In this document: positions 1-64,000 of the stretch, in pieces
Layout: the number at the start of each line of letters is the position of its first letter
Position numbering within the stretch: position 1 is the first letter of the stretch
IMG/VR virus record: IMGVR_UViG_3300027749_000039
Location: 126,603-190,602 of that record
Reading direction: 5' to 3' (one strand)
DNA: 64,000 nucleotides
Origin: a virus
Made by a program: the position numbers and the translations under genes
The notes under the pieces: model-generated
What the model saw: the letters and a program-made list of their open reading frames with translations, nothing else
Told to the model about the DNA's origin: nothing
The model's database searches: none

Positions 1-2
1 GT

Positions 3-443
3 GTAGTTTCAGAAGAAGAACCTTTTCGGAAGTGCATCCATCAGGGAATGATTCTAAACGAAGGCGAGAAGATGTCCAAATCAAAGGGCAATACTATTAA
101 TCCAGATTCTTATGACCAGGACACCTTAAGATTCTATCTTATGTTTATCGGACATTACTTTGATGGTGGTTCATGGTCTGATCAGAATATAGCTGGTATT
201 AATCGCTTTATTAATCGTTTTAAAGAGTGGATGTCAAGAGAGGGTGATGATGTTATAGATGTGCCATCTTTTAAAACTAAAATATCTAATTATACAGAAT
301 CTTTTAAGTTTAATAAGGTTGTATCTGAATTTATGACATTGGTTAATAAAGAACGGATAAAAAACTTGACCGCAGATTCTAAAGAAGAGTTGATTTCCAT
401 CTTGGAGATTTACATGCCTGGCATAAGAAATAAATTAATTTAA
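3..443 (+). CDS. leuS: Leucyl-tRNA synthetase, C-terminal part (gene starts before the window)
   Basis: Frame open from position 3: EEPFRKCIHQGMIL..GEKMSKSKGN (class I KMSKS), then DTLRFYLMF and a short helical anticodon-binding domain. Confidence 0.85.
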   Translation, partial: VVSEEEPFRKCIHQGMILNEGEKMSKSKGNTINPDSYDQDTLRFYLMFIGHYFDGGSWSDQNIAGINRFINRFKEWMSREGDDVIDVPSFKTKISNYTESFKFNKVVSEFMTLVNKERIKNLTADSKEELISILEIYMPGIRNKLI

Positions 444-444
444 T

Positions 445-753
445 ATGAAACACAAAGCACATAGAGCGAACCCGCAATATTATTTTGGCGAAGAAACACC
501 TTGTCATAAATTAGCAAATGATCTTATGGCTAATTTAGAATATAGCGGAGTGCTATCTGATGCTTTTTTAAGCTATATTTACACTAGTTTATTTAATATG
601 ATATACTATCACGATCATAATGATTTAGCTAATGGTAAGCAGTTATATAGCGATATAAACGATTTTTTAGATAGGTATTCTCTATTCTCTGATAGTTATA
701 AATCAACTGTTAGACGTCCATTTTTATTAATATTAAATTCAATTGAAAATTGA
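445..753 (+). CDS. Hypothetical protein
   Basis: 102 aa ORF tightly packed after leuS; no motif recognised. Confidence 0.6.
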   Translation: MKHKAHRANPQYYFGEETPCHKLANDLMANLEYSGVLSDAFLSYIYTSLFNMIYYHDHNDLANGKQLYSDINDFLDRYSLFSDSYKSTVRRPFLLILNSIEN

Positions 754-956
754 GATTAGATAGAATGCGATGGTTTGGTCCAGCAAGACCCGAAGATAAA
801 CCAGGTGTAGAAGGTTGGCGACATAGCAGATTATTCAAAGTAGTTAGGCATCAGGGTGCTAAAGCTCTTCGTGCTATAAGCAAAAAATTATGTAAGGAAT
901 CTATATCAGATAATGATATAGATTTTCCTACGTCTAAATATACAAGAAATCACTAA
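750..956 (+). CDS. Hypothetical basic protein
   Basis: Overlapping start/stop with neighbours. Confidence 0.5.
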   Translation: MRLDRMRWFGPARPEDKPGVEGWRHSRLFKVVRHQGAKALRAISKKLCKESISDNDIDFPTSKYTRNH

Positions 957-1201
957 TGGATATAAAATTAATAGGCATTTGGAATGACTCAGCAAGTGAT
1001 AAACCATTTTTTTGCGGATTACCACTAATTGGTCAAATATATGAAGGACATTTAGATCCTGATACAAACAATTCTTGGCTTGTAGTGACTACCAGTAATA
1101 AAATTGGATATCGAATATTTCCAAAAGAATTTCTCATGCCACTTGCTGAATGGCGAGATAAACAAATAGATTCAATTTTACAAGATGACGAAGAAAAATA
1201 A
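956..1201 (+). CDS. Small protein with C-terminal LAEWRDKQIDSIL motif
   Basis: Motif shared with several other ORFs in the window. Confidence 0.7.
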   Translation: MDIKLIGIWNDSASDKPFFCGLPLIGQIYEGHLDPDTNNSWLVVTTSNKIGYRIFPKEFLMPLAEWRDKQIDSILQDDEEK

Positions 1202-1361
1202 AAAACCACGAGATATAGTTAAAGAAACTGAAGAATATTTAGTTTTCCTCAAAAAACGCTTAGATTCGGCTAATTATAAAGCGAATGTTTCAAAAGAAGA
1301 ATATGATGAAACAAAGGCAAAATATGATAAGGTTAAATTAAGATTAAAATTATTAAAATAG
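1185..1361 (+). CDS. Hypothetical 58 aa protein (MTKKNKKPRDIVKETEEY...), below the ORF-track cutoff
   Basis: ATG 1185 to TAG 1361 fills the gap between genes. Confidence 0.55.
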   Translation: MTKKNKKPRDIVKETEEYLVFLKKRLDSANYKANVSKEEYDETKAKYDKVKLRLKLLK

Positions 1362-1395
1362 TAGTATTATATATATCATGATGTTGACGATCTTT
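1360..1395 (+). repeat. 36-bp exact direct repeat, copy 1
   Basis: AGTAGTATTATATATATCATGATGTTGACGATCTTT. Confidence 0.85.
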
Positions 1396-1656
1396 AATAA
1401 AAAAACTATGCTGGACATTACCAATAAAGAGGAAATACACATTTCATTTTTAAAAGAATTATTAGAAATGAATGGTTATAAAAAAGATGAATTAGATTTG
1501 ACAACTGACGATATTGAAATCGAAGGTAGATATATCAATCTAAACGTAGATAATACAGATTTTTCTATATCACTAGATGAGTATATTGAATATAGAAATT
1601 GGTGGATTGCATTAGAAAGAGAAGAAAAAATTAATTCTATATTAAATGAAGACTAA
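1378..1656 (+). CDS. Small protein ending REEKINSILNED (motif family)
   Basis: Variant of the shared C-terminal motif. Confidence 0.6.
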   Translation: MMLTIFNKKTMLDITNKEEIHISFLKELLEMNGYKKDELDLTTDDIEIEGRYINLNVDNTDFSISLDEYIEYRNWWIALEREEKINSILNED

Positions 1657-2191
1657 AATGGACTTACAAAAACAAATAGAAGCATTAAAATTGCAGCGCA
1701 TCCAAGAAATAATGGATGACAATAATGTATCAAAGATACAGAAAATAAAATTGTTTGAAAAAGAGCAATTGTTTAACTGTGCGCCTTATATACAACATGA
1801 ATTTCCTGATTGGGAAATAGAAGCTGTTGAATTGGAAAAATTGGAAGCTGAACGTATTTTAAAAGAAGGTTGCGATAATCCGAATGAAATATGTGCTAAA
1901 CAATTTTATCAATCAAAAATGACTGATACTATATTCGACCCATCTACTTTTTATTATGAGAAATATGAAACAGTTTCTTATTCCGATTCTTTACAAAATT
2001 GTTTAGAAAATGCGTTAGAAGATATTTCTGAGGAAGAATATGATGCAGTTGATAAAGATAATCCAATTATTACGGTTATAACAACAAGACATCCACATAC
2101 AGAGTTGAAAAAACCTTATAATGAAATCATAGATAAGGTTTATGAATTTTGTATAACAAATAAAATATGGGGTTTCAAAAATGATTGGTAA
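1646..2191 (+). CDS. Hypothetical acidic protein
   Basis: 181 aa ORF coupled to the upstream gene. Confidence 0.6.
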   Translation: MKTKMDLQKQIEALKLQRIQEIMDDNNVSKIQKIKLFEKEQLFNCAPYIQHEFPDWEIEAVELEKLEAERILKEGCDNPNEICAKQFYQSKMTDTIFDPSTFYYEKYETVSYSDSLQNCLENALEDISEEEYDAVDKDNPIITVITTRHPHTELKKPYNEIIDKVYEFCITNKIWGFKNDW

Positions 2192-2405
2192 AGCTATTTT
2201 CAAATTTAACAGTGGTCTTGCCGCTATTTTATGCTCTAAATGTAGAGTTATTATCAAAATTGGTAAAAATTTTACCGATGAAGAAACCATGGCATTTAAA
2301 GGTGAAATAGAATTAGAAGCGCAATTTTGTAAAAAATGTAAATTACAAAAATAAATATACAATAAAATTTTGTTTATTGAATACTTTTTCGTAATTTTGT
2401 ATCAT

Positions 2406-2630
2406 ATGAATAAAGAGAAATTAGGGCTGATGTTAGCCGAGTCACTAGAATTAAAATATAAAGCTGATAGAGCCGATGCTTTGGCAAGGTTTGCAGTTTA
2501 TATGAATAATCCAGTAGCAATTGGTGAACATCCACAGCATACGGAAGAAATGGATAAATTGGTTAGCCAATTTACAGATGCTAACGATAAATTATCGGCA
2601 TTAAAAGAAATGGTTGAAGCAATCAAATAA
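2406..2630 (+). CDS. Hypothetical phage protein with NPVAIGEHP motif
   Basis: Likely ATG at 2406, downstream of a TAnnTTTG promoter; the motif resembles a small T4-like phage protein from memory. Confidence 0.6.
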   Translation: MNKEKLGLMLAESLELKYKADRADALARFAVYMNNPVAIGEHPQHTEEMDKLVSQFTDANDKLSALKEMVEAIK

Positions 2631-2767
2631 AAAATATACGAAAAAGTTTTTAAAAACTTTGAAAATTAAAAACTTTTTCGTATTTTTGCTTAAAATAATA
2701 ACAAAAAGAAAAAAAAGCACTTTTAGAATATAATATATATAATTATACGAAAAAAACAAAAATAATT

Positions 2768-2798
2768 TTTGTAAATAAAAAACTTTTTCGTATCTTTG
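2768..2798 (+). promoter_or_regulatory. Bacteroidota sigma70-type promoter (TTTG-N19-TATCTTTG) for the Met/His/Trp/Phe/Ser/Lys tRNA-serS unit
   Basis: Matches the -33 TTTG / -7 TAnnTTTG consensus with a 19 nt spacer. Confidence 0.8.
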
Positions 2799-2831
2799 TT
2801 GTATAATAACAAACAATAAGAAATTAAATAT

Positions 2832-2903
2832 AGCGGGATAGAGCAGTGGTAGCTCGCAAGGCTCATAACCTTGAGGTCATTGGTTCGAATCCAGTTCCTG
2901 CTT
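2832..2903 (+). tRNA. tRNA-Met(CAT), initiator-like body
   Basis: Cloverleaf, anticodon arm CAAGG-CTCATAA-CCTTG, fMet-like GAGCAG..GGTAGCTCG D arm; A1:U72 paired. Confidence 0.9.
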
Positions 2904-2918
2904 CAAAAAAAGACATAT

Positions 2919-2990
2919 TGCGGAGTAGAGCAGTGGTAGCTCGCAAGGCTCATAACCTTGAGGTCGTTGGTTCGAATCCAGCCTCCGTTA
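2919..2990 (+). tRNA. tRNA-fMet(CAT), second copy
   Basis: Same D/anticodon arms as copy 1; U1xU72 mismatch, A73. Confidence 0.9.
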
Positions 2991-3029
2991 CTAAAAAATT
3001 AAAAACAATAACAACTTAAAAATTATTTT

Positions 3030-3119
3030 ATGAAACATTTCAGCTCACATAAACATTCGTTTAAATTCTGGTTTAGCAATCAGGGTTCGGTAGAGTTTTG
3101 TTTCAAAAATGCTTCATAA
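3030..3119 (+). CDS. Attenuator leader peptide L1: MKHFSSHKHSFKFWFSNQGSVEFCFKNAS
   Basis: 3 His, 6 Phe, 1 Trp, 6 Ser; directly upstream of a terminator and His/Trp/Phe/Ser tRNAs. Confidence 0.85.
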   Translation: MKHFSSHKHSFKFWFSNQGSVEFCFKNAS

Positions 3120-3138
3120 GAAGTTATTGAAATGAACT

Positions 3139-3179
3139 AAAAATCTCCGAACTTTATATAAAGTTCGGAGATTTTTTTT
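3139..3179 (+). terminator. Intrinsic terminator of attenuator L1
   Basis: AAAAATCTCCGAACTT-TATATA-AAGTTCGGAGATTTTTTTT. Confidence 0.9.
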
Positions 3180-3183
3180 ATAT

Positions 3184-3257
3184 GGTGATATTGGTGTTAG
3201 CGGTTAGCATGGGACCCTGTGAAGGTCTAGGGACGGATTCGAATTCCGTATATCACC
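3184..3257 (+). tRNA. tRNA-His(GTG)
   Basis: GGACC-CTGTGAA-GGTCT; encoded G-1 opposite C73. Confidence 0.9.
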
Positions 3258-3327
3258 CAAGAAAAGGTAGATTAAACAAAGAAATTATTTAATTGAAACT
3301 AGTATAGATTAAATAATCGTATTGATG

Positions 3328-3379
3328 GTAAAGGTAAGCGGTTAAGCGGAAGATAGTGGTTCGAATCCACTCCTTTTCA
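3328..3379 (+). ncRNA. tRNA-like unit lacking an anticodon arm
   Basis: Acceptor GTAAAGG/CCTTTTC, perfect T arm AGTGG-TTCGAAT-CCACT, only 20 nt between them. Confidence 0.5.
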
Positions 3380-3390
3380 CGAAATAATAT

Positions 3391-3464
3391 GGTGATTGTA
3401 GCTCAATTGGTAGAGCGCAGGTTTGTGGAACCTGAGGTAGCGGGGTCGGAGCTCGTCAATCACC
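3391..3464 (+). tRNA. tRNA-His(GTG), second copy
   Basis: CAGGT-TTGTGGA-ACCTG; G-1:C73; atypical T loop GTCGGAG. Confidence 0.85.
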
Positions 3465-3469
3465 CAATA

Positions 3470-3542
3470 AGGTAATCAAGCTAACTTGGTAACGTGGGAG
3501 ATTCCAACCCTCCAGTCGTCGGATCGTAACCGGCTGTTCGTG
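3470..3542 (+). pseudogene. Degenerate tRNA-Trp(CCA)-like unit
   Basis: Anticodon loop TTCCAAC, intact T arm and G73, but the 5' acceptor strand does not pair. Confidence 0.45.
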
Positions 3543-3553
3543 CAAAATAAAAT

Positions 3554-3626
3554 ACGGGTATGGTGAAAATGGCTATCATTTTTGTCTCCAAAACAAAAGT
3601 TCCGGATTCGAATTCTGGTGCCCGTG
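3554..3626 (+). tRNA. tRNA-Trp(CCA)
   Basis: TTTGT-CTCCAAA-ACAAA; ACGGGTA/TGCCCGT; G73. Confidence 0.9.
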
Positions 3627-3633
3627 CTAAAAT

Positions 3634-3705
3634 GGTGTTGTAACATAGAGGTTTATGTGTTGATCTGAAAAATCAAAAATGCCAGATCGTTACTGGCCGA
3701 CACCA
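3634..3705 (+). tRNA. tRNA-Phe(GAA)
   Basis: TTGAT-CTGAAAA-ATCAA; A73; T loop ATCGTTA. Confidence 0.85.
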
Positions 3706-3768
3706 CAAAAATAAATTAAAAAAGGAAGACGCACCCATTTTATATATAAGTAAATAACAAATATAAAA

Positions 3769-4647
3769 ATGGGTGCGAATTCAAAAGAATGGACAGAAAA
3801 GGAAAAAGAAATACTTTTTAAATATTTTCCGAGTATGGGTAGTAATTATTGTTCAGAATTAACAGGAAGAACAAAAAGAGCTTGTCAAGAAATGGCAAAA
3901 AAATTAAAATTGAAGAGAGATTTAGATAAGTATGAAGATAAAGAAAAATTAGAGGAGTTAGTTAAAGGTTGTAAATCATATACAGAATGTGTAATAAAAT
4001 TGGGGTTATCTCCCAGATGTTCTGGTAATTTTCAGACTATCAAAAAATATATCACAATATATAATATAGATATTTCACATTTTGAAAATGGATTTCAAAT
4101 AGGCAACAAACCTCAAAATAAGAAAGAATTATCAGAAGTTTTAATAGAAAACTCTTTTTTTAGCAGAACTCATCTTAAAGAGAGACTATATAAAGAGGAA
4201 TTAAAAAAGAAAGAATGTGAGATATGTGGAATTGGTGAAGATTGGTTTAATGGAACTAAAATAGTCCATATTTTAGACCATATAAATGGTGAGCCTTATG
4301 ATAATCGTCTTGAAAATTTAAGAATCGTTTGTCCTAATTGTAATTCAACATTAGAAACAAATTGTGTTGGGAATAAAGTTAATAAAATATATGATTCTAA
4401 AAAAGATGAATATAAAAGTGAAAAAACACATAAAAAATGTAATTGTGGTAAAATAATTTTGAAAGAAAGTAAATTTTGTTCAGAATGCAATGCCAAAAGT
4501 AAAAGAAAAATTATTAATAGACCAACATTTGAAGAATTAGTTAAGTTAATAGAAGAAAATGGTAATACTGGAACAGGTAAAATATACGGCGTTAGCGAAG
4601 CTGTCATAAGAAAATGGTTAAAACAATATAAAAATAAATTAGTATAG
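3769..4647 (+). mobile_element. HNH homing endonuclease inside tRNA cluster 1
   Basis: CEICG...LDHINGEPYDNRLENLRIVCPNCNS; C-terminal RPTFEEL..YGVSEAVIRKW HTH; N-terminal Myb-like repeat. Confidence 0.9.
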
Positions 4648-4660
4648 AATATACTAAAAT

Positions 4661-4735
4661 ACAGACTAGTCTATGGTAGTCGGCGGAACTCCAAATCCCG
4701 TGTGACTCGAGTCAGTTCAATTCTGGCAGTCTGTG
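4661..4735 (+). tRNA. tRNA-Trp(CCA), second
   Basis: Loop CTCCAAA, acceptor ACAGACT/AGTCTGT, G73; one mismatch in the anticodon stem. Confidence 0.7.
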
Positions 4736-4745
4736 CTAATAAATT

Positions 4746-4829
4746 GGAAAGTCCTAATTAGGAGTAGTTAGCCGTTTTGAAAACGGTGAAGGTGTAATAG
4801 CCGTGGGGGTTCGAGTCCGTCACTTTCCG
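4746..4829 (+). tRNA. tRNA-Ser(TGA)
   Basis: GCCGT-TTTGAAA-ACGGT, long variable arm, G73. Confidence 0.8.
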
Positions 4830-4840
4830 CAAAATAAAAT

Positions 4841-4918
4841 ACGGGTTTCGTCTAATATTTAAGACACCTCCCGGCAAGGGAGTTAATGTTGTAAGGGTGA
4901 AAATCCTACAACCCGTGC
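4841..4918 (+). pseudogene. tRNA-like unit with unassignable anticodon loop
   Basis: Acceptor ACGGGTT/AACCCGT plus G73 (Trp-like), D stem GTCT/AGAC, loop GGCAAG (6 nt), T loop GTGAAAA. Confidence 0.45.
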
Positions 4919-4933
4919 AAAAAGATTAAAATT

Positions 4934-4969
4934 ATGAAACAATATAAACAGATTAAACAAAAACAATAA
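4934..4969 (+). CDS. Lys-rich mini leader peptide MKQYKQIKQKQ
   Basis: 4 AAA codons in 11, directly upstream of three tRNA-Lys genes; followed by two mutually exclusive hairpins. Confidence 0.6.
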   Translation: MKQYKQIKQKQ

Positions 4970-5001
4970 GTTAGGCTCCTATGGATGCTTAACAAATATA
5001 A

Positions 5002-5076
5002 GCATTCGTAACTCAGAGGCAGAGTATTCGGCTTTTAACCGAAGTGGCGAGATTTCAAAATTCTCCGGATGCACCA
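5002..5076 (+). tRNA. tRNA-Lys(TTT), CCA encoded
   Basis: TTCGG-CTTTTAA-CCGAA. Confidence 0.9.
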
Positions 5077-5079
5077 AAA

Positions 5080-5151
5080 CCGCTTGTAGCAAACTGGTGT
5101 AGGCAAGAGTCTTTTAAACTCTGGGGCTGGGTTCGACTCCCGGCAGGCGGA
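5080..5151 (+). tRNA. tRNA-Lys(TTT), second
   Basis: AGAGT-CTTTTAA-ACTCT. Confidence 0.9.
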
Positions 5152-5156
5152 CAATA

Positions 5157-5228
5157 GATTTTATATGTCAATGGTTAGACTAGCAGACTCTTAATCTGCG
5201 GATCTGAGTTCGAGTCTCAGTGAAATCA
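5157..5228 (+). tRNA. tRNA-Lys(CTT)
   Basis: GCAGA-CTCTTAA-TCTGC. Confidence 0.9.
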
Positions 5229-5244
5229 CAAAAAATTTTTAAAA

Positions 5245-6513
5245 ATGTTAGAAATAAAATTATTTAGGCAAAATAAGGACCTAATTATAGAAGGACTTAA
5301 AAAGAAAAATTTTAAGCAACTTAATTTAGTTGATGAAATTATTAAATTGGATGAAGATTTAAGAAAATTAAAACAGGAAACTGAAAATTTAACTTCTGTT
5401 ATTAATAAAAATAATAGCGAAATTGCAAGATATATTAAAACAGATGCAGTTAAGGTAGAAAATATTAAAACTCATAATATTATTTTAAATGAAAAAATTG
5501 AGGAATTAACTAATATACTAAATCAAACTGAAAACGAGTTATTGGATAATTTAATTCAATTACCAAATCTTCCAAATCAAATTGTAGAAATAGACAATGG
5601 TAATGAAGCAACTAATGGTAATGTTATTATAAGAGAAAACTTAACTCAGTGTACACAAGGTAAACCTCATTGGGAAGTAATTAAAGATTTAAATATAGTT
5701 AGTTTTGAACTAGGAACTAAAATTACTGGTGCTGGGTTTCCTGTTTATATCGGAAAAGGCGCAAGATTACAAAGAGCTTTAATTCAATATTTTTTAGATT
5801 ATAATACTAATGCTGGTTATACAGAATATAATATACCATTAATGGTTAATTATGATTCTGCATATGGTACAGGACAACTCCCTGATAAAGAAGGTCAAAT
5901 GTATTATGCTGAAAAGGATAATTTATACTTAATTCCAACAGCAGAAGTTCCTTTAACTAATATCTTTAGAGATGAAATAGTTAATTTGCCCATAAAAATG
6001 ACAGGACATAGTGCTTGTTTTAGAAGAGAAGCTGGCGCACATGGTAAAGAAGTAAGAGGGTTAAATCGAGTTCATCAATTTGAAAAAGTTGAAATAGTTC
6101 AATTAGTTCAACCTGATAAAAGTTATGAAGTATTGGAAGAAATGGTTTTACATGTTGAGAACTTGATAAAAAGCTTAGAATTACCATATAGAATACTTAA
6201 ATTAAGTGGCACAGATATGAGTTTTGCATCTGCTTTAACTTATGACTTTGAAGTATATAGTGCGGCTCAAGACAGATGGTTAGAAGTAAGTTCTGTGAGT
6301 AATTTTGAAACTTTCCAATCTAATCGTATGAAAATTAGATTTAAAGAAGATAAAAAGAACAAATTAGTTCATACTTTAAATGGAAGTTCTTTAGCATTAC
6401 CAAGAATAATGGCTTGCTTATTAGAAAATAATCAAACACATGAAGGTATAAAAATACCAGAAGTATTAATACCGTATTACGGTGACAAATTTTTAACAAA
6501 TGGAAAATTATAA
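5245..6513 (+). CDS. serS: Seryl-tRNA synthetase
   Basis: N-terminal coiled coil, LIPTAEVPL, CFRREAG..RGLNRVHQFEKVE, HTLNGSSLALPR. Confidence 0.97.
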   Translation: MLEIKLFRQNKDLIIEGLKKKNFKQLNLVDEIIKLDEDLRKLKQETENLTSVINKNNSEIARYIKTDAVKVENIKTHNIILNEKIEELTNILNQTENELLDNLIQLPNLPNQIVEIDNGNEATNGNVIIRENLTQCTQGKPHWEVIKDLNIVSFELGTKITGAGFPVYIGKGARLQRALIQYFLDYNTNAGYTEYNIPLMVNYDSAYGTGQLPDKEGQMYYAEKDNLYLIPTAEVPLTNIFRDEIVNLPIKMTGHSACFRREAGAHGKEVRGLNRVHQFEKVEIVQLVQPDKSYEVLEEMVLHVENLIKSLELPYRILKLSGTDMSFASALTYDFEVYSAAQDRWLEVSSVSNFETFQSNRMKIRFKEDKKNKLVHTLNGSSLALPRIMACLLENNQTHEGIKIPEVLIPYYGDKFLTNGKL

Positions 6514-6745
6514 AAAATTAATAGAGAAATATAAAGTTGAAATAGTAGATTATATTATTTCTTCAAAAGACCAATTAGAAGAATACCGTAAAAAGTATTT
6601 AGGCGCAAATGGAATTATAAAACAAGTTTATAATCAATTAAAACAAGTTCCTGCTGAAAAAAGAAAACAAGCAGGAGAATTGTTAAGAGGATTAAAAGAT
6701 TGTGCTGAAAATAAATATGAAAATTCTTTTGTTAATTCAAAATAA
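6500..6745 (+). CDS. Stand-alone PheRS alpha-subunit N-terminal coiled-coil domain
   Basis: LEEYRKKYLGANGIIKQVYNQLKQVPAEKRKQAGELL matches the PheS N-terminal pattern (..RvkYLGkkG..l..lp.eeR..aG..lN); no catalytic domain follows. Confidence 0.7.
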   Translation: MENYKKLIEKYKVEIVDYIISSKDQLEEYRKKYLGANGIIKQVYNQLKQVPAEKRKQAGELLRGLKDCAENKYENSFVNSK

Positions 6746-6758
6746 TTTCGTATCTTTG
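6728..6758 (+). promoter_or_regulatory. Bacteroidota-type promoter for the Ser/Arg tRNA cluster
   Basis: TTTG-N19-TATCTTTG. Confidence 0.8.
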
Positions 6759-6807
6759 TAAAAGAAAATAAACAAAAAAGCATTTTAACAATATAATATA
6801 TACAATT

Positions 6808-6864
6808 ATGAAAACAATATCATCGTCTAGTCGCAGTAGTTTAACTTTGGAAATCCAGAGATGA
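6808..6864 (+). CDS. Attenuator leader peptide L2: MKTISSSSRSSLTLEIQR
   Basis: TCA TCG TCT AGT CGC AGT AGT run upstream of Ser(GCT), Arg(ACG), a Ser-like unit and Ser(GGA). Confidence 0.85.
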   Translation: MKTISSSSRSSLTLEIQR

Positions 6865-6883
6865 TAGTGTATGTATATACTTG

Positions 6884-6915
6884 AAGCCTTGGATTGTAAA
6901 ATTCAAGGCTTTTTT
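6884..6915 (+). terminator. Intrinsic terminator of attenuator L2
   Basis: AAGCCTTGGATT-GTAA-AATTCAAGGCTT-TTTT. Confidence 0.85.
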
Positions 6916-6921
6916 AATTTT

Positions 6922-7012
6922 GGTGAGTTACTCAAGTGGTCAAAGAGGCTTGTTTGCTAAACAAGTAGGACGGTAAAACGTTGCGTGGGTTCGAACCCCA
7001 CACTCACCGCCA
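6922..7012 (+). tRNA. tRNA-Ser(GCT), CCA encoded
   Basis: CTTGT-TTGCTAA-ACAAG, long variable arm, G73. Confidence 0.92.
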
Positions 7013-7062
7013 AAATATACAGATAATTGCGGGTTCGAGACCCGTTCTGGATACAAAAATAT

Positions 7063-7136
7063 GGTCTCATCGTTCAATGGATTTAGGATACTTGGCTACG
7101 AACTAAGAGATTGGGGTTCGAATCCCTATGAGACTA
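7063..7136 (+). tRNA. tRNA-Arg(ACG)
   Basis: CTTGG-CTACGAA-CTAAG. Confidence 0.9.
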
Positions 7137-7142
7137 CTAATA

Positions 7143-7230
7143 GGAAAGTTGGCAGAGCGGTTTAATGCGCTGGCACTGAAGCCGGTGACTGGCAAAAGCC
7201 GGTCCGTGAGTTCGAATCTCATACTTTCTT
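7143..7230 (+). pseudogene. Ser-type tRNA with a 6-nt anticodon loop (ACTGAA) and U73
   Basis: Ser-like body with long variable arm; the loop is one nt short of canonical CTTGAAA. Confidence 0.6.
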
Positions 7231-7234
7231 ATAT

Positions 7235-7324
7235 GGAGAAGTAAAACGAAATTGGTATCGTCCCTGATTGGAAATCAGGTTATCGGGTCAAACTGGTATG
7301 TAGGTTCGAGTCCTATTTTCTCCG
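7235..7324 (+). tRNA. tRNA-Ser(GGA)
   Basis: CCTGA-TTGGAAA-TCAGG, long variable arm, G73. Confidence 0.9.
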
Positions 7325-7368
7325 CAATGTTTCAAAAAAAGAAATATACTTAATAATACACAATTAAA

Positions 7369-8200
7369 ATGGCGAATATAAATGATTACATGATTATAAT
7401 AAAAGAAATTAATAAGGCTTATGATAGTCTTTCGCCTCTTATTGGTCCAAATATCAATGAGGATATACAGACGATTAATAAAAGTATTAAAGCTTTTAAG
7501 TATAATATATTATATGTTAAGTCTAATATACATAAAACGAATAGGATTTTGCGATTAAAAAGGCATAATCGAAAAAAGAAAAATTTTGCAAAGTCAAAAA
7601 AATAGTGTATATTTGCACAATGAGTAAAGTTCAATCATATATAATAACAAATAAAATAAAACTAATCCGTAGAGTTATTGACCACGGATATGATAAAGCT
7701 TTTGGTTATGCTAATGTTGGTGATGATGAAGATTACACTAAATCATTGCAAAATAAACCCAAAGAAGAATTACTAGCAGTAATTAAAGAATTAAAAGATT
7801 CGTTATATACACCTGAAACTTCTAATAGAAAAAAATCTCCTTATGAGCCTAAGTTTTGTATAGGTAAATGTCAAAGAGAATTTATACCAAAAGATTCTAA
7901 TTTAGAAATATATTGTGCATCATGTGATAGAGTAATAGCGGTTAGACCTATTAAACAAGATTTTAAAGACATATGAGTAAGAGAAAAGAATTTGACATAG
8001 AAAGAACGGAATATGATGATAAAGTGGAAGAAATCCGCAAACAAAAAAGAGAATTACGTCATATTCAAGAACCTGGTCTTGTAAAAAAAATTAAAAAAGA
8101 TCTTAAACGTGAGCAAAGAGCTGCTAAACGTGGTGATAAAAATAATTTGAAAAAATACATCAAGGATGAGATAGATAATTACGGTGAGGAAGATGATTAA
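7369..8200 (+). CDS. Run of three hypothetical proteins (7369-7605, 7605-7976 with a CxxxC..CxxC Zn ribbon, 7973-8200)
   Basis: Coupled ORFs from the track. Confidence 0.55.
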
Positions 8201-8429
8201 ATATATTTGTATAATATCGGAATTATTAGATACAAATGACTTTTGTGATGAAATTAATATAATAACGGGTAAAGTATATTTAATTGAATATGTAAATAAA
8301 TATGTATATTATTTATATGATATACATGAGAAATATTTAGGCGAAATATGGGGAACTATAAGCGACCATTTTATAACATTAGCCGATTGGCGTGATCAGC
8401 AAATAGATTCAATTTTAAATAATAAATAA
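8184..8429 (+). CDS. Small protein with C-terminal LADWRDQQIDSILN motif
   Basis: Motif family member. Confidence 0.7.
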   Translation: MRKMIKYICIISELLDTNDFCDEINIITGKVYLIEYVNKYVYYLYDIHEKYLGEIWGTISDHFITLADWRDQQIDSILNNK

Positions 8430-8461
8430 CTCTTTATTATAAATAGGACAAATTTTCATTT

Positions 8462-8472
8462 TAATATATAAT
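8462..8472 (+). promoter_or_regulatory. Example of the recurrent TAATATATA motif (putative phage late promoter)
   Basis: Similar motifs occur within ~10-40 nt upstream of starts at 8490, 12868, 14803, 20518, 20988, 31678, 34698, 45038, 53353 and of minus-strand genes 11643, 12773, 30768, 41067, 53292, 61495. Confidence 0.6.
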
Positions 8473-8489
8473 ATAAAGTATTTAATTAA

Positions 8490-9365
8490 ATGAAATGGAC
8501 AAAAGAAAAATGTAAGGAGATTTCAAATTTATTTGATAATATAAGTGACTTTGAGAAAGAGTATAGAGGGTCTTATATGTCTGCTAGAAGAAATGGTTGG
8601 TTAGAAGAAATAACCAAACATATGAAAAAAAGAGAGACCTTGACCGAGAAAAGGTGTCATGAGATTTCATCAAAATTTGAAACTAAAACAAAATTATGTG
8701 AACATAATAGTTCTGTTTATAAAAAAATTATGAAGAACAAATGGCTATATATGTTTTCTCATATGGAAAATAATAATAGTAGTGAAGATGATAGATGTAT
8801 ATACGCATACGAATTTAATGATAACAGTGTTTATGTAGGATTAACAAAAAATGTTAAAACTAGAAATAATTTGCATATGAAACATGGTAGTGTTTTTGAA
8901 CATATAAGAATATGCAATGATTTTAAGTTAATAATCTTAACAGATTATTTACCAGTTTATGAATCAAAATTAAAGGAAGATGAATATCTTAATTATTATA
9001 AAAATAATGGATGGAAAGTCTTAAACAAGATAAAAACTGGTGGTATAGGTAGTTGCGGATATTTGAATAGGACATCATATTGGATAAAAGAAAAATGTAT
9101 TGAAGAAGCATTAAAATATACAAATAGAAGCGAATTTCAATATAATTCGGGAAGTGCATATCGCTCTGCTCAAAAAAATAAATGGTTAGATGAAATATGT
9201 TCGCATATGCAACCACTCCGAAATTACAAGGGATATTGGACAAAGAAAAAATGTGAAGAAGAATCTTTGAAATATAAAAATAAAAATCAATTTCAAAAAA
9301 ATAATAGTGCCGCATATATGTGTTCATACAAAAATGGTTGGCTAAATGAATTTTATAAAAGTTAA
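8490..9365 (+). mobile_element. GIY-YIG-type homing endonuclease with repeated W(T/I)KEKC...AY..A.KNGWL modules
   Basis: CIYAYEFNDNSVYVGLT core flanked by four ~47 aa repeats. Confidence 0.7.
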
Positions 9366-9371
9366 AGTGAA

Positions 9372-10028
9372 ATGAAAAAATACGATAAGATTCCATATTG
9401 GAATAAAGGATTATTTGACTCTGATTGTATCGGGTTTAATAAAGAAGATGGTTCAAATATGAGATTTGAGTGGTCAAAAAAACGTGGGTTTTATAAGTTT
9501 GGAACTCGTAATGTAATGATTAATGAGAAAGATGAAAACTTTGGAAAAGCTATTCCTTTATTTTTAGAAAAATACGGCGAAGATTTACCAAGAGTATTTG
9601 TTAATAAATATAAAAAAGTAGAAAACTTTGTTGTATTTGGTGAATATGTTGGTGAAAATTCCTTCGCTGGATGGCATGACCCAAATGATAAAATGGATAT
9701 TATTTTATTTGATGTTAATCAATATAAAAAGGGGTTCATTTCTCCATATGAGTTTTTAGATAATTTTGGACATTTATCAATTCCTTCTGTTATTTATCAA
9801 GGTAAATATACACAAGAATTAATAGACAATGTTAGAAAGAATGTTTTTAACTTAAAAGAAGGTTTAATTACTAAAGGAATTACTTATACTAAAAAAGAAG
9901 GTGAAGCAATTTGGCAAGTAAAAGTTAAGACTAACGACTGGCTTAAAAAAGTAAAAGAAAAGCTAGGTGATAAAGCTTTAGCTGATGAATTAAATGGAGA
10001 TAAATCATTAATAGCAGAATACATATAA
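9372..10028 (+). CDS. RNA ligase-like nucleotidyltransferase
   Basis: KEDG motif I, FGTRN, VFGEY, LFDV, EGLI and VKVK motifs. Confidence 0.75.
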   Translation: MKKYDKIPYWNKGLFDSDCIGFNKEDGSNMRFEWSKKRGFYKFGTRNVMINEKDENFGKAIPLFLEKYGEDLPRVFVNKYKKVENFVVFGEYVGENSFAGWHDPNDKMDIILFDVNQYKKGFISPYEFLDNFGHLSIPSVIYQGKYTQELIDNVRKNVFNLKEGLITKGITYTKKEGEAIWQVKVKTNDWLKKVKEKLGDKALADELNGDKSLIAEYI

Positions 10029-10031
10029 CTT

Positions 10032-10736
10032 ATGGAAAGAGAATATAAAAGAACTGATTGGGATATTATATCCTTCAAAACAAAAGAAGGTGAAATAATT
10101 GATGAAACACATGCTGAATTTGAAAAACTATGTAAAATGCATGAAGATTGGGAATTTAGTTGTGATACGGTTTCTGATTGTAGAAACCAATTTTATAAAG
10201 AACAAGTCAAGAGCAATGGATTTCCGGTAATATACTCTGTTAGAAATAATGTATTTTGTCCTACTGGAATTGGTTATCAATCCGAGATACTAACAATCGG
10301 TGATGAATATGGAACAACTTTTCGTGGTTCAAATCCAAAAGAAAGAAGTTGGGGTAAAATACTTGCGTTTTATCAAATAAACGAACAAATGTGTATAGAA
10401 GAAAAAAGAGGTGGTCAGCCAGTATCAAATATGATAGCTAAAATTGATCCCAACATACCATGGAAATATAAAACAATTTTTGAAAAATCACTAACTGATG
10501 ATGTTTTACATGAAATAGCTAAATTATCTGGTGTATTTGAAAATGATGAATACTTTTTTGATACATATGATGGTGGCATTAGAGTTATTGATTCTTTGAG
10601 TGAAGTAGGATATAGATTACAAATGTATCCAAATGGTGCGGTAAATTGTATATCAAAACATGATATGTGCCCGGACGAATATAAAGCTAAAGAACTTTAT
10701 AAATTTATTTTAAAAATTTTTGATGAAAAAAATTAG
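10032..10736 (+). CDS. Hypothetical protein
   Basis: 234 aa ORF between the two ligases. Confidence 0.6.
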   Translation: MEREYKRTDWDIISFKTKEGEIIDETHAEFEKLCKMHEDWEFSCDTVSDCRNQFYKEQVKSNGFPVIYSVRNNVFCPTGIGYQSEILTIGDEYGTTFRGSNPKERSWGKILAFYQINEQMCIEEKRGGQPVSNMIAKIDPNIPWKYKTIFEKSLTDDVLHEIAKLSGVFENDEYFFDTYDGGIRVIDSLSEVGYRLQMYPNGAVNCISKHDMCPDEYKAKELYKFILKIFDEKN

Positions 10737-11424
10737 TAAAAGGCAGGTAGCCCCAGACTACCATAGAATACCACACTTTAATAAGGAAATTTCCAACATG
10801 ACGCACGATGACATCATATTGGAAACAGATATACAATTTCCTATTGAGTGTTGGATTCAAGAAAAACTCGATGGTGCTAATACTGGAATTGGATGGCTAA
10901 ATGATGGTCCTATATTAAGGAATAAAGAACATATTTTAAAGAAAGGATATTCTAAAATTAAAACACCGGCAAAAAAGCAATTTACATCTGCTTGGAATTG
11001 GGTGCATAAACATAAAGAAGATATTGAGTTTATCCAAGAAATGTGTTATTCACAAATTACTATATTTGGTGAGTGGTTATATGCGCAACATTCGTTGCAT
11101 TATGATAAATTACCTGATTTATTTATAGCATATGATATATGGTCAGTAGAGGATAATTCTTATTTAAGTCCAGAAATAGTGGATACATTATTATCACAAA
11201 CTGATATAAAATATATTAAACCTATAAAAACTACTCTTAATTCAATACAAGATATAATTGAATTATCCGAAAAAGAATCAGATTATAGAACTGGCATAAG
11301 AGAAGGTATAGTTATTAAACATGCTGAGGGTAGATTATGTACTCAGATGTATAAAGTGGTAAATAATAAGTTTATTCGCAGAGAAGATTTTAATAAAGAA
11401 TTAATAAAAAACACCGTTAAATAA
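10720..11424 (+). CDS. RNA ligase (Rnl2-like)
   Basis: QEKLDGAN, FGEWL, FIAYDI, REGIVIK, YKVV. Confidence 0.85.
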   Translation: MMKKISKRQVAPDYHRIPHFNKEISNMTHDDIILETDIQFPIECWIQEKLDGANTGIGWLNDGPILRNKEHILKKGYSKIKTPAKKQFTSAWNWVHKHKEDIEFIQEMCYSQITIFGEWLYAQHSLHYDKLPDLFIAYDIWSVEDNSYLSPEIVDTLLSQTDIKYIKPIKTTLNSIQDIIELSEKESDYRTGIREGIVIKHAEGRLCTQMYKVVNNKFIRREDFNKELIKNTVK

Positions 11425-11435
11425 CGGTGTTTTTT
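11408..11435. terminator. Bidirectional terminator between convergent genes
   Basis: AAAAACACCGTTA-AA-TAACGGTGTTTTT. Confidence 0.75.
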
Positions 11436-11643
11436 ATTCGTCTTTATCATTGTCATCATTTTCTTTAGTACATTTTTCCACTTTGTCAAAATATTCTTCT
11501 TGTTTCTTTTTGATGATTTCTTTTTGTTCTTTACTTTGTTTTGATTTGTAATCCTTCACAACTTCAATATCAGTTCCGCTATCTAGTAATTTATTCATAG
11601 CTGATTTTTTAGAATGATCTTCAAATAATTTTATGTATTTCAT
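11434..11643 (-). CDS. Small protein starting MKYIKLFE (capsid-targeting-like N-terminus)
   Basis: N-terminal motif shared with other late-promoter genes. Confidence 0.6.
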   Translation of the reverse strand: MKYIKLFEDHSKKSAMNKLLDSGTDIEVVKDYKSKQSKEQKEIIKKKQEEYFDKVEKCTKENDDNDKDE

Positions 11644-11653
11644 AGTTTATATA

Positions 11654-12382
11654 TTATTTAATAAAATCAGCAAATTTTATTACCGATTCTTTTAGCATCA
11701 TATTAAACTCTTTATCGAAATCTTTTGGATCTTGTTTATATCCAGATTTAGATTCATCTAATGCATCATCAGTCCATTGATAAGACCAGAATAAATCATC
11801 AGGTATTTTGAAGCCAAAAAAAGTTAAAACTTTCTTTTCTAATTTAACTGCTTCTTCGCCATTCCAGTTATGTCCTACTGATATAACACCTACTTCTATA
11901 TCTTTAATTATATTTTTTTCACCAAGAGTAGCCCATCTATTTTCAAGCCAAGTTAATCTCTCAACTAATTTAGCATAAACAGCATTCATTTTACCCCATC
12001 TAATTGAACCAAAAAATATAACAGCATCAGATGTTAATAACTCATTAACTACTTTATATAATTCATCATCTTTATTATTAAAAGAAGCCCAACATCTTAA
12101 TTCTCCTGTTTTATCTTTACCATCTTTTAGTAATGCTTCTTTAACTCCACAATTATTTCCTGTTTTAGAGCTAACATTTCCTTCACATTGATAGATATTT
12201 AATTTAGATACGTCTATTATAGTCACAACACTTTTACCTAATTCTTCTTGCATTTTATAAGCTAGTGCGGAAGATTTAGGTGTTTCATCATGTCCTTCCC
12301 AACGATTAGATGTTAAAAGGAAAAGTATTTTTTCTTTTACTTTTAGCTGTTCTATTGTTTTATCATATTTAACTTTTGACAT
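11654..12382 (-). CDS. Flavodoxin-fold NAD(P)H-dependent FMN reductase family protein
   Basis: LTSNR..PKSSALA, CEGNVS..C, SDAVIFFGSIRWG, GVISVGHNWNG. Confidence 0.75.
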   Translation of the reverse strand: MSKVKYDKTIEQLKVKEKILFLLTSNRWEGHDETPKSSALAYKMQEELGKSVVTIIDVSKLNIYQCEGNVSSKTGNNCGVKEALLKDGKDKTGELRCWASFNNKDDELYKVVNELLTSDAVIFFGSIRWGKMNAVYAKLVERLTWLENRWATLGEKNIIKDIEVGVISVGHNWNGEEAVKLEKKVLTFFGFKIPDDLFWSYQWTDDALDESKSGYKQDPKDFDKEFNMMLKESVIKFADFIK

Positions 12383-12383
12383 A

Positions 12384-12773
12384 TTAATAACCGTAACCTT
12401 TATTTATTGGCATATCTGATACAACTTTAACTTCAAACCCGAAACCAGTGTCATCTAATTGTCTATAATTATTATCATAGTGTCTAACATTTCCTCTATC
12501 AAAAGAATAAGGAGTTGGTTTATTTATTTCTCTCATCCTTTCGAATTCTCTTTGTTGTCTTTCAGCTTTTAATTTATTTTCTTCCATAGCCATCATTTCG
12601 TCAAATGTTAATTCAGCATTTGGATTAACATAAGCAGGTTGTGGTGGAGGTGTATTGTTTGTATTAATTCCGTATTTAAGCATTAGATTATATGCTTCAC
12701 TAGAAGAAATATTTACTTCTTGTGGTTCGGAATATTCTTGTGCCTGTAGGATTCTAACTTCTGGTCTTATCAT
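12384..12773 (-). CDS. Hypothetical protein
   Basis: 129 aa, downstream of a TAATATATA motif on the minus strand. Confidence 0.6.
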   Translation of the reverse strand: MIRPEVRILQAQEYSEPQEVNISSSEAYNLMLKYGINTNNTPPPQPAYVNPNAELTFDEMMAMEENKLKAERQQREFERMREINKPTPYSFDRGNVRHYDNNYRQLDDTGFGFEVKVVSDMPINKGYGY

Positions 12774-12867
12774 AAAAATTAGTATTTTAAGTATATATTA
12801 ACATTTAGATTTTGCTTTTCTAACAAAAATAACGTAATTTTGTCTTTAGAAATTAATATATAATCTT

Positions 12868-13377
12868 ATGAGACTAACAAGAATATCAGAATCTATTGGA
12901 ATGATTCCAAGACAAGAGGATTATCCTTCTAAAGCAGAATTGCTTAAAAAATATGGCTATGACGAAAATAGCAAAAATATGGAAGATTATTTTGACGCTA
13001 AGAGACAATTTGAAGAAGAGTGGTTAAGAAAGTATAGAAAAGAAGAATCAGATAGAAGAAGACAAACTGAGGAAGAAATAGAAACTAAAACTCTTACACA
13101 AGCTGAAAAGTTAGAGAAAGAAAAAGAAGATTTGGAAACTAGGAATAAGCGTCAGCAAGAATTACAATTTTCGGAAGAAGAGGTAAATAAATTGCACATT
13201 GCAGCTAATAGTAAAGCAGTTTCTAGAGTTTCTCAAATATTAGGAAATGCATTAGCGGAAAAAGATGATAGTTTTTTAAGTGATTTAGTTGAATTAATTA
13301 ACAAATATCCTCAATATCATTCCGGATCTTTATTTGAAAAAAATTCTATTGAAAAGTTTTCAGATTTTAGAAAATAA
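12868..13377 (+). CDS. Hypothetical coiled-coil protein
   Basis: Preceded by TAATATATA; charged helical composition. Confidence 0.6.
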   Translation: MRLTRISESIGMIPRQEDYPSKAELLKKYGYDENSKNMEDYFDAKRQFEEEWLRKYRKEESDRRRQTEEEIETKTLTQAEKLEKEKEDLETRNKRQQELQFSEEEVNKLHIAANSKAVSRVSQILGNALAEKDDSFLSDLVELINKYPQYHSGSLFEKNSIEKFSDFRK

Positions 13378-13418
13378 TATTTGTTGCTTTCGATTAATAA
13401 TCGTATATTTGTAAACAA

Positions 13419-14012
13419 ATGAGATTATACAAGACAGCAATTAATAATAATAACGAAGTTTTATCATATGTGATGCCAGAGCAGGTTGAAAAAATATATT
13501 CAATCCGAACTGATGAAACATATGATATTTCATTAGAAGCCTTACTTGAATATATTGAACTAACAGGATATGTTATATTTCCATATTTAAATCCTGTTAA
13601 TGATATAACATCTATTGTATATGTAGATATAGATTACCAATTTACACCTTGGGATAAACAAGCTATATCATATGTCACTGACCAAATACATAAATGCATT
13701 AGACAAAAACTTATAGATGTATTCTTTGAAGATTATGAAGAACCGTTTTTAGGTAAATCTGATTTAGAGCAACATGATTTACTTGGTATAACAGGTGAGG
13801 AAAAGATTTTCAAAAATGAAATAACTTATTTATACCATAAATACAAAGGTGGTATTTGGGAATCCTCAAATAAACACGCTGTAGAAATAGATAGATATAG
13901 TGGTATAATTTCTGGTAATAATATAGGTGAATCCACTATAACGTATCAAGTAGATACTGGAGCTGGAATATTAACATGTTTTAAAACAATAGAAGTAATA
14001 TATGATAAATAA
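13419..14012 (+). CDS. Protein with a C-terminal Ig-like (Big_2-type) domain
   Basis: GGIWESSNKHAVEID..SGIISG..IGESTITY pattern. Confidence 0.55.
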   Translation: MRLYKTAINNNNEVLSYVMPEQVEKIYSIRTDETYDISLEALLEYIELTGYVIFPYLNPVNDITSIVYVDIDYQFTPWDKQAISYVTDQIHKCIRQKLIDVFFEDYEEPFLGKSDLEQHDLLGITGEEKIFKNEITYLYHKYKGGIWESSNKHAVEIDRYSGIISGNNIGESTITYQVDTGAGILTCFKTIEVIYDK

Positions 14013-14155
14013 AAAATGTAAAATATGCGACAATCAGTTTGTCGCATTAACGGAAGAAAAAGTATTCTGTTCTCCGGAATGCCTTATTACATATGTCAAA
14101 TCAGATGAATTTGATAAAGAGATGGAAGACTATTTTAATTCTTCAAATAAGATAG

Positions 14156-14743
14156 ATGAAAAAGGCAATAATATTTGATTTATATGATACTCTGCTAAAA
14201 ATAGAGAAAAAATCAAAACCATATTTGTATTTATTAAATCATGTAGTTCCAATGGATGTATCTCAAAAAGATATTATAAATCATCTTATGACTAATGATT
14301 TACCGGCTATACGCTTTATAACACAAATACAGGATATAGGTTTATTAGATGAACAATTTGAACAACACACATTTTTAAAATATCTTGATGCTGAAGTCGA
14401 GTCTACTAGTGTCATATCCGGAACTTTTAGAGTATTAGATAAATTAAAAAATGCCGGTTATAGATTATTCATTTTATCTAATTTAGCAACTCCATATAAA
14501 TATCCGTATTATAAATACAACCTGGATAAGTGGATTGAAAAAGCTTTTTTCTCTTGTGATTGTAAGGATAAAAAACCAAATGCTTCTTTTTTTCAACAAG
14601 TAGTAGATTATTCTGGGTTAAATAAAGAAGATTTTATAATGATAGGTGATAATCCTATATCAGATGTAAAAGGAGCTGTTGATTTTGGAATGGAAGCTTT
14701 ATTGAAAAATAAAGATTTGTATGTCCTAACCCAATACTTATGA
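14156..14743 (+). CDS. HAD-superfamily hydrolase
   Basis: IFDLYDTL, ILSN, KKPN, MIGDNPISDVKGA. Confidence 0.9.
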   Translation: MKKAIIFDLYDTLLKIEKKSKPYLYLLNHVVPMDVSQKDIINHLMTNDLPAIRFITQIQDIGLLDEQFEQHTFLKYLDAEVESTSVISGTFRVLDKLKNAGYRLFILSNLATPYKYPYYKYNLDKWIEKAFFSCDCKDKKPNASFFQQVVDYSGLNKEDFIMIGDNPISDVKGAVDFGMEALLKNKDLYVLTQYL

Positions 14744-14802
14744 CCGAATAAAAAGTATATATTAATTAATTAATATATACTTTATTAAATAACAAAATTA
14801 AT

Positions 14803-15267
14803 ATGAATTGGCACAAATTGCATGAAGAATCAAGAAATTTCGGACAAAAATTAGCAGATAAGGTTGCATCTGGTATGGGCTCTTGGAGATTTATTATAAT
14901 ACAATCTATTATTGTTATTATATGGATGATATTTAATGTATTGGGAATATGTTATCATTGGGATCCATATCCTTTTATATTACTTAATTTGTTATTCTCA
15001 ACACAAGCGGCTTATGCAGCACCAATAATTATGATGTCTCAAAATAGAGCGGCTGAGAGAGATAGGGCAGAAGCAGAGGCGGATTATAAGGTAAATATAG
15101 ATTCTAAAAAAGAAATAGAGCATATAATTATCCGCTTAAATGCCATTGAAATAGATAAGCTAAATAAAATGATGAAAATTGTTGAAGATATGCAAACACA
15201 TAACCACGAACATTTACATAGTTTAGCCGAAGATATGAAAGAGTTAAAAGAAAATTTAAAAAAATAA
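14803..15267 (+). CDS. DUF1003-type membrane protein
   Basis: GSWRFII..WDPYPFILLNL..STQAAYAAPIIMMSQNR. Confidence 0.85.
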   Translation: MNWHKLHEESRNFGQKLADKVASGMGSWRFIIIQSIIVIIWMIFNVLGICYHWDPYPFILLNLLFSTQAAYAAPIIMMSQNRAAERDRAEAEADYKVNIDSKKEIEHIIIRLNAIEIDKLNKMMKIVEDMQTHNHEHLHSLAEDMKELKENLKK

Positions 15268-15300
15268 CCATCGTAAGATGGTTATTTTTTTATATAGTAT

Positions 15301-15933
15301 ATGAATAAAATAATTGATGAGTTTTTTGAGAATAATAAAACAACATATTTACAATGGCGTGAATATGATTCGGAAAAGTTAAAAACTGCTACTGAACAAA
15401 ATCCTATTTATTCAGATATACACGAAATTACAATAGATAAGAATAATAATACAATAGTATATTGTGTTCATGATATGAAGGGTTCTATAATTAGAAGGTC
15501 AATTGGAACTATTGAAAATTTATAAAAAATTTTTCTAAAAAAATTTTTTTATACAGATTTTTTTTGTATCTTTGTAAAAGAAAATAAAGATAATAAAATG
15601 AATTACGCAGAAATTAGAGCAATAATACAAGAAGTATTTGATGATATAAACCAAATTGGATATTATTTTCAATATCCAACTTATGGTGAAGAAGAAATTA
15701 TAAAAGAACTAACTGAAAAATTAGGTGAGCATGAAAACGTTCATAATGACGGGTTCTATGATGGATATGATTGTCAATCAGTTCTATATTTCAAAGATCA
15801 CGATGTTTATATTCAGGCTGACGGATTTTATACTTCTTATAATGGGACTGAATGGGACAGGATCAATGAAGTTTTTCCTTATCAAAAAACCATAACTTGT
15901 TATTCTCTTAAAAAAGAAGAAAAGGGAGAATAA
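15301..15933 (+). CDS. Two hypothetical proteins (15301-15525, 15598-15933)
   Basis: Track ORFs; the second follows a TATCTTTG promoter. Confidence 0.55.
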
Positions 15934-15981
15934 AAAATTAATATATACTTTATAAAAATACGAAAAAAGCTTAAAATAATT

Positions 15982-16012
15982 TTTGCTATTTCAAAACTTT
16001 ATCGTATATTTG
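15982..16012 (+). promoter_or_regulatory. Bacteroidota-type promoter for the Tyr/Glu/Ala/Gly cluster
   Basis: TTTG-N19-TATATTTG. Confidence 0.8.
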
Positions 16013-16059
16013 CAATACAATAATCAACAAACAAACAAAACATTTTAAATAAAAATTTT

Positions 16060-16158
16060 ATGAAAACTACAATAATCACAACACAAGTAATCGGCGCATA
16101 TGAAGCGGGTTATGCCTATGAGGGAACATCTCATGGAGTTGGTAAGTTATGTAGTTAA
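16060..16158 (+). CDS. Attenuator leader peptide L3: MKTTIITTQVIGAYEAGYAYEGTSHGVGKLCS
   Basis: GAYEAGYAYEG block is composed only of Gly/Ala/Tyr/Glu, the four amino acids of the downstream tRNAs. Confidence 0.88.
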   Translation: MKTTIITTQVIGAYEAGYAYEGTSHGVGKLCS

Positions 16159-16180
16159 TCATAAAAAGATATAATTACTT

Positions 16181-16215
16181 AAAGCATCCAACTCAAAAAG
16201 TTGGATGCTTTTTTT
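16181..16215 (+). terminator. Intrinsic terminator of attenuator L3
   Basis: AAAGCATCCAACT-CAAAA-AGTTGGATGCTTT-TTTT. Confidence 0.9.
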
Positions 16216-16225
16216 ATGTTAAATT

Positions 16226-16309
16226 GGGAGTGTTGGGCAATTGGCTGGCCCGCCTGACTGTAAATCAGGTTCTTCGGACATGGGGGTTCAAATCCCTCCA
16301 CTCTCACCA
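16226..16309 (+). tRNA. tRNA-Tyr(GTA), CCA encoded
   Basis: CCTGA-CTGTAAA-TCAGG, long variable arm, A73. Confidence 0.92.
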
Positions 16310-16313
16310 AATT

Positions 16314-16393
16314 CGTTCAGTTGTCTAGCGGCAATGACTGGGAGCTGTAACCTCCCCTCTTCGGATTCGTAGGTTCGAGTCCTACCTGAACGA
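16314..16393 (+). tRNA. tRNA-Tyr(GTA), second; C1:G72
   Basis: GGGAG-CTGTAAC-CTCCC. Confidence 0.85.
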
Positions 16394-16493
16394 CAAAAAT
16401 ATACTGGTATTATTAACAGCGGGATAGATTACCAAATAGGAGGTGAAAGTCCTTATGACCGTACAGAGAAAGGCTTTGTGTATATTTTTATCT

Positions 16494-16565
16494 GCTACCA
16501 TAGATTAATCGGTAAATCGTGGCTCTTTCACAGCCAAGTAGGGGGATCGTAACCCCTTGGTAGTA
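16494..16565 (+). tRNA. tRNA-Glu(TTC)
   Basis: TGGCT-CTTTCAC-AGCCA. Confidence 0.88.
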
Positions 16566-16572
16566 CAAACAA

Positions 16573-16644
16573 GGCCCAGTAGATTACTGGCTAAATCGTT
16601 GCACTTTCACTGCAAAGAAGACGGATCGAACCCGTTCTGGGCTG
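16573..16644 (+). tRNA. tRNA-Glu(TTC), second
   Basis: TTGCA-CTTTCAC-TGCAA. Confidence 0.88.
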
Positions 16645-16678
16645 CAAGGGTGTTAGTTATTCCGGAATAACTAACTTT

Positions 16679-16746
16679 AGTATAGTAGCTCAATTGGTAG
16701 AGCGGTGGTGATTCACAGGCAGTAGGTTCAAAACCTATCTATACAC
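16679..16746 (+). ncRNA. tRNA-like unit with shrunken anticodon arm
   Basis: Canonical D arm (GCTC-AATTGGTA-GAGC) and T arm; the anticodon arm is only 12 nt (GTGGTGATTCAC). Confidence 0.55.
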
Positions 16747-16757
16747 AAAATTAACAA

Positions 16758-16831
16758 GTCAGGTTTGACAAGCGGCTTAAGTCACCTTCCTCTCAAGAAG
16801 GACATCATGGGTTCGAATCCCATACTTGATT
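16758..16831 (+). tRNA. tRNA-Glu(CTC)
   Basis: CCTTC-CTCTCAA-GAAGG. Confidence 0.85.
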
Positions 16832-16890
16832 CACAGAAAAGGTTATCTGGGTGGATTTTTCAACAGAAAATGAAACTCCGAGCCTTAGAC

Positions 16891-16964
16891 GGGGCGGCAT
16901 GTACCAAGGCTGGCGAAGAACACTTGCAATGTTCCTGTGGTGAGTTCAATTCTCATCCGCTCCA
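16891..16964 (+). tRNA. tRNA-Ala(TGC)
   Basis: GAACA-CTTGCAA-TGTTC; G3:U70. Confidence 0.88.
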
Positions 16965-17013
16965 CGAAGTGAAGGAAAACACGATAAACCCGTCTGCTAG
17001 GACGTAAAATAAC

Positions 17014-17085
17014 GCAGAGATAGTATAACGGTTATTACACTGGCTTGCCAAGCCGGATATGGGAGTTCGATTCTCCTTCTCTGCT
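17014..17085 (+). tRNA. tRNA-Gly(GCC)
   Basis: CTGGC-TTGCCAA-GCCGG; U73. Confidence 0.92.
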
Positions 17086-17143
17086 CTAAAAATGGTTCGA
17101 CCGCTAAATCGAGTTAGTGAAAATCTACATTCGAACCATATGA

Positions 17144-17216
17144 GGGGGATTAGTTGTAATTGGCAAAACGTGGGCTTTGCAAGTCTGAGTTGCCGGATCG
17201 TTGCCGGCATCCTCCA
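17144..17216 (+). tRNA. tRNA-Ala(TGC), second
   Basis: Loop TTTGCAA; G3:U70; T loop ATCGTTG. Confidence 0.85.
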
Positions 17217-17272
17217 CAACAAAATAGTGATAGAGCGGCTTTGAACTTTTATATATAAAAATAAAAGTTCAA

Positions 17273-17908
17273 TTGCATCACACAATTTATAAAATAACCA
17301 ATTTAATAAATGGCAAAATTTATATTGGAAAACACTCAACAAATGATATTAAAGATAACTACTACGGTAGTGGGAAATTAATTAAAAGTGCTATAGAAAA
17401 ATATGGTATTATTAATTTCACAAAAGAAATTTTGTTTAATTTTCAATCAGAGGAAGAAGCTTATGCCAAGGAAAAGGAAATAGTAAATGAAAGTTTCATA
17501 AAAAGAAAAGATGTTTATAACCTTATAATAGGGGGTGATACATTTGAAGCTATTAATTCCAATTTAGAATTAAGAAAAGCTAAAAATAAGAAAGCTGCAT
17601 TAATTATGAATTCTGTAAATTGGAATAATCCAGAATTTAGAAAAAGGCAAACTGATAAAATGATATTACAAAATAAAAAATTGCATAAAGAAGGAATTCT
17701 TAAAAGTGTTGATTGGACCGGAAAGAAACATAAGGATGAAAGCAAAGAGAAAATGAGGGAAAAGGCAAAATTGAGAATAGGTGATAAAAACTCTTCATTT
17801 GGAACTTGTTGGATATATAATGAAAATGAAAGTAAGAAAATAAAAAAAGAAGATTTAGAAAACTACTTATCTATTGGATGGATAAAAGGTAGAAAAATTA
17901 AATTTTAA
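17273..17908 (+). mobile_element. GIY-YIG homing endonuclease (Seg-like, NUMOD3) in tRNA cluster 3; TTG start
   Basis: TIYKITNLINGKIYIGKH..YYGSGKLIKSAIEKYG; TGKKHKDESKEKM. Confidence 0.9.
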
Positions 17909-17911
17909 TAA

Positions 17912-17994
17912 GCGAGTATAGTATAACGGAGGCGAAAGCCGTATTATGCTGGTCTTCCAAACCGGATATGAGAGTTCGATTCTCTCTACTCGCT
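17912..17994 (+). tRNA. tRNA-Gly(TCC) with an extra hairpin inserted in the D loop
   Basis: CTGGT-CTTCCAA-ACCGG; D loop contains GGC-GAAA-GCC. Confidence 0.82.
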
Positions 17995-18001
17995 CTAAAA
18001 T

Positions 18002-18075
18002 GGGTTGTATATTTTAATGATAGAATGCTGCGGGATTATAAAGCGGCGGTGTGAGACCAATTCTCATTATAACCC
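18002..18075 (+). pseudogene. tRNA-like unit with His-type G-1:C73 acceptor and an 11-nt anticodon loop
   Basis: GGTTGTA/TATAACC, GCTGC-GGGATTATAAA-GCGGC, T loop ACCAATT. Confidence 0.45.
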
Positions 18076-18117
18076 CAAATGAAGGAAATTCTTCATTATA
18101 AAAATAAAAATTAAAGT

Positions 18118-18417
18118 ATGTCGGATCGAAGATATTATGTCTTTATGAAAAGCGGTAGAAAGTTCTGCGTAGAAGAATATGGTAAGACATATACTGATTG
18201 GGGTAATTATAACCCAGCTACGAAGAAGATTGAAAAGGTTGCATCTAAATCAAGTGAGATTATTGATGAACATAACACTAAAATAACGAAAGAAAACGGA
18301 TATAAGAATATCTGTATGTTAGAAACTGGTACATCACCAATGGCTTATATTGAAGCTATTGATACAAGTGGTGTAGAAAGATTTGAAGGTGTAGATTTTG
18401 TTACATACGAAGATTAA
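18118..18417 (+). CDS. Hypothetical protein
   Basis: 99 aa ORF within tRNA cluster 3. Confidence 0.65.
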   Translation: MSDRRYYVFMKSGRKFCVEEYGKTYTDWGNYNPATKKIEKVASKSSEIIDEHNTKITKENGYKNICMLETGTSPMAYIEAIDTSGVERFEGVDFVTYED

Positions 18418-18663
18418 TATGGAATTAAATATTCTAATAGAAAAGATTAAATCTAAAATTGATTTAACAGAAGAGGAAGAAATATATTATTTAGTTAATG
18501 GCTTAAAAATGAGCGAAAAAGAAGCTAAAAGAATTGTATACCGACCTAAACCTGTAATAGGAAAATTAATAGATTAATTAGAAATATATTTGTAAAAAGA
18601 TATATTTCTACTACATGCCGGTTCAAGGAACGCACACCCTGGCGAGGGTGCCTACCGGCTCCA

Positions 18664-18736
18664 GGGGGATTAGCTCATTTGGTAGAGCATTTGTATGGCA
18701 TACAAAAGGCGACCGGTTCGATTCCGGTATCCTCCA
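18664..18736 (+). tRNA. tRNA-Ala(GGC)
   Basis: TTTGT-ATGGCAT-ACAAA; G3:U70. Confidence 0.9.
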
Positions 18737-18858
18737 CTAAAAAATATAAAACAAATAAATAGAATGAAAACTAAAAACATGGGCGGAAAGACGCTGGACG
18801 CATTAATGTCGTAGAAGAGTATAAAACTTTCTGCGACGGTAAACAAATAAACTTCAAA

Positions 18859-19638
18859 ATGGACGATAACGTCCGCTCCTATGACGAAACAACTCTGTTT
18901 TGTCCTGCAGGAATGTCCCAATACAAATCCTTATTTAAGGATATTAACCACAAGGGAACAATAAGTAATATACAATCTTGCCTTCGTTTAAACGATATGG
19001 AAGAAATAGGTGATGGGAGCCACCTATTGTATTTTAACATGATTGGATTATTCTCGTTTAGAGAAATGACTATACAAGAAGCTATTGACTTTTGGATGGA
19101 ATTTCTCTATAAAATCAATTGTATTCCTGATTACATTACTATTCATCCTGATAAACCTGAATGGCGAGATTTCTATTCTAATTATAATGTTGAAATACGT
19201 TATGATGAAGGGTGTATATGGAGTGACGGAGGTATCGGTGGCTACTGCACTGAATTTTACAAGGATGATATTGAAATAGGTAATATAGTTAATCCGTTAG
19301 GTACTTGTATTGACGCAGGGTGGGGTTTGGAACGTATAGAAATGGTTTTATATAATGAGAGAAAAACAAAAGAAGAAACCTTAATTAATACAATTATGAA
19401 AATGATTGAAAGCGGATTTACACCTACTTACAATAAACAAGGTTCTCTTTTGCGAAAACTTTTAAGAATTTGTTATTTAGAAAAAATAGAAGTTCCGCAT
19501 CAATTTTACCAAGATGAAATTTTGAGACAACAAAAAATTATAGAAAAATATAATAGAATGAAAGAGAAACCTAAGTTTAAAAATATGTCTAAGGAGTTTT
19601 GGTTTAATACTCTTGGTATTGATATAGATTTAATGTGA
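18859..19638 (+). CDS. alaS: Minimal alanyl-tRNA synthetase (catalytic domain only); true start may lie up to ~28 codons upstream
   Basis: DETTLFCPAGMSQYK, QSCLRLND.EEIGDGSHL.YFNMIGLFSF, IEIGNIV, IDAGWGLERI; no editing or C-Ala domain. Confidence 0.85.
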   Translation: MDDNVRSYDETTLFCPAGMSQYKSLFKDINHKGTISNIQSCLRLNDMEEIGDGSHLLYFNMIGLFSFREMTIQEAIDFWMEFLYKINCIPDYITIHPDKPEWRDFYSNYNVEIRYDEGCIWSDGGIGGYCTEFYKDDIEIGNIVNPLGTCIDAGWGLERIEMVLYNERKTKEETLINTIMKMIESGFTPTYNKQGSLLRKLLRICYLEKIEVPHQFYQDEILRQQKIIEKYNRMKEKPKFKNMSKEFWFNTLGIDIDLM

Positions 19639-19720
19639 TTTAACTGACTTAGATTTATTATTAGATAGTTCAAACTTACTTCTTTTCTCTTATATAAAAA
19701 AGAAAAGAAAAGAATAAATT

Positions 19721-20449
19721 ATGAAAGAAAAAGAGTTATACAAAACCATTGATATAATTGATGATTCTCGTTTGGAAATAATAATTGAAGTTAAAAATGG
19801 TATAGAAGGTATGGTGATACATCCTGATTTGGCTATACATAAGTGTATAGAAATGATATCTAAATATGCCATAATCAAAGTTTTGTCCGGAAAAAATGGA
19901 ATAAAACTTATAGATGGTGAGGAAAATAGATATCCTGATATACCAATAATTGTGGATTTATTTAATAATAAAATTGCTATTGATGTTAAGTCAAGCAATT
20001 CCACTAGTGGTAAAGGATTATCAGGTAATGATGCTTTTTCGTTTATTAATTTCGAAACTTCTAGATATAATATATTTGGAGAAGAATTTATTATAGGTGT
20101 TGTTTATGAAGTTATAAATGGTAGATTATATCCACAAGATGTGATTTTTGATAAATTACATTTTTTAGTGGCTAAAAGGAAAAAAGATGGATTTATGTCT
20201 CATGGTGGTGATAAATTTAATTCTAGGATGTTATCTATTAATAGGTATAATAATGGTGATTATGATTATTTAAGTAGAGAAGAATTATTAGAAGGATGTA
20301 AAAAAACTTACAAATTCTTATTAGAAAATCCTAAATTTCGTAATTTAGTTAATGATGTTAAGATTAAAAAACCAAAGAAAAATAGTAATATATATGATCC
20401 AGTTGGTGATTATACGAAATTGCTATTAGAAAAATTAGAAATGTTATAA
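19721..20449 (+). CDS. PD-(D/E)XK nuclease, restriction-endonuclease-like
   Basis: YPD....IAIDVKS motif. Confidence 0.5.
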   Translation: MKEKELYKTIDIIDDSRLEIIIEVKNGIEGMVIHPDLAIHKCIEMISKYAIIKVLSGKNGIKLIDGEENRYPDIPIIVDLFNNKIAIDVKSSNSTSGKGLSGNDAFSFINFETSRYNIFGEEFIIGVVYEVINGRLYPQDVIFDKLHFLVAKRKKDGFMSHGGDKFNSRMLSINRYNNGDYDYLSREELLEGCKKTYKFLLENPKFRNLVNDVKIKKPKKNSNIYDPVGDYTKLLLEKLEML

Positions 20450-20517
20450 TTTAAATTAGAAACGGAATAGTTATCCGTTTCTTTTTTTTTTATATATAAT
20501 AAAAAATATATATTTTA

Positions 20518-20958
20518 ATGAAATTTGTGAAAACATTTGAAACCTTTAATTATACTCCAAATAATTATGAATATGATTATACCGAAGCTAATGAAGATGA
20601 TATAGAAATTGCGGAACGTGAAGGATATTTAAAATCAATGAGTAATGATTTATTTAAAAGATTAGTAAATGTAGTTTCTTCTAATTCTGGTGATACTGAA
20701 ACTAATAATTATAAATTGGAACATGACGGGTATTATTCATATTTTAATTATAATTTTAGAAAAGATGATATAACTGGTCAAGGTAAAATAAATGATTGGT
20801 ATTTTTCAATCTATCTTATAATGGATGATTCATTTATTTTATCTTATAAAGACGAAGAAACCGATGAAATTAAATGTTTTCACTGCTCTAATTATTTAAG
20901 CTTAATTAAGTGTATGAAGGATAAACAAGATGAAACAAGAGGTATTTATATTAAATAA
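20518..20958 (+). CDS. Protein starting MKFVKTFETF (capsid-targeting-like)
   Basis: Follows a terminator and a TATATAAT motif. Confidence 0.6.
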   Translation: MKFVKTFETFNYTPNNYEYDYTEANEDDIEIAEREGYLKSMSNDLFKRLVNVVSSNSGDTETNNYKLEHDGYYSYFNYNFRKDDITGQGKINDWYFSIYLIMDDSFILSYKDEETDEIKCFHCSNYLSLIKCMKDKQDETRGIYIK

Positions 20959-20987
20959 TTAATATATAATAAAAAATATAATATATT

Positions 20988-21371
20988 ATGAAAAATATAA
21001 AAAACTTTGGTGATTTTGTAAATGAATCTTATTCTATTTTAGAAGGAAAAGACCATAAATTTGCGGATGAAGCATTTAGTAGAAAAATTACTGATAAATT
21101 TTTATCTGATTCTTATGATGTAAGTGATGAATTTTATAATAAAATTATAACATTAGCACATGCTTATTTTAAGAAAAATAGCGATGGAGATGTTGATAAA
21201 TTTATATCTTCGGAAAAAGATAAATTAGATAAATTAATAGCAGGTGAAAAAAAGAAAGGTGAAAAACAAAAAAATAAAGAATTAAAATCATCTAAAAAGA
21301 AGGATTATGAAAATGAAGAAATAACTGATGATGATATGAAAGATTTAGAAGATGACGAAGAAGAAGATTAA
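20988..21371 (+). CDS. Protein starting MKNIKNFGDFVNES (capsid-targeting-like), charged tail
   Basis: Follows a TAATATATA motif. Confidence 0.6.
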   Translation: MKNIKNFGDFVNESYSILEGKDHKFADEAFSRKITDKFLSDSYDVSDEFYNKIITLAHAYFKKNSDGDVDKFISSEKDKLDKLIAGEKKKGEKQKNKELKSSKKKDYENEEITDDDMKDLEDDEEED

Positions 21372-21592
21372 TAAAAAGCGGATAAAATTATCCGCTTTTT
21401 TTATTAAACTTTTTATTTTTTATTCATAAATAACTTATGACTAAAACAATAAGATTAGATTACGATGATAATCCAAATGATGTAGCTGACAAATTTGCTT
21501 ATATATTAGAAAAATTTGGCATCTCGGTTGAATATATTGATAATGATGGTTATCAAGATTATGTAGAATTAGAAATAAAAAAAATATAAAAT

Positions 21593-22814
21593 ATGGGCTG
21601 GAAATCAACAATAGCGGTATCAAGACAACACGCACTTCACTTAATTTATGAACGAGCGGTTAGAGCTTCTAATCAAGAATTAGAAGAATTATTAGAATCA
21701 GTAGGGTATGGTGACGATACTAGTTTATCTTTATACGGTCATAATTTTACCGTTTTGGATTCAAATGATGAAGTAGAAGAGTATAATAAATCGGATTACG
21801 AAGAAGAAGATGAAGAAGATTGTTAAGTTAATTAATTTACACCGTAGGTTAATTAACATTTATAAGTATGATAAATCAGTTGCCATACTTAATACCATAA
21901 TTAGATTAGAAGATAAATTATCTTTACCTTTATTAATAATTTTAGTTTTATTAAATGGAACCGAAAATCGTTATTGGTTAATAGATATGCAGAAAAACAT
22001 AAGTGTGAGCAACCTGAAAGATTCTAAAAAGAATATAAAATTATTCACTTATGACATAGTGGCTGACCCAGGATGAAAGTTAAAGATTTAATAGCTATGC
22101 TTCAAAAACTTAATCCAGAAGCGGAAATTATACTTGAGCCAACTGATGGTATGAAACTAAAACAACAATTTAATTATTATGATGAGGGTTGGAAAGAAGA
22201 AGATATAACAGAAAATGGTGATATAATCTAAACTTTAAAAAAAATATTACTATATAAATTATGAATTTATATGAAGCACAAAAGTTTTTTTGGAATGAAT
22301 TGAAAGATGTTATTAAAAATAATAATATGGAATCTATATATGTAAATGTGTATATAGGAACAGCAATACAAGATTGTTATGATTATGTATGGGAAAAAAG
22401 AACAGAGACAATAAGATTGTCCGACGGACCATTTTTAGACGGCACTTTTGATGGTGCAAAAGTTTTTATTGATGCGAATAAAAAATATAGCGATCAAAAA
22501 TTATATGATAAAGAAGGTAATATAATTCATGATTTCAGTATAAATTTTGGTCATTTATGTTTAATATGAGATGGCAAGAAATAGAAAATGATTTTGATAG
22601 GTTTGATTTAGATAGATCTTTCATTAGCAAAAATCTTTTATCAAGAGAAAAAGTAAGAATAGTCAAATATCCACATTTGGATATTCCAATAGTATATTAC
22701 ATAAAGATGTATAAAATATTTTCTTTTAAAAGTGATTTTAAACCAAAATATCCTATATTAAGTAGATTTTTTACACTACTTGGTATTAGAGATATAAATT
22801 ATAATGAAAAATGA
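21593..22814 (+). CDS. Run of small hypothetical proteins (21593-21826, 21810-22076, 22261-22569, 22557-22814)
   Basis: Track ORFs with coupled stops and starts. Confidence 0.5.
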
Positions 22815-22858
22815 ATATAGAATTTTTTGAGAAAAAATTTAATATAAAATTATAGTTA

Positions 22859-22932
22859 GCAAGATTCGCCTAGTTGGTATGGCATCACACTTCCAATGTG
22901 AAATAGGGCCGGTTCGAGACCGGCATCTTGCT
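22859..22932 (+). tRNA. tRNA-Gly(TCC), isolated copy
   Basis: TCACA-CTTCCAA-TGTGA; U73. Confidence 0.9.
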
Positions 22933-23006
22933 CAACACATATAATACGAAAATCTATTTGTTAATTCAAATAGATTTTCGTATTTTTGCTTATTAAAAGA
23001 AATTCT

Positions 23007-24080
23007 ATGAAATTTAACACATTTCCCGAAAATATAAATCCTTTCCAGAAAAAAGGTATAGTAAAGTTTGGTATCGATCCAACTGGCTCTGAGATGCATT
23101 TAGGACACCTCTTACCTTTGAGAATTGTGAAAAAATTCAAAGCCGAAGGTTTCCCTATACATATTATACTAGGCACATTTACAGCTCAAATTGGAGACGC
23201 TACTGGTAGAGATGCTACCCGTCCAATCTTAACAGAGCTAGAAACTATTGAAAATGGTGAAAAATTACTTCAACAAGTAAAAAGAATACTTGGTGATGAT
23301 ATAATAATTCACAAAAATACAACTTGGCATAATGCAATGCAACTACCAGAGTTTATGAAGGTTATATCTAATTTTTCAGTTCAAAAGCTATTAAATAGAG
23401 ATAATTTTGCTAAACGTATGGAAGCTCATGTGCCTATCGCTATGCACGAGTTGATGGGTCCAATACTACAAGGTATAGATTCATTTCAGTTAAATACTAC
23501 CGTAGAAGTTGGTGGTTCTGATCAATTATTTAATTTTGTAATTACAAGAGAAGTACAAGAATTATTGGGACAAACACCAGAAGTTTGTGTGCTATCTCCT
23601 GTTATTAACGGATTAGATGGACGTAAAATGTCTAAATCATTTGGTAATTGTATTTTTATTAATGATACCCCAGAAGATGTATTTGGTAAAGTTATGTCTA
23701 TTTCAGATGAAACTATGAGAGAGTGGCTTCCTATATTTTTTGACGAAATAGATGCTACAAAACATCCAATGGTTCAAAAGAAAGAATTAGCATTTCGAAT
23801 AACACAGGAAATATGGAGTTTAGAAGCGGCGGAAACGGGTAAAGCACACTTCCAATCTGTTATACAAAGTAGGGAACTACCTGAAAATATGCCTGAATTT
23901 GAAATAGGTAATTTAACTGAAATAGTTAGTAAAATTATTAATGGTTCTAAAACAGAAGCAAGAAGATTATTAACTTCAAATGCTGTTAAAATTAATGGTG
24001 AAAAAGTAGCAGAAGGGTTTGAAGTAAAGTCTGGTGATATAGTTAAAGTAGGTAAAAGAAATTTCGCAAAAATTATATGA
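23007..24080 (+). CDS. tyrS: Tyrosyl-tRNA synthetase
   Basis: GIDPTGSEMHLGH, EVGGSDQLFN, GRKMSKS, C-terminal S4 domain (VKVGKR). Confidence 0.95.
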   Translation: MKFNTFPENINPFQKKGIVKFGIDPTGSEMHLGHLLPLRIVKKFKAEGFPIHIILGTFTAQIGDATGRDATRPILTELETIENGEKLLQQVKRILGDDIIIHKNTTWHNAMQLPEFMKVISNFSVQKLLNRDNFAKRMEAHVPIAMHELMGPILQGIDSFQLNTTVEVGGSDQLFNFVITREVQELLGQTPEVCVLSPVINGLDGRKMSKSFGNCIFINDTPEDVFGKVMSISDETMREWLPIFFDEIDATKHPMVQKKELAFRITQEIWSLEAAETGKAHFQSVIQSRELPENMPEFEIGNLTEIVSKIINGSKTEARRLLTSNAVKINGEKVAEGFEVKSGDIVKVGKRNFAKII

Positions 24081-26991
24081 TGTTAATAAATATAGGAATT
24101 GAAAAAATTGGCACTTTTGAAGTAAAATACTCTTTATACCAAAAAAATTTTGAAGGACATAAACTTTATGACGTTATTGTAGACGATATTTTAGTTGGTG
24201 ATATAAGTGTTAAAGATGATTTAAATAATTGTTTTAATACCTATAAATCTTCTTTTTGTCGCACATTGCAATATGCAATACAAAAGAAGGAAAATATATA
24301 TTTAAATATAACAGGTGGATTAAATGGATATTATGAATAAGAAAATATGAATTTAACAGACTTAATTAAGCAACGAAAAAAGAAGGAAACTCTAAAAGAT
24401 AAATTAGGGCATTGGTGGAGTTATACCAAAACATATAAGATAGAAATACCTTATTATGAGTTTAAGAAAGGTATTTTTAATGTGATTAAATGGGCTAAAG
24501 TTATTTGGAAAGATACTGATTATGGTTATCACGATATAATGAAAATATGGCAATTTAAGCTTGATAAAATAGCTGATAATTTTGATAAAAAATACCAAAA
24601 AGCTAATAAAAATGGTAATTGCTATTATAATGATTTACCAGAACAAGTTAAATATATGCGTATAGCAAGCCGTTTAATTGATAGATTATATGGAGAAGGT
24701 GAATTTTATGACAATACATATGAAGAAGAGTGGCGTAAATATCATAAGAAAGAATATGTATGGAAACCAAGTGAAAAAGATTTAGAAGAAGTTAGAAAAA
24801 TAGCTATTGCTATAAATCGTGAGCGAAGGATTGATTCTATATTAGGAGATACTGATATAGAAGAAATAGATTTAGACGATGATGTAGAATTAGATTTTCT
24901 TGATATAGAGGCAAATAAACCTTATCATTTAGAGGCAAAAATTATTAATGAAAATTTTGACGAGTATTTTATTAAAAATAAATTATCTTTGAAAAAAGCA
25001 ATTAAAAAAACTGGCTCAACTGATAAAGAATTATTAGCACAAGCTATTAGCGAAATGAAACATAAAAAGGCTAAAAAGTTATTTTTTAAAATAATAAAAG
25101 ACAAGTTAGAGACTTGGATTGACTAATATGGCACGAACATCTAAAAAAATTGCCTCAAAGGCATCAAAATTACTAAAAGAATCTACTAGTAAAATAATAA
25201 AGGCTGTTGCCGCATCAGCTTTAAGACAAAGAAAAAAAGGTAAATAATGAAAGCAGTAAAATTAATAAAATTACTACAAGAACAAATAGATAAACACGGT
25301 GAAGATATTGAAGTTTTCATCGAAGCACCAGGTTTTAATAGTGAAGAAACTTTTTCGACAGAAGATTATATCAATGACGAGATTTCCATCGATGAAGATT
25401 TAGATACTTATCCAAAACATCTAATCATGGAAAAACATGGTGATAATAGAGGCATTATTTATGGTGTAGAAATAATTGGTAGTTCTTCTGTTAATTTTAG
25501 CGGATAAAAATAGATAGATGAAAATTAGAAAAAATTATATACTTTTTATGAATCCTATGCTAAAAACTGCTTATTATGGTGGGTATAAATTTAGTAAAAG
25601 GATTTCAAAAGCAACATTAGGGCATATTTATGATTGCTCTTTTAGTGAATTAAAACATAATATTAAAATCCTTGAAAATAGAGGATATACAATATCAAAA
25701 AGAAATTATTAAATATGAGTATAAATGTAAATATAGATATAGATGATATTTTATATTCTATGGGTAGGCGTGATATGGAAAGATTGCTATCCGAATTATT
25801 AGAAGATATGGATTCCTCTTCCATAAGAGCAGCAATAGACCGTATGAAAGATGAGAATAAAAAACTTATTTGTGTTGGTTTAGTTAATACAAAAAATACA
25901 ACTTTTTTGGAGGAAGATTTTAATGATAGTTTAGCAAAATTATCGGCAAATTACATCTCTCTTAAAAAAGAGGATCAAGAAATAATTGAAGCAATAGCAG
26001 AAAAATACTAAATGACAACATTAAAAGAAATAAAAATACATATGATTAATTATCTATCCGAATTTGGATTAGATGATGATGACTATTATGATGAAGATGG
26101 ACATTGTGGTGGACAGCTTTTAGTAGAAATAAAAAGTTTTTGGAAACATTTTTCCACTGATACAGATAAAGATTTTATCTATGTTGTTAGTGGTAAGTAT
26201 ATGAGTGATGATATAGATTTAGATGGTGCTCGTGATTATTTTTTTAGTAGTTCAGGAGTTATTCCTATGTTATTTGATTATCTTACTAATACACTCAAAT
26301 ACTCTTTAGAGGAATATAGAAGTTGTATATGGAATAGTGTTGGATTAACAGATGACATATGGTCAATGTATGATGAACTTGAAGCTAAAGATGAACCAAA
26401 TGTAGAAGATAATACTACTATTAACACTGAAAGTTTTTCTATACTTAAATATCCTAAACATATGAAAGCAGAATTAGACGCTAATCCTCTGTTAAAATTT
26501 GTGGGGTTATCTAAAGTAGATGGTGAAAGTCCTATTTATTCAATTAATATACCACAAGGTTATACAATTGTTCCAGAATTTAAAGAAGCATTAAAATGAT
26601 AGTAAAAAGTAAAATAGAAAAAAAATATACCAATCCTGATTGGAGTCATTTTCCAGAATATAGAATAGATTTTATTTATTCTTCAAATACATATTCTGGA
26701 TATTTAGAAGGTATGCCGTCTATTGAAAATAGACACAATGAAAGGGTCACAGATAGGATGATTAAACAAGCCAAATTATTATATCCACACTTAGAACCTT
26801 TTGTTTATACAGGTAATTTAGATATAACTAAAGTTTATCCATATAGATGTAATATAGCATGGATTAATAATCTGGAAAATCATATGTTAGTTATATGGTT
26901 TGATGAAGGTAAAACGGATATTATAGCAAGTTTAGAAACTATAATTGATGATATAAATTTTGATAAAAATTCCGAAGATTTTGGATTTTAA
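24077..26991 (+). CDS. Run of hypothetical proteins (24077-24340, 24347-25126, 25247-25507, 25518-25712, 25715-26011, 26012-26599, 26596-26991)
   Basis: Tightly packed track ORFs; 24347 carries an internal RERRIDSILG motif. Confidence 0.55.
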
Positions 26992-27000
26992 AAATATAAA

Positions 27001-27480
27001 ATGATAGTAAGAGTATTAAGTAAAGGACATTTTGATACGCTTCTTCCTAGAATGCGTATAGACAATTCCAATGTTGAAGAACATGTGGATAAAGCTTTTA
27101 TTTCTATTACTGATGGTGATAGAGAAGATGCTCATTACTTTGATAAGGATTATTCAAATGTTCTTAACTTAGAATTTGATGATGCTACTGACGAAGAAAA
27201 TGAACGTAGACGAAAATTTGGACAAATAGAATATATTCTATTCACAAAAGAACAAGGTGAAAAAATACTCGAATTTATTGAACAAAATAAACATGTTGAA
27301 ACTTTTTATGTTCATTGTTTAGCAGGCGTTTCTAGAAGCGGAGCTGTAGGTCTCTTTATAAATGATCTACATGGTGAAGAATCTTATTTTGAATTTGCTA
27401 ATAGCAATCCAATAATAAAGCCAAATTATTTTATTTTGGCTATGTTGAGAAGATTACAAAATGGTTTAATAGAAGAATAA
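27001..27480 (+). CDS. Cys-dependent protein tyrosine/dual-specificity phosphatase-like
   Basis: VHCLAGVSRSGAV (CX5R) loop; LEFDD acid loop. Confidence 0.85.
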   Translation: MIVRVLSKGHFDTLLPRMRIDNSNVEEHVDKAFISITDGDREDAHYFDKDYSNVLNLEFDDATDEENERRRKFGQIEYILFTKEQGEKILEFIEQNKHVETFYVHCLAGVSRSGAVGLFINDLHGEESYFEFANSNPIIKPNYFILAMLRRLQNGLIEE

Positions 27481-27507
27481 ATTAAAATTATCTATAATAT
27501 ATAGATA

Positions 27508-27693
27508 ATGGAAAATATATTTAACTTTGAAGAATTTTTAACAGAAGCTTATAATAAGCCAAGAGGTAAGATGAAATCTCGCTGGTCTGTTAAGTATAAA
27601 AAATCTATTAACTGCTCGAATCCCAAAGGTTTTTCTCAAAAGAATTATTGTAAGAGGAAAAAAAGAGGTGGGAAATATAAAACTAAAAGTTAA
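27508..27693 (+). CDS. Small basic protein MENIFNFEEFLTEA...WSVKYKKSINCSNPKGFSQK
   Basis: Capsid-targeting-like N-terminus; late motif upstream. Confidence 0.6.
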   Translation: MENIFNFEEFLTEAYNKPRGKMKSRWSVKYKKSINCSNPKGFSQKNYCKRKKRGGKYKTKS

Positions 27694-27805
27694 TTAACTT
27701 TTAGTTTTATATTTCATATGAAAAAAATAATATGCTTTCTCTACTAACTTTTTTTGTTTTTGTTAGATTATTTTCGTAATTTTGTATAAATTGAAAGATA
27801 AAAAT

Positions 27806-28744
27806 ATGAAAGATTCATTAGGTGATAGGATAAAAGAATACGAATCACAAACATGTGGAACTCGTTTAATGGGCAGACTGCCCGTGATATGCCGGCTCGA
27901 CGGAAAGAATTTTAGCCGCTTTACTAAAGGTTTAAAGCGTCCATATGATGAACGTTTATCTAATCTTATGGTTGAAACTACTAAGTATTTAGTTAAAGAA
28001 ACTAATGCTAATTGTGGCTATCATCAATCAGATGAAATTACTTTAGTATGGTATTCTGACTCATATGAATCTAAAATTTATTTTGATGGACGCTTATTCA
28101 AAATGATTTCTGATTTAGCCGCCATGGCTTCTGTATTTTTCAATAGAGAATTACCAAGCTATTTACCAGAAAAAGCACACTTGATGCCTCGTTTTGATTG
28201 TAGAGTATTTAGCATACCTACAATTCACGAAGCTGCTAACTGCTTTCTGTGGCGCGAATTAGATGCTACTAAGAACTCAATTAGTATGGCTGCACAACAC
28301 TATTATTCTCACAAAGAATTAGAAGGTAAAAATGGTTCGGAAAAACAAGAAATGCTTTTCCAAAAAGGCGTAAATTGGAATGACTACCCAGCCTCATTTA
28401 AAAGAGGAACCTATATTCAAAGGAAAAGAGTTCTAACAAAGTTTTCTACTGAAGAATTAGAGAATTTACCTGTTAAACACCAAGCTAGGCAAAATCCTGA
28501 CTTGATGATTGAGAGATGGGTAATAGATAGGATAGATTTACCGCCTTTGATGACTATACAGAATAGAGAAGAAGTAATTCTTTTTGGAGCTGAGCCAAAT
28601 GACGTGCGTGTAGTAGGTTATACTATTGAAGATATGTTAGAAGCTTTCTATGCAAAAGGTGATAAAGTTGATATGACAGAATTTAAATTCTGGGTAGATT
28701 CAGTATTACCTTTGCTAAAAACAAAAGAAAAAGAATTAATATGA
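27806..28744 (+). CDS. thg1: tRNA(His) guanylyltransferase Thg1 / Thg1-like protein
   Basis: CRLDGKNFSRFT, YHQSDEITL, FDCRVF, WRELDATKNS, GVNWNDYP..KRGT. Confidence 0.95.
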   Translation: MKDSLGDRIKEYESQTCGTRLMGRLPVICRLDGKNFSRFTKGLKRPYDERLSNLMVETTKYLVKETNANCGYHQSDEITLVWYSDSYESKIYFDGRLFKMISDLAAMASVFFNRELPSYLPEKAHLMPRFDCRVFSIPTIHEAANCFLWRELDATKNSISMAAQHYYSHKELEGKNGSEKQEMLFQKGVNWNDYPASFKRGTYIQRKRVLTKFSTEELENLPVKHQARQNPDLMIERWVIDRIDLPPLMTIQNREEVILFGAEPNDVRVVGYTIEDMLEAFYAKGDKVDMTEFKFWVDSVLPLLKTKEKELI

Positions 28745-29243
28745 GTTTAAATTGGTTTCCTAGTTTTGATTACGCAACATTATATTCACCACGTAAATTT
28801 GATTTAGATTTATTTCAAATGAATTGTATATGCATATATATGCCTTTAGGCGGTAGCCAATTTAAAGAAAATGATTTGTGTCATTTTTACTTAGATGGTG
28901 AATGGGTTAGAGTAACTAAAGTAGGTAATAAAAAAATGAGTGCGCCGGAAGTATCTACATATGCATTTTCCGAATTTAAAAAATATTTCAAAGTTAATTA
29001 ATTATGAAAATGATAGTTGAAGAGTGGGGAGACGGGTATGAAAATAGTGGCGTATCTGTAACACTTATTAAATCAGATGGCAAAGAAATGAACGTTACAT
29101 TTAGAGATGGCGAACGTGAGGATATGGTTATAGCTAGGGATTTAAGCGATGCAACATATATAGCATCGCTTATTAAAACTGCATATGATGCTGGTAAAAC
29201 AGGTGAAGAATTGATAATTGAATATAAAGATATAGAAGAATAA
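28741..29243 (+). CDS. Two hypothetical proteins (28741-29001, 29004-29243)
   Basis: Coupled ORFs. Confidence 0.55.
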
Positions 29244-29989
29244 TGAAACAAGTTGTGTATCTAGGCGATATTCACGGCAACTTTGATTGGTTGAAACGTG
29301 AGATAAAAAGAGTTGGCATAGGTGAAAATGAAGAAGTAGCTTATATAATCCAAGTTGGAGATTTTGGAATCGGATTTAATAATAAATCCGATTTAGATAC
29401 TTTAAACTTATTAAATGAGTTTCTTAAATTGAGGAATATAATAATGATTGCTATTCGTGGTAATCATGACGACCCTTCATTTTTTCAAGGTAATCATATT
29501 TATTCTAATTTGATGTTAGTGCCTGATTATACTACTATGGAAATAGATGGTAGAAACCATTTATTCGTGGGTGGTGCTATATCAATAGATAGAAAGTATA
29601 GGCTACATAAAGATCAGATAGCTGCATCTTATGGCTCTTCACAGAAGTCATATTGGTATGATGAACTATTCTTATTAAATGAAGAAAAGTTAAAAGATAT
29701 AACTGGTATTGATGTAGTTATATCACATACTGCTCCTGAGTGGTGCTATCCTGATAATAGAAATGGGTTTGGTCCATTTGTTGATGAATTTGCTTATGAT
29801 GATGATAAGTTATACACTGATTTGGATAAAGAACGTAAAGATGTGACTAAAATGTTCCAAATTTTAGAAAAAAATGGTAATACTATTCAGTATCATGCAT
29901 ATGGTCATTTTCATTCAAGTCAAATAACTATGAATAGATATTGCAATCATTATTTATTAGGTATAAATGAGTTTAGGGAATTATATTAA
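29243..29989 (+). CDS. Calcineurin-like metallophosphoesterase
   Basis: GDIHG, QVGDFG, RGNHD, SHTAP, GHFH. Confidence 0.92.
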   Translation: MKQVVYLGDIHGNFDWLKREIKRVGIGENEEVAYIIQVGDFGIGFNNKSDLDTLNLLNEFLKLRNIIMIAIRGNHDDPSFFQGNHIYSNLMLVPDYTTMEIDGRNHLFVGGAISIDRKYRLHKDQIAASYGSSQKSYWYDELFLLNEEKLKDITGIDVVISHTAPEWCYPDNRNGFGPFVDEFAYDDDKLYTDLDKERKDVTKMFQILEKNGNTIQYHAYGHFHSSQITMNRYCNHYLLGINEFRELY

Positions 29990-30768
29990 TTCCCTAAACT
30001 CATTTTTATTTCTATATATTTGTTATACTTTCTTTTAAGACCAAAAGTAAAGTCGGAATATAACCAATTTAAAAATTTAATAGAATTTTTTCTACCACCT
30101 ATATATAGAATAGAATGTTTATTATTACCATTTATAATTCTTCTGATAGAATATTTAATACCTAAATTAATAGATATATCTTCTAAATATTTCCAATCTT
30201 GTCCGTATGTGCTTGCAAAATATATTTGAGGTGATTTATTACTGAAGTTTATACACCCATCGCCGTCCATTATTCCTCTTAGAAAATATTTAATATCTTC
30301 CTGTTTAATCTTCATTAAATTAAAATCTGGCGAGGCTGTACTTTTATTTTCATAATTAAATGACCTAAATATATTTACAATATCTTTAGAACAGTATTGG
30401 ATACACGCAGATGTTTTTGTTCTGCCCTTTCTTAATCTTTCATTATAATAAAAATTTCCTAATTTTTCAAATATTGGTTTGATATCGTCTAAATCTTCTT
30501 TTAGTATTTCTATACCTATATTATTACCGACTAAATATCCATCAGACCATAATAATCCCATTATATAGGACACATAAGGATTATCAACTTTTTCAAATGT
30601 ATCTAAACTTGGGTAAATATATTTTTTATTATAACTCAATTTTAATTTTTTAGCTTTGTTTTTAACCATATCAATAGTAAAATTACTCAATATTTCATTT
30701 ATTTTAGTTGGTCCAATTTTGTGGTAGTTTTCTACCATGAATTTTATTTCGTGTTCTTTCCATTCCAT
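29986..30768 (-). mobile_element. LAGLIDADG homing endonuclease
   Basis: YIMGLLWSDG and YFLRGIMDGDG double motif. Confidence 0.88.
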
Positions 30769-30879
30769 AATTTATATATTATTTATGATATAGCCCCTAA
30801 TAATGTTTACACGCAAATAAAATAAATATGAAAATAATTTTGTCAATTCAAAACTTTTTCGTACTTTTGTAATCTAATT

Positions 30880-31075
30880 AAGAACATAGAAACTAGCATA
30901 GTGTAATAAACTATGTAAAAACTTTACATGCTCACAGAACGTTAAAATTTTATCATTATAACAGGTTACTTAATCGAAAGAAGATAATTGGTATAATGTA
31001 TATCTATAAGATATAATAAAATTATAACCTTTCAATCCGAAAGGCATAGACTTAGAGTGTAAAGAGTTTCAAAAA
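30880..31075 (+). ncRNA. Candidate structured ncRNA (~190 nt) with its own host-type promoter
   Basis: No ORF; nested helices AAACTTTACA/TGTAAAG-AGTTT, AGGTTA/TAACCT, CATAGT/ACTATG; two GAAA tetraloop hairpins. Confidence 0.45.
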
Positions 31076-31091
31076 TAAATCTGAAAATAAT

Positions 31092-31122
31092 TTTGCAAAT
31101 TAAAAACTTTATTGTATCTTTG
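31092..31122 (+). promoter_or_regulatory. Bacteroidota-type promoter for tRNA cluster 4
   Basis: TTTG-N19-TATCTTTG. Confidence 0.8.
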
Positions 31123-31206
31123 CAATACAATAATCAATAAAGAAACAAATAACGATAAAAAGTCCATAGAGGAAAAAAGTAGTTTAAAAATTAAATATAT
31201 AATATA

Positions 31207-31308
31207 ATGAAAAACATTAATAGAAATAATAATACCATAAATTTAGTCATAAATAACGTGAATACGTTATGCGTGATTAGAGGAGTTATGGGGTTAAGTC
31301 TATTATGA
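31207..31308 (+). CDS. Attenuator leader peptide L4: MKNINRNNNTINLVINNVNTLCVIRGVMGLSLL
   Basis: Residues 3-25 are all N/I/R/T/L/V/C, exactly the downstream tRNA set. Confidence 0.88.
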   Translation: MKNINRNNNTINLVINNVNTLCVIRGVMGLSLL

Positions 31309-31335
31309 TAATATTTCAAATATATTATAATATTT

Positions 31336-31369
31336 AATCTCAAACTCAAAAAGTTTGAGATTTTTTTTT
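31336..31369 (+). terminator. Intrinsic terminator of attenuator L4
   Basis: AATCTCAAACT-CAAAA-AGTTTGAGATT-TTTTTTT. Confidence 0.9.
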
Positions 31370-31379
31370 ATGTTAAAAT

Positions 31380-31467
31380 GGCGCAGTGATGAAACTGGTT
31401 AGTACATGCAGGACTTAAAATCCTGTGGACAGAAATGTCCGTGTCGGTTCGACTCCGACCTGCGCTA
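31380..31467 (+). tRNA. tRNA-Leu(TAA), long variable arm
   Basis: CAGGA-CTTAAAA-TCCTG; A73. Confidence 0.92.
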
Positions 31468-31474
31468 CAAAACT

Positions 31475-31548
31475 CGGCGGGTAGCTTAGACGGTAAAAGC
31501 ACGAATCTTATAAATTCGAGATAGTGGGATCGTTACCCACCCCTCCGA
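31475..31548 (+). tRNA. tRNA-Ile(TAT)
   Basis: CGAAT-CTTATAA-ATTCG. Confidence 0.85.
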
Positions 31549-31553
31549 CAAAT

Positions 31554-31626
31554 GGTTCTATCGTACAATGGATTAGTACAAGGCTCTTCTAAAGCCTTTA
31601 TGTGGGTTCGAATCCCGCTGGAACTA
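31554..31626 (+). tRNA. tRNA-Arg(TCT)
   Basis: AGGCT-CTTCTAA-AGCCT. Confidence 0.9.
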
Positions 31627-31677
31627 CAATCGTTATTAATTTTTATTAGGGAGTTCGGTTTATATAATATATAATTT

Positions 31678-32484
31678 ATGAGACATAAACAAACAGAACA
31701 AACTAAAAAGAAGTTATCAGAAATAAGAAAAAAATGGTTAGCAGATAATCCAGAAAAACATCCATGGAAAAGAAAAGATAAATTCTTATCTAAGCCTTGT
31801 GAATTTTTCAAAAAGAAATTATTGGAAAATAATTTAACTTTTTCGGAAGAACAAAACTTACTTGAAGGAAGAGCATATTCGGTAGATGTAGTTTTTTATG
31901 ATAAAATGATTGGATTTAAAATAAATGGAAATCAACATTATAATTCAGATAAAACTCTTAAAGATTATTATAAAAAAAGGAAAGAAGAGATTGAAATTTT
32001 AGGATGGAAATTATATGATATACATTATACAAAAGTTTATAATGAAAAATTTATAGAGGAAATAATAAAATTCATAAAAGAGCAAAAGGAAATTCCAAAT
32101 TTTAATTTTGAATTTTTTATAAAAAAGGTTAAAAAAATATGTAAAGATTGTGGTAAAGAAATATCATATAATAGCATAGAAAGATGTTTAAAATGTCATA
32201 ATATATCCAGAAGAACAGAAAAATATGAAGTTAATTTAAAATATAAAATAGGTGCTAATAAAAAAGAAAAATTTATAAAAAATTGTAATTGTGGTGAAAT
32301 AATATCCATAAATTCAAATAATTGTAAGGAATGTTTTGATAAAATACAAAGAAAAATAGTTGATAGACCAAGTTTAGAAATTTTATTAGAAGAGGTTAAA
32401 GATATAGGATATAGTGCGGTTGGTAGAAAATATGGAGTTAGTGATAATTCTATAAGAAAGTGGATAAAAAATTATCAAAAATAA
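31678..32484 (+). mobile_element. DUF559/Vsr-like homing endonuclease with C-terminal HTH, in tRNA cluster 4
   Basis: YSVDVVF..IGFKINGNQHY..R....EILGW; RPSLEILLEEV..VGRKYGVSDNSIRKW. Confidence 0.7.
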
Positions 32485-32488
32485 AAAT

Positions 32489-32560
32489 TGTCGTATAGCT
32501 TAGTGGGGAAGCGTCAGCAGAAGTAGCTGAAGGGCATAGGTTCAATTCCTGTTGCGACTA
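32489..32560 (+). pseudogene. tRNA-like unit, anticodon loop AGAAGTA (AAG, G33)
   Basis: TCAGC/GCTGA stem, normal D and T arms, U1xU72. Confidence 0.5.
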
Positions 32561-32567
32561 CAAATAA

Positions 32568-32639
32568 GGTTCCTTAACTCAGAGGCAGAGTGCTACTTTT
32601 ACATGGTAGAAGTCGGGATTTCAAAATTCCCAGGAACCA
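32568..32639 (+). tRNA. tRNA-Val(TAC)
   Basis: CTACT-TTTACAT-GGTAG. Confidence 0.88.
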
Positions 32640-32646
32640 CAAAAAT

Positions 32647-32718
32647 TGGAATGTAGCTCAGAGGCAGAGCAGGATCCTGTTAAGATCAAGGTCGAGATAT
32701 CGTAATTCTCCATTCCAG
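32647..32718 (+). tRNA. tRNA-Asn(GTT)
   Basis: GATC-CTGTTAA-GATC; G73. Confidence 0.85.
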
Positions 32719-32723
32719 CAAAT

Positions 32724-32795
32724 AGTCTTATAGCTCAAAGGCAGAGTGCCTGTTCGACATACAGGAGGTTGCGATATCGTAATTCGCTAAGACTA
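32724..32795 (+). tRNA. tRNA-Val(GAC), C33
   Basis: CCTGT-TCGACAT-ACAGG. Confidence 0.82.
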
Positions 32796-32804
32796 CAAAT
32801 AAAG

Positions 32805-32878
32805 GGGCGTATGGTGAAATTGGTTTATCACGTCTGACTGTTAATCAGTTATTATAGGTTCGAGTCCTATTGTGCCCG
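32805..32878 (+). tRNA. tRNA-Asn(GTT), second
   Basis: CTGA-CTGTTAA-TCAG; G73. Confidence 0.88.
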
Positions 32879-32905
32879 CTAATTAAATAAAAAAAGTAAA
32901 TAATA

Positions 32906-32984
32906 CGGAACGTACCGAGTCACACTGATAATGTGGATATTCGTAAAGGTGTTGAAAATGAGATTTCAAGATTCTCCGTTCCGA
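32906..32984 (+). ncRNA. D-armless tRNA-Ile(GAT)-like RNA with long variable region
   Basis: Perfect acceptor CGGAACG/CGTTCCG, A73, TCACA-CTGATAA-TGTGG, only 7 nt where the D arm should be. Confidence 0.6.
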
Positions 32985-32990
32985 CAAAAT

Positions 32991-33066
32991 GCCAAATTAG
33001 TATAGCGGCGATTATACCAACCTTGTAAGTTGCGAGACACCAGTTCGAGTCTGGTATTTGGCTCCA
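32991..33066 (+). tRNA. tRNA-Thr(TGT), CCA encoded
   Basis: CAAC-CTTGTAA-GTTG; GCC/GGC acceptor. Confidence 0.88.
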
Positions 33067-33100
33067 CTACTGATCAGAATCCAGTGATTCAGATCTAAAA

Positions 33101-33176
33101 CGGACTATAGCTCATTATTGGTTAGAGCGTCACGCTGATAACGTGAAGGTGGTTGGATCGAAGCCAGCTAGTCCGA
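33101..33176 (+). tRNA. tRNA-Ile(GAT)
   Basis: TCACG-CTGATAA-CGTGA. Confidence 0.9.
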
Positions 33177-33182
33177 CAAAAT

Positions 33183-33255
33183 GCTAAAGTGTCTGAATGG
33201 TTGAGGAACTTTCTTGGTATGAAAGATAATATCGGTTCGAATCCGTTCTTTAGCT
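33183..33255 (+). tRNA. tRNA-Thr(GGT)
   Basis: CTTTC-TTGGTAT-GAAAG. Confidence 0.9.
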
Positions 33256-33261
33256 CTTAAT

Positions 33262-33334
33262 GGCGCCTTGGTCGAGTGGTTATAGGCGCAGGTCTGCAAA
33301 ACCTGATACATTGGTTCAATTCCAGTAGGCGCCT
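33262..33334 (+). tRNA. tRNA-Cys(GCA)
   Basis: CAGGT-CTGCAAA-ACCTG; U73. Confidence 0.92.
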
Positions 33335-33347
33335 CAAATTAAATAAA

Positions 33348-33623
33348 ATGAAACCGATTAAAAAAACATTTCTCTTTCTTCGCCAATTAACAAAAAATAA
33401 AGGCTTAGAGATACAACTAACTTTAGGTAAATTTATGTTTGGTGGAAGACCAAACTGGTTTGTAGTAGCATTTGAAACACGTTCAAAATGTGACCATGCT
33501 GGTGTTGAGTTTCGTTTAGAATTATTAAAAATATTTTATTTTCATATTAATATCTACGATTTTAGACATTGGAATTATACAACAGATACTTATTGTGATC
33601 ACGGTGATATATCCTATAGTTAG
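33348..33623 (+). CDS. Hypothetical protein (start at 33348; the track start overlaps tRNA-Cys)
   Basis: In-frame ATG after the tRNA. Confidence 0.6.
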   Translation: MKPIKKTFLFLRQLTKNKGLEIQLTLGKFMFGGRPNWFVVAFETRSKCDHAGVEFRLELLKIFYFHINIYDFRHWNYTTDTYCDHGDISYS

Positions 33624-33640
33624 TATTTAATATATACTAA

Positions 33641-34342
33641 ATGAAATGGATAAAATCATTTAGTGAAAGTTCAAAATATAAAGAGAAGGAAAGAACTGAT
33701 TACGCTTATAAATTAAAGAAAAAATTATTACAATTTAATTTAAATTGGCAAGAACTTATTTTCTTTTTGGAAGATAATGGATTTGATACATCAAAATTAG
33801 AAGAACTAAATGTTCCATCAAATTCATTTTTAAATAAAGGTTCATTTGGTATGGTTTTTTCTTATGGTAATGATAAAGTAATTAAAGTTAGTTTTAATAA
33901 ATTTGATTATGAATTTGCTAGAAAATTAATTGGGAAAGATAATGAACACTTACCAAATGTTTATGATATAAAAAGTATTTCTAATAATGTTTTAACTATG
34001 TTTATTATAGTTATGGAAAAATGTAAACCATTGCCTCAAAGTATAAAGACATATATAAATATCGAATATAAAAATATAGGTGAGTTTTTTAGAACACAAG
34101 ATCCAGAGTATCTAATACCTACAGAAGAAGAAGATTTGGAAACTTATAGAAAATATGATTTAGGAAATCAATTTTTAAGTATGATGGAGGAGATAAGAGA
34201 ATTATTTGGATTAAATAAAGACTTAGATATACATTCAGCAAATTTTATGATGAAAGAAAATAACCTTTGTTTTATAGATATTTTTGTTCCAAAGTATCTT
34301 ACAAAATTAGAACTTTCTAAAAGAAAATCAAAAACAAAATAA
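33641..34342 (+). CDS. Protein-kinase-like fold protein with capsid-targeting-like N-terminus
   Basis: KGSFGMVF..KVIK, DLDIHSANFM catalytic loop, FID; starts MKWIKSFSES. Confidence 0.7.
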   Translation: MKWIKSFSESSKYKEKERTDYAYKLKKKLLQFNLNWQELIFFLEDNGFDTSKLEELNVPSNSFLNKGSFGMVFSYGNDKVIKVSFNKFDYEFARKLIGKDNEHLPNVYDIKSISNNVLTMFIIVMEKCKPLPQSIKTYINIEYKNIGEFFRTQDPEYLIPTEEEDLETYRKYDLGNQFLSMMEEIRELFGLNKDLDIHSANFMMKENNLCFIDIFVPKYLTKLELSKRKSKTK

Positions 34343-34348
34343 ATATTT

Positions 34349-34379
34349 TTTGTAGTTTCAAAACTTTATTGTATCTTTG
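34349..34379 (+). promoter_or_regulatory. Bacteroidota-type promoter for the Leu/Met tRNA-asnS unit
   Basis: TTTG-N19-TATCTTTG. Confidence 0.8.
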
Positions 34380-34431
34380 TGTTATAATTAAAAATAGAAA
34401 ACAGACAAACAGAATTTAATATATAAATAAT

Positions 34432-34500
34432 ATGAAAAACATCAATCTAAATATGAATTTGCTTAATCTAATGGAAACATTGGACAGGATTCTTATATAG
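34432..34500 (+). CDS. Attenuator leader peptide L5: MKNINLNMNLLNLMETLDRILI
   Basis: Leu codons CTA x2, TTG x2, CTT x2; Met x3; Asn x5. Confidence 0.88.
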   Translation: MKNINLNMNLLNLMETLDRILI

Positions 34501-34524
34501 ATAACTTTATCATAAAGTTTTTAT

Positions 34525-34558
34525 AAAATCCTGTTCACAATCTGAACAGGATTTTTTT
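34525..34558 (+). terminator. Intrinsic terminator of attenuator L5
   Basis: AAAATCCTGTTCA-CAATC-TGAACAGGATTTT-TTT. Confidence 0.9.
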
Positions 34559-34561
34559 ATT

Positions 34562-34637
34562 GGCACTCTATCCCAACAAGAGCAGAGGACTCAGCTTTAG
34601 AACCTGAGAGTTGTGGGTTCAAATCCCACGAGTGTCA
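34562..34637 (+). tRNA. tRNA-Leu(TAG) with short variable arm
   Basis: TCAGC-TTTAGAA-CCTGA (C31xC39), 5-nt variable loop, A73. Confidence 0.7.
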
Positions 34638-34697
34638 CACAACTCGAACTCTGGTAGATAAAAAATAAGGGACTGTTATGTATATAATATATACATA

Positions 34698-35531
34698 ATG
34701 GAAAATAAAAAATTTATTGAAATATGCCAAACAGCCGTAAGTATGGCTGAGGCAGCTAGAATTATAGGAATTGGATTTAATTCTTTTAAGAAAAAAGCAT
34801 TAATATTAAATTGTTATAAAACTAATCAAAATTGGAGAAAAGGTAAAACTGTTTTAAATGATGATAGAATAGAAAGTAAACATACTTTATTTTGTGAAAA
34901 TTCTTCCGCAAGAAGAGAATATATTAAAGGTTTAATTATTAAACATAATTTAATTGAATATAAATGTTTTGATTGTGGATTAAAAAATGAATGGAATGGG
35001 AAAATTTTAAACTTACAGTTAGACCATATAAATGGTGTAAAAAATGATAATAGACTTGAAAATTTAAGATTTATGTGCCCTAATTGTCATTCACAAACAG
35101 AAACATGGTGTAAAAGTAAAGGTAATTCAATAAATAATTTAGATATAGAAATCTTAATTAATACTATAAATAAGTCATTTTCTATGACTAAATTAATTGA
35201 TAAATTAGGAATCTATGATACACAAAATAATAGAAAGAAAATCAAAAAAATAATGATAGAAAATAATCTATCTTTTGAATTTGATAAACAGGAAAAGAAT
35301 AAAATAAATAGTTGTAAGTGTGGTAAATCTATTAAAAAATCAAGTAAAATGTGTTCTAAATGTTGGCAGATAGAACAAAGAAAAGTTAATAGACCTACAT
35401 ATGAGCAGTTAAAAAAAGAAGTAGAAGAAATTGGATATTCAGCAACAGGTAGAAAATATAATGTTTCTGATAATTGCATAAGAAAATGGTTAAAAGCATA
35501 TGTACCCCAATTGGCAGAGGGACACCGTTAA
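34698..35531 (+). mobile_element. HNH homing endonuclease in tRNA cluster 5
   Basis: LQLDHINGVKNDNRLENLRFMCPNCHSQT; C-terminal TGRKYNVSDNCIRKW HTH; 3' end overlaps tRNA-Leu(AAG). Confidence 0.9.
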
Positions 35532-35570
35532 GAGCGGTGATAGGTGTCGGATCGTTGCCGACTATATGCA
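35496..35570 (+). tRNA. tRNA-Leu(AAG) with short variable arm
   Basis: CACCG-TTAAGAG-CGGTG; GCATATG/TATATGC; A73. Confidence 0.75.
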
Positions 35571-35638
35571 CAAAGATTGCGCTGATGAGAATTGTAGGTG
35601 CAATTTCTAGTTGTAGAGTATTTCACAATACTCTCTCT

Positions 35639-35712
35639 ACCGAAGTGATGTAATTGGTAAACATCTTATTTTCAAAAAATAAGTTTTGAGGGATCGTAGC
35701 CCTTCTTCGGTA
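35639..35712 (+). tRNA. tRNA-Leu(CAA) with short variable arm
   Basis: TTATT-TTCAAAA-AATAA; ACCGAAG/CTTCGGT; A73. Confidence 0.75.
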
Positions 35713-35770
35713 CTATCATTGAAATAGTTGTATATTATGATAAATGGTATAGTTATGATATAATTAATAA

Positions 35771-35855
35771 GCCGCTATGAGCAGATGTGGTAATTGCGAC
35801 GGACTCATAATCCGTTTTCTGTAAGATAGTGTTGGTTCGAGTCCAACTAGCGGTA
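35771..35855 (+). tRNA. tRNA-Met(CAT), elongator-type, long variable arm (Ile2 not excluded)
   Basis: ACGGA-CTCATAA-TCCGT. Confidence 0.82.
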
Positions 35856-35910
35856 CAGACATAATAAATATAAAAAGTTATTATGATCACATAAAAGAAA
35901 ATTTATTAAA

Positions 35911-36171
35911 ATGGAAAATTTGAAAGATGTAAAGGTCGCAGACCTTGTTAGAAACGCTAAGGCAAAAATTGCTTATGTTCAAAGTGGTATAATTTATTAC
36001 CAAATTGAAAATGATACGCATGTAACTATGCTTCCGATTGATCTTAATAATGAAGATATTAAACAAGATATAGGAACTTCAAGATTAGATGCGGAATATA
36101 GTGGTATTACTTTAATGCGTTATATTAACAAAGCAATAAAATTAGGTACATTAGCGTATTATAAAAAGTAA
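35911..36171 (+). CDS. Hypothetical protein
   Basis: 86 aa track ORF. Confidence 0.6.
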   Translation: MENLKDVKVADLVRNAKAKIAYVQSGIIYYQIENDTHVTMLPIDLNNEDIKQDIGTSRLDAEYSGITLMRYINKAIKLGTLAYYKK

Positions 36172-36305
36172 ATAAAATGGAAACTATAAAAATAAAAACT
36201 GCGGGCGTCTATGGTGCAGTAATTGCACCATTCGCCTTCTATAATTAGTAATTTTTAATCGAATAAAAATTAAAAATACTAATTATAAAAATAAAAGCAG
36301 TTAAA

Positions 36306-37496
36306 ATGAAAAAAAAACAAGGATGGATTAAATCCATAAGACAATCCAAAGGATTAATATTTGTAGCAGTTACAGACGGAGCAAAAGATTTCCAAGTAAC
36401 AATAGTAGAAGCCGAATGTAAAATATACGGCGAACTAAAAGTAGGAGCTTCTTTTGAAGCACAAGGTAAAGATTCAACAACCCCAAAAGGATTATTTGAA
36501 TTTAAAGCATCTGAGTTTAAGATAATAGGTAGTTCCGATGACAGCTACCCTATACAGCCCAAGTCCCATGGTATGGATTTTCTACGTTCTATTTTAGAAT
36601 ATAGAGGAAAAACTAAACAATTTCAAGCAATTTGGAAAATTAGGCATCATTTAACACAGGCTATACATCAATTTTTTGATAGTGAAGGATTTTATCTCTA
36701 CCAAATTCCTATCATTATAGACAGCGATTGTGAGGGTGCCGGTGAAACTTTCCAAGTAAAAACTGAATGGTTAGATAGAGTTTTAACCGTATCAGGTCAG
36801 CTACATGGTGAAGTGGGTGCCATGAGTCTTGGTAAAATTTATTCATTTAGTCCATCTTTTAGAGCAGAAAAATCAGCCACCAAAAAACACTTAAGTGAGT
36901 TTTGGCATCTTGAACCAGAAATAGGATGGTATAGCATGGAAGATACTATGAGATTAGCAGAAAAATCTATAAAATTCTTTATCACATATGTATTAGAAAA
37001 ATGTGAATATGAATTTAAACAATTAGGTATAACTACTGAACATCTAACAGATGTTATAGAAAAAGAATGGAAAACTATTAAATACGAAGAAATAGTTAAA
37101 CTATTTGGTGTTAAATATGGTGAGGATATAAACTCGGAAACAGAACAGAAAATTGTAACACATTTTGGTTGCCCTGTGTTTATAACACATTATCCTGAAT
37201 CATTAAAGCCCTTTTACATGAAGAAAATAGGAGGTGTTGCTTTTTGTTTTGATTTGATTTTTGAATCAATAGGGGAATTAATTGGAGGTTCTGAGCGAGA
37301 AGATTCTTATGATAAATTAAAACAGTCTATGATAGATTCTGGTTTAGATTTAGATAAAATGGATTGGTATTTAAACACCAGAAAACACGGTTCAATTCCA
37401 CATAGTGGATATGGAATGGGATTTGAACGTCTGTTGATGTTTATTACAAAAGTTCCAAAAATACATGATGTTATACCTTTTCCTGTATCTTATTAA
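36306..37496 (+). CDS. asnS: Asparaginyl-tRNA synthetase
   Basis: OB fold, SDCEGAGETF, LTVSGQL, FRAEKS.T.KHLSEFWHLEPE, GGSERE, PHSGYGMGFER. Confidence 0.95.
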   Translation: MKKKQGWIKSIRQSKGLIFVAVTDGAKDFQVTIVEAECKIYGELKVGASFEAQGKDSTTPKGLFEFKASEFKIIGSSDDSYPIQPKSHGMDFLRSILEYRGKTKQFQAIWKIRHHLTQAIHQFFDSEGFYLYQIPIIIDSDCEGAGETFQVKTEWLDRVLTVSGQLHGEVGAMSLGKIYSFSPSFRAEKSATKKHLSEFWHLEPEIGWYSMEDTMRLAEKSIKFFITYVLEKCEYEFKQLGITTEHLTDVIEKEWKTIKYEEIVKLFGVKYGEDINSETEQKIVTHFGCPVFITHYPESLKPFYMKKIGGVAFCFDLIFESIGELIGGSEREDSYDKLKQSMIDSGLDLDKMDWYLNTRKHGSIPHSGYGMGFERLLMFITKVPKIHDVIPFPVSY

Positions 37497-37510
37497 AAAA
37501 TGGAGCGTAT

Positions 37511-38176
37511 TTAGATACGCTCCATTTTTTTTGCATATTTTTTTGTTATCAAATCAGATAAATTCCTATTTTTTAACCTCTTGGTTAAGGTAGTATAACA
37601 AATACCTAATTTTTTCGCAGTGGTTCCTATTGAATAATTATTACACATTTCAACTAATTTATCATTTTCGGGCCAATCTATTTTTGTATTTTTATCCATT
37701 AGAGTTTTATTACCATATCTATCATCTTTAAACTTATCTAACGACTTTGTTATCAATTTATGAGGACAAATACCATTATTTTGTGCTTTGCCACAATTAC
37801 AATTAAAACACATAACTTGTAAATCTTCTCTTATTGGATTTTTTCGTAAAACATAATAAAATGATTTGTTTTTATCTTCGTCTTTATAACCATCGTTGTT
37901 TATATGGTCTATGGTTAAAAACATAATTTCTTTTTCGCCGCAGCAAGAACATTGTCCACCATATTTTTTAATAACTTCGTGTTTAAGTGAAAATTGATAT
38001 TGACTTCTTTTTTCTTTTGCGAAAGGCATACTCTTATTATAATATTTCTTTTTATCTAAGCAAACACGACATCCTTTTTTATTTTCTTCTGGTTCTATAT
38101 TACCACAATAAATACATAAGCCATTTTCTTCTCTTATTTTCTTCTTTTTATTTCTTGTTTCGTTAGGGCTATACAT
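37511..38176 (-). mobile_element. HNH-type endonuclease
   Basis: CSCCG..FLTIDHINNDG..LQVMCFNCN. Confidence 0.82.
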
Positions 38177-38367
38177 AATTTCTTTTTTATTCTTTGTTTA
38201 TATTTTAATTCATTTCTTTTACACTTGATACAGCAGAACTTTTTGTTAGGTCGTCCTGTTATTTCATTTAAGCAGTTACGATAATTACATTTTCTCATAA
38301 GGTATATATTAAAAATCTGTCCTTCCTTTTAAAGATAATTTTGTAATGTCAAAACTTTATCGTATCT

Positions 38368-38793
38368 TTGTTCTATAAGTTTTTAATTATGATGTGTATA
38401 TGTTGCGATAAGAAGATTTCTCTATTATATCCAGAGATAGATTTACCTAATGGTAAATTAGAAGAAGATGTAGTTTTCAATACTAAAGAGAAAATACAAA
38501 TTGATGGCTCTCATGACGAAGAAATAACATTAGACGCTGGTTCAAAAATGTGGAATAACGGGATTGTTAATAAAGTATCAGCTGGATATGGTAGCTGTCA
38601 TGATGGTGATGAGTTTATTATCGCAATATGTGATGATTGTATTACTACAAAGAAGAGAACAGGCAATATAGCTTATATTAATAATTATATGGGTTACTCT
38701 TTACCAGGTGATGAAGATTATGAAAAATCAAGAATTGCTTGGAGACGATATAATAGGATAGACGATATATTAAATGATGAAGAAACCCAGTAA
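38368..38793 (+). CDS. Hypothetical protein ending RYNRIDDILND
   Basis: Motif family variant. Confidence 0.6.
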   Translation: MFYKFLIMMCICCDKKISLLYPEIDLPNGKLEEDVVFNTKEKIQIDGSHDEEITLDAGSKMWNNGIVNKVSAGYGSCHDGDEFIIAICDDCITTKKRTGNIAYINNYMGYSLPGDEDYEKSRIAWRRYNRIDDILNDEETQ

Positions 38794-38808
38794 AAACTGG
38801 GTTTCTTT

Positions 38809-41067
38809 TTATTTATCTAAACCGGTTCCTCTTCTAATTTTACTAAAATCTACTTTACTATCTGGATTAAATGGTAAATTAGCATCTTGATTTGCATTAT
38901 CAGTAAATATAATATATTTATAATCTGTTCCTATAATTGATAGGTTAAGTATTTTATTATGTTCTTTTTCAGGTATTATATTATTGAATAATCTAATATT
39001 AGTTATCTTAATATCTGAAGCAGGTATTGATGCATGTGTTTTTGGAGCTATATCAATAATAGTTGGTTGTATCGGTAATTCTATTTTGTATAACTGGTTT
39101 AATTTAGAAGATGTTAATTCTTCTGCATCTTCTTCGTATTCCACATTTCTCTTATAAAGATAAGCTGTTAATTTATGTAAGCGTTGATCAATATTTATAA
39201 CTAAACTATACCAAACATTTTCGGATAGAACATTTGATGTTTTGTTAGATAATTCTAATTGATATGTAGTTTCATTTATTATTGCAAATAAAGTATTACC
39301 TATCATATAAAAAACGAACCCATTATTAATATCATCAATATAATTAAAGAAAATATATGGTTCATTCATTGATATATTATTTATACTAAACCAACAATAA
39401 AATCCCATATTATCAGATGTTTTGTAGAAGAATTTAAAATTCCTATAAACAACACCTGGTGAATTAAATTGAACACTTGACATATCATAATGTGTTTTAG
39501 CTACCGTCACACTAGCATTTTCTATATTTTCTTTTTCTATATTAGCATATAATTCAACTCTTAGTGTTTCTTGTGCTTTATTAGCTACTCTTAATTGTTC
39601 TTGGTTAGCAGTAGATTTCTTATCTTGCATATTTTCAAGACCCATTAATTCTTCTAATGTAGTATTCTTAGTAAGATTATCAATAACATCTTGTATTTCT
39701 TGATTTGCGCCAATGATATTTGCTTTTTTGTTGAATTTCTTAAGTATTATTTTATAATAAACAGAATAGTTATTAAAATTTCTAATTGCCTGTGAATGCT
39801 CTATTGTATATAATTTATTTATATTACAAAACCAAATTACGTCATTTAAACCTGGTCTGCTTTGCACACCAAATGCTGATTTGAATGCATCTTTAGTTAT
39901 ATTAATTTCAAAAGATTCAAATAAGGTTAAGTCAAAATTATTTAATGAACCTGTATTATCTGGAAATTGATTATTATCCACACTAGCTTTTATTTTAGCA
40001 TCACATATATAATTTTGTACTTGATGTTCGTGGAATGTATAATCTATACCCTTTTGATCAGCGTCAGTTAATACATAAATAATATCATGTCCAAACAAAT
40101 TCGATACATCATTACTCATTTTATTAAATAAAGTTAAAGCTTGTGCTTGTTGATATGGTTGATAAAATTTAGCAATAGAATCGGCATTTGATATAGGTAA
40201 ATTAGTTGATTCAGTCGAATAATTTGGCATCAACATACTTGATTGTCCACCAGGTGGCATATTTTCTAAAGTTGTTGTATCTCCTATTATGTTTAACAAA
40301 AGGCAATTACAATTTTCTCTAACACCATATAAATTAGACTTTTGTCCATCTAATGATACATTTTGAAAATCACCAATTAAATTAATATCAAATATAGAAA
40401 CACCAGTTGACCCATTATATTTTACATAATATTCAATTTGGAAAAACCGAATTGGATTAATTCTTTCACCTATTACATTTGCTTTGGTAAATTCGGTCCA
40501 GTTATTAATTGTTCTACCATAATCTTGTGAATAACGATAGTAAATAGTTGTATTCTCAATATCGCCTTTACTTAATATTTCTATATCAGTTAATTTGAAT
40601 ACTTTATAAATATAAGGCGGTTTTATTACAACTTCGGTATTAGTTGACGATAATTTAATTGTGCTTAACCCATCGCTTATATTCCTATCTAAACTACCTT
40701 CTAGATTATAATCTAATAAAGTAATAACACCTGTATTTGAATCACCTTCTCTTATCCATTTTATATCAATGAACATTTTATATTTTGGATCAAACGGTAT
40801 AAAATTGTCAATTTCATTGTTAAGTTCTAACCAGTCTGTCCATTTTATAGCGTCTTTAGAAACTCTATATTGTGTTGTTAAATATCTATAATTATCAGAT
40901 CCGGTTATGCTGTAAGTAAATGATTTAAAGTATTTAACATTTTCCAAATTAATAAAAGATAATGAATATGAATCACCTATTTTATTAAATATAGGCGCAT
41001 TAGTTGTATTATAATTATCTGTTATGGTAATACTTCCAAGTATAGAATCTGATGATATAGTAAACAT
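38809..41067 (-). CDS. Virion protein: T4 gp14-like neck domain plus C-terminal LamG/ConA-like domain
   Basis: LFGHDIIY..FESFEINI..RPGLNDVIWF..NKLYTI resembles the neck-protein pattern; WYSLVINID..ITNIRLFN is LamG-like. Confidence 0.5.
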   Translation of the reverse strand: MFTISSDSILGSITITDNYNTTNAPIFNKIGDSYSLSFINLENVKYFKSFTYSITGSDNYRYLTTQYRVSKDAIKWTDWLELNNEIDNFIPFDPKYKMFIDIKWIREGDSNTGVITLLDYNLEGSLDRNISDGLSTIKLSSTNTEVVIKPPYIYKVFKLTDIEILSKGDIENTTIYYRYSQDYGRTINNWTEFTKANVIGERINPIRFFQIEYYVKYNGSTGVSIFDINLIGDFQNVSLDGQKSNLYGVRENCNCLLLNIIGDTTTLENMPPGGQSSMLMPNYSTESTNLPISNADSIAKFYQPYQQAQALTLFNKMSNDVSNLFGHDIIYVLTDADQKGIDYTFHEHQVQNYICDAKIKASVDNNQFPDNTGSLNNFDLTLFESFEINITKDAFKSAFGVQSRPGLNDVIWFCNINKLYTIEHSQAIRNFNNYSVYYKIILKKFNKKANIIGANQEIQDVIDNLTKNTTLEELMGLENMQDKKSTANQEQLRVANKAQETLRVELYANIEKENIENASVTVAKTHYDMSSVQFNSPGVVYRNFKFFYKTSDNMGFYCWFSINNISMNEPYIFFNYIDDINNGFVFYMIGNTLFAIINETTYQLELSNKTSNVLSENVWYSLVINIDQRLHKLTAYLYKRNVEYEEDAEELTSSKLNQLYKIELPIQPTIIDIAPKTHASIPASDIKITNIRLFNNIIPEKEHNKILNLSIIGTDYKYIIFTDNANQDANLPFNPDSKVDFSKIRRGTGLDK

Positions 41068-41158
41068 ATCATATATATTAAAAACTTATGTTTGAAACTT
41101 TTAACAAAAATTTTGCATTTTAACAAAAATTTAGTATCTTTGTATAAATAAAGTATAA

Positions 41159-42391
41159 ATGAACGTTAAAGAAAAATTCTTAGAACTTACAAGTAGAACC
41201 TATCCTCACGAAACAGAACATGAGTTATATCCTCTACTACCAGATAATTTATTGACAGATGATTTTGGTAATAAATATATCCAAATAGGTGATACAACTA
41301 CAATGTTTACATCACACCTAGATACCGCCACCAAAGCTAACACTAATATAACACACGTTATAGACGGTGATATTATTAAGACTGATGGTAAAACAATTCT
41401 CGGTGCCGATGACAAAGCAGGTGTTGTTATCATGCTTAACATGATTGAGAATAACGTTCCTGGTTTATATTACTTCTTTCTTGGTGAAGAAGTTGGATGT
41501 ATTGGTAGCTCAAAATTAGCAGAAAGCTTTAAAAAATCACAAAAATTAGAACACATAAACAAAGTTATATCTTTTGATAGGCGAGATACAGATTCTATAA
41601 TTACGCATCAATCTTCTGCTAGAAGTTGCTCTGACGCTTTTGCGGAAGCATTAGCTGAACAGTTAAATCGTTTCTCTAAAGAAGTATATGATAATGATAC
41701 AGTATTTGAATACAAGAAAGACCATACTGGTATATGCACTGACTCAATTCAATTTACTTCACTTTATTCGGAATGCACCAATATATCTGTTGGCTATTAT
41801 GAAGAACATACTTTTAGAGAAAGACAGAATATTAAACACTTAGATAAATTAGCTAAAACTTGTTGCTTACTTGATTGGGAGTCATTACCAGTTGAAAGAG
41901 ATTTTACTAAGAAAGAATATTATAGTTATGGGCAAAGCTATCAGAGTCACTATGGTAGTAGATGGAGTGAAGAAGATTATGAATATAGTAATAGAAGTTA
42001 TAGTAGATATGGAAGCTCTTATAACAACTACAGCACTGCGTTAAAAGATGAGAAAAAATATTTTATTGATAGATCATTTGGTTCAGCATATTCTTCTTCA
42101 ATAACTGTTGAAAATGGAAGTAATAAAGTAAAAGCAGTTAATTTATCTTATGATAGATTAAATTATGAAAAATCTTTAATAGAAGAATTATTCTATTATT
42201 TAGAAGTTCAATATAAAGCATTGACTTGGTCAGGTGAGAAAGCTATTGTATGTTATGATAATAGTCATGTATTTACTAATGTAAGTAGAGATGAGTTATC
42301 GGAATTTCTACCAGAATTAAACTTCTGGGAAATTGAATATGAAAGACAAATTCATGAAGACTTATGGGATTCTCCAGATTGGATGTGGTAA
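41159..42391 (+). CDS. M28-family zinc peptidase
   Basis: SHLDT, LGADDKAG, GEEVGCIGS, ISFDRR. Confidence 0.85.
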   Translation: MNVKEKFLELTSRTYPHETEHELYPLLPDNLLTDDFGNKYIQIGDTTTMFTSHLDTATKANTNITHVIDGDIIKTDGKTILGADDKAGVVIMLNMIENNVPGLYYFFLGEEVGCIGSSKLAESFKKSQKLEHINKVISFDRRDTDSIITHQSSARSCSDAFAEALAEQLNRFSKEVYDNDTVFEYKKDHTGICTDSIQFTSLYSECTNISVGYYEEHTFRERQNIKHLDKLAKTCCLLDWESLPVERDFTKKEYYSYGQSYQSHYGSRWSEEDYEYSNRSYSRYGSSYNNYSTALKDEKKYFIDRSFGSAYSSSITVENGSNKVKAVNLSYDRLNYEKSLIEELFYYLEVQYKALTWSGEKAIVCYDNSHVFTNVSRDELSEFLPELNFWEIEYERQIHEDLWDSPDWMW

Positions 42392-42406
42392 TAAAAATAA
42401 ATAATT

Positions 42407-42871
42407 ATGAAACAAAAAATAGGTATTTTTGCAGGATCTTTTAATCCATTTACAATTGCACATAAAAACATTTTAGAAAAAGCCGAAAGAATACTTGGTA
42501 TTGGAAACGTTGTAGTTGCGATTGGTTGTAATCCAGCCAAAGGTTCTATTGCCGATAAAAGTCGGGAAGCTAATTCGTTAGCTTCCCGACTAGAAACACC
42601 AGTTATATCTTATACAACTTTTCTACATGAATTGATTCTTCAAAAAGAAGAAGAAGGTTATGATGTTGTATTAGTTCGTGGATTAAGAAATGGCGAAGAT
42701 TTAGCTTATGAAGAAAATCAATTAAAATTCATAAGAGAGTTCTTACCAGAAGACTATTTACTTAATACAATATTCTTAATTTCAGATGAAGAATATAAAC
42801 ATATTAGTTCATCAGCGGTAAGACAATTAGAATCATTCAGAGAGGGTAGTGCTAAACAATATGTAATATGA
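42407..42871 (+). CDS. coaD: Phosphopantetheine adenylyltransferase
   Basis: FAGSFNPFTIAH, VRGLRN..DLAYE, HISSSAVR. Confidence 0.85.
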   Translation: MKQKIGIFAGSFNPFTIAHKNILEKAERILGIGNVVVAIGCNPAKGSIADKSREANSLASRLETPVISYTTFLHELILQKEEEGYDVVLVRGLRNGEDLAYEENQLKFIREFLPEDYLLNTIFLISDEEYKHISSSAVRQLESFREGSAKQYVI

Positions 42872-42962
42872 TTATAATAGATAAGCGTTATACAATAAAA
42901 TTCAGTAAAAATGGTATACTTCAATATGCCGACTTTAGTGAGAAAGATGGTGAAGAAATCCA

Positions 42963-44007
42963 ATGACAAATATGAAAAATTTTACACAAAAAAAGACTAA
43001 CTTAAATACCAAAGTGGATTTTAGTAAAGAAAAATTAGAAGAACCATTTATAGCAATGGAACCAAAACATGTGCCTGTTGATAACCAAACAACTTTTGAA
43101 AAAATGTTTAATCGCACCATTGACCAGAAGTATATCTGCACCTGCGAGTATTATGGTTCCTATTTTGTAGGCTCAATTAAAGAAATTGAACTATGGATAC
43201 ATCAAGAAGGTATCAAACCCGATGAGGATACTATAGAAATATATGAATTGAAGTCAGATAAACCATTGTCGTTCAACATAAAAACTACTATTGAGATAAT
43301 CTAATGAAAGCAAATTTTAATTTTAATTTATCAGATATTGATGGTAATCAAATAATTGATTATCTTAATAAAAACTATGATGGCAGCATCGAACTTGTAA
43401 GACAAGAAATTATCAAAAAGCCAAACGGTACATTTTATCGTTTATTCTTTTCAAGAGAATGGTATCGTGGTGATATTTACTATGAAAATTATCTAGCAAT
43501 AGATAAGGATGGTATTAATGTATATTCTGATGAGCCATGGGAGGGCAATGAAGATGACGAGGAAATGGAAACTTTATTATCTGAATGGTTAAAAACTTAT
43601 ACTTTTGAAAAAATTGATTATAAATCAAAATTTTATCTTTTAATGTTAGATGTTGAGGCTGATATTTCTGGAATCATTAATGAACCTAAACAGGAAACTA
43701 TTGATGCTATGATTGAAAAGCTAAAATTAGCTAAAACTTATTTATGAGAAAATTAAAAAGAACTCATAAAAATTTAATGATAATTGAAGCAGGATTTATT
43801 TATTGCAAACGGAATAATATAGAATTTGATGCGGATTATTTTATAGATAATATCTTTATGACGGATGAATTTCATGACGACAACAATAATAAATTTGATT
43901 CTATTTGTGAAGATTTAAGATGCTACCGCTATTATGAGAAGTATAAATTAAAAGAAATTACCGAAGAAGAATACGAAACATGTGTTGATATGTTCGGTGA
44001 GATATAA
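42963..44007 (+). CDS. Three hypothetical proteins (42963-43304, 43304-43747, 43744-44007)
   Basis: Coupled ORFs. Confidence 0.55.
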
Positions 44008-44036
44008 ACTTTAATCCAATTTATCATATAAGTTAT

Positions 44037-44360
44037 ATGATAAATTGGATTAAAAAATTATTTAAGAAAAAAGAAGAAATCCCTGCTTCTGTGTCGTCCA
44101 TCACAGAATGGGTCGATGAAAAAGGTGTTCCGCACAAAAAATTTGTAATAGCAGTTGGTAATTCTTCAAAAGAAAAAGCCGAAGAACAAATTGGAAAATT
44201 AATTGCTTCTTATAAAGAAGATGTAGAATGGGATGATTCTATAGGCGAACTAAAAATCAATGGTGAAAAAAACTTACCTTATAACAAAACTATTTGGTTT
44301 CCTTCACCTGATACCGATAGTGGTGTAAAAATTGAAGAAATTAAATCAGATAAAAAATAA
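44037..44360 (+). CDS. Small protein resembling an internal segment of T4 gp20-like portal proteins
   Basis: KKFVIAVGNSSKEKAEEQIGKLIASYKEDVEWDDSIGELKINGEKNLPYNKTIWFPS parallels the gp20 F.IDVGNLPK.KAEQYL..IM..Y...YD..TGE...FWLP segment (recalled). Confidence 0.55.
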   Translation: MINWIKKLFKKKEEIPASVSSITEWVDEKGVPHKKFVIAVGNSSKEKAEEQIGKLIASYKEDVEWDDSIGELKINGEKNLPYNKTIWFPSPDTDSGVKIEEIKSDKK

Positions 44361-44378
44361 AAATATCTGTAAAATTAT

Positions 44379-44409
44379 TTTGTATAATCACAAATACTTC
44401 GTATCTTTG
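44379..44409 (+). promoter_or_regulatory. Bacteroidota-type promoter for the Asp/Pro/Gln tRNA-glnS unit
   Basis: TTTG-N19-TATCTTTG. Confidence 0.8.
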
Positions 44410-44483
44410 TGTAACAAAAGCAAAGAATAAATACTTAATTAAAGACAACAAAAAAGCATTTTTAAAATACAATATATACTATT

Positions 44484-44579
44484 ATGAAAAACATTCTAAA
44501 CATACAAAACCCTCAACAACCGCAAGTTGATGTCGATCAGGATCCTGATACGATGAGGACTAACCATGTTAGAATGTAA
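44484..44579 (+). CDS. Attenuator leader peptide L6: MKNILNIQNPQQPQVDVDQDPDTMRTNHVRM
   Basis: 5 Gln, 3 Pro, 4 Asp in codons 8-22. Confidence 0.88.
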   Translation: MKNILNIQNPQQPQVDVDQDPDTMRTNHVRM

Positions 44580-44602
44580 ATGAATTATATTACATTTTTA
44601 AT

Positions 44603-44635
44603 AGCCAGTTAGTCGAAAGATTAACTGGTTTTTTT
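44603..44635 (+). terminator. Intrinsic terminator of attenuator L6
   Basis: AGCCAGTTAGTC-GAAA-GATTAACTGGTT-TTTTT. Confidence 0.9.
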
Positions 44636-44659
44636 GTTTTATATAGCGAGAATTAGTAA

Positions 44660-44748
44660 GGTTACGGCGAATAATGGCTGGTTCGCTACTCTGTCACAGT
44701 AGTAAGTAGGTTAAAACCGAAAAGAGGGTTCGATTCCCTTCGTAACCG
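44660..44748 (+). tRNA. tRNA-Asp(GTC) with long variable arm
   Basis: CTACT-CTGTCAC-AGTAG; G73. Confidence 0.75.
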
Positions 44749-44753
44749 CAAAA

Positions 44754-44827
44754 GGCACCATATATCAATTGGTTAGATTTTCCGCCTGTCACATGGAAGG
44801 CTACGGGTTCGAGCCCCGTTGGTGTCG
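44754..44827 (+). tRNA. tRNA-Asp(GTC), second
   Basis: Loop CTGTCAC, imperfect stem; G73. Confidence 0.8.
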
Positions 44828-44832
44828 CAAAA

Positions 44833-44906
44833 GGTCTGTTAGTAGAAATGGATACAATATCTCCCTGTCACGGAGAAGGTTGCCGGATCGTACCCGGTAC
44901 AGACCG
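44833..44906 (+). tRNA. tRNA-Asp(GTC), third
   Basis: TCTCC-CTGTCAC-GGAGA; G73. Confidence 0.9.
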
Positions 44907-44911
44907 CTAAA

Positions 44912-44984
44912 CGAGTATGAAGTGTAACCAGGTTGCACACGAATTTTGGGAATTCGTAGAGACGTTCGAATCGTACATGCTCGA
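44912..44984 (+). tRNA. tRNA-Pro(TGG)
   Basis: CGAAT-TTTGGGA-ATTCG; C1:G72, A73; weak T stem. Confidence 0.8.
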
Positions 44985-45037
44985 CAAAAAATCACTGCTT
45001 CGATTAAACTTTCTCCGACAATTTTAATATATATCTT

Positions 45038-45967
45038 ATGGATATAATTAAAATTATAAATGAAAGTTTTTCCATTAATGATTTAGCCAAAAAATTATAT
45101 GGTTATTCTAATGGCAAGAGCAATAAAAAAGCAATAGAAGTTTTAAAACAAAACGGATTTGATATATCTTTTTTTGACGGAAAAAGTAAAAATAGAAAAT
45201 ATCAAAAAATAAAAATTATTTGTCCTATTTGTTTTGTGGAATTTGAAACAACTGAAAATGGTAAAAAAACATGTTCTTCTTCATGTTCTAATTCTTATTT
45301 TCAACACGGGAAAAATAATCCTGATTTTGATCAAGAAAAATATGAGGAAAGATATAAAAAAGTATCTAATACATTAAAAACTAATATTCCTTGGAATAAA
45401 GGCAAAAATGATAAGGCAAAAATAAAAACATGTCTAAATTGTAAAATTGAATTTGAACCTAAAACACACACACAGAAATATTGTTGCAAAAAATGCCAAT
45501 TTTCATGTAAAGAGTATAGAAAATTATTAAGTGACAATGTTAAAGAAAGAATAAAAAATGGAACACATAAAGGTTGGCAATCAAGAAATATTGAGAGTTA
45601 TCCTGAAAAATTCTTTAAAAAAGTATTAAAAAATAATGGTATTGAATATATACCAAATAAAACAATAATAAAAAAAGACTATAATATAGAAGGCAATGGT
45701 AATTATTTTTTAGATTTTTATATAAAAGAAGGAAATATAGATTTAGAAATAGACGGCAAGCAACATGATTATAGGGTCGAACATGATAATGAACGAGATA
45801 ACAATTTATCAAAGCATTTCAACATTTATAGAATAAAATGGCAGTCAATAAATAGCGAAACAGGAAAACAATATATAAAAAAAGAAATTAAAAAATTTAT
45901 AAAATATTATAACAAAATGAAAAACTTAACTTTACAACAACAGCAACAAATGATTAAACTAGATTGA
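45038..45967 (+). mobile_element. DUF559/Vsr-like homing endonuclease with Zn fingers; last 16 codons are the Gln leader
   Basis: YFLDFY...LEIDGKQHD..R....YRIKW; CPIC, CxxxC motifs. Confidence 0.8.
45917..45967 (+). CDS. Attenuator leader peptide L7: MKNLTLQQQQQMIKLD (in frame with the endonuclease ORF)
   Basis: CAA CAA CAG CAA CAA run, typical MKN start; terminator and three tRNA-Gln follow. Confidence 0.85.
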   Translation: MKNLTLQQQQQMIKLD

Positions 45968-45988
45968 TGGTATTGTATAGTTATGTAT

Positions 45989-46020
45989 AAACCTATCAGT
46001 CTAAACTGATAGGTTTTTTT
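45989..46020 (+). terminator. Intrinsic terminator of attenuator L7
   Basis: AAACCTATCAGT-CTAA-ACTGATAGGTTT-TTTT. Confidence 0.9.
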
Positions 46021-46022
46021 AT

Positions 46023-46108
46023 GCTCCTCTGGTGTAATTGGTTAACATACTTGATTTTGAGTCAAGGGACAGGTAATGCAAGTCAGGGTTCGAATCCTTG
46101 GAGGAGTA
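46023..46108 (+). tRNA. tRNA-Gln(TTG) with long variable arm
   Basis: CTTGA-TTTTGAG-TCAAG; A73. Confidence 0.75.
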
Positions 46109-46113
46109 CAAAT

Positions 46114-46185
46114 AGTCCAATAGTGTAACGGTTAGCACAACTCTCTTTGACAGAGTTAGTCTTGGTTCGAATCCAGGTTGAACTA
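46114..46185 (+). tRNA. tRNA-Gln(TTG), second
   Basis: ACTCT-CTTTGAC-AGAGT. Confidence 0.85.
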
Positions 46186-46191
46186 CTACAA

Positions 46192-46262
46192 TGTTCTATG
46201 ATGTAATGGTAGCATAAGAGCTTCTGATTCTCTTTGTATTGGTTCGAGTCCAATTAGAACAA
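46192..46262 (+). tRNA. tRNA-Gln(CTG)
   Basis: AGAG-C-TTCTGAT-T-CTCT. Confidence 0.82.
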
Positions 46263-46279
46263 CTAAAAATAATAATTTT

Positions 46280-47869
46280 ATGAATTTTATAGAAGAAAAA
46301 ATTATTGAAAAAGTAAATCGTGGAATTAAGCCGGTGCTTCGCTTTCCGCCCGAACCAAACGGAAAATCATTGCACTTGGGGCATGCCAAGTCAATGTGTT
46401 TAAATTTTGGATTGGCAGAGAAATATAATGGTGAATGTAATTTAAGGTTTGATGATACAAATCCTTCTGCTGAAAAAGCGGAATATGTAGATGCAATCAT
46501 TAATGATATAAAGTGGCTTGGATTTACTCCAACACGTATAGAACACACATCTAATTATTTTGAAATAATATTTGAATATGCGGTTAGATTAATTGAAAAA
46601 GGGTTAGCATATGTTGATGATTCTACATCAGAAGAAATTGCTAGTATGAAAGGAACTCTTAATGCACCTGGTATTGATTCACCATATAAATCAAGAACTA
46701 TTTCCGAAAACTTAGATTTATTTTATCGTATGAGAAATGGTGAATTTAATAATGGTAAAAAAACATTAAGATTAAATATTGACATGACTTCACCTAATAT
46801 GATATTAAGAGATCCAGTTATATATCGGATTATGCATGAAACACATCATAATACAGGTGATAAATGGTGTATATATCCTTTATATGATTTTGCGCATCCG
46901 ATATCTGATTATATTGAAAGTATATCTGATTCATTATGTACCTTGGAGTTTGAAGTTCATAGACCATTGTATAATTGGATATTAGAAAATTTAGATTTAA
47001 AATATCCGTTACCTGAGGAAACTGAGTTTGCTCGTTTAAATGTTTCTTATAATGTAATGAGTAAGAGGAAGTTAAAAACATTAGTAGATGAAAATTATGT
47101 AACAGATTGGGATGATCCAAGATTATTAACATTATCTGGATTAAGAAGAAAAGGATATACACCGACATCAATTAAATCATTTTGTGAAACAGTTGGTTAC
47201 ACTAAAAGAGATTCTTTGATTGATTTTAGACTATTAGAAGAGTGTTTACGTTCTGACTTAAATAAGTTAGCATTAAGATATATGGTCGTTTTAAATCCAC
47301 TTAAAATTACTATTATTAATTATAGTGGTGAAGAAAAATGTGTTATTGAAAATAATCCTGAAAATGTAGAAGATGGAATAAGAGAAGTTATTTTTACTAA
47401 GGAATTATTTATTGAAGCAGATGATTTTAGAGAAATCGCTAATAACAAATATCATAGATTAAAAATAGGTGGTGAAGTTAGATTAAAGGGAGCTTATATT
47501 ATAAAAGCAGAAGAAGTAGTAAAAGATGAATTAGGTAATATAATTGAAGTTAAATGTATTTATGATCCTACTACTAAATCAGGTGAATCTGATAGAAAAG
47601 TAAAGGGCACTATACATTGGGTATCTACTTCTTATAATAAAGAAATTATTGTAAATGAGTATGAAAATTTATTTACAGAAGAAATACCAGAAACTTTTGA
47701 TATTATCAAAAGTTTAATAATAAGTAAACCTGCAATAGCAGAATTAGCAATAGAAAATACTGTTATTAACAAAGCAGTTCAATTTATGAGGAATGGCTAC
47801 TTTACTTTAGATAAAGATGGTAGTTTTATAAAAACAGTGTCATTAAAAGATGGATTTAAAGAAAAATAA
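46280..47869 (+). CDS. glnS: Glutaminyl-tRNA synthetase
   Basis: RFPPEPNG.SLHLGHAKS, LRFDDTNP, SLCTLEF, VMSKRKL, beta-barrel KVKGTIHWVS. Confidence 0.96.
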   Translation: MNFIEEKIIEKVNRGIKPVLRFPPEPNGKSLHLGHAKSMCLNFGLAEKYNGECNLRFDDTNPSAEKAEYVDAIINDIKWLGFTPTRIEHTSNYFEIIFEYAVRLIEKGLAYVDDSTSEEIASMKGTLNAPGIDSPYKSRTISENLDLFYRMRNGEFNNGKKTLRLNIDMTSPNMILRDPVIYRIMHETHHNTGDKWCIYPLYDFAHPISDYIESISDSLCTLEFEVHRPLYNWILENLDLKYPLPEETEFARLNVSYNVMSKRKLKTLVDENYVTDWDDPRLLTLSGLRRKGYTPTSIKSFCETVGYTKRDSLIDFRLLEECLRSDLNKLALRYMVVLNPLKITIINYSGEEKCVIENNPENVEDGIREVIFTKELFIEADDFREIANNKYHRLKIGGEVRLKGAYIIKAEEVVKDELGNIIEVKCIYDPTTKSGESDRKVKGTIHWVSTSYNKEIIVNEYENLFTEEIPETFDIIKSLIISKPAIAELAIENTVINKAVQFMRNGYFTLDKDGSFIKTVSLKDGFKEK

Positions 47870-47881
47870 AACAATTAAATT

Positions 47882-48509
47882 ATGAGAGAGTATAGAAATG
47901 GAAATGTATATAAGTTGCACGATTCTATGTTTATAATAACTGGAGAAAGAACTATTAATGGTAAAAAAATAACTGATTGGGTTTCATTTGAACATGAAGC
48001 TATGAGTGGATGCACACCAAATGAAACAGAATTAGTAAGTGAAATGTGTTGGGAGTGTGATACTAACGATTCTGAATATCCTGATTATGAGTGTGAGAAT
48101 TGTAAAGGCACTGGATATTATAAGAAAGAGAGATTGGGAATGGATAGGGCAACTTATTTAGCATCTAGTGTTAAAAAGTATATTATAGATAAGATGTTGG
48201 GTAATTTTGACTTTAATGTATATTTGTCTATGTAATATATACATTATGGCAAGAAAGAAAAAAATACCGGCAAAAAATGATAAAAAACTTAGAGTAGGTA
48301 TGAGAGTTCTTTTGAAAAAAAACTATAAATTAGCTGTAGTAGAAAAAATTCATCCAAAATATTCGGATGAATTTGTTGTTTCTTATTATGGTGATCATAA
48401 TAGATTATGTTATGATATAATTACTGAACGTGATGTATTACCTGCCGCTGATTATGAGATAATAAAAAATCGAAATAATCGGATTAATGATATTTTTAGA
48501 GACGATTAA
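47882..48509 (+). CDS. Two hypothetical proteins (47882-48235 with CxxC Zn ribbon; 48207-48509 KOW-like, ending RNNRINDIF)
   Basis: Track ORFs. Confidence 0.55.
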
Positions 48510-48814
48510 TCGTCATAACCATAATTATCATCTTCATGTGGTAAAAATGCTAAAGGTATAATATCATCTCTCATTTCTTCTCTACGTTTAAATATATCTT
48601 CTCCAGGAAATTTTTGTTTCATATATGCAAAATACTGACCTTCTGTTATTTCTTGTAATGTTGATTTCCCACATGCTAGACACGCATCAGCAGTTCCAAC
48701 AACTGGGAATGCTTCTTTACAACTTTTACATACATAATATTTTGCGAATAAATGTGCTGGTGCTAACGGTGCGGTTGGTCCGGCAAAAGCTTCAAAATGT
48801 TTTAGATATTTCAT
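48506..48814 (-). CDS. Zn-ribbon protein starting MKYLKHFEAF (capsid-targeting-like)
   Basis: Internal ATG after a TATATA motif; CKSC/CLAC. Confidence 0.6.
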   Translation of the reverse strand: MKYLKHFEAFAGPTAPLAPAHLFAKYYVCKSCKEAFPVVGTADACLACGKSTLQEITEGQYFAYMKQKFPGEDIFKRREEMRDDIIPLAFLPHEDDNYGYDD

Positions 48815-48866
48815 AAAGTATATATTTAAATATATAAACAAAATTTTACTTTAGAATAAAAAGTCT

Positions 48867-49025
48867 ATGACTGATTTTATATTTATACAAATTGAAGCAT
48901 TAAAATATAATAGCAAAACAGAATTTAGAAAAAATTGTGGTGGTGCTTATATGGCATCGTTAAGAAATGGATGGCTAAATGAAATAACAAACCATATGAA
49001 AAAATATTCAAAAAATGAAGATTAA
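48867..49025 (+). pseudogene. Remnant of the repeat module of the 8490 endonuclease
   Basis: EALKYNSKTEFRKNCGGAYMASLRNGWLNEITNHM aligns with EALKYTNRSEFQYNSGSAYRSAQKNKWLDEICSHM. Confidence 0.65.
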
Positions 49026-50121
49026 TAAATCGGGAGCAAAATTTAGCTCTATAGTTAGTATAGGTGAGAAAATTAAGAAAATAGAAAAAGAAACAGGTGA
49101 AGAATACCTCTATTTGAATAGAGGCGTTACTGATGTTTGTCAAATGGATTTAACAAATATTGTATCTAAAATTGATTTTAATAGCAAAGAAATACAACAT
49201 TATCCACCTAATTTAGGTATTAATTCGTTAAGGGAAAATATATCAAAAGAATATTTCCCTAATATAATTGATGTAGAAAAAAATATAAGTATAATTAACG
49301 GTGGTATGCCATCATTAGATTTATGTATCCAAATTTTGGATACTAAAAAAATATGGTTTCCAAAATTTTACTGGGGTAGCTATCAAAAAATGGCTCAGAT
49401 TCGTAAAAAATCTTATGATTTTTATGAATCATTATCCGATTTTAATTTATCCTTATTGAGTGAAGATGATTGTATATTCATTTGCTCACCATCAAATCCA
49501 ACAGGGTTATTAATAGAAAATGATTATTTATTAGAGATGATTAAAAAAATAACTGATACTGGTGCTATAATAATTTTTGATTCACCATACTATAAGTTAT
49601 TTTACAATGATAATTTTTTTGAAAGAGCATTACAAACAGGTGGCGATAATATTATATTATGTGAAAGTTTTTCTAAATGTTATGGATTAAGTGGTATTAG
49701 ATTAGGATTTATATGTTCTTTGCATAAGGAATTTAATGAGGAATTAAATATAAGGATGTTATATGAATTTAATGGGATATCAACAATACCACAATTATTA
49801 ATTAATAATTTAATTTCTACTGATGAAGGTAAAAAAATAATTAATAATTTTCAATCAGAAACAAAAAAACACATATTTGAAAATATAAATTATTTAAAAG
49901 AAAATAATTTATTAGCAGATGAAATATATAATGGTGAAATTCCGGTTGGTATATTTGCTATTATAAATAAAACGGAATTAGAACTTCTAAATAAAAAAAT
50001 AGGCTCCATTGGATTAGACAAGTTCGTTTATCACGACAAAGATACATGGTCATCTTATAGTAGAATATGTGTATCGGTAAATCATGATAGATTCGTAGCA
50101 TTTATGTTAGGTATTTTATAA
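49015..50121 (+). CDS. PLP-dependent aminotransferase class I/II
   Basis: CSPSNPTG, IFDSPY, SFSKCYGLSGIRLG. Confidence 0.9.
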   Translation: MKINKSGAKFSSIVSIGEKIKKIEKETGEEYLYLNRGVTDVCQMDLTNIVSKIDFNSKEIQHYPPNLGINSLRENISKEYFPNIIDVEKNISIINGGMPSLDLCIQILDTKKIWFPKFYWGSYQKMAQIRKKSYDFYESLSDFNLSLLSEDDCIFICSPSNPTGLLIENDYLLEMIKKITDTGAIIIFDSPYYKLFYNDNFFERALQTGGDNIILCESFSKCYGLSGIRLGFICSLHKEFNEELNIRMLYEFNGISTIPQLLINNLISTDEGKKIINNFQSETKKHIFENINYLKENNLLADEIYNGEIPVGIFAIINKTELELLNKKIGSIGLDKFVYHDKDTWSSYSRICVSVNHDRFVAFMLGIL

Positions 50122-50838
50122 TGAAAGTAGTTTGTATTAAAGAATATAAAGTAGCTGGTGAAATAAAAATTAATAAAGAAAATGTTTATACTTTGAAATA
50201 TAGTGTAAACACAGTAGCCGGAACCATCTATAGAATAGAAGGTGTTTGGTTTACTGAAGAAAATGATGGAAGTAATGAATACTTCTATGATTATTTTATA
50301 CCATTATCCGAATGGAGAGATAAACAGATAGATAGTATATTAAATGAGTAAAATGATGGTGTGTATAAGGAGTTTACGTTCCGAAGAACATAAAATAATT
50401 TATGAAGAAACCCATTTTTATAAAGAAGATGAGATATTGTTTGTAACTACTCGTCTTGAAAATGGTTCTGGTATATTCACCGCACAGTATTTTAATGAAA
50501 GTTTTATTTCATTATCGGAATGGAGAGAAAGACAAATTGATGATATACTAAATTAAACATTATTGGATTTCATATCTAAAATAGATATGAAATTAGTATT
50601 TGTTAATCCTGTATGGACAGATAGTGAAAAAAAATTCACATTAAATAAAATATATGATATATTTCTCGAAGGTAATGTTTGGAAAATAACTTGCGATAAT
50701 GGTGAAACAGCTATATATGGCGTCAATAAAACAATTGAAGATATTATACAACGAATAAGAACAAAAAAAAATCCACCATTTATTACACTTGCGGAATGGA
50801 GAGAAAAACAAATAGATAATATATTAAGCGATGAGTAA
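50121..50838 (+). CDS. Three tandem small proteins with the L(A/S)EWR(D/E)xQID motif (50121-50351, 50344-50556, 50563-50838)
   Basis: Shared C-terminal motif. Confidence 0.7.
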
Positions 50839-51670
50839 TTTAATTAAATGGTCGGGAAGCAAAAGTTCACAAGCTAAAAATATAATCAGTTTTTTTCCAA
50901 AAGAATTTAAAGTATATTACGAGCCTTTTGCTGGTGGTGGTTCTATTTTTATGGAATTATTACAAAGTGATATAAAGATAGAGCGTTATATTATTAGTGA
51001 TGTGAATAAAGAGTTAATTGAGGTTTATTTAACGATAAAGGAAAACCCTTATTATCTTATTCATACTTATAAGAAACACTACGATAATTTCAATAGTGGT
51101 GATATTCAGTATAGGAAAGATTACTTTGACAAAGTAAGAAATGAGTTTAATATATCAAAAAAACCAGAAGACTTTTATTGGATAATGAGAACTACCACAA
51201 ATGGTATGCCACGTTATAATAAAAAAGGTGAATTTAATAATTCTTGCCATTTTTCAAGACCTGGTATGAATCCAACTGAAGTTGAAAATAATGTAATGAA
51301 GTGGAGTCAAATTTTTTTTGAAAAAAGTGTTGAGTTTTATAACATAAGTTATGAACTATTATCATCTGGATTTTTAGTTGATAATGAAATTAGACAAGAT
51401 GATTTAATATATTGCGATCCACCATATGAAAATACCAAAGGTATGTATTTTGGTAATTTTAATAATCAAGACTTTATAAAATGGTTAAATACTATAAAAT
51501 CTAAATGGATATTATCTTATGATGGTAAAGTAAATGAAGATAAGGTAAACCATATAGCACCAAATTACAAAAGACATGAGTATTTAATATCGGGTAATTC
51601 TTCATTTAGAAGAGTTATTGGTAATAGTAATGATTCGATAATAAGTGAATCATTATATTTAAATTTCTAA
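50831..51670 (+). CDS. Dam-like (D12 class) DNA adenine methyltransferase
   Basis: IKWSGSKS, YEPFAGGGS, YCDPPY. Confidence 0.92.
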   Translation: MSNLIKWSGSKSSQAKNIISFFPKEFKVYYEPFAGGGSIFMELLQSDIKIERYIISDVNKELIEVYLTIKENPYYLIHTYKKHYDNFNSGDIQYRKDYFDKVRNEFNISKKPEDFYWIMRTTTNGMPRYNKKGEFNNSCHFSRPGMNPTEVENNVMKWSQIFFEKSVEFYNISYELLSSGFLVDNEIRQDDLIYCDPPYENTKGMYFGNFNNQDFIKWLNTIKSKWILSYDGKVNEDKVNHIAPNYKRHEYLISGNSSFRRVIGNSNDSIISESLYLNF

Positions 51671-51672
51671 CT

Positions 51673-51981
51673 ATGAAAAAAGGACAAAAAGTTATAGCTA
51701 AAACTAATATAGATATTAAAAATTGTTGGTTCATGGAAGATTGTTTAATCAAAAAAGATAACTTCTACATAATAGAAAATATATATTCTTCTGATATCTT
51801 AGATAAAGGTGAAGGTATTTTTTATTTAGGTAAAAAAATGGATATAATTAGAATTAATGGTTGTAATTTTCCACATGGAAAGAAACAAATAAATGAAAAG
51901 GATATTACAATTTTTTTTGAAGATTATTTTATATCATTAGCCGAGTGGCGTGATATACAAATAAACTCTATATTAGATTAA
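51673..51981 (+). CDS. Small protein with LAEWRDIQINSILD motif
   Basis: Motif family member. Confidence 0.7.
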   Translation: MKKGQKVIAKTNIDIKNCWFMEDCLIKKDNFYIIENIYSSDILDKGEGIFYLGKKMDIIRINGCNFPHGKKQINEKDITIFFEDYFISLAEWRDIQINSILD

Positions 51982-52129
51982 TTTGTTAATTTCAATTTTT
52001 ATTCTTATCTTTACAAAAAAATATTATGAAATTAATTTTCTTCATTTTAGTTGCTATATTTGCTGGTATTAAAACAGCTCTTATTTGTTTATTTATTTAT
52101 TGGATTTTGCGTTTTTTTAGAATTATCTA

Positions 52130-52684
52130 ATGATTTTATATACCTTACAAGAGGAATTTAAGTTTCTTGAGTTTCAAGAAACAGGTGTGTTAAAAGCACA
52201 TCCTGACATTATATGCGATGATAGTTTCAATAGAGCCTATGAGTGGATAGAAAGTAAGATGAATACATTACTACCTGTATCTGACATGTTATGTAAACAT
52301 CCTATGTGGGCATGGTATAAATATGGTGGTAAAAGAAAACCAGATTTACGAAAAAAACACCTTAACAAATGTGATATATTCTATCGAATTGAGATTGAAA
52401 TTGATGATAGCAAAGTTCTTTTAACAGATTTTGATAATTGGCATTTAGTTTTAAATGCTGATAAAAGGGATATTAAAGAAGAACATACTATATTTGATAT
52501 AGAAGAAGGTGATGATATATCATCTTATATTAAGGAAGGTTTCTTTGTCGAAGACAATAAATTAAAGTATGATTGGAATAATATAATTTTAGATAAAAAT
52601 TCTAATAAGAAATATATTCAAGCTACATTTTGGTATGTTACATTTGATCAAGTAAAATCTTATACAAAACATAAAAGCCGCTAA
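52130..52684 (+). CDS. DUF3841-like protein
   Basis: AYEW..KM...HPMWAW..KPDLR..VLLTDFDNWHLVLN..IQATFW. Confidence 0.7.
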   Translation: MILYTLQEEFKFLEFQETGVLKAHPDIICDDSFNRAYEWIESKMNTLLPVSDMLCKHPMWAWYKYGGKRKPDLRKKHLNKCDIFYRIEIEIDDSKVLLTDFDNWHLVLNADKRDIKEEHTIFDIEEGDDISSYIKEGFFVEDNKLKYDWNNIILDKNSNKKYIQATFWYVTFDQVKSYTKHKSR

Positions 52685-52701
52685 AATTAGCGGCTTTTAT
52701 G

Positions 52702-53292
52702 TTATATTCTAACGTTTGCTGTGACTGTTGAACTAACACCTACTCCATTTGAAGCATTAACGCTTACTGAGTAAGTTGAACCGGGTGAACAGTTTGCTAA
52801 TGTTAATGTATATGTGTTATTTAAAGTTCTTATATTAGTATTTTGATAAGGATTATATTGATTACTTCCAGCATCTTGCGTATTATATATTGGTGAACTA
52901 TCTTTAGTAGACGTTACGTTATATCTCGAAGAACCAGTAGCTGCTGTCCATGTGTAAGTTATATTAAAAGAACCAACTCCATTCGATGCTGATATGCCTG
53001 TAATTGTTATATTGGAAGGTGTTGCAAAATAAAAACTTCTATTAGTCCAAGAAGATTCAAATGCACCCGGTATGTTATTTGACCAATCAACATATTGGAC
53101 ATTACCTATATAATACTGTTTTTTTATTGAAAAAGCATTTGTAGTATCGGAAGTTCCGGGTGTAGAATATCCATAATACGATATTGTAGTTCCGATTCCC
53201 AATGAACCACCAGCACCTGCGGCAGTACCAGACGCATCGTATCTGGTATATAGTGTATTTAAATCAAAATAAATTTGTGTTTGTGAAGGCAT
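52702..53292 (-). CDS. Putative virion protein with C-terminal fibronectin type III-like domain
   Basis: Ser/Thr-rich; TPSNIT..TWT..YNV..PGSTYSVSVNASNGVG. Confidence 0.6.
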   Translation of the reverse strand: MPSQTQIYFDLNTLYTRYDASGTAAGAGGSLGIGTTISYYGYSTPGTSDTTNAFSIKKQYYIGNVQYVDWSNNIPGAFESSWTNRSFYFATPSNITITGISASNGVGSFNITYTWTAATGSSRYNVTSTKDSSPIYNTQDAGSNQYNPYQNTNIRTLNNTYTLTLANCSPGSTYSVSVNASNGVGVSSTVTANVRI

Positions 53293-53352
53293 ATATAATA
53301 TGTTTTTATTATATATTAAATTGTTATAAATAATTTTTTTAATATATAATTT

Positions 53353-53799
53353 ATGCTAAATAACTCCTTATCTGTTTACAAAATATCTTTTAAAAATTCA
53401 TACCAAGTAGTTTCGGATTTAGACCTAGACAAGATTTCTAATTTAGATATAGAATCATCCTTTGATTATAAAGTGGGTGATTCTTTCTATTTTTATGTAA
53501 TTACTACAAAAATAGAAATTAATAAATATATAAAAATACTAGAAAAAAACTTAATAGCTTTTACCTTTGAGGATTTGTCAGATTCTATTATTAATTACCA
53601 ACATGATTTATCTTATAGTAAACAATATCTAGATGACGAGAATACATATATTTACGAAATATTCATGGAAGATTTAAATAGATGGATTTATAGTAAGTTA
53701 GATTTAGATATAGTATTAGATATAATTTCTACAAAAGGTATTGAATCATTAAGAGAGGTTGATAAAAAATTCTTAAAGGACAATTATGAAACAAAATAA
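53353..53799 (+). CDS. Hypothetical protein
   Basis: Follows an AATATATAAT motif. Confidence 0.6.
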   Translation: MLNNSLSVYKISFKNSYQVVSDLDLDKISNLDIESSFDYKVGDSFYFYVITTKIEINKYIKILEKNLIAFTFEDLSDSIINYQHDLSYSKQYLDDENTYIYEIFMEDLNRWIYSKLDLDIVLDIISTKGIESLREVDKKFLKDNYETK

Positions 53800-53853
53800 A
53801 AAATATACGCTATTATTTTGTAAATTCGCTGATAAGTCGTATATTTGTAGTGT

Positions 53854-54369
53854 ATGAAAAACAAATTCCTTTTAAAAACACTTAAAGAACCTTTTGTATT
53901 ATTAATGGTTGGTCCACCATTGACTGGGAAATCCACTGCTATTAAATCTTGGTTAGAAAACTATAATGGTAAAGTTGAAGTTATTTCACGTGATGCAATT
54001 TTATTAGAAGAACATGGTTCGGATGACTATTCAGCGGCGTTTAATGCGCCTGGTATACAGAAAAAAGCTGATAAGATACTTATTTCTAAATTAGAAGATG
54101 CAAATGCCAACAGAAGTAATGTAATAATTGATATGACTAATCTTAATCCAAAAAGAAGAGGGTATAACTTATCTTTTTTTGATGAAGATTATTATAAAGT
54201 TGCGGTTTTATTTCCTATATTATCTTGGGATGAATTTTCCGCTAGAAATGAAAAAAGAAAAATAGAAGAAAATAAGTTTATACCTGAGCATGTTATAAAA
54301 AATATGGTTAATTCTTATTCCTCTATAAAAGATGACGAAGAAATTGATAAGGTTATAAGTTATGATTGA
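53854..54369 (+). CDS. P-loop kinase (polynucleotide-kinase-like, AAA_33 type)
   Basis: MVGPPLTGKST, ISRD, IIDMTNL...RR. Confidence 0.8.
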   Translation: MKNKFLLKTLKEPFVLLMVGPPLTGKSTAIKSWLENYNGKVEVISRDAILLEEHGSDDYSAAFNAPGIQKKADKILISKLEDANANRSNVIIDMTNLNPKRRGYNLSFFDEDYYKVAVLFPILSWDEFSARNEKRKIEENKFIPEHVIKNMVNSYSSIKDDEEIDKVISYD

Positions 54370-54583
54370 TAATTTTCCATTCCCATTTAAGGGATTATGC
54401 AAAAGTTTAGCAATAAAACGGTTTAGTCAGCAACATTTCAAAACTGCTATTAGATTGAGTGCTAAATTATCCGCAAAAGAATTTGCCACTAAAGAAGAAA
54501 GAACTAGAGTAGAGCATCTTATATTTGTGCATCTTAATGCCGCTAGAAGAGCTTTTAAATTAAAAAAGAAAAAGAAAAAATGA
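54362..54583 (+). CDS. Hypothetical basic protein
   Basis: Coupled ORF. Confidence 0.5.
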   Translation: MIDNFPFPFKGLCKSLAIKRFSQQHFKTAIRLSAKLSAKEFATKEERTRVEHLIFVHLNAARRAFKLKKKKKK

Positions 54584-55116
54584 TAACACTAATAGCTGCC
54601 TGTTCTAAAAATAGAGTTATAGGCAAAGATAATACTTTAATTTGGAAAGTCCCAGGTGACTTAAAAAGATTCAAAGAAATAACTACCGGACATACCGTTC
54701 TTATGGGTAGAAAGACTTTTGAATCTATAGGTAAACCTTTACCTAATAGAAGAAATGTGATCTTATCAAGAGTTCATAATCTTAAAATAGAAGGATGTTT
54801 AGTGTATTCCAATCTAAAAGAAGTATTAGAATTATTTGGTAATGACCTATTTATAATAGGTGGTGAGGAAATCTATAGGCAAACTATAGGCTATGCTGAT
54901 TATATTGATTTAACTTTTATTCATAAAGAATATGAAGGTGACGCTTATTTTCCAGAAATACCTTCCCATTTTTTGGAGATTAAATCAAAGAGACAAAATT
55001 TGGAATGCGAGGATTTTAAGTATTCATTTATTACTTATGAACACATTAAGCACCTAAACCACAGACTAAATACAATAGATTTAACACATTTTCCAGATAC
55101 GTTATTTGACAATTAA
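54580..55116 (+). CDS. folA: Dihydrofolate reductase
   Basis: IAACSKNRVIG..LIW..DLKRFK..MGRKTFESIGKPLPNRRN, IIGGEEIY. Confidence 0.95.
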   Translation: MITLIAACSKNRVIGKDNTLIWKVPGDLKRFKEITTGHTVLMGRKTFESIGKPLPNRRNVILSRVHNLKIEGCLVYSNLKEVLELFGNDLFIIGGEEIYRQTIGYADYIDLTFIHKEYEGDAYFPEIPSHFLEIKSKRQNLECEDFKYSFITYEHIKHLNHRLNTIDLTHFPDTLFDN

Positions 55117-55131
55117 TAATTATAGTATATA

Positions 55132-55167
55132 AGTAGTATTATATATATCATGATGTTGACGATCTTT
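55132..55167 (+). repeat. 36-bp exact direct repeat, copy 2
   Basis: Identical to 1360-1395. Confidence 0.85.
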
Positions 55168-55210
55168 TAGAATATCTAGTTATAATCAACCTAACGATAG
55201 ATTCTTCTTA

Positions 55211-55263
55211 AAAAAGAACCTTTATTAACGAAACACTTGTTAATAAAGGTTCTTTTGTTTTTT
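55211..55263. terminator. Long inverted repeat / terminator
   Basis: AAAAGAACCTTTATTAAC..GTTAATAAAGGTTCTTTT. Confidence 0.75.
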
Positions 55264-55448
55264 CTTACTACCACTAAAAATATTTTAAAAATATTTTAAA
55301 AATATGTAAACTTTTGCATAAAAACTGCTTAAAAGATATATCAATATGAATTACAGAAGATTTTAAGAATAAAAAAATCTTAAAATTTTTGAAAAAACTT
55401 TAAAACTTTTGATTTAGATTGAATATAAATTAAAAAAGAAAAAATCGT

Positions 55449-55739
55449 ATGAACAAAGCAGATTTAATCAACCACGTATCCGCTAAGGTGGATTTAACAA
55501 AAACAAAGACTTCCGAAGTAATTGACGCTATCGTTGAAGCAGTAAAAGCATCTTTGAATGCAGGTGAAAAAGTAACTCTTGTAGGTTTTGGTACATTCCA
55601 AACTGCACAAAGAGCTGAAAGAAAGGGTCGTAACCCAAAGAACGGTGCTGAAATACTTATCCCAGCTAAGACTGTTGCTAAGTTTAAGCCAGGTTCTTCT
55701 TTACAAGCTTCTGTAAATGGTGAAACTGAAAACGCTTAA
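55449..55739 (+). CDS. hup: HU family DNA-binding protein
   Basis: MNKADLI..GEKVTLVGFGTF..RKGRNPKNG..IPAKTV.KFKPG. Confidence 0.96.
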   Translation: MNKADLINHVSAKVDLTKTKTSEVIDAIVEAVKASLNAGEKVTLVGFGTFQTAQRAERKGRNPKNGAEILIPAKTVAKFKPGSSLQASVNGETENA

Positions 55740-55879
55740 TTCACTTTAAGTTTTTAAACTATAAGACTTACTAAGAAATTAGTAAGTCTTTTTTTATTAA
55801 CCATATGTTATTATTTATAATGTGTTAATTTTTTTAACAAAATTTTTGTTTTGTTAAAATTTTGTTGTATCTTTATAAC

Positions 55880-56404
55880 ATGAAAAAAGAGATAGAAAGA
55901 AGATTTTTACTACGAGATATTCCTATTGTAACTGAAGGTTATTCTTTATTAGAAATAGAAAATATTAATCAATACTATTATCTAGTAGATGGTGTTTGGA
56001 AAAGAATTAGAAAGATTGAATCTAATTTATTTGGCGAACAATATTTACATACAATTAAAACTTATAAAGACGGTATAACTTATGAAGATGAAAAATTCTT
56101 ATCATTTGAAGAGTTTAAAACATTAATTGATGATATACATGGTGGTAAATACGAAACAAAGTATATTTCAAAAACGAGATATAAGTTTCCGACAGGAGAA
56201 GATGCTGACTTTGAAGGTGAAATAAGAAATATAAAATGGGAGGTAGATGTATTTAACTTTCATCTTATTATTGCTGAAATAGAAATACCTGATTTAAAAT
56301 ACGAATTTGAAATACCTGACTTTATAAAAACTCAAATAATTTGTGAAGTCACAAATATACAAGAATTATCAAACCGTAGTTTAGCAAGACCATTACCATT
56401 TTAA
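55880..56404 (+). CDS. CYTH-domain protein
   Basis: EIERRFL, KTRY, WEVDVF..IAEIE. Confidence 0.85.
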   Translation: MKKEIERRFLLRDIPIVTEGYSLLEIENINQYYYLVDGVWKRIRKIESNLFGEQYLHTIKTYKDGITYEDEKFLSFEEFKTLIDDIHGGKYETKYISKTRYKFPTGEDADFEGEIRNIKWEVDVFNFHLIIAEIEIPDLKYEFEIPDFIKTQIICEVTNIQELSNRSLARPLPF

Positions 56405-56459
56405 ATATTTTTAAACTTTCAATTTTTTAAAACTATATTAATTATTAAAACAAATAAAT

Positions 56460-58625
56460 ATGAATAAAAACCCAAACATTGATTCTGCTACGCAGGTAAA
56501 AGTAATGGCATCATTAGATGATTACGATGATGATGAGGATTCAAAGCCTTTCAAAGGGAAGAAAGAAAATAAGTCTTCTAGAACACCAGTTTTAGACTCT
56601 TTTAGTAAAGATTTAACTAAAATGGCTGAAGAAGGTAAGATTGATCCTATTGTTGGACGTGAAAAAGAAATACTCCGTGTATCTCAAATCCTTTCTCGTA
56701 GAAAGAAGAATAATCCTATCTTAATTGGTGAGCCTGGTGTTGGTAAATCTTCTATTGCTGAAGGTCTTGCATTGCGTATAGTTCAGAGGAAAGTTAGTCG
56801 TGTTCTTTTTAATAAAAGAATTGTTACTTTAGATTTAGCTTCTATGGTTGCCGGTACAAAGTACCGTGGACAATTTGAAGAAAGAATCAAAGCTTTAATG
56901 GCTGAACTTGAAAAAGAACCAAATGTAATTCTTTTCATCGATGAAATACATACTATGATTGGTGCTGGTGGTGCTTCTGGTTCATTAGACGCTTCTAATA
57001 TGTTTAAACCCGCTTTATCAAGAGGTGAATTGCAAATTATAGGTGCAACAACATTAGACGAATATCGTAAGCATATTGAAAAAGATGGTGCATTAGAAAG
57101 AAGATTCCAAAAAGTATTGGTTGAACCAGCTACCGAAGAAGAATCTATACAAATCCTTAATAATATTAAGGATAACTATGAAAATCACCACTCGGTTACA
57201 TATACACCAGAAGCTATTAAAGCTTGTGTTGAATTGACGGCTAGATATGTTCAGGACAGGTTTTTGCCTGACAAGGCTATTGATGCATTAGACGAAGCTG
57301 GTTCTTACGTGCATATATCTAACATTAATGTTCCAAAAGAAATATTGGACATAGAAGCTGAGATTGCTAAGGTTAAGGAAGAAAAACAATCAGTAGTAAA
57401 GAGCCAGCGTTATGAAGATGCAGCTAAACTTAGAGATAAGGAAAAGCAACTTAATGATGCTTTAGATAAAGCTAGATTGATTTGGGAAGCTGATCAGAAA
57501 AAACATAGACAAACTGTGACAGAAGAAAATATTGCACAAGTTGTATCTATGATAACTGGTATTCCTTTACAAAAGATAAATACTAATGAAAATTCTAAAT
57601 TGGCTAAAATGGGTCCTGCATTAAAAGGTTCTGTTATAGGTCAAGACGAAGCAGTAAATAAAGTAGTTCGTTCTATACAAAGAAGTCGTATTGGCTTAGC
57701 AGATCCAAATAAGCCAATATTTGTAGGTATGTTAATTGGTAATTCTGGTGTTGGTAAAACAGAATTTGCTAAACAATTAACGAAGTATATGTTTGAGTCC
57801 GAAGATTCACTTATTCGTTTGGATATGAGTGAGTATATGGATAAAATATCTTCTACTAAATTAATTGGTTCTTCTGCTGGTTATGTTGGTTACGAAGAAG
57901 GTTCTGCTTTCTTAAATAAAGTAAGAACAAAGCCATATTCTGTTATACTTTTAGATGAAATAGAAAAAGCACACGCAGATATATATAATATGTTCTTACA
58001 AGTATTTGATGATGGACATATGACTGATTCTCATGGTAGAAAAGTGAGCTTTAAGAATACGGTTATTCTAATGACATCTAATGTTGGTACTAAAGAAGTA
58101 AAAGATTTTGGTTCTGGTGTTGGATTTAATACAAAGAATAAAGAAGATAAGAAAGCTGATAATATCAAGGATAAACTTGAAAAGGAATTAAAGAAGAAAT
58201 TTCCACCAGAATTCATCAACCGTATTGACGATATTATCTACTTCAAGGATTTGGGCAAAGAAGAAATCTTACAAATCATCGATTTGGAATTAGTTAAAAT
58301 TATCGGTAGAGTTAAGACTATTGGCTTTGAAATTACTGTTGATAGTAAATTGAAAGAACATTTAGTAACAGTTGGATACGATCCTCAATATGGCGCAAGA
58401 CCTATGAAGAGAGCTATTCAAAGATGGATTGATGATTATTTAACAGATTACATTTTGGAAAATGCACCTGTGGAAGGTACAAAACTTGATTTAAGTTATG
58501 ATTCGGATAAAGAAGTAACGACAATTAGTGATACTAAACCAGAGGTTACGACTGAAATTAAAACAGATATTGAAATTGAGGTTGAAGAAAAACCAAAAAA
58601 ATCAAGAAAGAAAAAATCAGAATAA
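56460..58625 (+). CDS. clpC: ClpC-type AAA+ chaperone lacking the N-terminal Clp repeat domain
   Basis: Two Walker A motifs ([16 protein letters not shown]), UVR-like M domain [17 protein letters not shown]. Confidence 0.9.
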
Positions 58626-58655
58626 AAAAAAGCCACTCATTGAGTGGCTTTTTTT
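58625..58655. terminator. Bidirectional terminator
   Basis: AAAAAAGCCACTCA-T-TGAGTGGCTTTTTT. Confidence 0.8.
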
Positions 58656-61495
58656 TATTGTATATAACTTAATGACCAGTCAGTTACATTTATAAATCCG
58701 GTATTACCATCGCAATCTAAATAAACTTCCCAAGTATCATTATTTACTGCGGTTATTGTTGTGCCTGTTATTTTCTCCCATGCTCCATTTGAAGCTGAAG
58801 TAGTAGTTGTAAGCACAGTATCTGAAGTTATATTTAATGATGAATTTTGTGCTAATATTAATCTAATTTCAGCACCGTTATAAGTTGCTGAATCACCTGT
58901 GCTAGATTTTCTAACCCATACGGATATAATGGTTCTTTTGCCAATTGCTGCTGGTATATATTTATACATACCAGCAAATTTTGTTGTTGGAAATAATGAA
59001 TATGTTATAACTTGTGGAACGATAGCTGTTGAATAACTAGCGGATAAATAATAATTACTATCACGATATGTATATCCATTTTTATAATAGCTACTATAAG
59101 TTAATCCATTTAAATAGTTAAACTTAATAGCCGAATCTAATGTTAATCTATTAGCACCAGATATTAAATTTAGATTATTTGTTTTACAATTGTTAAAATT
59201 CCAATTACAAAAATAATTTAGATATTGAGAAGTACCACCTGATAATAAAAAACTATCAAATGGAATTAAGCTATAAGTGCTATTATTAATAAAATTAACA
59301 TTATCAAAAATAATATGACTATAATCTGCGGGTGATGCACTAAGCATAGTTTCATATGAATAAAAAATTGGCGATAAAGCAGTATTTGATATAGTTGAAT
59401 TTATTATTTTAATGTTAAATGTTTTATTAATGATAAGTGTATTACCAGTGCTACTACTCGTAGCACTTTTGCCGGTATTATAAATATTTAAATTTTCAAA
59501 TACGCTGTCATACGAAGTTATTGATAATCCAACATTATTATTCCATATGTTTATATTTTTAAATGTTTTGCCGTTTTTAAATTGTTTTCCTCTAAAATTC
59601 ACTCCATCAACGCCTGAAGAATAACATGAGTGAAATATTAAATTATTTATATCACCTATTATATAATTTGATGTGTTAATATTAAATCCAAAATAAGGAC
59701 TACCATAAAGACCCGCAAAATTATTATTAATAAATGCAAAGTTGGATAAAAAGAAATCGGAACTATTAGAACAATAAACAAATAAACTATTGGAAAATGT
59801 TCCACTATTTGAGGTATAAGAATATGGTTGATAAACCGGCCAGCTATTATTTGTAAATCCAGGTTCAAATAATTGAACAGGTGAAGCTAATGGTACATTA
59901 AATATAACATTATTGTCCATCAATATATTATTTAATTGATGCGCAGTATATGCGCCATAACCTGACGTACTTCTAAGGGCGGTCAGCTTATTATTAAAAT
60001 AATTATTAATTTTATTAAAACTACAACCAATAAAACTTCTACTTTTACTATATGTAAGTCCAGTACTACCCGGATTAATTGCACAAATTGTATTTGTTTC
60101 TAATCCAGAACTGAATTCGGTGTTTAATCCTATACCATATGGGTTTATCCAATTTCCATTTGACGAAAGCACAGGACCACTGCCGGGATTTGAATTGGCA
60201 CCTATATTTTTAAACTCTACATATTGTATATTTGCCTGCCCACCACGCATTTCGATATACATATTATTAGTTGGATCACCAATTATTTTAATATTTCTAC
60301 TTAAATTGGCAATTTCTCCAATATAAGGACTATCACCCGAATGCAAATAAGTTAAAGGTGTTGTTGCGGTTATATTAGTGCCAGAAATAGAAGAAATAGT
60401 AGCTAAATCATATTCCGAATATGAAAATCCAGTTGGTGTTAATAATATAGAATCACCACTTTTCCAACCAGTAGCTATTGATGTTGTGATAGAAATTGAT
60501 CCAGTAGCACTTGTGTTTGATAAATAAGTCCAAGGTGTCACAGTTGCACCAATTATTTCAATAACTCCATATGAATTTACAAAAATTCCAGAGCCAACAC
60601 TGATAGAAGCTCCAAAAGCTAATGTGGCTGTTGAACTAGTTGCAAATCTATTTGCTAAACTACCTATTGAAAAATATCCACCACTATTAACAACTAGATC
60701 GCCTGATAGTTTAAGATAATAATCAGTATTAGAAGCTGTACCAAAGACTAAAGAACCACCATATGATATTTCTATACCATTAGAAGCTGTCGCTGATGAA
60801 GTTCCAAGCATAGATATAGTGCATGAATTATATGTATTTTGGCTCCATACTCCTGCTTGATTTACTATTTCACCTTGAATAAATATTTGATCATTTGATG
60901 TTGCTGTTTGTGTTGCGGATGTAATAAATGCTTTCATTATATTAGAAAGTGCATATTGGGAGCTAGATACCGTAAAAATATTACTATCATAATTGCTACT
61001 TGAACAAATATAAGCAACGGCACCGCTAACATTTGAAGCTTTTAAAGATACCGCATATGTAGCTGTTGTTGAAAATGTAACTGGATTAACAAACTTGAAA
61101 AACTCCCAACTATAGTGTTGTGAATAATATGTGCTGCCCGCAACATCAACTGGATATAAATTATATGAACCTGCTGTACTAAATGTTATGGTTGTACCAG
61201 CAACATCCATTGAATTTGTAATATCACTAATTTTTATAGATATGGTTGCTGTTTGTAGCCAACGATTAACTTTTAATCCAATATGTGTAATTGAGCCTGT
61301 TGTACCAAAATTAAATCCAGCTGATGTTGTTGATAATACGGTTCCAACTGCGGTTGGAAACCATAACCTACTAGCTATATTATTAAATAGATTATATCCA
61401 TTAAGACCAGTATGATATAACGAAGCAGATTGATAATCTATTATATTATAGGTTTGTGAAAAATTACCTGAAGTTATTGTTGCTAAATATGCCAT
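58655..61495 (-). CDS. Large Ser/Asn-rich virion fibre/spike protein with G8-like and beta-helix regions
   Basis: GEIANLSRNIKI motif; repetitive N/S/I beta-helix pattern. Confidence 0.6.
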   Translation of the reverse strand: MAYLATITSGNFSQTYNIIDYQSASLYHTGLNGYNLFNNIASRLWFPTAVGTVLSTTSAGFNFGTTGSITHIGLKVNRWLQTATISIKISDITNSMDVAGTTITFSTAGSYNLYPVDVAGSTYYSQHYSWEFFKFVNPVTFSTTATYAVSLKASNVSGAVAYICSSSNYDSNIFTVSSSQYALSNIMKAFITSATQTATSNDQIFIQGEIVNQAGVWSQNTYNSCTISMLGTSSATASNGIEISYGGSLVFGTASNTDYYLKLSGDLVVNSGGYFSIGSLANRFATSSTATLAFGASISVGSGIFVNSYGVIEIIGATVTPWTYLSNTSATGSISITTSIATGWKSGDSILLTPTGFSYSEYDLATISSISGTNITATTPLTYLHSGDSPYIGEIANLSRNIKIIGDPTNNMYIEMRGGQANIQYVEFKNIGANSNPGSGPVLSSNGNWINPYGIGLNTEFSSGLETNTICAINPGSTGLTYSKSRSFIGCSFNKINNYFNNKLTALRSTSGYGAYTAHQLNNILMDNNVIFNVPLASPVQLFEPGFTNNSWPVYQPYSYTSNSGTFSNSLFVYCSNSSDFFLSNFAFINNNFAGLYGSPYFGFNINTSNYIIGDINNLIFHSCYSSGVDGVNFRGKQFKNGKTFKNINIWNNNVGLSITSYDSVFENLNIYNTGKSATSSSTGNTLIINKTFNIKIINSTISNTALSPIFYSYETMLSASPADYSHIIFDNVNFINNSTYSLIPFDSFLLSGGTSQYLNYFCNWNFNNCKTNNLNLISGANRLTLDSAIKFNYLNGLTYSSYYKNGYTYRDSNYYLSASYSTAIVPQVITYSLFPTTKFAGMYKYIPAAIGKRTIISVWVRKSSTGDSATYNGAEIRLILAQNSSLNITSDTVLTTTTSASNGAWEKITGTTITAVNNDTWEVYLDCDGNTGFINVTDWSLSYIQ

Positions 61496-61498
61496 ATA

Positions 61499-64000
61499 CT
61501 ATATATAATTTATAGCCCACTCATTAACATTAATCCATCCTGTTGTGCCATTACATTCAATCCATACTTCTGCTACACCATCATTTATAAATGAATATGT
61601 TGCTGATATAAACTCAAATATACCATTATTTAAGTTTCCAGTTGTTAATAATGTATCATAAGTTATACCTATCATACTATTTGCGCCAATCATTAAACGT
61701 GGTTGTGTTCCATTATAATTAGCACCATCGGATGTTTTTGATTTTCTAACATATACACCAACTTGTAAAACTTTATTTTGTAAAACTGGTATTATTTTTC
61801 TAGAAGCTTCTAAATATACACCTGATGATGTTGAACTAATAGGTAGTGTTCCGACATTAACATAAGTCACTAATTGTGTAGAAGGAGACGCCTTTATGCT
61901 ATTTACCCCAAATGATGTATCCTTTTCAACTATACCACTTCCATACCATGATTTAAAACTACCTGTTACACCATTTAGATTTTTTGTTTTAATATATGAG
62001 TGACTATTGAACATATAACTATGTGTTAAAAATACACCAGAAGTAGATTTACAGTTATCTAAAAATATTCTAAATGTTGAACTATTTGGAGAGACAAAAT
62101 TCGTTGAATATGCATTAGCAGCATTCTTTTGAAATGCAAAGTCACCAGATGTTGAATTAAAAAAGCAATTTATAAATTTTAAATTAATTAAATCCTGTGT
62201 TAAATTAAAATTAAAATTAGTATTACTAAATGTACTATTAATAAATTTAATAGGACCAGAATTATTAAATATTTGTGTGGCAATAATTTGCTGACTTCCT
62301 AAATCAACATTAGCTAAGGTACTACTATTACTAGTATTGTTATACAGTAAATTAAAATTATATAAAGTTATATCACTACCACGTATAGTTGTAATACCCG
62401 GTAAATATGTTTTAATAATATTAAAATTTGATATTTGATATTTTGATAGACTAGAAGCGGCACCATTATTAAGAGCTAATCCACTATAATTAGCTCTTAA
62501 TGTGTTATTATCTATTGTATTTTGGTAAGCTATATATTCTAATGAACTCCCTACTTCCATTATTAGTACGCTAGACTTAGGGCTGCTACATCCTAGCATT
62601 CCGGTAAATAAATTATTTGTTAGTAATATATCTTGTTGAAGAATTCCTATTGTCGCACCTGAACCATTAATTGCGGCTGCCGCAACATTAGTGCCCCCAA
62701 CTATTATATTATTAGTAAAGCTATTAACTATATTACTAGTATAACCATTTATTGACCAATAAGATTTAGCGGTGGTTAGTGAGCTAGGGGCAACTTGTTC
62801 TCCAATAATCATAGGAAAGCGCAATTTATAAACTATTGTATTATTAATTGTAAAATTACATACGTTATAACCTTTATCTGTTGGTATATATGAGCCGCCT
62901 ATACTACTCACGTAATTTGAAGAAATTCCAGTAGTAGTATTTTTAACAGAACAATTATCTATATTAGTTGAGCTATAACTAGCTGATATATTTGATGTAA
63001 AAAATATACCACCTCTTAAAGTTGAATAAGTAAATGTTGTAGCAGTTGTAATAACATCTGGCGCTCTAAAACCTAAGCTATATAATTCTGTTGAATTTAA
63101 ATTTAATATGCCATATAAATTAAGTATATAAGAACCATAATTATCATCAATTGAGCCTATTTTTATATTACGACTCAAATTAACAATTTCGCCGGTATAT
63201 GAAGCTGTCGAGCTATGTGTATAGCTAGCGGCACTTGGTAATGAAACGGTTAAACCAGATGAGTTTTGAGTTAATGTGAAAACTTCATCATAATTATAAG
63301 TTTCTGTTGGAGGTAAAGCTACTATATCACCTGTACTCCAATTTATCGGAGTTGCCAATGAAGCAGTTTTTGAACCTACATTTACCGTTTTACTTAAATT
63401 AGCTTTATAAGATATTGTTGCACCACTATATGAATTTAGCTGACCACCCATTCTTATAATTATACCATCACTTAATCTAACATAATTAGACGAATCCCAA
63501 TAAGAATATGTAGAACTAAAATCAATTCTAGCAGTTGAGTTATATGGAATTGGACTACCAGATAATCCTATATTTACTATAGCATTTGCTCCTATATCTA
63601 ACATACCTCTTAATTTTAAATATGGATTATATGCGGATTGTGTTACAAATGTTAAAATACCATTTGAGCCTATAAACATATTAGAAAATGTTGCAGCAGA
63701 AGCAGTTGCATCCATAGTCATAGTCCAAGTATTAGATGACGTTCTGCCATAATATTCACCAGCTATTATAGCATTATCATTATAATTTCTACTTTGAGTT
63801 GCTGTAGTTACTAATAATGAATTTAATGCATATGAACCAGTATTATATGTAGAAACTAGTTGCATATAATACGGTGAGTTTAATGTTGATCCAGTGTATG
63901 TGTATAATATTGTATATACAGAACTAGCATTTAGTGCCGCTACTTGTGGTAATTTAAATATTAACCAAGTATTATAACTATAATAAGTAAATCTATCACC
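61499..64000 (-). CDS. Paralogous G8/beta-helix virion protein (5' end beyond the window)
   Basis: GEIVNLSRNIKI and a C-terminal domain shared with 58655; the frame stays open from 64000 into the track ATG at 63865. Confidence 0.65.
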   Translation of the reverse strand, partial: GDRFTYYSYNTWLIFKLPQVAALNASSVYTILYTYTGSTLNSPYYMQLVSTYNTGSYALNSLLVTTATQSRNYNDNAIIAGEYYGRTSSNTWTMTMDATASAATFSNMFIGSNGILTFVTQSAYNPYLKLRGMLDIGANAIVNIGLSGSPIPYNSTARIDFSSTYSYWDSSNYVRLSDGIIIRMGGQLNSYSGATISYKANLSKTVNVGSKTASLATPINWSTGDIVALPPTETYNYDEVFTLTQNSSGLTVSLPSAASYTHSSTASYTGEIVNLSRNIKIGSIDDNYGSYILNLYGILNLNSTELYSLGFRAPDVITTATTFTYSTLRGGIFFTSNISASYSSTNIDNCSVKNTTTGISSNYVSSIGGSYIPTDKGYNVCNFTINNTIVYKLRFPMIIGEQVAPSSLTTAKSYWSINGYTSNIVNSFTNNIIVGGTNVAAAAINGSGATIGILQQDILLTNNLFTGMLGCSSPKSSVLIMEVGSSLEYIAYQNTIDNNTLRANYSGLALNNGAASSLSKYQISNFNIIKTYLPGITTIRGSDITLYNFNLLYNNTSNSSTLANVDLGSQQIIATQIFNNSGPIKFINSTFSNTNFNFNLTQDLINLKFINCFFNSTSGDFAFQKNAANAYSTNFVSPNSSTFRIFLDNCKSTSGVFLTHSYMFNSHSYIKTKNLNGVTGSFKSWYGSGIVEKDTSFGVNSIKASPSTQLVTYVNVGTLPISSTSSGVYLEASRKIIPVLQNKVLQVGVYVRKSKTSDGANYNGTQPRLMIGANSMIGITYDTLLTTGNLNNGIFEFISATYSFINDGVAEVWIECNGTTGWINVNEWAINYI

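Follow-up and report, generated by a model that had tools for sequence, protein, structure and literature searches.

A short open reading frame (ORF) with a core of Gln, Pro and Asp codons, found on a 190.6-kb viral contig between a Bacteroidota-type promoter motif and an intrinsic terminator directly ahead of tRNA genes for Asp and Pro, probably forms part of a ribosome-mediated (leader-peptide) transcription attenuator that would allow read-through when any one of three aminoacyl-tRNAs is limiting. The attenuator reading had been put forward in an earlier note made from the letters of this DNA. It is supported at the level of sequence: promoter, conserved short ORF, matching codons, antiterminator strand and terminator are all present, and all are kept in 10 orthologues.

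The window, i.e., the whole 64-kb stretch of this contig that was analysed, has a G+C content of 28.7% and carries 45-49 tRNA genes, which are clustered and co-oriented. Its synthetase genes were assigned via Pfam to GlnRS, SerRS and an Asp/Lys/Asn-type class II synthetase. The nearest public relatives are the uncultured huge phages LR756502 (642 kb) and LR745206 (635 kb), which share approximately 69-71% nucleotide identity with parts of the query (BLAST). Huge phages of >634 kb have been assigned to the clade "Mahaphage" with Bacteroidetes as predicted hosts, in a description that leaves attenuators, leaders and terminators unmentioned (PMC7162821).

The leader, its promoter and the downstream genes

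The following features make up the unit; the antiterminator and the anti-antiterminator helix are predicted from folding.

44379-44409, + strand: Bacteroidota-type promoter motif, -33 TTTG (44379-82), 19-nt spacer, -7 TATCTTTG (44402-09)
44484-44579, + strand: leader ORF, ATG 44484, TAA 44577-79, 31 codons, encoding MKNILNIQNPQQPQVDVDQDPDTMRTNHVRM
44491-44503, + strand: 5' strand of the anti-antiterminator, predicted to form a long-range helix with 44566-44577 (3' end of the ORF)
44505-44549, + strand: regulatory codon block, codons 8-22, with Gln x5 (CAA x4, CAG), Pro x3 (CCT, CCG, CCT) and Asp x4 (GAT)
44532-44554, + strand: small hairpin in the regulatory block, GTCGATCAG/GATC/CTGAT.CGA, present in minimum-free-energy folds
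44558-44614, + strand: predicted antiterminator, outer GACTAAC (44558-64):GTTAGTC (44608-14), inner 44567-79:44590-603
44603-44635, + strand: intrinsic terminator, 12-bp stem, GAAA loop, U7, -15.7 kcal/mol
44660-44749, 44754-44828 and 44833-44907, + strand: three tRNA-Asp(GTC) genes, the first of 90 nt with a long variable arm
44912-44985, + strand: tRNA-Pro(TGG), 34.5 bits (Infernal, cut-off 29)
45038-45967, + strand: DUF559 ORF, 309 aa, endonuclease-like domain (Pfam, E = 1.2e-6)
45917-45967, + strand: Gln leader (putative second attenuator), encoding MKNLTLQQQQQMIKLD
45989-46016, + strand: terminator of the Gln leader
46023-46263, + strand: tRNA-Gln TTG, TTG and CTG
46280-47869, + strand: glnS, glutaminyl-tRNA synthetase (Pfam tRNA-synt_1c, E = 1.4e-97), at the distal end of the unit

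Promoters of Bacteroidetes follow a -33/-7 consensus, and TTTG-N19-TATCTTTG at 44379-44409 matches it. The looser pattern TTTG-N17-22-TAnnTTTG occurs 23 times in the window compared with 5.1 +/- 2.1 times in shuffled sequences, and lies approximately 50-85 nt upstream of the window leaders L2, L3, L4, L5 and L6, the last of these being the leader studied here. Its ATG stands 74 nt past the -7 element. A Shine-Dalgarno sequence is absent upstream, as is expected in the phylum Bacteroidota.

Just 5' of the ATG, a block AAAAAGCATTTT..AAAA..ATATATAC is common to different leaders (44440-44483; 6770-6807; approximately 3185-3226 in L011), and it could serve in translation initiation, be an alternative promoter or be left over from a cassette duplication. 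An ORF of 107 aa (44010-44360) shows a Portal_T4 match in Pfam which is confined to an internal segment (positions 209-277; E = 1.1e-8), and a perfect 20-bp inverted repeat (44010-44054) overlaps its start. Within 2768-2991, a promoter motif (2768-2798) stands directly before two tRNA-Met genes with no leader or terminator between; the His/Phe/Trp leader (3030) comes after these genes and apparently shares their promoter, in series with them.

Codons 8-22 of the leader encode Q N P Q Q P Q V D V D Q D P D. The earlier note had counted 12 Gln, Pro or Asp codons among these 15, and a recount gave the same figure for what is the most extreme window of the contig: among approximately 381,000 15-codon windows in the six frames of the 190.6 kb, only this leader reaches 12/15, and the runner-up separate small ORF scores 7. 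D, P and Q account for 11.8% of residues in the 156 long ORFs of the contig, and the binomial probability of at least 12/15 is 2.5e-9. Counting against the attenuator reading, no tRNA of the unit serves the Asn codon or the two Val codons of the core, the latter of which are conserved. A second mini-ORF, MNYITFLIAS (44580-44612), has an ATG that abuts the leader TAA (TAAATG) and a TAG end inside the 5' arm of the terminator; some relatives have ATGAAAC approximately 10 nt upstream of the terminator.

The terminator arms lie at 44603-44614 (5') and 44619-44630 (3'), with T7 at 44629-44635. Only 29 nt separate the end of the stem, and 24 nt the U-tract, from the first tRNA gene, which leaves no room for a promoter, and the tRNAs must thus come from read-through. 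Terminators ahead of tRNA genes could just close upstream units, and translation of the leader is a prediction; the hairpin might then be a constitutive partial terminator or insulator that sets tRNA dosage, with the short ORF untranslated or irrelevant. This explanation is highly improbable, given that the ORF has its own promoter upstream, that its frame is kept with in-frame indels only, that no other stretch of the contig has such a codon composition, that leader codons agree with the array in this unit as in 41 others, and that the antiterminator strand keeps a fixed distance from the stop codon.

The genes reported downstream, Asp(GTC) x3, Pro(TGG), Gln x3 and glnS, were all located, tRNA-Pro only via Infernal or relaxed ARAGORN. 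Default ARAGORN missed this gene at 44912-44985; run at the 95% threshold, ARAGORN called it Pro(TGG). Its T stem is weak, with one A.C mismatch, and 44900-45000 rescanned alone with Rfam gave no match, despite 34.5 bits in the larger scan.

Several of the phage tRNAs with Asp, Gln or Pro identity reach 86-98 nt through an insertion of approximately 15-18 nt in the variable region (44660-44749; 46023-46109; L028 904-1089; L014 2139-2236). Such class II-like arms are unusual for these identities. ARAGORN also called a tRNA with a 4-base anticodon (ctga) inside the Ser/Arg array (7142-7231) and a tRNA(CTA) at contig position 54412-54485, outside the window, which may be relevant to stop-codon recoding. 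The stop codon of the Leu/Met leader (34432-34500) is TAG.

The presence of Gln codons in a leader that is followed first by tRNA-Asp and tRNA-Pro was examined through the Gln unit. No TAnnTTTG promoter motif occurs in the 1-kb gap between tRNA-Pro and the Gln leader of the window, and in four relatives (L002, L013, L018, and L026) only 29-33 nt separate the last tRNA of the Asp/Pro array from the start of the Gln leader. The close spacing and the motif-free gap indicate that the Gln unit is reached only through the first terminator, and two attenuators in series would explain the Gln codons of the first leader. Together with a tRNA-Gln inside the first (Asp/Pro) array of L020, these observations bear out the proposed link between the leader and the Gln tRNAs further on. 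How many Gln codons the first leader has also seems to go with the promoter-like motif before the Gln leader, as in L014, where the motif is present and the first leader carries a single Gln codon; L034 runs counter to this, and the relation is suggestive only.

L002, L013, L018, and L026 lack the DUF559 ORF and have the 29-33-nt gap in its place, and the site between tRNA-Pro and the Gln leader is occupied in relatives by either an insert of approximately 1 kb or a gap of approximately 30 nt. From this pattern, the ORF looks like a mobile (homing-type) insertion. Its frame enters the Gln leader MKNLTLQQQQQMIKLD without a stop in this window, and relatives carry free-standing orthologues of the Gln leader.

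Mutually exclusive folds and their conservation

GACTAAC (44558-64) had been proposed to pair with GTTAGTC of the terminator. The positions proved correct, with GTTAGTC (44608-14) inside the 5' arm, and folding places this 7-bp pairing (B:D) as just the outer tier of a two-tier antiterminator spanning 44558-44614. The antiterminator strand lies 12 nt before the leader stop codon. The stalled state was modelled with a ribosome set on codons 10-20, folding only the free RNA between the ribosome and the terminator loop. In silico, the best fold of this RNA is the antiterminator, at -14.8 kcal/mol with the ribosome on codons 16-20 versus -15.7 for the terminator, while a ribosome at the stop codon leaves no alternative structure (0.0 kcal/mol) in the window. 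The antiterminator of the window has z = -4.07 versus dinucleotide shuffles.

When no ribosome is placed on the RNA, folding it up to 44618 likewise yields the antiterminator as the thermodynamic structure, which implies that a basal off state needs the helix 44491-503:44566-77 to form co-transcriptionally. This helix, equivalent to the trp 1:2 structure, turns B:D into a pseudoknot and also occupies the inner antiterminator strand. The minimum-free-energy fold of the region 44470-44640 (-40.6 kcal/mol, z = -4.97) combines it with the apical hairpin 44532-54, a possible pause hairpin for RNA polymerase, and with the terminator.

Searched against Rfam at gathering thresholds, the window gave tRNA matches only, with no leader family, T-box or riboswitch; the His_leader, Leu_leader, Thr_leader, Trp_leader, and T-box covariance models were unmatched. 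The region 44400-46300 at E <= 1 gave only tRNAs and one chance-level XIST_intron match.

For the mechanism we infer translation of the leader, coupling of ribosome and polymerase, and conditional termination. Host RNA polymerase would start at 44379-44409, and a ribosome would translate the 31-codon leader. With ample Gln-, Pro- and Asp-tRNAs, the ribosome would reach the UAA at 44577, cover approximately 44562-44592 and block the antiterminator, upon which the 44603-44630 hairpin and U7 would release the polymerase near 44635. With any one of the three aminoacyl-tRNAs short, it would stall in codons 8-22 and leave GACUAAC (44558-64) and the inner strand free; these would pair with the terminator 5' arm once made, and the polymerase would read through. 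Read-through would give tRNA-Asp x3 and tRNA-Pro and then reach a second, Gln-only attenuator before tRNA-Gln x3 and glnS. The products would lift the stall, resulting in negative feedback on decoding capacity.

Orthologues of the leader (n = 10; L001, L002, L011, L013, L014, L018, L020, L026, L028, and L034) were found through GlnRS, the terminator pattern and BLAST in LR756502, LR745206, IMG/VR, and metagenome contigs. The GlnRS metagenome scan gave phage-type leader/terminator/tRNA units only in L031-L034 (61-63% identity); most GlnRS metagenome matches (48-58% identity) were taken as bacterial GlnRS and set aside. Terminator-pattern matches in L022, L027, L029, and L030 (n = 4) lay inside genes and were judged to be chance.

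Promoter, MK(N/T) leader, D/P/Q core, terminator and Asp/Pro array are present in 10/10 orthologues, the leaders being preceded by the same promoter motif. The cores hold 7-12 D/P/Q residues, where approximately 3.7 are expected. All indels inside the leader ORF are multiples of 3 in the alignment of the 10 orthologues, and ATGAAAA and GAT-CAG-GAT are invariant. The Pro codons of the cores are synonymous variants (CCT, CCG, CCA, and CCC), which indicates a constraint on the codon family, and third codon positions of the leader vary more (0.78 versus 0.86 for first and second positions). Strand B is conserved as G(A/G)CTAA(C/T) (GRCTAAY), and its ACT/GCT codon has T at the fourfold-degenerate third base in 11/11 sequences, which indicates that strand B is constrained at the RNA level.

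The conserved N-terminal MKN(L/I)N.NI would suit a functional micropeptide, and tRNA precursors require processing, on which (or on RNA stability) stalling could act through RNase P/E access to the pre-tRNA. Very little probability is attached to either. Against them, the C-terminal half varies as a peptide and is conserved as RNA (strand B), the eight leaders of the window share the same architecture with unrelated peptide cores, and a canonical hairpin and U7 terminator with compensatory changes is present.

The attenuator reading was also followed in the folds of the relatives. The stalled-state fold is the antiterminator in 10/10 orthologues tested and in the window (-13 to -21 kcal/mol), the orthologue terminators have -13.5 to -19 kcal/mol, and a ribosome at the stop codon leaves essentially no alternative structure in the window and orthologues (0 to -1.9 kcal/mol). 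All antiterminator segments (11/11) beat dinucleotide shuffles (z = -2.9 to -7.7); the inner helix by itself is weak (z = -0.4 to -2.7), and its sequences differ among orthologues. An equivalent of the helix between the 5' and 3' parts of the ORF appears in the folds of all 11, with different sequences.

RNAalifold on the MAFFT alignment recovered just the terminator, with 12 pairs conserved and compensatory changes at 6/12, and the small hairpin as a 6-bp consensus at 44532-44554. The long-range helices were not recovered in this alignment and were assessed one sequence at a time. In the 7-bp B:D helix of the orthologues, no double-sided covariation was found, the changes being one-sided and wobble-preserving. 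The terminator of L020 differs, and GTTAGTT in its loop still pairs with GACTAAC. The tRNA genes are immediately 3' of the terminator in all orthologues. L034 has a promoter-like motif and L018 a long spacer after the terminator, and some relatives may also transcribe the array independently of the leader.

Sister leaders and the natural signal

Seven more leader/terminator units, with peptide cores matching their arrays, are present in the window:

HFSKW leader, before a His/Trp/Phe/Lys array
S/R leader, before a Ser/Arg array
GAYE leader, before a Tyr/Glu/Gly/Ala array
NILVTCR leader, before an array of its ten anticodons
L/M leader, before a Leu/Met array
Q5 leader, before a Gln array
4934-4969: K-rich leader MKQYKQIKQKQ, before Lys x3, with a hairpin lacking a U tract

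Of the 40,320 possible assignments of leaders to arrays in the window, the true one scores best, with no tie. Cognate leader/terminator duplexes have a mean of -9.5 kcal/mol versus -5.9 for non-cognate ones, a value equalled by 2/5040 permutations, and antiterminator strands all end no more than approximately 17 nt ahead of the stop codon, or, in L7, overlap it. Automatic detection in 27 loci yielded 42 leader-terminator-array units with a cognate fraction of 0.308, compared with 0.139 +/- 0.016 after permutation; none of 20,000 permutations was as high (p < 5e-5).

Leaders change along with split or merged arrays in relatives. The GAYE leader, for instance, is split into YE before Glu/Tyr arrays and IGA before Ile/Gly/Ala arrays. 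The 735-kb LR756501 has a TPAVRG leader before an Arg/Thr/Val/Ala/Gly/Pro array, and no leader was detectable at its Asp-containing array. A crude scan of the Prevotella phage Lak-A1 detected no leader/terminator units. The Lys leaders MKQYKQIKQKQ, MKTKRKYKR, and MKTKLKYKR (with their hairpins at 4934-5001; L003 2091-2161; L007 2137-2209) have a hairpin at a conserved position without a U tract, and the Lys unit may work without intrinsic termination.

Two natural signals are conceivable: depletion of tRNAs, for example through shut-off or the anticodon nucleases of the host, and starvation for amino acids. Charging is what classical attenuators sense, and units of the window end in synthetase genes, namely glnS, serS (5245-6513; Pfam) and the Asp/Asn-type class II synthetase (36306-37496; Pfam), the latter two at the distal ends of their tRNA units. 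The same machinery might therefore respond to starvation (uncharged tRNA) and serve the distal glnS as pheM does for pheST, with the tRNAs as passengers. We consider this unlikely, since glnS is the only synthetase found in the unit (among ORFs up to glnS), Asp and Pro codons dominate the leader, and the tRNAs come directly after the terminator in all orthologues. Several sister units, as far as they were followed, consist of tRNA arrays.

More tentatively, and with somewhat less than an even chance of being right, the attenuator may be a module of a phage decoding-capacity homeostat in which each array of this clade of the largest known phages is on only when ribosomes stall on its codons, with gates in series. 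Stalling could then arise from depletion or cleavage of host tRNAs by anticodon-nuclease defences or from phage-driven host shut-off. The Q/P/D leader followed by the Q leader would be hierarchical: Gln tRNAs and GlnRS would need a Gln-codon signal that opens both gates.

If the attenuator reading is right, the largest phages would use host ribosomes to monitor translation codon by codon and would replenish exactly those tRNA sets that are in short supply. The reasons for phage tRNA expression and its timing would then have a concrete, testable explanation, one tied to tRNA-targeting defences and to codon-usage mismatch. The leaders would be a sequence-encoded roster of the tRNAs of their operons, of use in annotation and in synthetic tRNA-sensing switches.

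Comparison with known attenuators

To our knowledge, leader-peptide attenuation is not known for tRNA genes, and next to nothing is known of how phages regulate the tRNA genes they carry. Literature searches, together with a 2026 jumbo-phage review, turned up no account of attenuators preceding tRNA genes. New in this case would be tRNA genes as targets, direct feedback by the product, the setting in a phage and the arrangement in series, and a textbook mechanism would be extended to a new class of targets.

As in T-box riboswitches, genes of the translation apparatus would be controlled by tRNA status through a terminator and an antiterminator. Unlike the phage element, the T-box, of which there is no match in the window, binds uncharged tRNA directly and needs no leader translation.

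The pheM-pheST system of E. coli is a case of leader-peptide attenuation of a component of the translation apparatus. The phage unit likewise has a translation-apparatus target and ends in a synthetase gene, glnS. It differs in that pheST is protein only, whereas the phage unit places tRNAs first, would sense three amino acids and has two putative attenuators in series.

Multivalent attenuators are known from enterobacterial amino-acid operons, such as ilvGMEDA (Ile/Val/Leu) and thr (Thr/Ile), alongside trpL, hisL, leuL, and pheL. The phage element shares with these a short leader with several kinds of regulatory codons, mutually exclusive helices and an intrinsic terminator, as judged for the phage from sequence and folds, and a stop codon at a position where a ribosome that terminates would mask the antiterminator strand. 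In contrast to the enterobacterial systems, it belongs to a huge phage, has a Bacteroidota-type promoter and no Shine-Dalgarno sequence, carries its regulatory codons near the apex of the leader hairpin and matches no Rfam leader. It would regulate tRNAs and a distal synthetase rather than biosynthetic enzymes, and its product would feed back directly on the sensed step of decoding.

What the first reader, a model, noticed from the sequence alone, without database searches (positions are those of the whole stretch)
45917..47869. Attenuator L7: poly-Gln leader fused in frame to the end of a homing endonuclease, gating Gln tRNAs and glnS
Seen: the last 16 codons of ORF 45038 are MKNLTLQQQQQMIKLD, with the same MKN start as other leaders and both CAA and CAG codons. 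AGATTGATGGT (45961-71) pairs over 11 bp (one bulge) with ACCTATCAGTCT of the terminator. Gln TTG x2, Gln CTG and GlnRS follow. Inference: a second attenuator in series with L6. The endonuclease has captured the leader as its C-terminus, so ribosomes translating the nuclease would also read the sensor codons.
Basis: partly seen in the sequence, partly recalled or inferred. Interest (0 to 1): 0.88.

Follow-up and report, generated by a model that had tools for sequence, protein, structure and literature searches.

The report
Glutamine-sensing attenuator gating phage tRNA-Gln genes
A giant phage of Bacteroidota-type hosts puts its three glutamine tRNA genes and its glutaminyl-tRNA synthetase behind a 16-codon "test" gene with five glutamine codons and a switchable transcription stop, so it probably makes them only when ribosomes read glutamine codons slowly; here a mobile nuclease gene has landed just upstream and now reads straight into that test gene.

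Summary
ORF 45038-45967 ends in MKNLTLQQQQQMIKLD. A strong terminator (45989-46016 plus T-run) lies 6 nt before tRNA-Gln x3 and glnS. Segment 45960-45971, which overlaps the TGA stop, pairs 12 bp with the terminator's 5' arm (-14.1 kcal/mol, p=0.002).

Eleven related huge-phage loci without the nuclease gene keep a free-standing poly-Gln leader, terminator and tRNA-Gln array, usually followed by glnS. The antiterminator pairing is kept in four unrelated sequence versions. Constraint folds give the antiterminator with a ribosome stalled on Gln codons, and the terminator with a ribosome at the stop, in 13 of 13 loci.

The nuclease is a DUF559 ORF. Its homologs in at least 10 other phage contigs sit just downstream of tRNA-Pro(UGG) and end 1-16 residues after their last conserved motif. 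Only this phage and its closest relative read on into the leader, so the fusion is real but lineage-specific.

No promoter motif lies between L6 and L7, so the two gates are in series.

I found no publication on leader-peptide attenuation of tRNA genes. This scan has noted the same phenomenon on other phage DNA. There is no expression data; function is inferred.

The parts
44372..44409 (+). Bacteroidota-type promoter (TTTG ... TAnnTTTG) of the transcription unit that holds L6, L7 and glnS
   Evidence: TATCTTTG at 44402-44409 with upstream TTTTG. It matches the consensus seen before the other leaders. No further such motif on the + strand until 48202.
44484..44630 (+). Upstream attenuator L6: Asp/Pro/Gln-rich leader (44484-44579) and its terminator (44603-44630)
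   Evidence: Leader and terminator. Homologous PQPQDQD-type leaders occur in L001, L002 and L015. This is the first gate in series.
44660..44983 (+). tRNA-Asp(GUC) x3 and tRNA-Pro(UGG) (44913-44983)
   Evidence: ARAGORN found the Asp tRNAs. The Pro tRNA was found only by Rfam (tRNA model, 34.5 bits, gathering score 29). I read its anticodon from the sequence.
45038..45916 (+). DUF559-type mobile endonuclease ORF, in frame with the leader and with no stop of its own
   Evidence: PF04480 E=1.2e-6, above the cutoff. It is 78% identical to the ortholog at the same site in L006. The site is empty in 11 relatives. Homologs elsewhere lie next to tRNA-Pro(UGG) and end 1-16 aa after the KF(I/L)xFYN motif.
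45917..45967 (+). Leader peptide ORF L7, MKNLTLQQQQQMIKLD
   Evidence: Free-standing homologs occur in 11 loci.
45935..45949 (+). Sensor codons: CAA CAA CAG CAA CAA
   Evidence: Read directly. They are cognate to anticodons UUG x2 and CUG downstream. There are 10 nt between the last Gln codon and the first antiterminator pair, and 8-13 nt in all 13 loci.
45960..45971 (+). Antiterminator 5' strand (segment 2), overlapping the TGA stop at 45965-45967
   Evidence: RNAduplex -14.1 kcal/mol, p=0.002. It forms in the nascent fold with a ribosome stalled on Gln. Cognate pairing beats swapped pairing.
45989..46022 (+). Intrinsic terminator: 12-bp stem, CTAA loop, T-run. The 5' arm (45991-46003) is segment 3
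   Evidence: Only about 6 nt separate the T-run from the first tRNA, so there is no room for a promoter.
46023..46263 (+). Gated tRNA genes: Gln(UUG, 87 nt with a long extra arm), Gln(UUG), Gln(CUG)
46280..47869 (+). Gated glnS (glutaminyl-tRNA synthetase, 529 aa)
   Evidence: PF00749, PF03950 and PF20974. HLGH and MSK motifs are present in the translation. No terminator was called between the last tRNA and the ATG.

Best explanation
L7 is a ribosome-mediated (leader-peptide) transcription attenuator that senses the supply of charged tRNA-Gln. Host RNA polymerase starts at the promoter near 44402 and must first pass attenuator L6. It then transcribes the Asp and Pro tRNAs and the nuclease ORF, and reaches the 16-codon leader. 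If Gln-tRNA(Gln) is plentiful, the ribosome runs to the TGA at 45965. There it covers segment 45960-45971, the terminator hairpin 45989-46016 folds, and transcription stops 6 nt before the first tRNA-Gln. If Gln-tRNA(Gln) is scarce, the ribosome stalls on the five CAA/CAG codons about 10 nt or more upstream. Segment 45960-45971 is then free to pair with the terminator's 5' arm, the hairpin cannot form, and polymerase reads on into three tRNA-Gln genes and glnS. The nuclease gene is a mobile element that inserts just downstream of tRNA-Pro(UGG). In this phage clade that spot is the short spacer in front of the Gln leader, so its reading frame now runs into the leader. Ribosomes that translate the nuclease therefore end on the same sensor codons and stop codon. 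Shown: the anatomy, the conservation, the alternative pairings and their covariation, and the series arrangement. Inferred: the in vivo response to Gln-tRNA, transcription-translation coupling in the host, and any sensing role for nuclease-translating ribosomes.
For: Architecture: leader, terminator, tRNAs and glnS lie with no promoter motif and only 6 nt between the T-run and the first tRNA.

Conservation: 13 loci from different metagenomes, including the complete 635- and 642-kb genomes LR745206 and LR756502, carry an intact ATG-to-stop ORF with 4-7 Gln codons before a terminator and tRNA-Gln genes. CAA/CAG vary synonymously, and coding-region indels are multiples of three.

Switch: in all 13 loci the best duplex between the post-Gln segment and the terminator 5' arm lies at or next to the stop codon. 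Energies are -9.6 to -15.6 kcal/mol, z is -1.8 to -4.7, and 12 of 13 have p<=0.025. Four unrelated sequence versions (window type, L101, L012, L016) each prefer their own partner. The diagonal sum of -53.4 is the best of 24 permutations; the next best is -43.1. Constraint folds give the antiterminator with a stalled ribosome in 13/13 loci, the terminator with a ribosome at the stop in 13/13, and an upstream 1:2 helix plus terminator in the free RNA. The spacing from the last Gln codon to the first antiterminator pair is 8-13 nt in all loci.

Context: six other leaders in the window precede tRNA arrays, and their amino-acid content matches the tRNAs behind them. The true assignment is the best of 5040 permutations. 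All six have antiterminator candidates.

Control: 78 other (GlnRS 49-56% identical, tRNA-poor, probably bacterial) glnS loci have no such leader. No Rfam family other than tRNA matches 44400-46300, so there is no T-box and no glutamine riboswitch.
Against: There are no expression, Term-seq or Ribo-seq data. In the window's own nascent transcript the antiterminator is already the minimum-energy fold without any ribosome (-17.7 against about -8.6 kcal/mol for the 1:2 helix). The ribosome-free default may therefore be read-through rather than termination, which departs from the trp paradigm. Transcription-translation coupling in the presumed Bacteroidota host is assumed. All folding evidence is thermodynamic, not kinetic. 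Most relatives belong to one sequence class, so the number of independent confirmations is about four, not thirteen.
Confidence: 0.8

Rival explanations
1. The element is an attenuator, but it reports general translation status rather than glutamine specifically. Any slowing or absence of ribosomes, for example after host shut-off or ribosome-targeting defence, would open it. The Gln run would be only one of several ways to slow the ribosome.
For: In the window and in 10 of 13 loci the ribosome-free nascent RNA already prefers the antiterminator, so absence of translation could also give read-through. L6 upstream is multivalent.
Against: The Gln run is the one conserved coding feature across four otherwise unrelated leader versions. 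Each of the seven leaders in the window is enriched in exactly the amino acids of its own tRNA array (best of 5040 permutations). A non-specific sensor would not need that.
Confidence: 0.1
2. The hairpin is simply the terminator of the nuclease gene, or an RNA-processing or stability hairpin. The QQQQQ tail is part of the nuclease, and the tRNA-Gln genes are expressed constitutively by leaky read-through or from an unrecognised promoter.
For: The leader is physically the C-terminus of ORF 45038-45967. Promoter detection relied on a motif scan only.
Against: Eleven relatives have the same leader and terminator with no nuclease gene upstream. Thirteen nuclease homologs lack the tail. Antiterminator complementarity is significant and covaries. 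Only 6 nt lie between the T-run and the tRNA.
Confidence: 0.04
3. The CAA repeat and its flanks act as an untranslated RNA element, such as a protein- or sRNA-binding site or an unstructured enhancer, and the open reading frame is incidental.
For: CAA repeats are low-complexity. In several relatives they take part in the upstream 1:2 helix, pairing with a conserved TATTGT motif.
Against: In all 13 loci an ATG sets the frame that reads the repeat as Gln, not Asn or Thr. A stop codon lies in or next to the antiterminator. Indels are in threes and CAA/CAG alternate. Sister leaders in the same window use entirely different codon sets that track their tRNAs.
Confidence: 0.04

Closest known systems
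Classical leader-peptide attenuators of aminoacyl-tRNA synthetase genes: pheST (pheM leader) in gamma-proteobacteria; candidate trpS and leuS attenuators in Streptomyces (PMC1262725)
   Same: A short ORF with a run of cognate codons, then alternative antiterminator and terminator hairpins, then a synthetase gene for the same amino acid. Sensing is by ribosome position.
   Different: Here the first gated genes are tRNA genes (three tRNA-Gln), with glnS behind them. The element is phage-encoded and uses Bacteroidota-type promoters with no Shine-Dalgarno. It is wired in series behind a second, multivalent attenuator, and its leader is fused to a mobile nuclease ORF. I know of no glutamine leader attenuator.
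trpL / hisL / pheL attenuators of amino-acid biosynthetic operons (for example PMC3082878 for pheL)
   Same: Four-segment logic: regulatory codons in or before segment 1, a stop codon near segment 2, and 2:3 against 3:4 pairing. The free RNA folds as 1:2 plus 3:4.
   Different: The output is translation hardware (tRNAs and a synthetase), not biosynthetic enzymes. In the window's copy the 1:2 helix is weak, so the ribosome-free default may differ.
T-box riboswitches (Firmicutes aaRS genes)
   Same: The physiological input is the charging state of one tRNA species, and the output is a synthetase gene, through terminator/antiterminator choice.
   Different: A T-box binds uncharged tRNA directly and needs no translation. 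No T-box or other Rfam family matches here, and the sensor is a translated ORF.
Free-standing homing endonuclease genes inside phage tRNA clusters, such as T4 segB (from my own knowledge, not checked here)
   Same: A mobile nuclease ORF sits between tRNA genes of a large phage and is present or absent among relatives.
   Different: This nuclease carries a DUF559 (Vsr-like) domain rather than GIY-YIG. It is consistently placed after tRNA-Pro(UGG). In this lineage it has no stop codon of its own and ends in a regulatory leader peptide.

Membership tests
Ribosome-mediated leader-peptide transcription attenuator | Short ORF upstream of the regulated genes with a run of codons cognate to what is regulated | tested here: met
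   16 codons, 5 consecutive Gln codons, followed by tRNA-Gln x3 and glnS. The same holds in 12 related loci.
Ribosome-mediated leader-peptide transcription attenuator | Intrinsic terminator between the leader and the regulated genes, with no promoter after it | tested here: met
   12-bp stem plus T7 at 45989-46022. It lies 6 nt from the tRNA. No TAnnTTTG motif occurs between 44402 and 48202.
Ribosome-mediated leader-peptide transcription attenuator | Antiterminator that excludes the terminator, masked by a ribosome at the stop codon but free when the ribosome stalls at the regulatory codons | tested here: met
   -14.1 kcal/mol, p=0.002. Constraint folds agree in 13/13 loci. Spacing is 8-13 nt. 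This is computational only.
Ribosome-mediated leader-peptide transcription attenuator | Pairings kept by compensatory change in relatives | tested here: met
   Four unrelated antiterminator/terminator sequence pairs each prefer their cognate partner. The diagonal is the best of 24 permutations. A column-wise count could not be made because the MAFFT alignment misplaced the variable spacers.
Ribosome-mediated leader-peptide transcription attenuator | Anti-antiterminator (1:2) or pause hairpin that gives termination when the leader is not translated | tested here: inconclusive
   The free full-length RNA folds as an upstream helix plus terminator in 13/13 loci. In the nascent RNA without a ribosome, the antiterminator wins in 10/13 loci, including the window.
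Ribosome-mediated leader-peptide transcription attenuator | Read-through responds to the charged cognate tRNA level | not testable with these tools
Homing endonuclease gene (free-standing) | Nuclease domain | tested here: met
   PF04480 DUF559, E=1.2e-6, 28.8 bits against a cutoff of 20.6, residues 221-277. There is a weak PHROG 'HNH endonuclease' hit at E=1e-4 and no solved relative by sequence.
Homing endonuclease gene (free-standing) | Sporadic presence at an otherwise conserved site, and a recurrent insertion context | tested here: met
   The ORF is present in the window and L006 and absent from 11 relatives with the same flanks. At least 10 of 13 IMG/VR homologs and LR756501 lie 50-150 nt downstream of tRNA-Pro(UGG).
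Homing endonuclease gene (free-standing) | Site-specific cleavage of the empty allele and gene conversion | not testable with these tools
   Needs an assay.
T-box or glutamine riboswitch | Match to the family's covariance model | tested here: not met
   cmscan of 44400-46300 at E<=1 returned only tRNAs and one chance lncRNA hit.

The most novel reading that the evidence does not exclude
The huge phage runs a demand-driven supply network for translation parts. A multivalent gate (L6: Asp/Pro/Gln) is followed by a Gln-only gate (L7). Asp or Pro shortage would then yield only the Asp and Pro tRNAs, while Gln shortage opens both gates and adds tRNA-Gln and GlnRS. This could be a built-in answer to host tRNA depletion or anticodon-nuclease defence. 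The selfish nuclease gene that homed next to tRNA-Pro has been absorbed into the circuit. Its expression is conditional on L6, and its own translating ribosomes arrive already coupled to the polymerase and serve as the sensing ribosomes of L7.
Probability: 0.2. Interest if true: 0.9.

Novelty: new variant of a known kind. Interest (0 to 1): 0.8.

Why it matters
Leader-peptide attenuation is textbook for amino-acid operons and for a few synthetase genes. I found no published case where it gates tRNA genes, and none in a phage.

If it works as read, huge phages do not simply carry spare tRNAs. They measure, codon family by codon family, whether the infected cell can still decode, and they switch on the matching tRNAs and synthetase only on demand. 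That would change how phage tRNA arrays are interpreted: as regulated compensation for host shut-off or tRNA-targeting defence, rather than constitutive codon-usage tuning.

It also gives compact, portable sensors of charged-tRNA levels that work without a Shine-Dalgarno.

The locus further shows a mobile nuclease gene that inserted into a regulatory spacer without destroying the switch, by becoming translationally continuous with it. The two gates in series make the Gln genes depend on both L6 and L7.

Tried and rejected

2. RNAalifold on a MAFFT alignment of the truncated antiterminator region predicted no pairs. MAFFT left-justified the variable spacer and misplaced the 3' partners in the window, L006 and L001. 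I used per-locus duplex energies, shuffles and a cross-locus swap instead.

3. My first automatic terminator parse merged an upstream hairpin in four loci and gave meaningless pairings. It was corrected.

4. A metagenome scan with the GlnRS profile returned 80 loci, but only two were phage-like (L017, L018). The rest have GlnRS 49-56% identical, carry few or no tRNAs and are probably bacterial; they served as negative controls.

5. I tested whether a CAG codon in the leader tracks the presence of tRNA-Gln(CUG). All 6 loci with that tRNA have CAG, but so do 4 of 7 without it. This is a trend only and I do not claim it.

6. I looked for a remnant of the native 5' UTR in the last nuclease codons (AAATATTA...). 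The similarity is ambiguous in AT-rich sequence, and the residues also align with the nuclease homolog of LR756501, so I make no claim about the exact 3' junction.

7. Sequence search of solved structures gave nothing meaningful for the nuclease.

8. Sigma-70 consensus promoter scans were uninformative (135 found against 129 expected). The Bacteroidota-type motif was used instead.
Full report
**Observation.** ORF 45038-45967 (309 aa) ends MKNLTLQQQQQMIKLD. The internal ATG is at 45917, the Gln codons CAA CAA CAG CAA CAA lie at 45935-45949, and the TGA is at 45965-45967. A 12-bp hairpin with a T7 tail occupies 45989-46022. It is followed after about 6 nt by tRNA-Gln(UUG), tRNA-Gln(UUG) and tRNA-Gln(CUG) at 46023-46263, and then by a complete GlnRS gene at 46280-47869 (Pfam E=1e-97). 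The proposed pairing of 45961-45971 with 45991-46002 is real. RNAduplex extends it to 12 bp (one G-U, one bulged U) at -14.1 kcal/mol. That is as stable as the terminator hairpin itself, with z=-4.0 and p=0.002 against 1000 shuffles.

**What the window is.** It is the last 64 kb of a 190.6-kb IMG/VR viral contig. It has 28.7% G+C and 45 tRNA genes, all on the + strand. Its nearest database relatives are the 635-642-kb uncultured phage genomes LR745206 and LR756502, and more distantly LR756501 and the Lak phages. These belong to the 'Mahaphage' clade, predicted to infect Bacteroidetes (PMC7162821). In line with that, the strong promoters in the window have the Bacteroidota form TTTG...TAnnTTTG, and the leaders lack Shine-Dalgarno sequences.

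**The element is one of a bank.** Seven strong terminators each lie 8-29 nt upstream of a tRNA array. Each is preceded by a short ATG-AAA ORF. The amino-acid content of each leader matches the tRNAs behind it: H/F/W/K, S/R, Y/E/G/A, N/I/R/T/L/V/C, L/M, D/P and Q. The true leader-to-array assignment scores best among all 5040 permutations. All seven leaders have a candidate antiterminator in their last codons, and five are individually significant. L7 is therefore not an isolated coincidence.

They do. Using GlnRS as an anchor and one DNA pattern, I collected loci from LR756502 and LR745206, nine further IMG/VR contigs and one ENA assembly. Eleven endonuclease-free loci carry an intact small ORF with 4-7 Gln codons, a terminator and tRNA-Gln genes, followed by glnS where the fetched DNA reaches that far. 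Examples are MTTSFQQQQQQQINRTD, MTTTQQIQQQQINQTD, MRTTTQYQQQQQINPTD, MNTLFTQQQQLNLRKLKLD, MVNITINIQQQQQQQTLNKGSGIALS and MKNLSNNIMIQQQQQITV. CAA and CAG alternate, and indels in the coding part are multiples of three. In every case the ATG selects the frame that reads the CAA repeat as Gln. By contrast, 78 other glnS loci (GlnRS 49-56% identical, few or no tRNAs, probably bacterial) have no tRNA-Gln upstream and no poly-Gln leader.

**The RNA switch.** In all 13 loci the best duplex between the stretch after the Gln run and the terminator's 5' arm falls on or next to the leader's stop codon. Energies are -9.6 to -15.6 kcal/mol and z is -1.8 to -4.7. Most loci share one version, AGATTGA pairing with TCAATCT (TCAGTCT in the window). 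L101 (CTGATTGGG with CCCAATCAG), L012 and L016 use unrelated sequences. In a swap test each of the four versions prefers its own partner (-14.1, -15.0, -10.6, -13.7, against -3.3 to -10.3 for non-cognate pairs). The cognate arrangement is the best of 24 permutations, at -53.4 against -43.1 for the next best. This is covariation at the level of whole helices.

Constraint folding supports the same picture. With a ribosome footprint on the Gln codons, the nascent RNA forms the antiterminator in 13/13 loci. With the footprint on the stop codon, the terminator forms in 13/13. The free full-length RNA forms an upstream helix plus the terminator in 13/13. The gap between the last Gln codon and the first antiterminator pair is 8-13 nt everywhere. 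That is about the 3' reach of a stalled ribosome (from my own knowledge of ribosome footprints).

One departure from the trp model: without a ribosome, the nascent RNA of the window and of nine other loci already prefers the antiterminator. The untranslated default may therefore be read-through.

**Series arrangement.** No Bacteroidota-type promoter motif lies between 44402 (the L6 promoter) and 48202. The order is promoter, L6 leader (rich in Asp, Pro and also Gln), terminator, tRNA-Asp x3, tRNA-Pro(UGG), nuclease ORF, L7, tRNA-Gln x3, glnS. The tRNA-Pro at 44913-44983 was missed by ARAGORN and found by Rfam. In five relatives the Gln leader follows tRNA-Pro after only about 33 nt with no promoter, which is the same series layout. 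In five others it has its own promoter. The logic that follows is that Asp or Pro shortage opens L6 only, whereas Gln shortage opens both gates. This is inference.

**The nuclease and the fusion.** The ORF has a DUF559 domain above Pfam's cutoff. It has an ortholog with 78% identity at the same place in L006, the closest relative, and that copy is also in frame with its leader...YYKK|MKTLTSQQQQLFKPD. Thirteen more distant homologs in IMG/VR contigs (38-57% identity, 11 distinct sequences) and one in LR756501 almost all lie inside tRNA arrays. At least ten sit 50-150 nt downstream of a tRNA-Pro(UGG). They end 1-16 residues after the shared KF(I/L)xFYN motif, and none has a Gln tail.

This supports a mobile nuclease that homes next to tRNA-Pro(UGG). 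In this clade that position is the spacer in front of the Gln leader, which explains the fusion. Leader, antiterminator and terminator stay intact in both fused genomes despite their divergence (GlnRS 69% identical). The terminator stems differ between them through changes on both arms. The switch has therefore been kept since the insertion. An in-frame junction by chance is not improbable (about one in three), and the two fused genomes represent one event. A selected role for the fusion is therefore not shown. At another relative, L011, a GIY-YIG endonuclease occupies the spot and no leader or terminator remains.

**Comparison with the known.** The logic is that of trpL, hisL and pheL. The closest target is the leader-peptide attenuation of synthetase genes: pheST in gamma-proteobacteria, and candidate trpS and leuS attenuators in Streptomyces (PMC1262725). 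No T-box or glutamine riboswitch model matches. Five full-text searches, and a reading of the huge-phage paper, found no description of leader-peptide attenuation of tRNA genes or of phage tRNA arrays. Absence from this library is not proof of absence. Notes of this scan record the same phenomenon on other phage genomes, including another Gln leader. I did not test those.

**Verdict.** This is a real, conserved, probably functional glutamine-sensing attenuator. It is a new variant of a known mechanism, applied to tRNA genes and glnS of a huge phage, and placed in series behind a multivalent attenuator. In this lineage it is translationally fused to a tRNA-Pro-associated mobile nuclease gene. 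Function rests on comparative and folding evidence only.

Noticed in passing
window 44913-44983: tRNA-Pro(UGG) missed by ARAGORN but found by the Rfam tRNA model (34.5 bits, gathering score 29). It completes the Asp/Pro set named by the L6 leader, and it is the gene next to which the nuclease family inserts.
   Followed up: partly
window 46023-46109 and 44660-44749: tRNA-Gln(UUG) of 87 nt and tRNA-Asp(GUC) of 90 nt carry long extra arms, which are normally confined to Leu, Ser and Tyr. An 82-86-nt tRNA-Gln(UUG) recurs in L001, L002, L006, L008, L012 and L015.
   Followed up: partly
L104-L116, L004, L003: The DUF559 nuclease family lies almost always inside phage tRNA arrays, directly downstream of tRNA-Pro(UGG), in at least 10 unrelated IMG/VR contigs and in LR756501. 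In Lak-A1 it lies just upstream of one. This suggests a homing site in or beside that tRNA gene.
   Followed up: partly
L011 1753-2529: A GIY-YIG homing endonuclease (PHROG 314, E=4e-34) sits directly before the tRNA-Gln genes of this relative. No poly-Gln leader or terminator remains, an apparent loss of the attenuator.
   Followed up: partly
window, e.g. 2791, 6751, 16005, 31115, 34372, 38363, 41135, 44402, 53840: About 18 copies of a strong shared promoter-like consensus (ATTTTG, about 19 nt, CGTAnnTTTG) of Bacteroidota type. Several stand about 80 nt before a leader ATG.
   Followed up: partly
window 45972-45984 and the same place in relatives: A conserved TATTGTYTAAA motif lies between the leader stop and the terminator in most relatives. 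In folds it pairs with ACAAYA in the early leader or Gln run and forms the 1:2 helix.
   Followed up: partly
window 50121-51981: Four small neighbouring ORFs (70-102 aa) share a C-terminal motif of the form LSEWR-x-KQID-x-IL. They look like a tandem paralog family of unknown function.
   Followed up: no
window 44010-44054: A 20-bp near-perfect AT-rich palindrome at the junction of two small ORFs.
   Followed up: no
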